Part shown: piece after piece, positions 1-9,471 of the stretch
How the letters are laid out: each line of letters begins with the position of its first letter
Position numbering within the stretch: the stretch's first letter is position 1
IMG/VR virus record: IMGVR_UViG_2534681810_000007
Coordinates: 1 to 9,471 of that record
From: a virus
Lineage: Duplodnaviria > Heunggongvirae > Uroviricota > Caudoviricetes
Strand: one strand, 5' to 3'
Length of the DNA: 9,471 nt
Notes under the pieces: model-generated
The model's input: the letters and a program-made list of their open reading frames with translations, nothing else
Told to the model about the DNA's origin: nothing
Database searches by the model: none
Translations under genes and position numbers: made by a program

Positions 1-618
1 TCAGGCTTGAATACCTTTATCGAATCCCGGTAATAAAAACTGTCCCTGTCTCTCCAGACGTTCCAGCTTTGCAAGCAATTGAGGTTTTTTCGTTCTCCCC
101 CAGCGATTGAGCAGACGGCCTGACATGCTGGCGACATCCTTCTCTTTCATGTACTCCAGCATTACGGCGTTACGTTCTGCTTCATAACTTTCGCTGTACT
201 TACGGAGTTCTGCTGACATCCAGTTAAACGCATTGATATAGGCTTCTTTAACAGCATCGGCTTTTGCCCCGTTAAATCCCATAACCAGCATAACGAAGCC
301 ACTAAAGTCCATGCGGTAGTAAATCTGTTTCTTGTCAAAAATCCCTAAGTCATTGATTTTCTCGACGGCCCAAAAATGGGTTGTCGAGAATTCCTCAGAA
401 CATCTCAAACATTTAATAGCCCTAATCACATGCTGATGGCGTTTACCAAATGCCCTGGCAATCTGGAAGGTGTCAGTTACCGGTTGACCTTCTGCTGCGG
501 TAACTAACTGGCGAAAGTCGAAGTCATGATTCGCAATTAATTCATTCATGGCGTTGCCTGCTTCTTTGAAATGAACCTTTGCCGCACAGGAAACCAGCCC
601 ACCGAGGCTCGCCAGCAC
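1..618 (-). CDS. rha: Rha-family phage regulatory protein (antirepressor-like)
   Basis: Minus-strand ORF ending with a TGA at 3..1. The segment MNELIANHDFDFRQLVTAAEGQPVTDTFQIARAFGKRHQHVIRAIK resembles the N-terminal Phage_pRha domain, by recall. Two candidate starts: GTG at 618..616 with GAGGA 9 nt upstream, or ATG at 549..547 (MNELIA...) with a weaker AGCAGG. Position after the lysis genes matches the P22-type arrangement. Confidence 0.7.
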   Translation of the reverse strand: MLASLGGLVSCAAKVHFKEAGNAMNELIANHDFDFRQLVTAAEGQPVTDTFQIARAFGKRHQHVIRAIKCLRCSEEFSTTHFWAVEKINDLGIFDKKQIYYRMDFSGFVMLVMGFNGAKADAVKEAYINAFNWMSAELRKYSESYEAERNAVMLEYMKEKDVASMSGRLLNRWGRTKKPQLLAKLERLERQGQFLLPGFDKGIQA

Positions 619-702
619 TAACTGGTATCCTCAAAGGCCCATTCCAAAGGGTCAGGTTCGGTGTTTATTGTGCGCTGCGGTGCGCGGTGAAATACCGGTA
701 CA

Positions 703-731
703 AAAATGCCCCGCATCTGCGAGGCATTTTC
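703..731 (-). terminator. Imperfect hairpin with flanking T/A runs between Rz and rha; candidate intrinsic terminator
   Basis: aaaatgcc / ggcatttt arms at 703..710 and 723..730, with an inner cgca / tgcg stem. On the minus strand the stem is followed by TTTTTG, about 40 nt downstream of the Rz stop. Confidence 0.45.
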
Positions 732-767
732 CTGAAAGTCACTTGTTAAATTTCAGTGAAATTAAAA

Positions 768-1205
768 TTATTTTAAGCACTGCGTCCTGATGTATTCCTG
801 CAGGTAGTTAACCTGCGCGGTTATCTTGTCGATTCCACCTCGGAGACGGTAATAATTGAGTTCAGCATCTGCTGTAAGTCCTGGGCTTTCTCCATCGCCC
901 ATGCTGCTGGCTCCGGTCGTTGACTTTGCACAGGTGGCGGAGACTTGCAGGCGCTTACGCCCAGCAGAAACATCAGCACGGAGACTTTCGATAGTCGCAT
1001 TAGCATCAGCAAGCTCCTTTGTGTATCTGGCGTCGAGTTCTGCTACATCACGTTGACGCTTCTGCATGTCAGCGATGATGGATGTGGCTTTGTCGCGCTG
1101 GTCTTTGTAGGCGATGGCGTTATCACGGTAATGATTAACAGCCCATGACAGGCAGAGGATGATGCAAATAACCAGAGCGGAGATAATCGCGGTTACCCTG
1201 CTCAT
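768..1205 (-). CDS. Rz: Rz i-spanin (inner-membrane spanin subunit)
   Basis: Translation [36 protein letters not shown]... is nearly collinear with lambda Rz as I recall it. N-terminal TM helix followed by a coiled-coil-like periplasmic region. Start ATG at 1205..1203 overlaps the endolysin TGA stop (ATGA). Confidence 0.9.
821..1006 (-). CDS. Rz1: Rz1 o-spanin (outer-membrane lipoprotein), embedded in Rz in the +1 frame
   Basis: 61 aa, [27 protein letters not shown]...: signal peptide, lipobox-like VSAC and a proline-rich mature region, typical of Rz1. AGGAG lies 7 nt upstream of the ATG at 1006. Entirely inside Rz in another frame. Confidence 0.85.
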
Positions 1206-1699
1206 TGCTGCCCCCACAAACAGACTTCACGCTCAATATCACGACGGGTCATCAGCCCTTTCCATTGCTTACCGCCAGCGTATGTCCAGCGACGTAGCTG
1301 GTCACATGCGCCTTTGATATCACCCTGGTTTATTTTGCGAAGAAGCGTCGATGTTCTGAAATTACCAGCGCCCACGTTGTAAACGAACGAGTAAAGAGCG
1401 CCGCGCGTTGTTTCCGGTATATCGACTTTGATGTACGGGTTAATTTGTCTGGCGACCGTGGCAAGGTCTTTATTCAGGAGGGCTTTGCATTCTGCTTCGG
1501 TATACGTTTTACCGGGAATGATGTCTTTTCCGGTGTGTCCGTGACATACAGTCCATACGCCAACGATATCTTCGTATGGTATGTAGCTGACACCTTCCAG
1601 GCCATCGTCACCACTCGGACCAGTGATGAGCACAGACGCTATGGCAACAGCCCCACCACCAATAGCAGCAGCAACAGCCTTGCGTAATGATGGCGACAT
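1202..1699 (-). CDS. R: SAR endolysin (phage-21 R-type lysozyme with signal-anchor-release domain)
   Basis: 165 aa. N-terminal Gly/Ala-rich weakly hydrophobic SAR segment ([18 protein letters not shown]), then [24 protein letters not shown] with the E-D-T lysozyme catalytic arrangement. Near-identical to phage 21 R as I recall it. Start ATG 1699..1697 overlaps the holin stop. Confidence 0.92.
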
Positions 1700-1914
1700 T
1701 ATTCACCTCTCGCAGCCTTACGCTTATCTTCTTTAATCTTGAAATAAAGGTTTGTCAGATACGTCAGCAAGCCAAACACCAGGCTACCCAATACGCCTAT
1801 TGCCACCCACTGGGATGGGGAGACTTTGTCCAGCAACTGCAGTAGCCAGTATCCCGTCCCCACCGCTGACGTGGTGTATGACACACCTGTTGTTATTTTT
1901 TCCATCTGGTACAT
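1699..1914 (-). CDS. S: Pinholin (phage-21 S-type class II holin) with dual-start motif
   Basis: From the ATG at 1914 the product is 71 aa, [71 protein letters not shown]: two TM segments and a charged C-terminus, matching S21. GGGAGA lies 6 nt upstream. A second in-frame Met three codons later (M-Y-Q-M) is the holin/antiholin dual-start arrangement. The longer track ORF from 1959 has no ribosome-binding site. Confidence 0.88.
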
Positions 1915-1942
1915 ACCCCGTCTCCCGTTATCCGGAAGCTGA

Positions 1943-1977
1943 CAACAATAAAAAGCCACCAGTTAATTCCTGATGGC
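1943..1977 (-). terminator. Intrinsic terminator immediately upstream of the lysis cassette
   Basis: Minus-strand RNA would form an 8-bp stem GCCAUCAG / CUGGUGGC (one G.U) with a 7-nt loop, followed by UUUUUAUUGUUG. It lies about 30 nt upstream of the pinholin start. Confidence 0.6.
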
Positions 1978-2322
1978 CCTGATGCATAAACGTCATAATA
2001 CCTGACTGTTATGATTGACAATAATGATAATGTTTATATAGAAAGGTTCCCGATGTGTGTTACATATCATTTCTCCACGGGGAATATCCCCACGCCAGCG
2101 CAGACTCTTTTACCCGTTCTCTTCTGCGCTGGCTCTTTTTTATTATGCTGCTGCATTTACCTCTGGCACCATGCTTTCTATCTCAACACAATACGTGGTA
2201 CTTCTTGTAACCAATATCATAACGATTAATCGACATAGAATTTCTCCCGTGTACAGGAACAGAGTTAAAAAGCCGGAACCGGAATCAAATCACAGGATGA
2301 CCATCTGCCAGTGGCAGGTCAT

Positions 2323-2350
2323 AAAAAAAAGGCCGCGCCATGCGCAGCCA
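2323..2350 (-). terminator. Intrinsic terminator downstream of the moron gene (candidate tR'-equivalent)
   Basis: Minus strand reads ggcTGCGCatgGCGCGgcc followed by TTTTTTTT: an 8-bp GC-rich stem with one G.U, a 3-nt loop and a U8 tract. The plus strand has A8 before the stem and no T-run after it, so it is unidirectional. Confidence 0.65.
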
Positions 2351-2779
2351 GAACTCACAAGGAAAATGATAGAAGGAAATAACATTAGTGATGTACGCAT
2401 GGCGCCTCCCGCTAAGTTCTGCAATGATCAAACAGAACTCGCTACGTGCCCTTAAAACTCGATCATTTAGCCCCTCCAAGGAGGATTCACCATGCGGTTG
2501 ATTTTTTAATAAACAGTAAACAAAAAAGTCAAGAATTATTCATTCTGTTCTTTCATCATCGGCCACAGCAATACCACAATGCCGCAGACCAGAGCGCCAT
2601 CAGTCAGTACCAACATTATCCTGCTGGTGAAATCCATCATCACCATCACTAAAAGCAGGATCACAACAGCAAGCAGACACAGTTTATAAAACAATGTTCA
2701 GAAAACGCATTCAGCATGCCTAAGGTTCTATTCCTACGAATAGCCAACTTGCAACTTAAAATATTATTTATGCAGCCAA

Positions 2780-3538
2780 TTAAATTCTGGTCCTTACAAT
2801 ATCAACCTGAAGATTCTTATCTTGTGCTGATTGATAAATGACAAACCTTTTACTACCTGCATTGAAAGAAGTAGACAAAACCAGACAATTATCATAACGA
2901 GCAAGAACATAATACCAACCATCATTATAATTAATCATTTCATATTCTTTCTTAAACTGCGGTTTGTAATATCCTGTCAGAAATGAAAAAAGCCAGAAAT
3001 ATGCCACAAAAGCAATCATCACAATCTCAAAAAAATGTTTTTTTATAAATGGCTTATCATAGAAGCATGATACCGATAAAAATCGCCCATAAGATCTTAT
3101 CGAAATTGTAACCGCCAGCGCAATCGCTGCTGACAGTAGCAAAAGAGGTACCTGAATCTTCTGTCTCAATATAGAAAACTCAATAATTGCCGGCACAAAC
3201 AATAATTCCACAGCAAAATAAAGGCGAAATACATTTAGCTCTTGCATAGAATGTTTTCTTTTCACTGCGAAAAAGAATACAACACCAATACCCCAACCGA
3301 TAAGAAATATAGCAATGACGATAACTGCAAAAAATAAACTTCTGGCAACATCATCAACACCTGCACCTACAATCCACCATGGGAAGCCGTAGTAAAAAGA
3401 AGTACCCCATCCATAGAAATAAGCACTCCCCCATCCAAGGCATCCCATGTAGGCAATAAAAAGTGAAGAACTCCTGAGCAGCGCACCATCCTTCATAACC
3501 ACCCCAATACAAGATGATAACATTGGCTTACAACTCAT
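2780..3538 (-). CDS. Hypothetical multi-pass membrane protein of unknown function (AT-rich moron between pR' and the lysis genes)
   Basis: 252-aa ORF with about five hydrophobic helices rich in aromatic and Gly residues, and a ~60-aa hydrophilic C-terminal tail. The segment is visibly more AT-rich than the flanking phage genes. I recognise no family. Start is uncertain: the ATGs at 3538, 3523 and 3496 all lack a good Shine-Dalgarno sequence. Confidence 0.6.
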   Translation of the reverse strand: MSCKPMLSSCIGVVMKDGALLRSSSLFIAYMGCLGWGSAYFYGWGTSFYYGFPWWIVGAGVDDVARSLFFAVIVIAIFLIGWGIGVVFFFAVKRKHSMQELNVFRLYFAVELLFVPAIIEFSILRQKIQVPLLLLSAAIALAVTISIRSYGRFLSVSCFYDKPFIKKHFFEIVMIAFVAYFWLFSFLTGYYKPQFKKEYEMINYNDGWYYVLARYDNCLVLSTSFNAGSKRFVIYQSAQDKNLQVDIVRTRI

Positions 3539-3696
3539 AACAAAAGCAATTCAATGCCGTCAAGAGGTTACAGGCTAAAAAACTCTATTACATTGCAGTC
3601 AGCATGTTTACTACACAAATACAATTCAGAGCATAAAAACTACTCGGCGGCAGGTTATTGAGACTCATCAATGACATGTAAAAAACGCCCATTATT

Positions 3697-3732
3697 GGTG
3701 TCAAGTTTCCCCAAAGTTATTCAAAAAGTCAA
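3697..3732 (-). promoter_or_regulatory. pR'-like late promoter with qut/pause region, just downstream of Q
   Basis: Minus strand reads TTGACT-(17 nt)-GAAACT-TGACACCAATAATGGG. This is collinear with lambda pR' as I recall it (TTGACT-(17 nt)-TAAATT-TGACTCAACGATGGG), including the -10-like pause element in the early transcribed region (AATAAT here, AACGAT in lambda). Confidence 0.6.
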
Positions 3733-3774
3733 TATTATGCCGTTAATATGTTGCCATCCGTGGCAATCATGGCG

Positions 3775-4398
3775 CTAACGTGTGATCGCATTCAAAATGT
3801 TGTCTGCGATTGACTCTTCCTTGTGGCATTGCACAACCAGAGCGTCATACAGCGGCTTAACAGTGCGTGACCAGGTGGGTTGGGTAAGGTTTGGGATTAG
3901 CATCGTCACAGCGCGATATGCGGCGCTTGCTGGCATTCTTGAATAACCGACGCCTTTACATCTTCCGCACTCTTTCTCAGCAACTCTCCCCCACAGCTCT
4001 GTTTTGGCTATATCAACCGCACGGCCTGTACCGTGGCAATCTCTGCATCTTGCGCCCGGCGTAGCGGCACTACGGCAATAATCCGCATAAGCGAATGTTG
4101 CGAGCACTTGCAGTACCTTTGCCTTAGTATTTCCTTCAAGCTTTGCCACGCCACGGTATTTCCCCGATACCTTGTGTGCAAATTGCATCAGATAGTTGAT
4201 AGCCTTTTGTTTGTCGTTCTGGCTGAGTTCGTGCTTACCACAGAATACAGCCATTCCGAATCCGGCTTGTGATTGCGCCATCCCCATAGCAGCCATCACA
4301 TCAGTACCGGAAAGAGAGTCAGAAGCCGTGGCCCGTGGTGAGTCGCTCATCATCGGGCTTTTTGGCGAATGAAATTTAGCTATGCTTTCGAGTCTCAT
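3775..4398 (-). CDS. Q: Late-gene antiterminator Q (lambda Q type)
   Basis: 207 aa, [50 protein letters not shown]..., essentially identical to lambda Q by recall, including the Cys-rich zinc-binding region (CRDCHGTGR...CGRCKGVGY). Start ATG overlaps the phosphatase stop. Confidence 0.95.
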
Positions 4399-5060
4399 GC
4401 GCCTTCTCCCTGTACCTGAATCAATGTGAGGTTTCCGCAGAACACTGCGCCAGTATCGATATACATCTGGTTGGCAAATTTGAGTGGTTTCACTGCTGGC
4501 GTATGACCAAAGATGAACGTGTCCGCGCCTTTGATTTCTTTCACGATCCCGTCTTGTGAGTTGCTGATTCGTTCGCGGTTCCAGATTACCTGCTGATGAT
4601 CAACTGGCTTTCCAAACTCGTATTTATCACAAGGATAATCGGCGTGGCAGATGACATATTTTTTTCCTTTACTCACCAGTTCGATGATTAACGGAAGTTC
4701 ATCTGCTTTATGGGCAAGAGCTTTAGCCAGAATTTCTTTGTCGTAATCGAGATTAAAGAACCAGCCACCGCCATTAAGCAGCCAGTGATTGACGTTTCCA
4801 CGCTCTGATAAGCCATCAATCATCATTTGCTCATGGTTTCCACGTACAGCTCTGAACCAGGGGAATGTGATTAATTCCAGGCATTCAACGTTCTCTGCAC
4901 CACGATCAACCAAATCGCCCACCGAGATAAGCAGGTCTTTTTTGTTGTCGAATCCAATCGTATCCAGTTTGTTCATCAGGTTCGTGTAGCATCCGTGCAG
5001 ATCGCCAACTACCCAAGTATTTCGGTATTTGCTGCCATCAATTCTTTCGTAGATATTCAT
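4395..5060 (-). CDS. Ser/Thr protein phosphatase (lambda orf221 / NinI-like, calcineurin-like metallophosphoesterase)
   Basis: 221 aa with the metallophosphatase motifs GDLHG, GDLVDRG and GNHE, and a C-terminus ...[19 protein letters not shown] matching lambda protein phosphatase as I recall it. ATGA overlap with the ninG stop. Confidence 0.95.
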
Positions 5061-5680
5061 GCAGCCTCACTTCTGCTGTTTCGCAGTTTTTTAAGTTTCT
5101 GTTGATACTCCGCCTTGATGGTCCTGCACTCTTCGATAGTCCAGCGATGGCGGTTATGGTTTGATTCGATTTCGTCTACTGCTTCCTGCCCGATGCGGCT
5201 AATCAGTTCGACGCGATACGGAACGAGATTTCCGCTTTTGTGCTGGTTGCACACCACACATTGCTTGTGAATATTGCGTTCATCAAATCGGAGTTGAGGT
5301 GCCGCAGCAGTTGTCCGGTAATGCCCGGCATCCCACTGAGCAGACGTGAGCGTTCCGCACGAGATACATGGTAAGTCGCGGTCTCTTTCTCTGATGAAGG
5401 CGTTTACGGCTTGTTGGGCTTGTTTAATCCAGTAACTGCGGGGCTTTAAGGCGAGTTTTTGAATCTTAAGTTTATCTTTCTGTTTCTGCTCCTCTCGTCG
5501 TCGTTTCTTCTCTGCTGCCTTTTCTGCCTTTTCCGCTTTTTCGCGTTCTTTGCTTCGTCGTTCGAGTGCTATCTTGGTTCCACACTCTGGAGAGCACCAC
5601 CACTGATTAGCGAATGCAGGGTGAAACCATTCCCGACATTCATCGTTTTTACATCGTCTTCGCGCTGGTTTAGCCATCAT
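5057..5680 (-). CDS. ninG: NinG / Rap recombination-associated protein (structure-specific endonuclease)
   Basis: 207 aa, [42 protein letters not shown]..., with a lysine/glutamate-rich low-complexity stretch and a Cys-rich C-terminal half, matching lambda NinG. The start overlaps the 3' end of ninF. Confidence 0.92.
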
Positions 5681-5840
5681 CTTCTTCCTCGTGCATCGAG
5701 CTATTCGGATCGCTCATAAGTTCTGCGCAACAGTGCTCACACACGTGAACTTCCAGCACATGCAGCTTCTGACCGCAGTTAGCGCACGTTAAAGCTCGCT
5801 CGACGCTTTCTTGTTCGTAACTTCGATTTTGGTCAATCAC
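5670..5840 (-). CDS. ninF: NinF-like small zinc-finger protein
   Basis: My own translation of the minus strand (the ORF is below the track cut-off): (V/M)[55 protein letters not shown], which matches lambda NinF by recall. Apparent GTG start at 5840..5838 overlaps the ninE TGA (GTGA). Start codon is uncertain. Confidence 0.75.
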
Positions 5841-6019
5841 CTTGTTTTCCTCGCACGTTCTCTAAGCCACCGGATATCCCACAGGTGAGCCGTGTAGTTG
5901 AAGGTTTTTACGTCAGATTCTTTTGGGATTGGCTTGCGTTTATTTCTGGAGCGTTTCGTTGGAAGGTATTTGCAGTTTTCGCAGATGATGTCGGTGAAAC
6001 TTCGTCGCTGTCGTCTCAT
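5837..6019 (-). CDS. ninE: NinE protein
   Basis: 60 aa from the ATG at 6019, [60 protein letters not shown], matching lambda NinE. AGGAGG lies 5 nt upstream. The longer track ORF from 6064 has no ribosome-binding site. ATGA overlap with the ninB stop. Confidence 0.85.
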
Positions 6020-6426
6020 TCGTACCTCCTGTCGGTAAATCTGACACCCTGACCAATAGCCCATGCTGTCGTGTACTCAATCAGACTTGCCATACGCTTC
6101 ACACTCATCTGCGCGCTGCTTTCGCGAATGTTGACGCATTCGCCTTCAAGCCCGGGTAAAACATCAGCTTCCTGTTTCGTTGCCACTGCATGACCGCTTA
6201 TCAACAAAACCTTCCATTGTTCTGGTTTTAACCATTTGCCGCGCCACTGAACTTGCCTAGCGATATCTGCGACCATCGCGTGAAATTTTGCGTTCTGGTC
6301 AAGGTTGCGCTTGTAGTCAGTAATGCGGATGGTAACTGGCTTGTCTTTATCGAGTGGTGTTGCGAGGATGGCGTTGATTGCGGCTTGCTGTTGTTGCTTA
6401 GTTCGGAGGAAGATTGTTTGCTTCAT
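6016..6426 (-). CDS. ninB: NinB / Orf-family recombination mediator
   Basis: 136 aa. The block [35 protein letters not shown] aligns with lambda NinB RSLDQNRKLWACLGDVSRQVEWHGRWLDAESWKCVF (recalled). GAGG lies 5 nt upstream of the ATG at 6426. Confidence 0.8.
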
Positions 6427-6433
6427 CGTTACC

Positions 6434-6640
6434 TCAACTCACAAAACGCCACGCCACTTTTGCTACGACAACAGGCATAACACCGATAATCACCCACAGG
6501 AAAATGCTACCGAAAAGCACACCAACCAGGTCTTTACCTTCGCCTACCAGCCGGACAAAACTGCTGGCAACCACAATGAACGTCGCCACCATCCACATAG
6601 CACCGAGAATCCTCAATGCAGAAAAAATCAACTCAACCAC
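6434..6640 (-). CDS. Hypothetical small two-helix membrane protein (68 aa)
   Basis: MVELIFSALRILGAMWMVATFIVVASSFVRLVGEGKDLVGVLFGSIFLWVIIGVMPVVVAKVAWRFVS: two hydrophobic helices separated by a short charged loop. GGGGGAGAG lies 6 nt upstream of the ATG. It sits between the tR2-like terminator and ninB, and its stop is 8 nt before the ninB start. Confidence 0.6.
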   Translation of the reverse strand: MVELIFSALRILGAMWMVATFIVVASSFVRLVGEGKDLVGVLFGSIFLWVIIGVMPVVVAKVAWRFVS

Positions 6641-6650
6641 GATTTACTCT

Positions 6651-6687
6651 CCCCCAAATAAAAAGGCCTGCGATTACCAGCAGGCCT
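6651..6687 (-). terminator. tR2-like intrinsic terminator downstream of ren
   Basis: AGGCCTGC / GCAGGCCT 8-bp stem with an 8-nt loop. On the minus strand it is followed by TTTTATTTGG. This matches the lambda terminator that precedes ninB, as I recall it. Confidence 0.65.
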
Positions 6688-6712
6688 GTTACAAGCTCAG
6701 TGATGTAGATGG

Positions 6713-7003
6713 TCATCTTTTAACTCCATATACCGCCAATACCCGTTTCATCGCGGCACTCTGGCGACACTCCTTAAAAATTAGGTTCGTGCTCATCTTT
6801 CCTTCCCGTTCTTCCTTGGTAGCAAACCGGTAATACACCGTTCGCCAGACCTTACCTTCGATAACCAGAAGACCTGCCCGTGCCATTTTAGCCGCGGCCT
6901 GATTTATGCTGGTTACTGTTGCGCCTGTTAGCGCGGCAACGTCCGGCGCACAGAAGCTATTATGCGTCCCCAGGTAATGAATAATTGCCTCTTTGCCCGT
7001 CAT
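6713..7003 (-). CDS. ren: Ren protein (Rex-exclusion resistance)
   Basis: 96 aa, MTGKEAIIHYLGTHNSFCAPDVAALTGATVTSINQAAAKMARAGLLVIEGKVWRTVYYRFATKEEREGKMSTNLIFKECRQSAAMKRVLAVYGVKR, near-identical to lambda Ren by recall. ATGA overlap with the P stop. Confidence 0.9.
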   Translation of the reverse strand: MTGKEAIIHYLGTHNSFCAPDVAALTGATVTSINQAAAKMARAGLLVIEGKVWRTVYYRFATKEEREGKMSTNLIFKECRQSAAMKRVLAVYGVKR

Positions 7004-7243
7004 ACACTTGCTCCTTTCAGTCCGAACTTAGCTTTGAGTTCTGCGATCTTCGCCAGAGCCTGTGCACGATTTAGAGGTCTACCGCCCATGACAGGAAGTT
7101 GTTTTACTGGTTCAGGGATCGCCTCACCACGGTTAATTCTCGCAGTCATATGGACAAGCTCATCTGCGGCCTTACGGCGTAATTCCGCATCAGTAAGCGC
7201 ATTGGCCCGCATGTTCTGATACAGGTTGGTAACCAGCCAGTAG
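7000..7243 (-). pseudogene. P: Replication protein P, 3' fragment only (truncated at the IS boundary)
   Basis: The reading frame ends ...ELRRKAADELVHMTARINRGEAIPEPVKQLPVMGGRPLNRAQALAKIAELKAKFGLKGASV, matching the lambda P C-terminus. The first 9 codons of the track ORF 7000..7269 lie inside the IS inverted repeat, so only about the last 80 codons of P remain. Confidence 0.8.
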
Positions 7244-7315
7244 TGTAGTGGCACACTGAATTTGGCCACCTGAACAGAGGTGATATGCTCACCTCAGAAC
7301 AACACAGGTGCTCCA

Positions 7316-8484
<1,169 letters not shown>

Positions 8485-8493
8485 CCACTACAT

Positions 8494-9471
8494 AAAGAGT
8501 TCGGATTAGGCAGAGACAGACGTATAGCAATCACTGAAGCTATACAGGCCAATATTGAGTTGCTATCCGGGAACAGGCGTGAGTCACTGATAGACAGAAT
8601 TAAAGGCGCTGACGCAATCACTCTTCATGCGTGGCTTGACCGATATGAAACAATCCTCAGCGAGAGGGGTATCAGGCCGAAAACTCTACTCGACTACGCC
8701 AGCAAAATCAGGGCAATCCGAAGAAAATTGCCGGACAAACCGCTCGCTGACATATCAACGAAAGAGGTGGCAGCAATGCTAAACACCTACGTAGCAGAAG
8801 GTAAAGCGGCTTCCGCAAAATTAATCAGGTCAACCCTTGTTGACGTTTTTCGTGAGGCAATAGCCGAGGGGCATGTGGCTACGAATCCGGTAACAGCAAC
8901 CCGCACAGCAAAGTCAGAAGTAAGGCGCTCAAGGCTGACAGCTAATGAGTATGTCGCGATTCACCATGCAGCCGAACCTCTCCCAATCTGGCTGAGGCTT
9001 GCGATGGATTTGGCCGTCGTTACAGGTCAGAGAGTCGGCGATTTGTGCAAAATGAAATGGTCAGACATAAACGACAACCATCTTCACATTGAACAGGGTA
9101 AAACAGGGGCTAAGCTCGCCATTCCGCTGACGCTAACGATTGACGCGCTCAATATCTCATTGGCCGATACACTACAGAAATGCAGGGAGGTCAGCGGCAG
9201 TGAAACAATAATTGCATCAACGCATCACGAACCGCTTTCCCCGAAAACAGTATCTAAGTATTTTACAAAGGCGAGAAATGCATCTGGACTCTCATTTGAT
9301 GGAGACCCGCCAACATTCCATGAACTGCGTAGCCTGTCGGCGAGGCTATACCGGAATCAGATTGGCGATAAGTTTGCTCAACGTCTTCTCGGGCATAAAT
9401 CAGATTCAATGGCGGCGCGGTATAGGGACAGCCGAGGGAGAGAATGGGACAAAATTGAAATCAACAAATGA
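8494..9471 (+). pseudogene. int: Lambda-family tyrosine integrase lacking its N-terminus (about 34 codons removed at the IS junction)
   Basis: Translation from 8494 reads KEFGLGRDRRIAITEAIQANIELLSGNRRESLIDRIKGADAITLHAWLDRYE... and ends ...RGREWDKIEINK with a TGA at 9469..9471, collinear with lambda Int from about residue 35. Catalytic-domain residues appear present (GQRVGDLC, HELRSLSARLY, LLGHKSD, MAARYRD). There is no native start codon; the first in-frame start is a TTG at 8560. Confidence 0.85.

Follow-up and report, generated by a model that had tools for sequence, protein, structure and literature searches.

A convergent pair of known small RNA genes, PasD1/EcOnc13 and EcOnc32, between the moron and lysis genes of a lambdoid late operon

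Tree et al. (2014, PMC4104026) described convergent sRNA pairs that lie 3′ of PR′, flanked by a moron CDS and the following phage ORF. In the same study, EcOnc13 and EcOnc32 were detected as Hfq-CRAC peaks in prophage Sp3 of EHEC Sakai, with Northern signals of ~187 and ~112 nt. The EcOnc32 CRAC cluster spanned 89 nt and was convergent with EcOnc13, the gap between the 3′ ends being ~192 nt. PasD1 and PasD2 of EPEC E2348/69 were characterized by Northern blots, Hfq-dependent stability and RIL-seq targets (Pearl Mizrahi et al. 2021, PMC8550237), and this report is the source of the coordinates, probe and seed used here. The literature evidence for PasD1 and EcOnc32 as Hfq-bound trans regulators in the lysogen was obtained on sequences identical to those described below (PMC8550237, PMC4104026).

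The window, i.e. the whole stretch of 9,471 nt that was analysed, comes from a Caudoviricetes record (IMGVR_UViG_2534681810_000007). Its 0.85 kb between moron and lysis genes is an ordinary convergent-sRNA island of the previously described kind and contains no new element. Of the 865 nt of this region, 863 are identical to prophage PP4 of E2348/69. On the minus strand, the late operon comprises Q, the gene for a 252-aa membrane protein, the sRNA region and holin-lysozyme-Rz, in this order; the Q gene (PF03589) is located at 3775-4398 and the holin and lysozyme genes adjoin the region. Downstream of Q and the moron CDS and upstream of the next phage ORF, two sRNA genes face each other as at a PR′ moron site. 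Each has its own terminator, and 181 nt separate their 3′ ends. Among the ORFs scanned there was no LpxR; the window reaches ~7 kb further upstream before it ends, and an IS element interrupts it. We assign a probability of roughly 0.88 to the explanation as a whole, a lambdoid late-operon 'moron / convergent-sRNA' island comprising two Hfq-bound sRNAs, a DUF3927 gene, an esterase stump and a terminator. Read along the late strand, the proposed succession is the DUF3927/TciB-like gene, pasD1, the esterase stump, EcOnc32 on the opposite strand and the terminator before the holin. The features are:

1699-1914, minus strand: class II holin, ATG 1914, dual-start motif MYQMEK (Pfam PF04971; RefSeq WP_000284524.1 at equivalent coordinates)
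1943-1980, minus strand: intrinsic terminator immediately before the holin RBS, 11-bp stem 1980-1952 plus T-run, MFE -16.2
2015-2042, plus strand: EcOnc32 promoter read from the sequence, -35 TTGACA 2015-2020, -10 TATAGA 2037-2042
2054-2142, plus strand: EcOnc32, Esr41-like Hfq-binding sRNA of ~89-98 nt (probe match, CRAC, RIL-seq 3′ end, Rfam)
2143-2248, minus strand: vestige of a gene for a 617-aa SASA/NanS-type esterase (alignment to the esterase of comparison locus L005)
2296-2321, minus strand: second hairpin, ATGACC-TGCCA-C-TGGCA-GAT-GGTCAT, directly after the PasD1 U-tract
2323-2495, minus strand: PasD1 sRNA (EHEC homolog EcOnc13), 173 nt
2503-2532, minus strand: putative sigma-70-type PasD1 promoter, -35 TTGACT 2532-2527, 18-nt spacer, -10 TAAAAA 2508-2503
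2536-2694, minus strand: 52-aa DUF3927/TciB-like small membrane protein, TTG start 2694 (Pfam, PHROG, RefSeq WP_000499454.1)

The first-pass annotation had seen no convincing gene here and had taken two terminators for the only confident features. Both statements have to be revised in view of two sRNA genes, a DUF3927 gene and a third terminator. The sequence features that it listed were all found in place on re-reading, and the small RNA among its suggestions turned out to be right twice, with one sRNA per strand. All statements on expression refer to the identical sequences in E2348/69 and Sakai and not to the window's own host. EPEC read counts were ~5 for the holin, ~6 for Q, 147 for the 252-aa ORF, 2064 for EcOnc32 and 8652 for PasD1.

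The minus-strand sRNA is identical to E2348/69 PasD1 at all 173 positions (NC_011601.1, 1060260-1060432) and to PasD2 at 168 of 173, i.e. PasD family similarity extends over the full length. The PasD Northern probe CATGCGCAGCCAGAACTCACAAGG matches exactly at 2339-2362. A structured 5′ domain is followed by the seed UGUGAG (2359-2354), a stem (2349-2331) and U8 (2330-2323), so that an intrinsic terminator with its U-tract follows closely on the seed, as in the PasD family. The CCTCC/GGAGG palindrome at 2473-2484 is part of the 5′ hairpin, and the terminator at 2323-2350 is PasD1's own. The hairpin that follows the U-tract is identical in an alignment with the PasD2 locus of E2348/69. Seven nucleotides separate the putative -10 hexamer from the RNA 5′ end, G2495. 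The -10 block TT(A/G)TTAAAAA and the 5′ end GCATGGTGAATCC are kept between PasD and STnc100 loci. Relative to STnc100, the central PasD1 hairpin has two compensatory pairs.

Alternatively, PasD1 might act mainly in cis within the late transcript, as a 3′ fragment processed from the moron mRNA or as a tR′-type terminator of PR′, and not be an independent gene. No intrinsic terminator was found from Q to the 252-aa ORF, and upstream transcripts could reach the PasD1 terminator and stop there. Moreover, lysogens transcribe the 252-aa ORF with Q silent, and StxS shows that short PR′ transcripts can serve as sRNAs (PMC7547250). A scan for PR′ and tR′ from Q to the 252-aa ORF returned no terminator and one weak promoter-like site, and at the place homologous to a terminator annotated in phage 434 no obvious hairpin was seen in the window. 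In contrast to what this alternative predicts, PasD1 has conserved -35 and -10 hexamers at the right spacing from the mapped 5′ end. The -10 and the 5′ end persist between PasD and STnc100 despite unrelated upstream genes (stx2B, DUF3927, TerB), and PasD1 has ~60-fold more reads than the gene upstream of it (8652 vs 147). We therefore consider this alternative unlikely, although none of the others fares better. The structured, cis-acting late-operon leader proposed by the first-pass annotation is likewise a poor fit, because PasD1 possesses its own conserved promoter, its own terminator and published trans targets.

On the plus strand, the EcOnc32 Northern probe is the exact reverse complement of window positions 2053-2087, which identifies the RNA. 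The predicted fold consists of a 5′ hairpin, the single-stranded seed AUCAUUUCUCCAC at ~2066-2078, a GGGGAAUAUCCCC hairpin, a long-loop terminator and a U-tract. This third terminator (stem 2094-2104/2123-2133, U-tract to 2142) was missed in the earlier reading; it escaped a simple terminator scan because its loop measures 18 nt. In the EPEC RIL-seq tables, the RNA appears as 'E2348C_1013', is RNA2 in every chimera and has its 3′ end at window position 2142. Its reads drop 7.5-fold without hfq (log2FC -2.91, padj 1e-23). The 5′ end is estimated at roughly 2045-2054; the CRAC cluster measures 89 nt and the Northern signal ~112 nt. Hence the plus-strand promoter recognized previously does exist and heads a known Hfq-bound sRNA, but its transcript ends after ~90 nt and does not provide the antisense transcription across the region that had been expected. 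HnrS (EcOnc10-12) was rejected as the plus-strand RNA: it is a 66-nt, multicopy RNA that sits in Sp9/10/12. In the papers searched, EcOnc32 is catalogued in a supplementary table of Tree et al. (2014) only, with no main-text discussion.

The protein-coding gene of the island had been recognized in part, as a hydrophobic 36-aa ORF starting at ATG 2646. This ORF is present, yet it is a truncated reading that covers the C-terminal two thirds of the 52-aa DUF3927 protein. Residues 7-50 match Pfam PF13064 with 53 bits against a curated cut-off of 25 (E 3.4e-14), which places the protein in this family, and the match to phrog_1470 ('TciB-like') has an E-value of 2.5e-17. Homologs in locus L010 and phage Evi keep the protein sequence upstream of ATG 2646 (KLxLxxVxLLLxVVMxDFTSRIM) and have GTG starts there. 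In the window, the TTG start lacks a Shine-Dalgarno sequence and translation is uncertain. Differences by codon position (15/8/19 and 12/9/14) are weakly informative, and a literature search on 'TciB' and 'DUF3927' yielded nothing relevant.

Could the hydrophobic ORF encode a type I toxin controlled by antisense RNA from the plus-strand promoter, in line with the small toxic peptide suggested at first? The protein is small and very hydrophobic, its PHROG family is labelled 'inhibition of cell division or resistance to colicin', and the promoter is there. The transcript from that promoter, however, stops at 2142, ~400 nt short of the ORF, and no antisense promoter and terminator pair was found across 2536-2694. 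Furthermore, the DUF3927 family is a widespread moron downstream of differing genes (TerB, 252-aa protein), sometimes translationally coupled, and EPEC tolerates the locus with PasD1 highly expressed. Left without an antisense partner, the toxin reading is very improbable.

The tiny ORFs with good ribosome-binding sites call for a different explanation. Five short ORFs with an SD sequence occur in the region compared with 1.88 ± 1.38 in dinucleotide shuffles (p ~0.04), a ~2.7-fold excess; the whole window has 1.27 per kb. The excess can be traced to the GGAGG/GGGAGG motifs, which are pairing partners in the structure of an sRNA or, in one case, the RBS left by a deleted gene. The first-pass annotation had located the palindrome CCTCC-nn-GGAGG at 2473-2484, MRLIF (ATG 2492, stop 2507-2509) and MIEF correctly. 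MRLIF and MIEF are located within or across the 5′ end and promoter of PasD1, and the suggestion of leader peptides has no support for them; they are by-products of sRNA structure. The 17-codon ORF (ATG 2236, stop 2185-2183) was also placed accurately and represents a deletion remnant of the esterase gene. The RBS GGGAGA (2248-2243), the ATG and the first 25 nt of that gene are joined at 2211/2212, out of frame, to its last ~70 nt. On one side of the junction, window positions 2212-2260 align with the RBS and start of the L005 esterase (MSINRYDIG vs MSIKHYDVV). On the other, frame 0 of 2143-2211 reads ...VEIESMVPEVNAAA* compared with the esterase C-terminus ...VEIESLMLEINAPAA*. Because the 17-aa sequence is the product of an out-of-frame deletion fusion, it was never selected as a peptide.

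The idea that MRLIF, MIEF and the 17-aa ORF are functional micro- or leader peptides, toxic or regulating the downstream lysis genes, draws on this excess and on the good spacing between SD and ATG. However, MIEF is inside PasD1, its GGAGG takes part in base pairing within the conserved 5′ domain, and its ATG is not kept in STnc100 relatives, in which CAATCAGC replaces AAATGATC. MRLIF runs antisense over the PasD1 transcription start and -10 with no plus-strand promoter evident there, and the 17-aa ORF goes back to an esterase deletion of ~1.8 kb. We thus attach very little credence to functional peptides. Least credible is the view that the 132-aa plus-strand ORF (2057-2455, WP_012578864.1) and the 64-aa minus-strand ORF (2285-2479) are real genes whose mRNAs produce the RNA signals: both are annotated in public records (RefSeq and phage 434, respectively) and E2348C_1013 reads are abundant, but Pfam and PHROG gave no significant match to either. 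The reads are confined to the first ~60-90 nt of the 132-aa ORF, stop at the intrinsic terminator and are always RNA2. Two terminators and the junction of the esterase deletion lie within this ORF, and frameshifts make it a pseudogene in PP2, L010, L011 and L012. The 64-aa ORF runs through the PasD terminator, and the RNA stops before its stop codon. Several hundred complete RefSeq genomes list a protein gene at the EcOnc32 locus.

The contrast in EPEC between the reads of the two sRNAs and the ~5 reads of the holin is in keeping with insulation of the lysis genes. The two minus-strand terminators reported earlier were confirmed by a terminator scan (2349-2331 and 1980-1952, each with a T-run). 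The holin-proximal one is kept with a slightly shorter stem in L010 and L011 and is identical in phage Evi; in the RIL-seq tables no RNA ends at it. We infer that it is an insulator between the sRNA and moron promoters and the lysis cassette. Each sRNA is made in the lysogen from its own promoter, associates with Hfq and regulates host and virulence mRNAs in trans, as published for identical sequences. The PasD1 terminator and the holin-proximal terminator would keep the sRNA promoters from expressing lysis genes. Upon induction, Q-modified RNA polymerase would read through both terminators, as suggested by established lambdoid Q biology. An 86-aa version of the holin ORF starting at GTG-1959 was discarded as an over-extension of the ATG 1914 holin.

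The EcOnc32 promoter combines a weak -10 hexamer with a -35 that is unchanged in 11 of 11 variants. Its spacer is filled by the Fur-box-like site AATAATGATAATGTTTATA (2020-2038), which agrees with the Fur consensus at 15 of 19 positions and is the best match in the whole window. A score of 15 was reached in 7 of 200 whole-window shuffles and in 4 of 1000 local shuffles, and diverged variants of the promoter retain a match of 14-15/19 at the same place. Fur sites are recognizable by GATAATGATAATCATTATC or by at least three NATWAT hexamers over the core promoter, and AATAAT, GATAAT and GTTTAT are present here. The promoter is probably Fur-repressed, judging by the consensus match. EcOnc32 reads were 9-fold higher in DMEM than in LB; this rise is common to PasD1 and thus is not specific evidence for Fur control.

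A likely target is the entC mRNA. In EPEC, EcOnc32 and the entC 5′UTR form 263 RIL-seq chimeras (p 4e-165), and a CLASH hybrid from EHEC, an independent data set, joins the entC RBS to AUAUCAUUUCUCCACGGGGAAU, equivalent to window positions 2064-2085. The predicted duplex of -16.6 to -22.7 kcal/mol extends over SD and AUG. Only 3 of 1000 shuffled targets equalled the real one, and 37 of 1000 shuffled seeds paired with entC as well as the real seed. Prediction with full-length RNAs was no better than shuffles for EcOnc32 with either entC or rpoS, which leaves the seed-restricted test as the meaningful one. For the rpoS leader, no convincing duplex was predicted (-12.4 kcal/mol) despite 537 chimeras (odds ratio 2.8). 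The anti-Shine-Dalgarno seed of EcOnc32 most likely covers the ribosome-binding site and start codon of entC, which would damp enterobactin synthesis. Contact with entC is documented in two published interactome data sets, and a repressive outcome is suggested by analogy with Esr41 acting on chuA, cirA and bfr. The interaction is listed in these two independent tables, and the papers searched contain no main-text discussion of it. We see roughly even odds for the broader proposal that EcOnc32 is a Fur-controlled, prophage-borne regulator limiting enterobactin synthesis and a second, independently targeted Esr41-type member, and that PasA, PasC and EcOnc32 are exchangeable antisense-slot cassettes upstream of the holin.

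For annotation, the consequence is that an apparently gene-free prophage stretch is filled by two known regulatory RNAs, and that public records contain spurious CDSs over these sRNAs: E. coli genomes carry WP_012578864.1, and phage 434 a 62-aa 'membrane protein'. The convergent-sRNA module that links lambdoid prophages of EPEC and EHEC to host regulation has a further copy in this locus. The forward-looking lead is the link between EcOnc32, its Fur-box promoter and the entC RBS, which makes this sRNA a candidate iron-controlled repressor of enterobactin synthesis. If this is true, enterobactin synthesis joins chuA, cirA and bfr under the control of horizontally acquired Esr41-type sRNAs, and a lambdoid prophage plugs directly into the host iron-starvation response.

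Compared with known systems, PasD1 of EPEC E2348/69 and EcOnc13 of Sakai Sp3 correspond to the minus-strand sRNA in seed, terminator, orientation and flanks (Q PF03589, 252-aa protein, DUF3927, holin), and PasD1 shows no sequence difference from it. PasD2 has 4 substitutions and 1 indel relative to this sRNA, and the esterase gene downstream of PasD2 is intact where the window has the 17-codon stump. STnc100 (RF02076; EcOnc27 downstream of stx2B) occupies the same late-operon slot. It shares with PasD1 the -10, the 5′ end GCAUGGUGAAUCC, the first hairpin, the central hairpin with its compensatory changes and the CGGGAGGC motif, whereas the 3′ third with seed and terminator is unrelated. The Rfam STnc100 model aligned with PasD1 over its full length at 37.7 bits (E 1.9e-5), below the gathering score of 47 and far from the 120-149 bits of true copies. 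PasD1 is thus related to STnc100 by sequence and structure but is no member by the Rfam threshold. In four other loci, bona fide STnc100 copies (120-149 bits) and the same Esr41-like sRNA form a convergent pair.

The plus-strand sRNA corresponds to EcOnc32 of Sakai Sp3 in its exact probe match, 89-nt extent and similar distance to EcOnc13, with no known difference. The Rfam Esr41 model (RF02676) gave 32.3 bits (E 0.005) on EcOnc32, compared with a gathering score of 102 and 108.6 bits for canonical Esr41. BLAST of window positions 1700-3000 against the canonical Esr41 locus found no match, so that the kinship is based on a manual alignment together with the covariance model. Esr41 (EcOnc14, SpLE1 island, EHEC) and EcOnc32 have in common the 5′ hairpin, the single-stranded UUUCUCCA anti-SD seed, the GGGG..CCC hairpin, the GCCRGC terminator and the ATTGACAA -35. 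The two agree at 54 of 70 aligned bases and both have iron-acquisition mRNA partners. EcOnc32 differs in its longer terminator loop and in the 5′ flank of its seed, AUAUCAU, which extends the pairing with entC. It is located in the prophage late region, whereas Esr41 is found next to iha and its promoter has no good Fur box (12/19). The layout of moron CDS, late-strand sRNA, antisense-strand sRNA and next phage ORF recurs with AsxR/EcOnc27, AgvB, PasA and PasC (Tree et al. 2014; Zhu, Shabalina and Storz 2026, preprint). PasA, PasC and EcOnc32 share the cassette position, the -35 and the 3′ half of the terminator, to which BLAST matches of PasA and PasC were limited. Unlike the 51-60-nt 'anti-sRNAs', EcOnc32 looks like a conventional mRNA-targeting sRNA.

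The 0.85-kb stretch between the moron and the lysis cassette (1915-2779) is real as a set of features yet already explained, as it consists of two known sRNA genes (PasD1, minus strand, and EcOnc32, plus strand), a member of a known small-protein family and what remains of a deleted gene. All features named by the first-pass annotation lie at the positions it gave, and Shine-Dalgarno (SD)-preceded ORFs of at most 40 codons, to which it had drawn attention, are mildly enriched (5 versus 1.9 ± 1.4 in shuffles). The window represents a lambdoid prophage's late region; along the minus strand its gene order is NinB, NinE, NinG, Ser/Thr phosphatase, Q, 252-aa protein, the 865 bases in question, holin, lysozyme, Rz and Rha-like protein. 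The relevant features are:

1699-1914, minus strand: class II holin
2503-2532, minus strand: putative PasD1 promoter (TTGACT, 18 nt, TAAAAA, 7 nt, G2495), directly after the DUF3927 stop codon
2780-3538, minus strand: 252-aa protein of unknown function (phrog_1521)
3775-4398, minus strand: Q antiterminator (Pfam PF03589)
7000-7269, minus strand: lambda P-type replication protein, C-terminal fragment only
7645-8484, plus strand: IS3-family transposase ORF, adjoining the lambda P-type fragment
8560-9471, plus strand: tyrosine recombinase/integrase, running past the window end

The replication module looks disrupted (7000-9471), which suggests a defective prophage. Copies of the 865 bases with ≥99% identity are present in 555 complete E. 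coli chromosomes, and partial copies in 2088 of 5426 genomes; prophage PP4 of EPEC strain E2348/69 matches at 863 of 865 positions. The holin starts with MYQMEK (1903-1914, minus), whose two methionines form a dual-start motif of the kind usual in class II holin/antiholin pairs; use of a longer ORF from GTG-1959, overlapping the upstream terminator, is unlikely.

An Rfam scan at relaxed threshold (gathering scores 47 for STnc100, 102 for Esr41) returned a full-length, sub-threshold STnc100 match at 2320-2525 minus (37.7 bits, E 1.9e-5). A 2026 preprint (Zhu, Shabalina and Storz) describes PasD of EPEC as an sRNA related to STnc100 but diverged from it, and Pearl Mizrahi et al. 2021 (PMC8550237, Table S6) list coordinates, probe and seed of PasD1. 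Comparison with the E2348/69 sequence revealed 173/173 identity to PasD1 over 2495..2323 and the Northern probe CATGCGCAGCCAGAACTCACAAGG at 2339-2362. Given this identity, the palindrome proposed to supply SD sequences on both strands exists, not as a stand-alone element but within the PasD/STnc100 5′ domain, of which it forms the first hairpin; the terminator at 2323-2350, likewise real, belongs to PasD1 itself. PasD1/2 are Northern-validated and Hfq-dependent, with RIL-seq partners among core and virulence genes (PMC8550237). Alignment of PasD1/2 with genuine STnc100 sequences of four further loci (120-149 bits) shows a common −10 region, a common 5′ end (GCAUGGUGAAUCC), two common hairpins and CGGGAGGC; the 3′ seed and terminator modules are unrelated. 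The central hairpin differs by two compensatory pairs, and the PasD1 promoter is plausible from its sequence. The common part comprises promoter and a ~100-nt structured 5′ domain (window 2323-2530 minus; related loci L010 1706-1904, L011, L012 and L003). Immediately 3′ of the PasD1 U-tract lies an 11-bp interrupted hairpin (ATGACC-TGCCA-C-TGGCA-GAT-GGTCAT, 2296-2321 minus), with an identical copy in the PasD2 locus.

On the plus strand, the TTGACA promoter postulated to drive antisense transcription is directly followed by an Esr41-like match from the same Rfam scan (2054-2143, 32.3 bits against the gathering score of 102), with a terminator with an 18-nt loop that had been overlooked (stem 2094-2104/2123-2133, U-tract to 2142). 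EcOnc32 of Sakai prophage Sp3 was reported as an 89-nt Hfq-CRAC cluster of ~112 nt on Northern blots, convergent with EcOnc13, the PasD homolog (Tree et al. 2014, PMC4104026). Its probe matches the reverse complement of 2053-2087 exactly; together with the CRAC listing this means that the RNA is already catalogued, its name being absent from the main text throughout the literature searched. EPEC tables label the position as CDS 'E2348C_1013', the RefSeq 132-aa ORF (2057-2455). This transcript behaves as an sRNA: it is second RNA in every RIL-seq chimera, its reads stop at 2142, and loss of hfq lowers its level 7.5-fold. EcOnc32 shares the Esr41-like fold (5′ hairpin, single-stranded UUUCUCCA seed, GGGG/CCCC hairpin, terminator) and 54 of 70 aligned bases with Esr41; BLAST of the Esr41 locus against this locus detected no similarity. 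Sequences from 70 viral contigs fall into 11 variants of three main types, which hardly differ in 5′ hairpin, seed and −35; their terminator stems carry compensatory substitutions. EcOnc32-type variants convergent with bona fide STnc100 also lie between stx2B and holin in the Stx2 prophages L011 and L012 (the latter with Stx2i), so that this sRNA type also moves with Shiga toxin genes.

The hydrophobic ORF is present as the C-terminal part of a longer, 52-aa DUF3927/TciB-like protein, a Pfam membership previously missed; relatives conserve residues upstream of the proposed ATG and start with GTG. The 17-codon ORF, also present, is the stump of a deleted gene: 2212-2260 holds RBS, ATG and the initial 25 nt of a gene for a 617-aa SASA/NanS-type esterase, joined out of frame to its last ~70 nt (2143-2211). 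The arrangements of PasD2 and phage 434 retain the complete gene. Neither the 132-aa plus-strand ORF nor the 64-aa minus-strand ORF of the phage 434 annotation has family support; both run across terminators and over the deletion junction, and in related loci they are pseudogenes. Two CDSs annotated over sRNAs, RefSeq WP_012578864.1 (132 aa, E. coli genomes, 2057-2455 plus) and phage 434 CPT_434_70 (62-aa 'putative membrane protein', 2285-2479 minus), look spurious.

Beyond these mis-annotated CDSs, what appears new is a functional hypothesis for EcOnc32, namely predicted Fur control and predicted entC repression. RIL-seq chimeras link EcOnc32 to the entC 5′UTR (263, p 4e-165), the nlpD-rpoS intergenic region (537, odds ratio 2.8), an island intergenic region (72) and the dnaK leader (28). 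Independently, the EHEC RNase E-CLASH table lists an ECs0632::EcOnc32 hybrid, whose read joins the entC leader through the start codon to AUAUCAUUUCUCCACGGGGAAU (2064-2085). A duplex of −16.6 to −22.7 kcal/mol is predicted between the seed and GUGGAGGAUGAUAU, the entC SD and AUG; pairing of equal strength arose for only 3 of 1000 shuffled targets and 37 of 1000 shuffled seeds. Esr41 pairs more weakly at this site. By analogy with the validated Esr41 repression of chuA, cirA and bfr, we infer that EcOnc32 would repress entC translation. The window's best Fur-box match (15/19, AATAATGATAATGTTTATA) occupies the EcOnc32 promoter spacer (2020-2038), and diverged variants score 14-15/19 at the same position; the literature searched does not mention Esr41 together with a Fur box. 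Relative to LB, EcOnc32 reads rise 9-fold in DMEM, which is weak support as PasD1 shows the same pattern.

In EPEC, holin and Q yielded about 5-6 reads versus 8652 for PasD1 and 2064 for EcOnc32, which is consistent with insulation by the PasD1 terminator and by the conserved one at 1952-1980. According to standard lambdoid biology, Q-modified polymerase would read through both. EPEC lysogens transcribe the 252-aa protein gene (147 and 90 reads) but not Q (6 and 1). In this part of the window (2780-3774, minus), the interval separating Q from the 252-aa ORF showed no intrinsic terminator, so that PR′/tR′ could not be placed.

In the PasA and PasC loci, homology extends over the holin flank and the 3′ end of the esterase gene and takes in the 3′ half of the terminator. 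It is interrupted between 1909 and 2126, so that a single antisense slot between esterase 3′ end and holin gene (window 1909-2126 versus L005 3282-3710 and L006) is filled alternatively by PasA, PasC or EcOnc32. The −35 TTGACAA and the terminator half with GCTGGCT and U-tract are common to all three, and one recombination boundary thus appears to fall inside the terminator. The same layout, convergent sRNAs at the moron site 3′ of PR′, has been described by Tree et al. 2014 (PMC4104026).

Follow-up and report, generated by a model that had tools for sequence, protein, structure and literature searches.

The window analysed here, a stretch of 9,471 nucleotides, belongs to a mosaic lambdoid prophage of E. 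coli with a lambda-style late-gene switch and contains a common but undescribed variant of the textbook late-gene wiring. Q-dependent antitermination is the textbook switch, and its logic assumes a terminator directly behind a constitutive promoter. In the variant, Q and the late promoter pR' are of the lambda type and are joined to a leader and a cargo cassette of the 82/434 type. Lysis probably depends on Q by way of two terminators further down, here called T1 and T2, and the cargo is probably expressed without Q, mainly from internal promoters. We hold this reading to be the probable one, if by no means certain. The literature on the sRNA of the locus, PMC8550237 and a 2026 preprint on the Pas RNAs, covers the sRNA and not the wiring of promoter and terminators; two other sRNA papers of 2026 contain nothing on the wiring.

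All coordinates refer to the minus strand unless stated otherwise. The gene of the Q antiterminator (3775..4398) encodes a lambda-type protein of 207 residues (Pfam PF03589, E = 6e-58), 203 of which are identical in Q of the lambda-type phage HK630; with lambda Q the identity is 98%. The gene lies ahead of a pR'-like late promoter (3704..3732). This assignment had been made in a sequence-only reading of the same DNA, which named an alignment to lambda pR'/qut as the check. The alignment was run, and homology is confirmed: the minus strand from 3732 to 3691 aligns base for base with lambda, and the annotated pR'/qut of HK630 aligns as well. The -35 hexamer, TTGACT (3732-3727), is that of lambda. 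The spacer (3726-3710) has the same length, 17 bp, of which 14 are as in lambda. The Q-binding element of lambda-type cassettes comprises 13 bp in the -35/-10 spacer and is contacted at positions 1-4 and 11-13; here it presumably lies within 3726-3710. Q would be loaded at a variant site with three spacer changes. A covariation between the spacer and the arm of Q was considered and dropped: the tip of the arm (residues 131-145) is polymorphic, yet the variant spacer is also found paired with a lambda-like arm. Compared with lambda Q, the protein of the window carries V140A.

The -10 hexamer is GAAACT (3709-3704) in place of lambda TAAATT and agrees with the consensus at 3 of 6 positions; both critical bases, A at -11 and T at -7, are kept. 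With 8 of 12 consensus positions overall, the promoter falls under the threshold of a simple scanner and was therefore not flagged. Behind it, and separated from the -10 by one base more than in lambda, lies a homologue of the sigma-dependent pause element (3680..3696), which consists of AATAAT (3696-3691), GGGCG and a run of six T (3685-3680) and aligns with lambda AACGAT-GGG. The weakened -10 and the change of the pause element from AACGAT to AATAAT had both been described correctly before. Variants of the element, AACAAT and GGGTG or GGGCA, occur, and all retain the T run. Together, the near-consensus pause element and the T6 run might reduce promoter escape, an effect that would be invisible to folding. 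A further point had gone unnoticed in the sequence-only reading: this particular prophage has lost its early region entirely, to an IS3 insertion, and cis induction of Q is therefore improbable.

Homology to lambda stops at 3700, and homology to phage 434 is seen from 3639 onward. From about +1 on, the transcribed sequence is unrelated to that of lambda, and the tR' that lambda has at about +190, the terminator of its 6S RNA, is missing shortly after the promoter. Where 434 has its promoter-proximal terminator, a decayed homologue is found (3633..3656). The 434 terminator is annotated as AACCCGCUGCCGAGUGGGUU followed by U8, an 8-bp stem of -13.7 kcal/mol; its counterpart reads AACCUGCCGCCGAGUAG followed by U5, with a stem of 4 bp and -2.2 kcal/mol, and 141 of 200 shuffled sequences fold as well. 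The stable GC-rich hairpin directly followed by a U tract that characterises a tR' of the t82 type is thus missing at 3656-3633, and the site presumably terminates poorly. It is essentially invariant in about 70 contigs; of the terminator, it retains the U5 run and a single base pair preserved by compensation (C-G to U-A).

A scan from 3700 to the cargo gene revealed no terminator-like site, and the leader is no more structured than its shuffles (z = -0.04 and -0.17). That there is no convincing terminator between the start region of pR' and the moron had already been stated; this holds as far as a usable terminator is concerned, but the decayed copy of the 82/434 tR' had been overlooked. The moron had been taken to start at 3538, which needs correction: the cargo gene probably begins at 3496 or 3523, which makes the leader about 175-200 nt long. 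A 4-bp leader helix, GGCG/CGCC, in which the variants show a double change and two changes to wobble pairs, was considered as a conserved structure but discarded as a terminator. Between its end and the U run lie 6 nt, the minimum free energy folds vary among variants, and shuffled sequences reach equally good energies. The leader is poor in C (14.5%, with 22.5% G) and thus a poor substrate for Rho; Rho-dependent termination was set aside on this unfavourable composition, an argument that sequence alone does not make absolute.

Of 5,426 complete E. coli genomes, 572 carry the region, which hardly varies there or in the approximately 70 viral contigs that contain it. An identical promoter region, with the same spacer, is found in the plaque-forming, plaque-purified phage 2B8. 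A survey of 166 lambda-type cassettes was performed with limits wide enough to accommodate the lambda tR' with its long hairpin and its loop of 10 nt. Among the approximately 97 cassettes without a link to the cargo, nearly all have a strong terminator between +54 and +194; among the approximately 69 linked to it, none has a strong terminator in the leader. The weakened -10 is distributed in the same way (63/69 cargo-linked loci versus 0/~97 others); natural alleles with TAAATT occur at loci L071 and L081. Among the surveyed lambda-type cassettes, only this lineage lacks the proximal terminator and carries the weakened -10.

The cargo has much of what defines a moron, an insert with its own promoter and terminator that the prophage expresses: it consists of genes that lambda does not have between Q and S, it is closed by a terminator, and RNA-seq of a 99.8%-identical locus reveals its expression in the uninduced lysogen. 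The cargo gene itself (2780..3496, with alternative starts at 3523 and 3538) encodes a multi-pass membrane protein of PHROG 1521, a family of unknown function. The protein has no Pfam match and is the same as E2348C_1012 and E2348C_0686. It is followed by a small membrane protein of 52 residues (2536..2694) that belongs to DUF3927 (Pfam PF13064, E = 3.4e-14; PHROG 1470) and resembles TciB. The name is no guide to function: the literature on TciA/TciB yielded only unrelated Trypanosoma papers and the naming in phage P1. A candidate promoter of the cargo's own, TTGTTA-18-TGtTATCAT with an extended -10 (3514..3543), emerged from the consensus scan; transcription from it would begin about 10 nt ahead of the ATG (3496), and it is conserved in lambda-type and 82-type contexts. 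The internal promoter candidates are consensus matches only.

The cassette is followed by T1, which had been described as the first strong terminator, about 1.4 kb downstream (2323..2350), and it proved to be real. Its stem, GGCTGCGC-ATG-GCGCGGCC (2349-2331), is followed by eight T (U8 at 2330-2323). Seven of its 8 pairs are G-C, its folding energy is -16.8 kcal/mol (z = -3.6) and none of 200 shuffles is as stable. It lies about 1.37 kb (~+1370) from the transcription start. That T1 belongs to a known sRNA had escaped notice: the 173 nt ending in T1 (2323..2495) are identical, at 173 of 173 positions, to PasD1 of prophage PP4 in EPEC E2348/69, a Northern-verified, Hfq-binding sRNA with coordinates in Table S6 of PMC8550237. 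The published 3' end of PasD1 lands inside the U tract. T1 is the intrinsic terminator of PasD1.

PasD1 itself probably has a promoter of its own, although the sequence upstream of it fails the -10 rule of the scanner. The match of PasD1 to the Rfam family STnc100 (RF02076) is weak, with 37.7 bits below the gathering score of 47; a structural relationship between PasD and STnc100 has been proposed in a preprint. In Sp4 of strain Sakai, a true STnc100 member (138 bits) lies directly behind a strong terminator, which suggests an own promoter for the sRNA family. The Sakai copy and PasD1 have an upstream block, TTGACT..TTAAAA, in common. The locus of the window itself is absent from the expected place in O157:H7 Sakai, where Sp4 has a different Q.

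T2 (1942..1980) had likewise been recognised, as a second terminator just before the pinholin (1943..1977), and is borne out by stability and conservation. Its stem (1980-1952) is followed by TTATTGTTGT; the folding energy is -16.2 kcal/mol (z = -3.6), none of 200 shuffles reaches it, and a counterpart is annotated in 434. The hairpin (-14 to -21 kcal/mol) and the T run are retained in 11 of 13 sequence variants, with compensatory changes; judged by these comparisons, T2 belongs to the pinholin cassette and is conserved with it. From the end of T2 to the pinholin ATG at 1914 there are about 30 nt, and from the start of its U tract about 48 nt. The pinholin (1699..1914) is of class II, the S21 type, with a dual start at M1 and M4 (Pfam PF04971, E = 1.1e-32; RefSeq annotation). 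The remaining lysis genes (768..1699) encode the SAR endolysin RrrD (1699-1202) and an Rz-type spanin (1217-768), as annotated in RefSeq for the identical locus of RM14723. Both T1 and T2 thus separate the promoter from the lysis genes. Their number by itself says little: 1.4 +/- 1.2 terminator-like sites are expected by chance in 1900-3800, and the two found are not above this expectation. What makes T1 and T2 credible is their stability and conservation, along with the in-vivo 3' ends that have been published, and not the count.

The expression data come from EPEC E2348/69, the PP4 prophage of which is 99.8% identical over 3800-1690. PasD1 is 100% identical there, the locus encodes the same cargo and holin proteins, and nothing of substance differs. 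In uninduced cells, the RNA-seq levels (baseMean) in PP4 are 6 for Q, 147 for the cargo and 8,652 for PasD1; holin (5.4) and endolysin (3.9) are at background. Upstream phage genes range from 0.4 to 6 and lysis genes from 0.7 to 5.4, versus 147 for the cargo. Per nucleotide, PasD1 is about 240-fold above the cargo mRNA. The proposal that lysis depends on Q and the moron may not is thereby supported, but the missing tR' is no more than a possible cause. The same strain contains PP2, in which Q is of the 82 type and the t82 hairpin is intact, and there the cargo reaches 226, PasD2 11,017 and the holin 3.5, i.e., the cargo is expressed at least as well behind an intact tR'. The cargo therefore probably has promoters of its own. 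As no more than 3 of 744 nt distinguish the cargo copies of PP2 and PP4, the split of reads between them is unreliable and is kept as weak evidence only.

In the mechanism we favour, a lambda-type Q, promoter, Q-binding spacer and pause element would have been fused, near the transcription start, to an 82/434-type leader, which leads to a cargo cassette otherwise found behind Q of the phage 82/434 type. Little termination would be expected at the decayed copy of the proximal terminator, and polymerase unmodified by Q would be stopped further down, at the PasD1 terminator T1 about 1.37 kb from the start and then at the conserved T2. The lysis genes, like everything else in the late operon, would require Q-modified polymerase; the two proteins of the cassette (the membrane protein and the DUF3927 protein), PasD1 and an Esr41-like sRNA that runs convergently (see below) would be expressed in the lysogen without Q. 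Most likely, cassette-internal promoters are the main source of the cargo transcripts, and read-through from pR' is minor.

Known systems resemble this arrangement in part. With lambda it has in common the Q protein, the -35, the length of the spacer and a pause element in the equivalent position, with GGG behind it. The late regions of the 434/82 type and of EPEC PP2 have in common with it the leader from the T tract on, the cargo genes, a PasD sRNA with its terminator, the terminator before an S21-type pinholin and the SAR endolysin. They differ from it by the 82-type Q and promoter and the intact t82 hairpin (-13.7 kcal/mol), and, between T1 and T2, by a sialate esterase gene and PasA, where the window has the Esr41-like sRNA. 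A conceptual analogue may be seen in StxS of Stx phages: there, too, the late promoter is constitutive, and the prematurely terminated product is an Hfq-binding sRNA, as PasD1 would be if it derived from pR'. StxS, however, is terminated by a genuine tR', 258 nt from pR'; in the window the proximal terminator is absent, and PasD probably has its own promoter.

The proposal of the sequence-only reading has a stronger version. The constitutive pR' itself might be the lysogenic promoter of the cargo, with a transcript running through the membrane-protein genes to T1 and PasD1 as its 3'-end product, 1.37 kb before processing and the counterpart of lambda 6S RNA or StxS. The absence of a proximal terminator speaks for this possibility, and so do the constitutive pR' of lambda and Stx phages (PMC7547250) and the sharp rise in PP4 between Q (6) and the cargo directly behind it (147). 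The confinement of the weak -10 to the terminator-less lineage would also fit, namely as a result of selection against excess unterminated transcription. Taken to its end, pR' of a widespread lineage without tR' would double as lysogenic promoter of the cargo and the virulence-linked PasD1, the PasD1 terminator would be the functional tR' 1.37 kb downstream, and the lineage-only down-mutation of the -10 would be compensatory tuning. PasD2 and the cargo are, however, as high or higher behind the intact t82 of PP2, PasD1 exceeds the cargo mRNA about 240-fold per nucleotide, the Sakai relative lies behind a strong terminator and the -10 agrees with the consensus at only half of its positions. We consider a pR'-driven cargo rather unlikely, and the extended scenario of a displaced tR' with a compensated promoter is, in our view, equally doubtful.

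Alternatively, the function could be canonical after all, most unmodified transcripts being stopped in the leader, be it by the decayed hairpin with its U5, by a long sigma-dependent pause at AATAAT with a U-rich hybrid, or by Rho acting on 200 nt of leader. The descent of the site from a real terminator, its compensatory pair and U5, the length of the untranslated leader and the base changes in the GGCG/CGCC helix can be quoted in favour. A hairpin of -2.2 kcal/mol that most shuffles equal, a helix that ends too early and is embedded in folds differing by variant, and the low C content make this reading still less likely than a pR'-driven cargo. Finally, the promoter could be dead, a decaying remnant with a GAAACT -10 and an altered spacer that drives neither cargo nor lysis genes. 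Its 8 of 12 consensus matches and the loss of the early region to the IS3 insertion would be in line with decay, but the identical region in phage 2B8, the near-invariance in viral contigs and bacterial genomes, and the retained -11 A and -7 T render this highly improbable.

A tR'-less variant is thus present in about one tenth of complete E. coli genomes, EPEC and O157 strains included, and it shifts the Q-controlled checkpoint to two terminators, one belonging to a regulatory sRNA and the other to the lysis cassette. Should pR' contribute to the expression of the cargo and PasD1, the late promoter would be connected with lysogenic conversion and, in pathogenic E. coli, with the networks of Hfq and CsrA. 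If the cargo uses its own promoters only, the matter shrinks to a modest annotation point, the loss of tR' being tolerated as the lysis genes are shielded by two terminators further down. PP4 without and PP2 with tR', residing in one strain, form a natural pair for testing the role of this terminator.

The window contains no tRNA genes. Between T1 and T2, on the plus strand and convergent to the late operon, lies an sRNA that the sequence-only reading had overlooked (2054..2143). It has its own hairpin and T run and resembles Esr41 (Rfam RF02676), although the match, at 32.3 bits (E = 0.005), does not reach the gathering threshold of 102; a promoter-like site is seen at 2002-2031 of the same strand. 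RIL-seq chimeras assigned to 'E2348C_1013' in EPEC fall at 2100-2141 of the window, plus strand, and the RNA of that name, with a level of 2,064, is Hfq-bound and Hfq-dependent.

Between the late promoter pR′ and the cargo, a gene for a multi-pass membrane protein (moron), the window carries no recognizable terminator. From 3700 to the cargo, none was found by a consensus scanner or by our own scan of the whole pR′-to-holin transcript, and the leader, as we call this untranslated stretch, folds no better than its shuffled versions (z = −0.04 and −0.17). Both results agree with a sequence-only reading that had seen no convincing terminator here. What the leader does contain is the remnant of the promoter-proximal terminator of phages 82 and 434 (t82), at 3656-3633. 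In phage 434 an 82-type Q and promoter are followed by AACCCGCUGCCGAGUGGGUU and U8, an 8-bp stem of −13.7 kcal/mol with flanks (z = −3.1). Homology of the window to 434 starts at 3639, within the T tract of the terminator annotated in the 434 record, and the homologous site reads AACCUGCCGCCGAGUAG plus U5. Compared with t82, this site has lost its loop-closing pair and, from the 3′ arm, two G's, and one pair is altered on both sides (C-G to U-A). The best hairpin that the decayed site can form is 4 bp long (−2.2 kcal/mol), a stability equalled by 141 of 200 shuffles. With 14.5% C and 22.5% G, the leader should also be a poor Rho substrate. Judged from its sequence, it is probably read through by unmodified polymerase.

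In the window, the late region of a lambdoid prophage of E. coli runs along the minus strand. The chromosome of E. coli RM14723 matches the window at 100% identity, and PP4, a prophage of EPEC E2348/69, does so at 99.8% over 3800-1690. On the minus strand, ninB-ninG and the NinI phosphatase gene are followed by Q (4398-3775), a non-coding interval, the cargo (3538/3496-2780) and a gene for a 52-aa DUF3927 protein (2694-2536). About 600 nt without convincing genes separate the latter from the pinholin (1914-1699), and SAR endolysin and Rz lie downstream. The start codon of the cargo is ambiguous (3496, 3523 or 3538, minus strand): the longest reading frame begins at 3538, PGAP chose 3523 (247 aa), and 3496 (238 aa, Shine-Dalgarno GGGGTGG) is the choice of both the 2B8 record and the EPEC annotation. 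As is usual for the S21 holin/antiholin pair, the pinholin carries a dual-start motif (Met1 and Met4; 1905-1914, minus strand).

Q is a member of the Q-lambda family (PF03589, E = 6e-58) and shares 203 of 207 residues with its counterpart in HK630, a lambda-type phage. The HK630 record, in which pR′ and qut are annotated, served as promoter reference. The alignment bears out what the sequence-only reading had said of both −10 and pause element. The −35 TTGACT (3732-3727) is shared with HK630, as are 14 positions of the 17-bp spacer; the −10 is GAAACT (3709-3704) against TAAATT in lambda; and AATAAT (3696-3691) replaces the pause-inducing AACGAT of lambda, GGG following in either case. In the window, one extra base separates −10 and pause element. 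By megablast, homology to lambda ends at 3700, a position that all but coincides with the transcription start. In lambda, polymerase pauses at +16/+17; in the window a T6 run directly follows the GGGCG of the pause element (3680-3690, minus strand, about +12 to +17) and is retained in all leader variants, as T5 in one. Promoter and leader are unchanged in phage 2B8, which Mathieu et al. (2020) purified from plaques and amplified; the variant thus supports a lytic cycle. Among prophages with this promoter, the tip of the Q arm (residues 131-145, about 4008-3964, minus strand) is a polymorphism hotspot, L135Q, R138I and V140A being common and A131S, W136L/G, G137R and G145V occurring as well. 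In the Q-binding element, the arm contacts positions 11-13, and here the spacer of the lineage has CT instead of the AA of lambda; strict covariation of arm and spacer was not found, as four loci pair a lambda-like arm with the variant spacer.

The arrangement is widespread. Of 5,426 complete E. coli genomes, 572 contain its junction, O157:H7, O145 and O111 strains among them. In 65 viral contigs promoter and leader are nearly invariant, and the leader is always tied to the same cargo. Upstream of this cargo only two states occur: a lambda-type promoter with the decayed site (about 70 contigs) and an 82-type promoter with an intact hairpin (about 42). A survey of at least 166 loci with a lambda-type pR′ puts this into perspective. 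In the class of lambda proper, the U tract of tR′ lies at +188 (−24 kcal/mol); another large class has its terminator at +54 (−15 kcal/mol), and singletons have theirs at +153, +188 and +359; one locus has none within 400 nt. Among the loci listed, a terminator in the untranslated leader is absent from all of the approximately 69 cargo-linked ones, which display only irregular hairpins with poor U tracts within coding sequence. The GAAACT −10, again among the loci listed, is limited to this terminator-less class (63 of 69); it is absent from lambda-type cassettes having a proximal terminator, and all other classes have TAAATT. Since the cargo-linked loci represent a single lineage, the association of −10 and terminator loss counts as one event, not many. 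A few divergent members (L071, L081 and L084) keep TAAATT or TAAGTT, yet already have the decayed site, and from these sequences the decay of the terminator looks older than the weakening of the −10.

The two downstream terminators proposed by the sequence-only reading, at 2323-2350 and 1943-1977, are real. The first, T1, is a textbook hairpin (2349-2331) followed by T8, with 8 pairs, 7 of them G-C, and −16.8 kcal/mol; none of 200 shuffles is equally stable. It is the 3′ end of a known sRNA, since PasD1 (NC_011601 1,060,260-1,060,432, 173 nt) is 100% identical to 2495-2323. PasD1 and PasD2, the latter from the sister locus PP2, are EPEC sRNAs that bind Hfq and were confirmed on Northern blots (Pearl Mizrahi et al. 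2021, PMC8550237), and a 2026 preprint proposes them as STnc100 relatives located near Q genes. The Rfam match to STnc100 in the window (2525-2320) is sub-threshold, 37.7 bits against a gathering score of 47. PasD2 differs in the stem by U-A for U.G, consistent with the T1 helix. A 64-aa reading frame (2285-2479, minus strand), called ‘putative membrane protein’ in the 434 record, lies wholly inside the PasD1 region, extends through its terminator and is probably noncoding; another frame there resembles a lipoprotein signal peptide (MRTSLMLFPSIIFLVSSGC), cut short.

T2 (1980-1952, −16.2 kcal/mol) is likewise matched by none of 200 shuffles, and the 434 record annotates its counterpart at the matching place. 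When the 95 nt before the pinholin ATG were compared across loci, 11 of 13 sequence variants kept a hairpin of −14 to −21 kcal/mol with a T run behind it, 48-55 nt upstream of the start codon, with differing stems, e.g., GCCAUCAG/CUGGUGGC versus GCCGUCAGUG/CACUGGCGGC. T2 is a conserved component of the S21-type lysis cassette. In the interval between T1 and T2, 434, 2B8 and PP2 have a gene for a sialate (SASA) esterase and PasA, a convergent sRNA. The window lacks both, its homology to 434 and PP2 stopping at about 2212 and restarting within the holin gene (about 2212 to 1908, minus strand). Instead, the window has a sub-threshold Esr41 match (2054-2143, plus strand; Rfam 32.3 bits), which runs convergently to the late operon and has a hairpin and T run of its own. 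The EPEC counterpart is annotated as a coding sequence (E2348C_1013, hypothetical protein, WP_012578864.1). Its mean count is 2,064, 7.5-fold lower without Hfq (Pearl Mizrahi et al.). In RIL-seq it behaves like an sRNA, its chimeras mapping to 2100-2141 (plus strand) and its partners including the entC and dnaK leaders (5′UTRs). An overlapping 132-aa reading frame (2057-2455, plus strand) is probably not a gene.

Expression of these genes is documented for uninduced EPEC in activating medium (mean counts, Table S2 of Pearl Mizrahi et al.). In PP4, which lacks tR′, upstream phage genes reach 0.4-2.3, Q 6.0, PasD1 8,652, holin 5.4, endolysin 3.9 and Rz 0.7; PP2, with an intact t82, has 69 for Q, 11,017 for PasD2, 3.5 for holin and 3.2 for endolysin. 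The cargo yields 147 in PP4 and 226 in PP2, a split of reads that is unreliable because the copies differ at only 3 of 744 nt. Whichever the architecture, uninduced cells express the cargo, and the lysis genes are insulated. The observation of the sequence-only reading is thus confirmed, and its interpretation, that lysis depends on Q while the moron may not, is partly supported: the insulation of lysis and the expression of the cargo stand, but the missing tR′ is not supported as the cause, the cargo being no less expressed where tR′ is intact, as far as the unreliable split of reads allows. Probably, the cargo and the two sRNAs are driven mostly by promoters of their own. Hints come from a candidate extended −10 in a consensus scan (TTGTTA-18-TGtTATCAT, 3543-3514, some 10 nt upstream of the start codon at 3496), from the abundance of PasD, per nucleotide about 240-fold above the cargo mRNA, and from prophage Sp4 of strain Sakai, where a strong terminator is followed, after 37 nt, by a bona fide STnc100 (138 bits). 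The Sp4 locus and the window share only the block TTGACT..TTAAAA..GCAUGGUGAAUCC. Upstream of PasD1, a −35-like TTGACT (2532-2527) and a −10-like AATAAT (2540-2535), the latter overlapping the DUF3927 stop codon, are seen on the minus strand; their spacing to the published 5′ end of PasD1 yields no single clean promoter.

The late promoter would fire without Q, if probably less strongly than that of lambda, and polymerase would pause at AATAAT. A consensus-like pause element was used in the structures of Q-lambda loading complexes, so such an element is compatible with Q loading. Without Q, polymerase would traverse leader and cargo and halt at the PasD1 terminator; transcripts leaking through, or begun between T1 and T2, would end at T2. 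With Q, both terminators would be read through into the lysis and morphogenesis genes. Cargo and sRNAs serve lysogenic conversion. None of the components is new: Q/pR′ of lambda, the remnant of t82, PasD1, the Esr41-like RNA and the S21 cassette. In the searchable literature we found no description of a common lambda-type lineage that has lost its proximal terminator and whose −10 is weakened in that lineage alone, and we consider the arrangement a new, if modest, variation on a textbook system.

The prophage of the window itself is a remnant. Its entire early region, with the immunity region, N, pR and O among the parts lost, is missing; an IS3-family element (7280-8484) lies between a truncated fragment of replication gene P (7000-7269) and an N-terminally truncated lambda-type integrase (8560-9471, plus strand). 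With the early region gone, Q is unlikely to be induced in cis, and we infer that lysis would need Q from a related co-resident phage.

Follow-up and report, generated by a model that had tools for sequence, protein, structure and literature searches.

The interval between the antiterminator gene Q and the lysis gene S of lambdoid phages is a known cargo site. The morons stx1/stx2, LT-II, nmpC, and lpxR are found at this site and have a foreign base composition. The stx genes are expressed in a dual manner: from their own promoter in the lysogen and, in addition, by Q-dependent late transcription. Phage 434 carries at the same site the gene CPT_434_68 (gp68), annotated as a putative membrane protein, and its product is 100% identical to the protein described here; the protein of phage 2B8 follows with 98% identity.

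A homologue outside of prophages has been described in Salmonella. It adjoins sseJ and could be confirmed as STM1630 from a published deletion primer. STM1630 is placed between steB and sseJ, both of them SPI-2 effector genes, is bound by H-NS, and features its own mapped −10 element and transcription start site together with an H-NS site (PMC6785131). The gene is reported to be co-regulated with SPI-2 (PMC2639726) and to show expression in macrophages as well as in SPI-2-inducing medium (PMC6785131). Signature-tagged mutants were reported as attenuated in calves and chickens, deletion in strain 4/74 as leading to higher intramacrophage replication, and the promoter as inactivated in ST313 (PMC6785131). 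Hypermotility was described in one screen and is not among the phenotypes confirmed in the follow-up study. The infection phenotypes of STM1630 are modest.

The prophage and its cargo module

The window, that is, the whole stretch of DNA that was analyzed, has a length of 9471 nt and originates from a defective lambdoid prophage of E. coli, in which phage rightward transcription runs on the minus strand (Table 1). The moron gene is located between Q and a lysis cassette of class II holin and SAR endolysin. The 1301-nt stretch that spans it is found as an identical copy in E. coli RM14723 and further strains.

Table 1. Features of the 9471-nt window (coordinates are positions in the window)
Feature	Position	Strand	Details
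Integrase fragment	8560–9471	+	Start of the gene order listed for the window
IS3-family element	7280–8484	+	Abuts truncated replication gene P
ren, ninB–ninG, then Ser/Thr phosphatase	Between truncated P and Q		
Lambda-type antiterminator Q, 207 aa	3775–4398	−	98% identity to lambda Q; annotated as antitermination protein
pR′-like late promoter	3704–3732	−	−35 TTGACT 3732–3727; −10 GAAACT 3709–3704; +1 at ~3697
AT-rich module, 1.45 kb	2212–3656	−	38.8% GC; 98% identity to phage 434 (blastn vs 434, 2B8)
Degraded intrinsic-terminator remnant	3632–3654	−	4-bp stem, U5, ~−2 kcal/mol
Promoter-like element of the gene, extended −10 type	3534–3563	−	TTGACG 3563–3558, 15 nt, TGT, TATGAG 3539–3534; TGT-TATGAG 3542–3534
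TfpB-family CDS, 238 aa	2780–3496	−	PF27470/PHROG 1521; five helices and C-terminal β domain (predicted)
DUF3927/P1 TciB-like small membrane protein, 52 aa	2536–2694	−	RefSeq and phage 434 annotation
STnc100-like sRNA element	2320–2525	−	Ends in strong terminator, stem 2349–2331, U8 to 2323
Strong terminator	2349–2323	−	8-bp stem, U8, about −15 to −17 kcal/mol
Class II (S21-type) holin	1699–1914	−	Gene 1 of the lysis cassette
SAR endolysin, spanin, Rha	Beyond holin in gene order		

The gene is part of an AT-rich module whose edges are sharp at 3656 and 2212, as judged by blastn against 434 and 2B8. The CDS has a GC content of 36.4% (31% at third codon positions), compared with 50.8% in Q and 48.7% in the window without the module, in line with the original prediction of a gene more AT-rich than the flanking phage genes. 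The Q that precedes the module in phage 434 is a different one, of the Q82-like type. Across the homologues, the preceding Q genes show four different Q-type annotations or Pfam hits. Among the more divergent homologues, the upstream Q in Yersinia carries PF06530, and the upstream Qs in E. coli prophages carry PF06323 or, alternatively, DUF1133 together with a weak PF06530. Three loci (L021–L023) feature a methylase, two tRNA genes, the homologue, and then NanS-p, DUF1378, DUF826, and a holin; in this arrangement, the homologue adjoins LpxR and PmrD. We take the order methylase–tRNA–cargo–NanS-p to be the slot held by stx in Stx phages. Because the module is swapped behind different Qs and because of the arrangement in L021–L023, the moron at a known cargo site is well supported. 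Its separate acquisition, also part of the prediction, agrees with the foreign composition and with the distribution of the gene among relatives: it is present in 434 and 2B8, whereas the Q–S interval of lambda holds unrelated sequence without the TfpB gene.

The module contains, in addition, the small DUF3927 ORF, which the annotators of phage 434 named TciB after P1. It is probably co-transcribed with the TfpB gene. A role as an obligate partner was rejected: the ORF accompanies only the 1.45-kb module and is absent from the contexts of all other TfpB homologues, so the membrane protein works alone. The STnc100-like element downstream matches Rfam RF02076 over the full length but below threshold (37.7 bits compared with a gathering score of 47, local E-value of 7e−7). 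Small ORFs at 2285–2479 were rejected as proteins since their frame is not kept between the window, 434, and 2B8.

The gene and its start codon

The ORF at 2780–3538 on the minus strand is present as first called, with 252 codons for amino acids, and is a real gene. dN/dS values of 0.10–0.20 against homologues with 39–68% amino acid identity indicate purifying selection, and a profile matched 73 clusters among 1.84 billion representative proteins, with the same architecture throughout.

The predicted 252-aa protein stands as far as the ORF and its five helices are concerned; its start does not. In all homologues, the start is aligned to M15—the ETEC copy has a GTG there—and ATG 3496 is preceded by the Shine–Dalgarno-like sequence GGGGTGG at 3505–3499. 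Hence, translation almost certainly begins at ATG 3496, and the product has 238 instead of 252 aa. The ATG at 3538–3536 is without a Shine–Dalgarno sequence and lies inside the conserved promoter-like element described below. The 247-aa call of RefSeq is probably too long as well. Both the corrected start (238, not 247 or 252 aa) and the conserved element upstream of it are relevant for cloning.

Family membership and distribution

The protein is not new. It is a member of the catalogued family PF27470 "TfpB"/PHROG 1521, although no family had been recognized from the sequence at first. The match to PHROG 1521 has an E-value of 2.1e−154 and covers profile positions 1–222 of 222; this PHROG carries no assigned function. 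The label PF27470 "TfpB" is precomputed for the cluster of a near-identical protein and for all 103 homologues. RefSeq annotates WP_001302581.1 on the identical 1301-nt stretch of RM14723, and the homologous locus in prophage Sp17 of E. coli O157:H7 Sakai carries the annotation ECs_3500; the 91-nt junction upstream of it shows 100% identity. Searches of a local copy of Pfam-A that lacks the PF27470 model (E-values of at least 0.23) and of NCBIfam yielded noise only, the PDB gave no match below an E-value of 0.58 by sequence profile, and Foldseek against BFVD gave no match at E-values up to 0.001. At least 80% of the 1301-nt query is held by 682 of 5426 complete E. coli genomes—about one in eight. 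The protein is rare in sequenced phages, with three of 50,697 phage records, and common in prophages.

The Pfam name TfpB presumably originates from the tfpB ORF in the pilin inversion region of Moraxella bovis/lacunata. Two protein searches, the search of representatives, and cluster look-ups revealed no Moraxella member, and Moraxella tfpB and the E. coli gene have only the family label in common. One plasmid copy in Shigella dysenteriae is annotated as "TfpB protein." Literature searches on TfpB, ECs3500, DUF3927, and the pCP301 tags returned nothing relevant.

Several homologues are located outside of prophages. The homologue P0044 lies beside the LT toxin genes eltAB on ETEC plasmids, and 99.6% identical copies of the ETEC type occur, among the matches listed, in three porcine and gut E. 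coli plasmids. Homologues are carried by 106 Shigella plasmids; the copy on pCP301 (pINV) is situated ~5 kb from spa40. Single-gene chromosomal copies are found among housekeeping genes in Avibacterium and one further organism. The family extends to Neisseria, other Pasteurellaceae, Klebsiella, and Citrobacter rodentium, and all members with an organism name belong to Enterobacteriaceae, Pasteurellaceae, or Neisseria, with the exception of one partial metagenome bin labelled Acinetobacter sp. Hence, gp68 of phage 434, ECs_3500, the LT-adjacent ORF of ETEC, the ORF of the Shigella virulence plasmid, and STM1630 form one family; in the records and papers covered, their annotations are not connected.

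Predicted structure and conservation

An AlphaFold2 model based on an alignment of 40 sequences (pLDDT of 80, pTM of 0.73) features helices at 6–36, 47–78, 89–111, 116–136, and 149–181 and a C-terminal β domain of five strands at 184–235. Hydropathy indicates four clear transmembrane segments and a first helix rich in aromatic residues and Gly. The topology is predicted to be N-in with five transmembrane helices and a periplasmic C-terminal β domain, with the orientation of the latter assigned by charge counting according to the positive-inside rule.

The signature of the family consists of AY.YGWG..YYG.PWW in helix 1, four more transmembrane helices, and YY.L....IL in the C-terminal β domain, and all elements of this architecture are kept in alignments down to 12–29% identity. 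G175 is the only invariant residue family-wide; A15, A25, Y26, Y28, G37, F167, and Y195 are near-invariant. Conserved charged or catalytic residues were not found across the family, and the protein therefore appears to be nonenzymatic. Conservation peaks in helix 1 (6–36), the subsequent loop (37–46), and β-strands 1–3 (182–208), and is lowest in TM4 and the loops flanking it, including the second cytoplasmic loop. Taken together with the predicted topology, these peaks point to a periplasm-facing surface.

A faint resemblance to CPBP/Abi proteases had been suggested and was rejected. PF02517 comprises polytopic membrane proteins of similar size, but its catalytic Glu/His motifs (EExxxR, FxxxH, and HxxxB) are missing from TfpB or not conserved in it, and PF02517 gives no match at E-values up to 10. 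In the alignment, the residues at the Glu position of "ELLF" and the His position of "FxxxH" vary, and even close homologues share no invariant Glu or His.

Promoters and terminators

The −35 hexamer of the pR′-like promoter is identical to that of lambda, whereas the −10 hexamer GAAACT, with three of six matches, is weaker than TAAATT of lambda. A −10-like pause element, AATAAT, is located just downstream. In an alignment with the Q–pR′ region of lambda, homology ends a few bases past +1; hence, lambda 6S/tR′ is absent, and a strong tR′ of the lambda type ~200 nt downstream was not encountered in the window. The phage 434 version of the module begins with a terminator, ACCCGCU-GCCG-AGUGGGU followed by U8, with a 7-bp stem and −11 to −13 kcal/mol. 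Compared with this terminator, the remnant in the window bears a 4-nt deletion and substitutions. The resulting terminator-less junction is the common form: 555 E. coli genomes, with Sakai Sp17 among them, match it at an identity of at least 99%. An irregular AU-rich hairpin with U6 and −7.5 kcal/mol precedes the CDS, with its U-tract starting at 3582. No strong terminator is present on the minus strand between ~3700 and 3496. This matches the original prediction, in which the first strong terminator after pR′ was expected only downstream of the gene, at 2323–2350; it is indeed found there, at 2349–2323. The degraded terminator of the 434 type thus makes Q-independent read-through from pR′ possible, as judged from the sequence.

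The gene is, moreover, accompanied by a promoter-like element. The register TTGAC(G/T/A)-N15-TG(T/C)-TA(T/C)nnn is common to five independent contexts—the window and 434, the LT plasmid of ETEC, and the loci L021, L024, and L027—and lies 52–70 nt before the start. Identity among the proteins behind this element is only 56–68%, and the DNA on either side cannot be aligned. In the sequence covered, no Q gene is present at the LT plasmid locus of ETEC or on L027, a 2-kb contig. The element resembles a −35 combined with an extended −10 and, hence, like a putative promoter of the sigma-70 type that belongs to the gene. Since the usual T at −7 is absent from the hexamers, it could instead be the site of a regulator, and promoter activity stays an assignment from conservation. 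The motif TTGT-N6-TTGT annotated in 434 (3543–3530 in the window) was rejected as a CII-dependent promoter; it is not conserved in the homologues and is a chance match.

These two routes can be weighed against each other. Expression in the lysogen chiefly as Q-independent read-through from constitutive pR′ seems unlikely to us. The lambda-identical −35, the 98% identical Q, the loss of lambda tR′, and the reduction of the 434-type terminator from ~−12 to ~−2 kcal/mol in the dominant junction are in favor of it; but the −10 is weaker than that of lambda, and the moderate hairpin still stands before the CDS. In addition, 434 and L021 retain the gene downstream of terminators, and it also occurs where the sequence covered shows no Q (ETEC plasmid, short contig), always with its own promoter-like element. 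The copies in 434 and L021 need a promoter of their own for expression in the lysogen because terminators precede them. As the conserved element travels with the gene into contexts that show no Q in the sequence covered or have terminators ahead of the gene, read-through is not needed and is weakened as an explanation of lysogen expression. An own promoter appears to be the better-supported route.

Function

The best explanation overall is, in our view, a self-contained moron cassette with its own promoter and a host-interaction role at the envelope, to which we assign an even chance of being correct. The 1.45-kb AT-rich cassette would recombine into the Q-to-lysis interval of lambdoid prophages, and its main gene would encode a nonenzymatic polytopic inner-membrane protein of 238 aa belonging to PF27470. 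The gene would be driven by the putative sigma-70-type promoter TTGACG-N15-TGT-TATGAG. Being AT-rich, it is probably silenced by H-NS and would be switched on under host-associated conditions; for this gene of 36% GC, H-NS silencing is extrapolated from STM1630. After induction, Q-modified RNA polymerase would transcribe it before any other gene, and in this variant, unmodified transcripts from pR′ may also read it since no strong terminator intervenes. Helix 1, the first periplasmic loop, and β-strands 1–3 would form a periplasm-facing surface that binds a conserved envelope component. Identity and cassette structure are held with higher confidence than function, which is the least certain part of this explanation. 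Against this explanation, STM1630 shares only 46% identity with the prophage protein, and its phenotypes are modest.

Regarding function, a role in lysogenic conversion or host interaction at the envelope, benefiting the bacterium, is tentatively favored over lysis or exclusion, with a likelihood close to, or slightly short of, even. It is suggested by homologues at the LpxR/PmrD, eltAB, spa40, and sseJ loci, by the SPI-2 co-regulation, macrophage expression, and reported infection phenotypes of STM1630, and by the range of named organisms in the family. The association with virulence loci may stem in part from over-sampling of pathogens and from AT-rich cargo gathering in the same islands.

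Superinfection exclusion or abortive infection, as put forward in the original prediction, would have the membrane protein block DNA entry or kill the infected cell in the lysogen. Known exclusion proteins are often membrane proteins, and a polytopic inner-membrane protein that is borne by a prophage, bears no enzymatic signature, and works as a single gene would fit this description. The many divergent alleles in E. coli (39–100% identity) at equivalent prophage sites, too, form a pattern known from conflict genes. However, PADLOC returned no families at E-values up to 1 for the protein and its two neighbors, PHROG gives no function, and the chromosomal copies reside among housekeeping genes and not in defence islands. 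In Salmonella, the homologue has a fixed place between effector genes and shares the regulation of SPI-2—unexpected for an exclusion gene and pointing to host interaction—and the copies on virulence plasmids of ETEC and Shigella lie outside of any prophage. With nothing found in its support beyond the general likeness, exclusion is considered improbable, roughly a one-in-five matter. A late lytic function, in which the protein would be made only with Q antitermination and tune lysis timing or envelope breakdown, is far less probable still. The gene is the first of the late transcript, directly upstream of the lysis genes, and its membrane-protein product probably has a periplasmic domain; yet plasmids and chromosomes retain homologues as single genes without lysis genes nearby, lambda and 434B lyse without the gene, and its rarity in phage records contrasts with its frequency in prophages, including this defective one.

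The host-interaction reading can be extended to the whole family: PF27470/TfpB might represent one unrecognized class of envelope-acting host-adaptation factors that mobile elements spread among animal-associated Gram-negatives. We regard this extension as doubtful. If true, the conserved face in the periplasm would bind an envelope machine or lipid that is common to the hosts and thereby restrain growth or motility or alter the surface in the host, and phage 434 together with E. coli K-12 would make a protein that recurs in pathogen screens easily accessible to genetics. As a genome feature, the gene is ordinary: it is an uncharacterized member of a family that is already defined, and its cargo site is well known. 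The link across pathogens and the conserved promoter-like element are useful leads, neither of them surprising.

Comparison with known systems

The module of phage 434 is the same 1.45-kb module, including the DUF3927/TciB-like gene and the terminator. The locus of 434 features three differences compared with the window: the Q82-like Q; an intact terminator preceding the gene; and a downstream NanS-p esterase gene, which is missing in the window.

STM1630 encodes a protein of 238 aa with the same architecture and the PF27470 label and is likewise an AT-rich single gene, with 46% identity at the protein level. In contrast to the prophage gene, it is chromosomal and not part of a prophage, and its promoter is positioned ~230 nt upstream with unrelated sequence.

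The prophage inner-membrane proteins HK97 gp15, P22 SieA, lambda RexB, and T4 Imm are, like TfpB, without enzymatic motifs. These small exclusion proteins and TfpB share no sequence or profile similarity; TfpB is larger, with five helices and a β domain, and its family is also fixed in virulence loci that are not of phage origin.

The toxin and envelope morons of the Q–S interval have cargo site and foreign composition in common with the TfpB gene. Unlike these, TfpB is not a secreted toxin or a protein of the outer membrane but a predicted inner-membrane protein with no recognizable activity. As with stx, its expression may be dual: from its own promoter in the lysogen and by Q-dependent late transcription.

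Sequence elements around the TfpB gene

The region downstream of the TfpB gene features an sRNA-like element whose full-length match to the STnc100 family is sub-threshold, with a score of 37.7 bits against a gathering score of 47 and a local E-value of 7e-7. The 3' end of this element coincides with what the original prediction had described as the first strong terminator. Small ORFs overlap the element, and their frame is not preserved across the window, phage 434, and phage 2B8. A RefSeq-annotated ORF, WP_012578864.1, runs antisense to both the STnc100-like element and its terminator. Neither PADLOC nor NCBIfam yields a family for this ORF, whose annotation is probably spurious. In addition, a weak match to Esr41, an sRNA of EHEC, at window 2054-2143 (+) scores 32 bits, where the gathering score is 102, and is likely noise.

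Within the TfpB coding sequence, a hairpin of 11 bp (-11 kcal/mol) followed by U5 is found at about 3440-3398 (-). It falls in the codons of the best-conserved peptide motif, GWGSAYFYGWG, and may simply result from the repetition of GWG codons there. Upstream of the coding sequence, the CII-binding consensus TTGT-N6-TTGT marked in the phage 434 record (L002 3996-4009) corresponds to window 3530-3543 (-). This site is probably a chance match because its second half-site is not kept in homologous upstream regions.

Features in the neighborhood of the TfpB gene and its homologues
Feature	Location	Strand	Remark
STnc100-like sRNA element	window 2320-2525	-	full-length, sub-threshold family match
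Hypothetical protein WP_012578864.1, 132 aa	window 2057-2455	+	RefSeq annotation
DUF3927 membrane protein, 52 aa	window 2536-2694	-	TciB-like according to the phage 434 annotators, a name taken from P1
IS3-family element	window 7280-8484		abuts truncated replication gene P
lpxR	phage 434 record (L002) 1708-2667; E. coli prophage loci L021-L023, about 5970-6919		lipid A deacylase
pmrD	E. coli prophage locus L022 7187-7504		adjoins TfpB homologue in one prophage type

Genomic context of TfpB and its homologues

The prophage is defective (window 7000-9471). The IS3-family element lies against the truncated P and is directly followed by an N-terminally truncated integrase; therefore, the entire immunity and early region (cI, cro, N, and O) is missing, and Q lacks its normal upstream promoter.

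The DUF3927 gene is confined to the 434-type module and never adjoins divergent TfpB homologues. The distance between lpxR and a TfpB homologue is only a few kilobases in two different types of prophage; both lpxR and pmrD are cargo genes that modify the envelope. On the four ETEC plasmid contigs examined (L005-L008), the homologue is flanked on one side by eltAB, which is divergent and lies at a distance of about 870 bp, and on the other by an IS; the gene for the STb toxin follows after another 3 kb. This arrangement may have originated from a phage Q-S interval that a plasmid captured.

Comparison with phages 434 and 2B8

Downstream of the terminator, phage 434 carries a 1.85-kb NanS-p (SASA esterase) gene before the holin (L002 5250-7170), whereas the window is devoid of it; the absence maps to the window 2211/2212 junction. 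In phage 2B8, the site of the 434 NanS-p gene is occupied by two mobile-element genes.

Follow-up and report, generated by a model that had tools for sequence, protein, structure and literature searches.

orf68, a conserved small gene for a predicted two-helix membrane protein between the tR2 terminator and ninB of lambdoid phages

A 68-codon open reading frame, designated orf68, lies between the tR2 intrinsic terminator and ninB in a defective lambdoid prophage (the window, i.e., the whole 9,471-nt stretch of DNA that was analyzed). Comparison of related loci shows that orf68 is a protein-coding gene under purifying selection, and that its family is common, patchily distributed and dispensable, while structure modeling assigns the predicted product to the helical-hairpin fold class. 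The family is an already catalogued one of unknown function (PHROG 1165). With slightly better than even confidence, we read orf68 as a conserved, non-essential accessory gene of lambdoid and P22-like Enterobacterales phages, encoding a delayed-early two-helix inner-membrane protein.

Layout and expression of the tR2-ninB interval

The phage genes of the window are on the minus strand, in the order P remnant, ren, ninA, orf68 and ninB. Features of the interval and its surroundings are as follows:

7280-8484, plus strand: IS3, which truncates the P remnant
7000-7269, minus strand: replication gene P, C-terminal remnant cut by IS3 (Pfam Phage_lambda_P, profile positions 112-162 only)
6713-7003, minus strand: ren, the gene 5' of orf68 (PHROG 142; 98% to lambda Ren by BLASTP)
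6633-6716, minus strand: ninA mini-ORF, 27 aa, MTIYITELVTGLLVIAGLFIWGRVNRG (sequence; NinA in the HK630 and HK620 annotations)
6656-6687, minus strand: tR2 intrinsic terminator, with an 8-bp G+C-rich stem and 8-nt loop at 6664-6687 and a T-tract at 6656-6663 (terminator scan, RNA fold)
6647-6655, minus strand: Shine-Dalgarno sequence of orf68, GGGGGAGAG, 6 nt 5' of the GTG (sequence, lambda comparison)
6434-6640, minus strand: orf68, 68-codon coding sequence with GTG start and TGA stop, two-helix membrane protein (open reading frame list, PHROG 1165)
6554-6610, minus strand: orf68 codons 11-29, predicted transmembrane helix 1, ILGAMWMVATFIVVASSFV, which holds the invariant W16 (hydropathy, AlphaFold2, alignment)
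6461-6529, minus strand: orf68 codons 38-60, predicted transmembrane helix 2, with W49 and G53 invariant and P56 and V57 near-invariant (hydropathy, AlphaFold2, alignment)
6432-6435, minus strand: GAGG Shine-Dalgarno sequence of ninB, overlapping the orf68 stop (TGA, 6434-6436) (sequence)
6016-6426, minus strand: ninB, HK620/P22-type allele, the next gene 3' of orf68 (Pfam NinB, E 4e-55)

The first-pass annotation had described a tR2-like terminator followed by a ribosome-binding site, a 68-aa hydrophobic reading frame and ninB, and all four elements were found in that order and at the positions it had assigned to them. Its reading frame for orf68 was also correct, although the start codon is GTG rather than ATG and the 27-codon ninA mini-ORF had been overlooked. 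Similarly, the close adjacency of orf68 to ninB stands, but the spacer from the orf68 TGA to the ninB ATG (6426) is 7 nt (GGTAACG), not 8 nt. The tR2 hairpin, AGGCCTGC-TGGTAATC-GCAGGCCT at 6664-6687 with the tail TTTTATTT at 6656-6663, was the sole terminator-like site detected by a terminator scan of positions 5900-7400 and is the centroid structure in RNA folding. The HK620 record labels the same hairpin "terminator tR2", and the annotation of HK75 also marks tR2/terminator there.

The whole of the tR2 terminator is contained within the ninA mini-ORF, whose ATG overlaps the ren stop codon (ATGA) and whose TGA overlaps codons 2-3 of orf68. In the window as in lambda, the mini-ORF links ren with the gene that follows. 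NinA of lambda, P22 and HK620 resembles orf68 in being a small, hydrophobic, non-essential nin-region reading frame, adjoining orf68 and translationally overlapping it. However, ninA is a separate reading frame in another frame (6633-6716 vs. 6434-6640), and lambda has NinA only. Identification of orf68 as NinA was therefore rejected, since the 26-27-codon reading frame that begins at the ren or P stop codon and holds the tR2 hairpin sits separately. One database row places the NinA label over the orf68 area.

From the ninA ATG through the hairpin, the T-tract and GGGGGAGAG, the window is identical to lambda base for base. In lambda, GGGGGAGAG is followed by GGAAGTCATGAAAAAA, which is the start of ninB, so that the same Shine-Dalgarno sequence serves ninB in lambda and orf68 in the window; the earlier statement that lambda tR2 and its ribosome-binding site lead directly into ninB is thus correct by the lambda sequence. 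Since identity to the lambda protein is 98% for the window Ren but only 38% for the window NinB, homology to lambda ends just past the Shine-Dalgarno sequence, and DNA 3' of this point matches the nin modules of HK75, HK629/630, mEpX1 and HK620 type. By these similarities, the junction is a classical lambdoid mosaic boundary with an HK620/HK75-type nin module beyond it. The description of orf68 as "inserted" is consequently imprecise, as the interval did not arise by a simple insertion into a lambda backbone.

A scan for consensus sigma-70-like promoters across 5900-7400 on both strands found no promoter-like site, although weak promoters could escape such a scan. Together with the sequence identity to lambda, this agrees with the earlier placement of orf68 after lambda tR2 in the pR delayed-early operon. 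In lambda, tR2 is located in the region deleted by nin5, loss of which makes Q expression N-independent. Considering its place behind tR2, its lambda Shine-Dalgarno sequence and the lack of a promoter of its own, orf68 would be delayed-early in a complete phage, made only when N allows read-through of tR2, and its translation would form part of a tight chain running from ren through ninA and orf68 to ninB. In the prophage studied here, IS3 and an integrase pseudogene replace everything 5' of the P remnant, and the immunity/N/O region, pR and N are missing (Pfam; RefSeq annotation of RM14723), as the first-pass annotation had concluded for N. With pR and N gone and no replacement promoter detected, orf68 is probably silent in this defective prophage, where it would be an unexpressed passenger.

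Evidence that orf68 is a protein-coding gene

The orf68 product matched PHROG 1165 with an E value of 6.7e-36, residues 1-68 aligning with positions 1-68 of the 68-position profile, and the distant relatives P0143, P0133 and P0132 matched the same family. It is identical to RefSeq WP_000229808.1, a PGAP "hypothetical protein" of E. coli RM14723, in which the locus is 100% identical to that of the window. A set of 84 related loci was compared, made up of the RM14723 locus, 80 loci on IMG/VR contigs and three from phage records, and in every one of them orf68 was 68 codons long and open. These loci included 38 distinct DNA variants, in all of which the orf68 frame was open, and in none of which either of the two other sense frames was; the antisense frames were open in 34, 15 and 0 of the 38, respectively. 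The dN/dS ratio was 0.32 in the close set of loci and 0.26-0.35 when the window was compared to the HK620, H-19B and Salmonella alleles, at 57-66% nucleotide identity. Since the wobble-sharing antisense frame gave a similar ratio (0.33), dN/dS is not decisive by itself, and as far as sequence comparison goes, the choice between sense and antisense is settled by the stop-codon counts together with the distant homologues. Likewise, a length of 68 codons is within chance, as the open reading frame list for the window holds 76 frames of ≥40 aa; it is conservation that shows orf68 to be real.

When 1.84 billion representative proteins were scanned exhaustively with HMMER, only 17 matches were returned, including proteins of 63-68 aa at 31-39% identity. 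A profile search added Salmonella and Escherichia relatives at 43-57% identity, as well as one protein at 32% identity encoded by a metagenome-assembled Pantoea genome. All relatives in the range of 30-57% identity have 63-68 aa. In a 26-sequence alignment, W16, W49, G53, K61 and W64 are invariant, and F21, V32, G35, D37, I52, P56 and V57 are near-invariant. The Shine-Dalgarno sequence is kept as GGGGGAGAG or GGGGGAGGG in related loci, and the start position is retained behind the same Shine-Dalgarno sequence, as GTG in the E. coli group and as ATG in Salmonella, a pattern that favors a length of 68 aa over the 52 aa annotated in HK630. Taken together, the PHROG 1165 match, the dN/dS ratios, the open frames and the AlphaFold2 model described below bear out the original description of orf68 as a genuine gene for a small protein that has two hydrophobic helices. 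Lack of conservation at the protein level, which had been named as the observation that would count against it, was looked for and not found, with dN/dS at ~0.3 and the gene intact in 84/84 loci.

Distribution and mosaic context

By tblastn, the family was present in 107 of 50,697 phage records. Carriers include HK022 (91%), HK75, HK629/630, mEpX1, Kapi1, phiv205-1 and 48 Stx2a-converting phages, with more distant copies in HK620 (59%), H-19B (53%) and P22-like Salmonella phages (~43%). Both siphoviruses (HK022, HK75, mEpX1) and podoviruses (HK620, Kapi1, P22-like and Stx2a phages) are represented, with differing replication and lysis modules. Among 5426 complete E. coli genomes, 448 (8%) carry the close allele, which is always chromosomal and labeled "hypothetical" or "membrane" protein; the few "plasmid" matches are ~40-kb or Mb-sized records within the plasmid collection. 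These figures do not support the treatment of orf68 as a peculiarity of this prophage, since it is evidently a widespread cassette. The comparison of the tR2-ninB interval across lambdoid phages that had been proposed at the outset found the same slot occupied in HK022, HK75, HK620 and others. HK022 gp58, HK75 gp43, mEpX1_049 and Stx2-86 gp69 belong to the same family, are 91-97% identical, have the same length and occupy the same place after tR2, although the gene directly 3' of orf68 in HK022 and in the Stx phages encodes a PHROG 343 protein and not NinB as in the window. The HK620 homologue falls where the record leaves the stretch from ninA/tR2 to ninB without annotation, and the H-19B homologue, also unannotated, carries an in-frame stop at codon 15. 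Sequence comparison found no orf68 in lambda. Since lambda lacks the gene and the H-19B copy is nonsense, orf68 is dispensable. The ylcH gene of the K-12 prophage DLP12, located just upstream of ybcN in a region with ninE, ybcO and rusA, was considered as a remnant of the family and rejected, its product being hydrophilic and unrelated.

Two allele types were distinguished, type A (window, HK022, HK75) and type B (HK620, H-19B, mEp213), which differ mainly in residues 4-48. Their tails and flanking DNA are nearly identical, and recombinants between them exist (e.g., P0153).

The limits of homology among the related loci coincide with gene boundaries. Upstream, homology stops exactly at the ninA ATG, beyond which at least six different genes occur, including ren, a lambda-type P and a DnaB-type helicase (annotated phages). 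Downstream, homology stops exactly at the orf68 stop codon, and the next gene in the 84 loci is ninB in 36 (the window among them), the gene for a PHROG 343 protein in 42 and a small Cys-rich reading frame in 6. Viewed from the other side, orf68 is found ≤2 kb upstream in 51 of 80 PHROG 343 loci, 36 of them directly adjacent, and the remaining 29 are without it; in 3/3 distant contexts, a PHROG 343 gene is within two genes of the orf68 homologue. The slot in the lambdoid/P22-like early-right operon is occupied also in HK75, HK630, mEpX1, HK022, HK620, Salmonella and metagenomic contigs. A 44%-identical Salmonella homologue follows a DnaB-type helicase gene behind the same ninA/tR2 element, and Salmonella also has in-frame ninA::orf68 fusions of 93-94 aa (P0146, P0147), one of which was present on 47 contigs. 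On metagenomic contigs, relatives that share 33% and 38% identity directly follow replication genes, near ninX, ninF or ninH, and neither a tR2-like terminator nor ninA was found upstream of them. Since these distant relatives lack tR2, the conserved property of the family is that of a first accessory gene after replication, rather than that of a gene behind a terminator. Given the varying neighbors, orf68 was judged not to be tied to any one replication, lysis or tail module. The tR2-ninB junction can thus be viewed as a mosaic accessory slot.

The predicted protein and its possible roles

The orf68 protein has a GRAVY of +1.60, with hydrophobic stretches at residues ~11-29 and 38-60 separated by GEGKD. 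AlphaFold2, run with the 26-sequence alignment, predicted a helical hairpin (pLDDT 91.8, pTM 0.70) with helices at 2-33 and 38-67. The C-terminal tail, KVAWRFVS, is 8 aa long with a charge of +2 and includes the invariant K61 and W64. In 12 non-redundant members, the N-terminal segment averaged 1.0 K+R and the C-terminal tail 1.75, acidic residues being few in both, compared to 1.67 K+R in the turn, where D+E averaged 1.5. By charge counting alone under the positive-inside rule, the protein is probably oriented N-in/C-in with the G35-K-D37 turn in the periplasm. Conservation in helix 2 has an alpha-helical periodicity (p ~0.03 vs. shuffles, a weak statistic), and that in helix 1 was not significant. 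The resulting stripe, G45-W49-G53-P56/V57-K61-W64, looks like a helix-packing or partner-binding face.

Searches for known relatives returned little. Pfam and NCBIfam scans of orf68 and its relatives yielded no family above threshold, PADLOC run on orf68 and four distant relatives gave no match at E up to 1, a PDB sequence-profile search with orf68 gave none at E up to 10, and fold searches with the orf68 model recovered generic hairpins only. Sub-threshold matches to T4SS_pilin, DUF202 and DUF6773, all two-helix families, were judged compositional and rejected. For the VirB2-like type IV secretion pilin family PF18895, 9 of 26 members matched below threshold (best E 0.0015), the window protein not among them, and two members scored individually reached 11.8 and 13.5 bits against a gathering score of 26.6 bits; the simplest explanation for these matches lies in composition, the protein being a hydrophobic hairpin of two helices. 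An Rfam scan of the window found no RNA family and no toxin-antitoxin RNA, and a tRNA scan found no tRNA. A literature search retrieved no paper on orf68 or PHROG 1165, the nin-region literature covering ninA, the ATGA-linked nin genes and their dispensability.

As to function, we tentatively propose that orf68 binds and modulates an inner-membrane partner stoichiometrically during lytic growth. The conserved helix-2 face and the interfacial segment at the C-terminus (the stripe described above) would make the contact, the partner would be a host or phage inner-membrane protein, and orf68 itself would be neither pore nor enzyme. Stoichiometric binding is proposed since the protein is too small for catalysis and its conservation is residue-specific, not merely hydrophobic; a host target is favored since orf68 is independent of replication, lysis and tail modules. 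MgrB, AcrZ, SgrT and MgtS are very small helical inner-membrane proteins, mostly single-helix and chromosomal, that bind a larger membrane protein. The likeness of orf68 to these is in the proposed mode of action only, as there is no sequence relationship. However, partner binding is a generic default for small membrane proteins, and self-oligomerization could account for orf68 as easily. A more doubtful extension of the partner-binding proposal would make PHROG 1165 a new class of delayed-early two-helix effector whose action is to inactivate one specific inner-membrane protein of the host, or else a defense or exclusion system located in the membrane. Alleles A (window/HK022) and B (HK620/H-19B) would then have different target specificities, and expression might be gated by translation of ninA through the tR2 hairpin.

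For the roles suggested in the first-pass annotation, host killing, exclusion or depolarization, the analysis yielded no supporting observation, and they are at this point speculation. We consider superinfection exclusion during the lytic phase unlikely; here orf68 would block DNA entry or a membrane step of secondary phages, in principle as T4 Imm does. T4 Imm, P22 SieA and HK97 gp15 are phage membrane exclusion proteins, the first made early in lytic infection, and like orf68 they are small phage inner-membrane proteins. A small two-helix membrane protein made early in infection would suit such a role, the neighboring ren is classed as exclusion-related (PHROG 142), and two alleles deeply diverged in residues 4-48, with near-identical flanks and intragenic recombinants, are what conflict specificity proteins can look like. 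However, no sequence or profile similarity to these or other known exclusion or defense proteins was found, dN/dS of ~0.3 between the allele types indicates no diversifying selection, and orf68 is found in phages with different tails and entry routes. Moreover, classical temperate-phage exclusion genes are expressed from the repressed prophage and have their own promoter and usually a terminator, whereas orf68, with no promoter and behind a terminator, would not be expressed from a repressed prophage, where such genes normally act. Classification as a moron or prophage superinfection-exclusion gene was rejected for the same reasons, i.e., no promoter-like site, a position directly behind tR2 and coupling to its neighbors.

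A host-killing or depolarizing protein, whether holin-like or similar to a type I toxin, had been the leading idea of the earlier annotation and appears slightly less probable still. Class II holins and the pinholin S21-68 have two transmembrane helices, ~65-95 aa and a long, hydrophilic, highly charged C-terminal tail, and are encoded in a late lysis cassette. orf68 is very hydrophobic (GRAVY +1.6) and shares its size and two-helix layout with these proteins, S21-68 in particular also being 68 aa with a predicted N-in/C-in topology; in addition, one member of the orf68 family gave a very weak match to a holin family (E 0.6). Nevertheless, orf68 has an 8-residue +2 tail rather than a long charged one, and no Pfam holin match above threshold. 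Its gene belongs to the early operon and precedes Q, and a separate lysis cassette for a class II holin (1699-1914), endolysin and Rz is present in the window at 768-1959. Assignment as a class II holin was rejected on these grounds. A pore is disfavored more generally since one expressed early, long before lysis, would be self-defeating and abort the infection. Type I toxins (Hok, Ldr, TisB, Ibs) are single helices, usually of <60 aa, with their own promoter and an antisense RNA in cis or trans. Considering that orf68 has two helices, 68 aa, no promoter-like site, no toxin-family match above threshold and no Rfam toxin-antitoxin RNA in the window, this class was rejected as well. Moreover, no obvious antidote accompanies the gene in the 448 E. 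coli genomes that keep it intact.

The genomic neighbors raise the question of a small membrane complex, with orf68 as a subunit alongside the hydrophobic NinA peptide and/or the PHROG 343 (PF26207) protein, a reading that we regard as quite improbable. The overlap of the ninA stop with the orf68 start and the Salmonella ninA::orf68 fusions are consistent with a partnership, as is the frequency of PHROG 343 near orf68 (next in 42/84 loci, within two genes in 3/3 distant contexts, and with orf68 upstream at 51/80 of its own loci). Against this, 36 of the 84 orf68 loci, the window included, lead straight to ninB, 29 of 80 PHROG 343 loci are without orf68, and distant homologues have neither ninA nor tR2 upstream; the neighbors may merely share the first nin slot, and the sequence of NinA may follow from that of the terminator hairpin. 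Finally, the idea that orf68 is a fortuitous, non-functional frame, conserved because of an antisense gene or of an element acting in cis at the RNA or DNA level, can draw on the antisense dN/dS ratio (0.33) and on the gaps in the HK620 and H-19B annotations, but is extremely improbable given a sense frame open in 38/38 variants against 34/38 and 15/38 for antisense frames, motifs, length and hydropathy that persist to 30% protein and 57% nucleotide identity, a conserved Shine-Dalgarno sequence and start position (GTG or ATG), mosaic junctions that coincide with the ends of the reading frame, a confident AlphaFold2 model and no Rfam match.

orf68 is therefore real, though unannotated in some reference genomes, and its recognition overturns nothing. 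Model phages (HK022, HK620, HK75) and the clinically important Stx2a-converting phages carry it as one of their uncharacterized small genes. As an early, strongly conserved small membrane protein, its product would be a reasonable candidate for a host-modulating or phage-conflict factor.

Loss of the int-to-P segment, and genes from the antiterminator to the lysis cassette

In window 7000-9471, the replication gene P of the prophage is truncated by an IS3-family element, leaving its last ~89 codons. Beyond this element, the integrase is truncated N-terminally and adjoins mdtA in E. coli RM14723, which carries a 100%-identical locus, and the entire int-to-P segment, including the immunity region, N, and O, is missing. 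Features of 7000-9471 and of the region from the antitermination gene to the lysis cassette were as follows:

7280-7618 (+), IS3-family orfA
7645-8484 (+), IS3-family orfB
3775-4398 (-), antitermination protein, so named by RefSeq
2780-3538 (-), 252-aa multi-pass membrane ORF, located after the antiterminator gene Q and before the holin gene
2536-2694 (-), 52-aa ORF, also between Q and the holin, DUF3927 per RefSeq
768-1959 (-), lysis cassette (class II holin, RrrD-type lysozyme, Rz-like protein)

An NCBIfam scan of the antitermination protein gave no family above threshold, with weak, sub-threshold matches to TIGR02642 and a DnaJ-type zinc-finger stretch. The position downstream of Q is the usual place of "morons" and is occupied here by the 252-aa and 52-aa ORFs, the former having no match in Pfam, NCBIfam, or PADLOC. 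The lysis cassette resembles the phage 21/DLP12 type; its holin is 71 aa as annotated, and its lysozyme has a hydrophobic N-terminus and, by appearance, would be of the signal-anchor-release type.

Alleles and neighbors of orf68

Unannotated homologues of orf68, the 68-codon membrane-protein ORF upstream of ninB (window 6434-6640, -), were found in HK620 (AF335538; locus L091) and H-19B (AF034975; locus L093), in both at about 1195-1401 of the locus. In H-19B the reading frame is interrupted by a stop at codon 15, meaning that either the gene is dispensable there or the old sequence contains an error. When the window gene is compared with these two copies, orf68 falls into two allele types whose divergence is deep, with identities of ~59% (amino acid) and ~66% (nucleotide). 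The types differ in residues 4-48 and have nearly identical flanks, i.e., tR2 upstream and ninB downstream. Intragenic recombinants also occur (e.g., homologue P0153).

The commonest gene downstream of orf68 (42/84 loci) encodes a protein of unknown function, PHROG 343/PF26207 (Phage_phiTE_015), and orf68 lies upstream in 51 of 80 PHROG 343 loci. The protein is absent from the window and stands beside distant orf68 homologues at three loci:

L086, 5386-5673
L089, 6189-6452
L090, 1287-1592

The ninA mini-ORF and tR2

Between ren and orf68 lies a further short ORF:

6633-6716 (-), ninA mini-ORF, 27 aa, hydrophobic

Its start overlaps the ren stop as ATGA, and in related phages the upstream mosaic junction is exactly the ninA ATG. 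In lambda, the same ORF terminates as ATGA on ninB; in the window its TGA overlaps codons 2-3 of orf68. In two Salmonella enterica proteins of 93-94 aa (P0146 and P0147), NinA is fused in frame with the orf68 homologue (MTIYITELITGLLVIAGLFI...MVNWML...), the ORFs being joined via small indels in the G-run or T-run that separates them; one of the two variants occurs on 47 contigs. Since the entire tR2 hairpin and T-tract lie inside ninA in the window, ribosomes translating it would traverse the terminator, and ninA translation could therefore modulate tR2 read-through.
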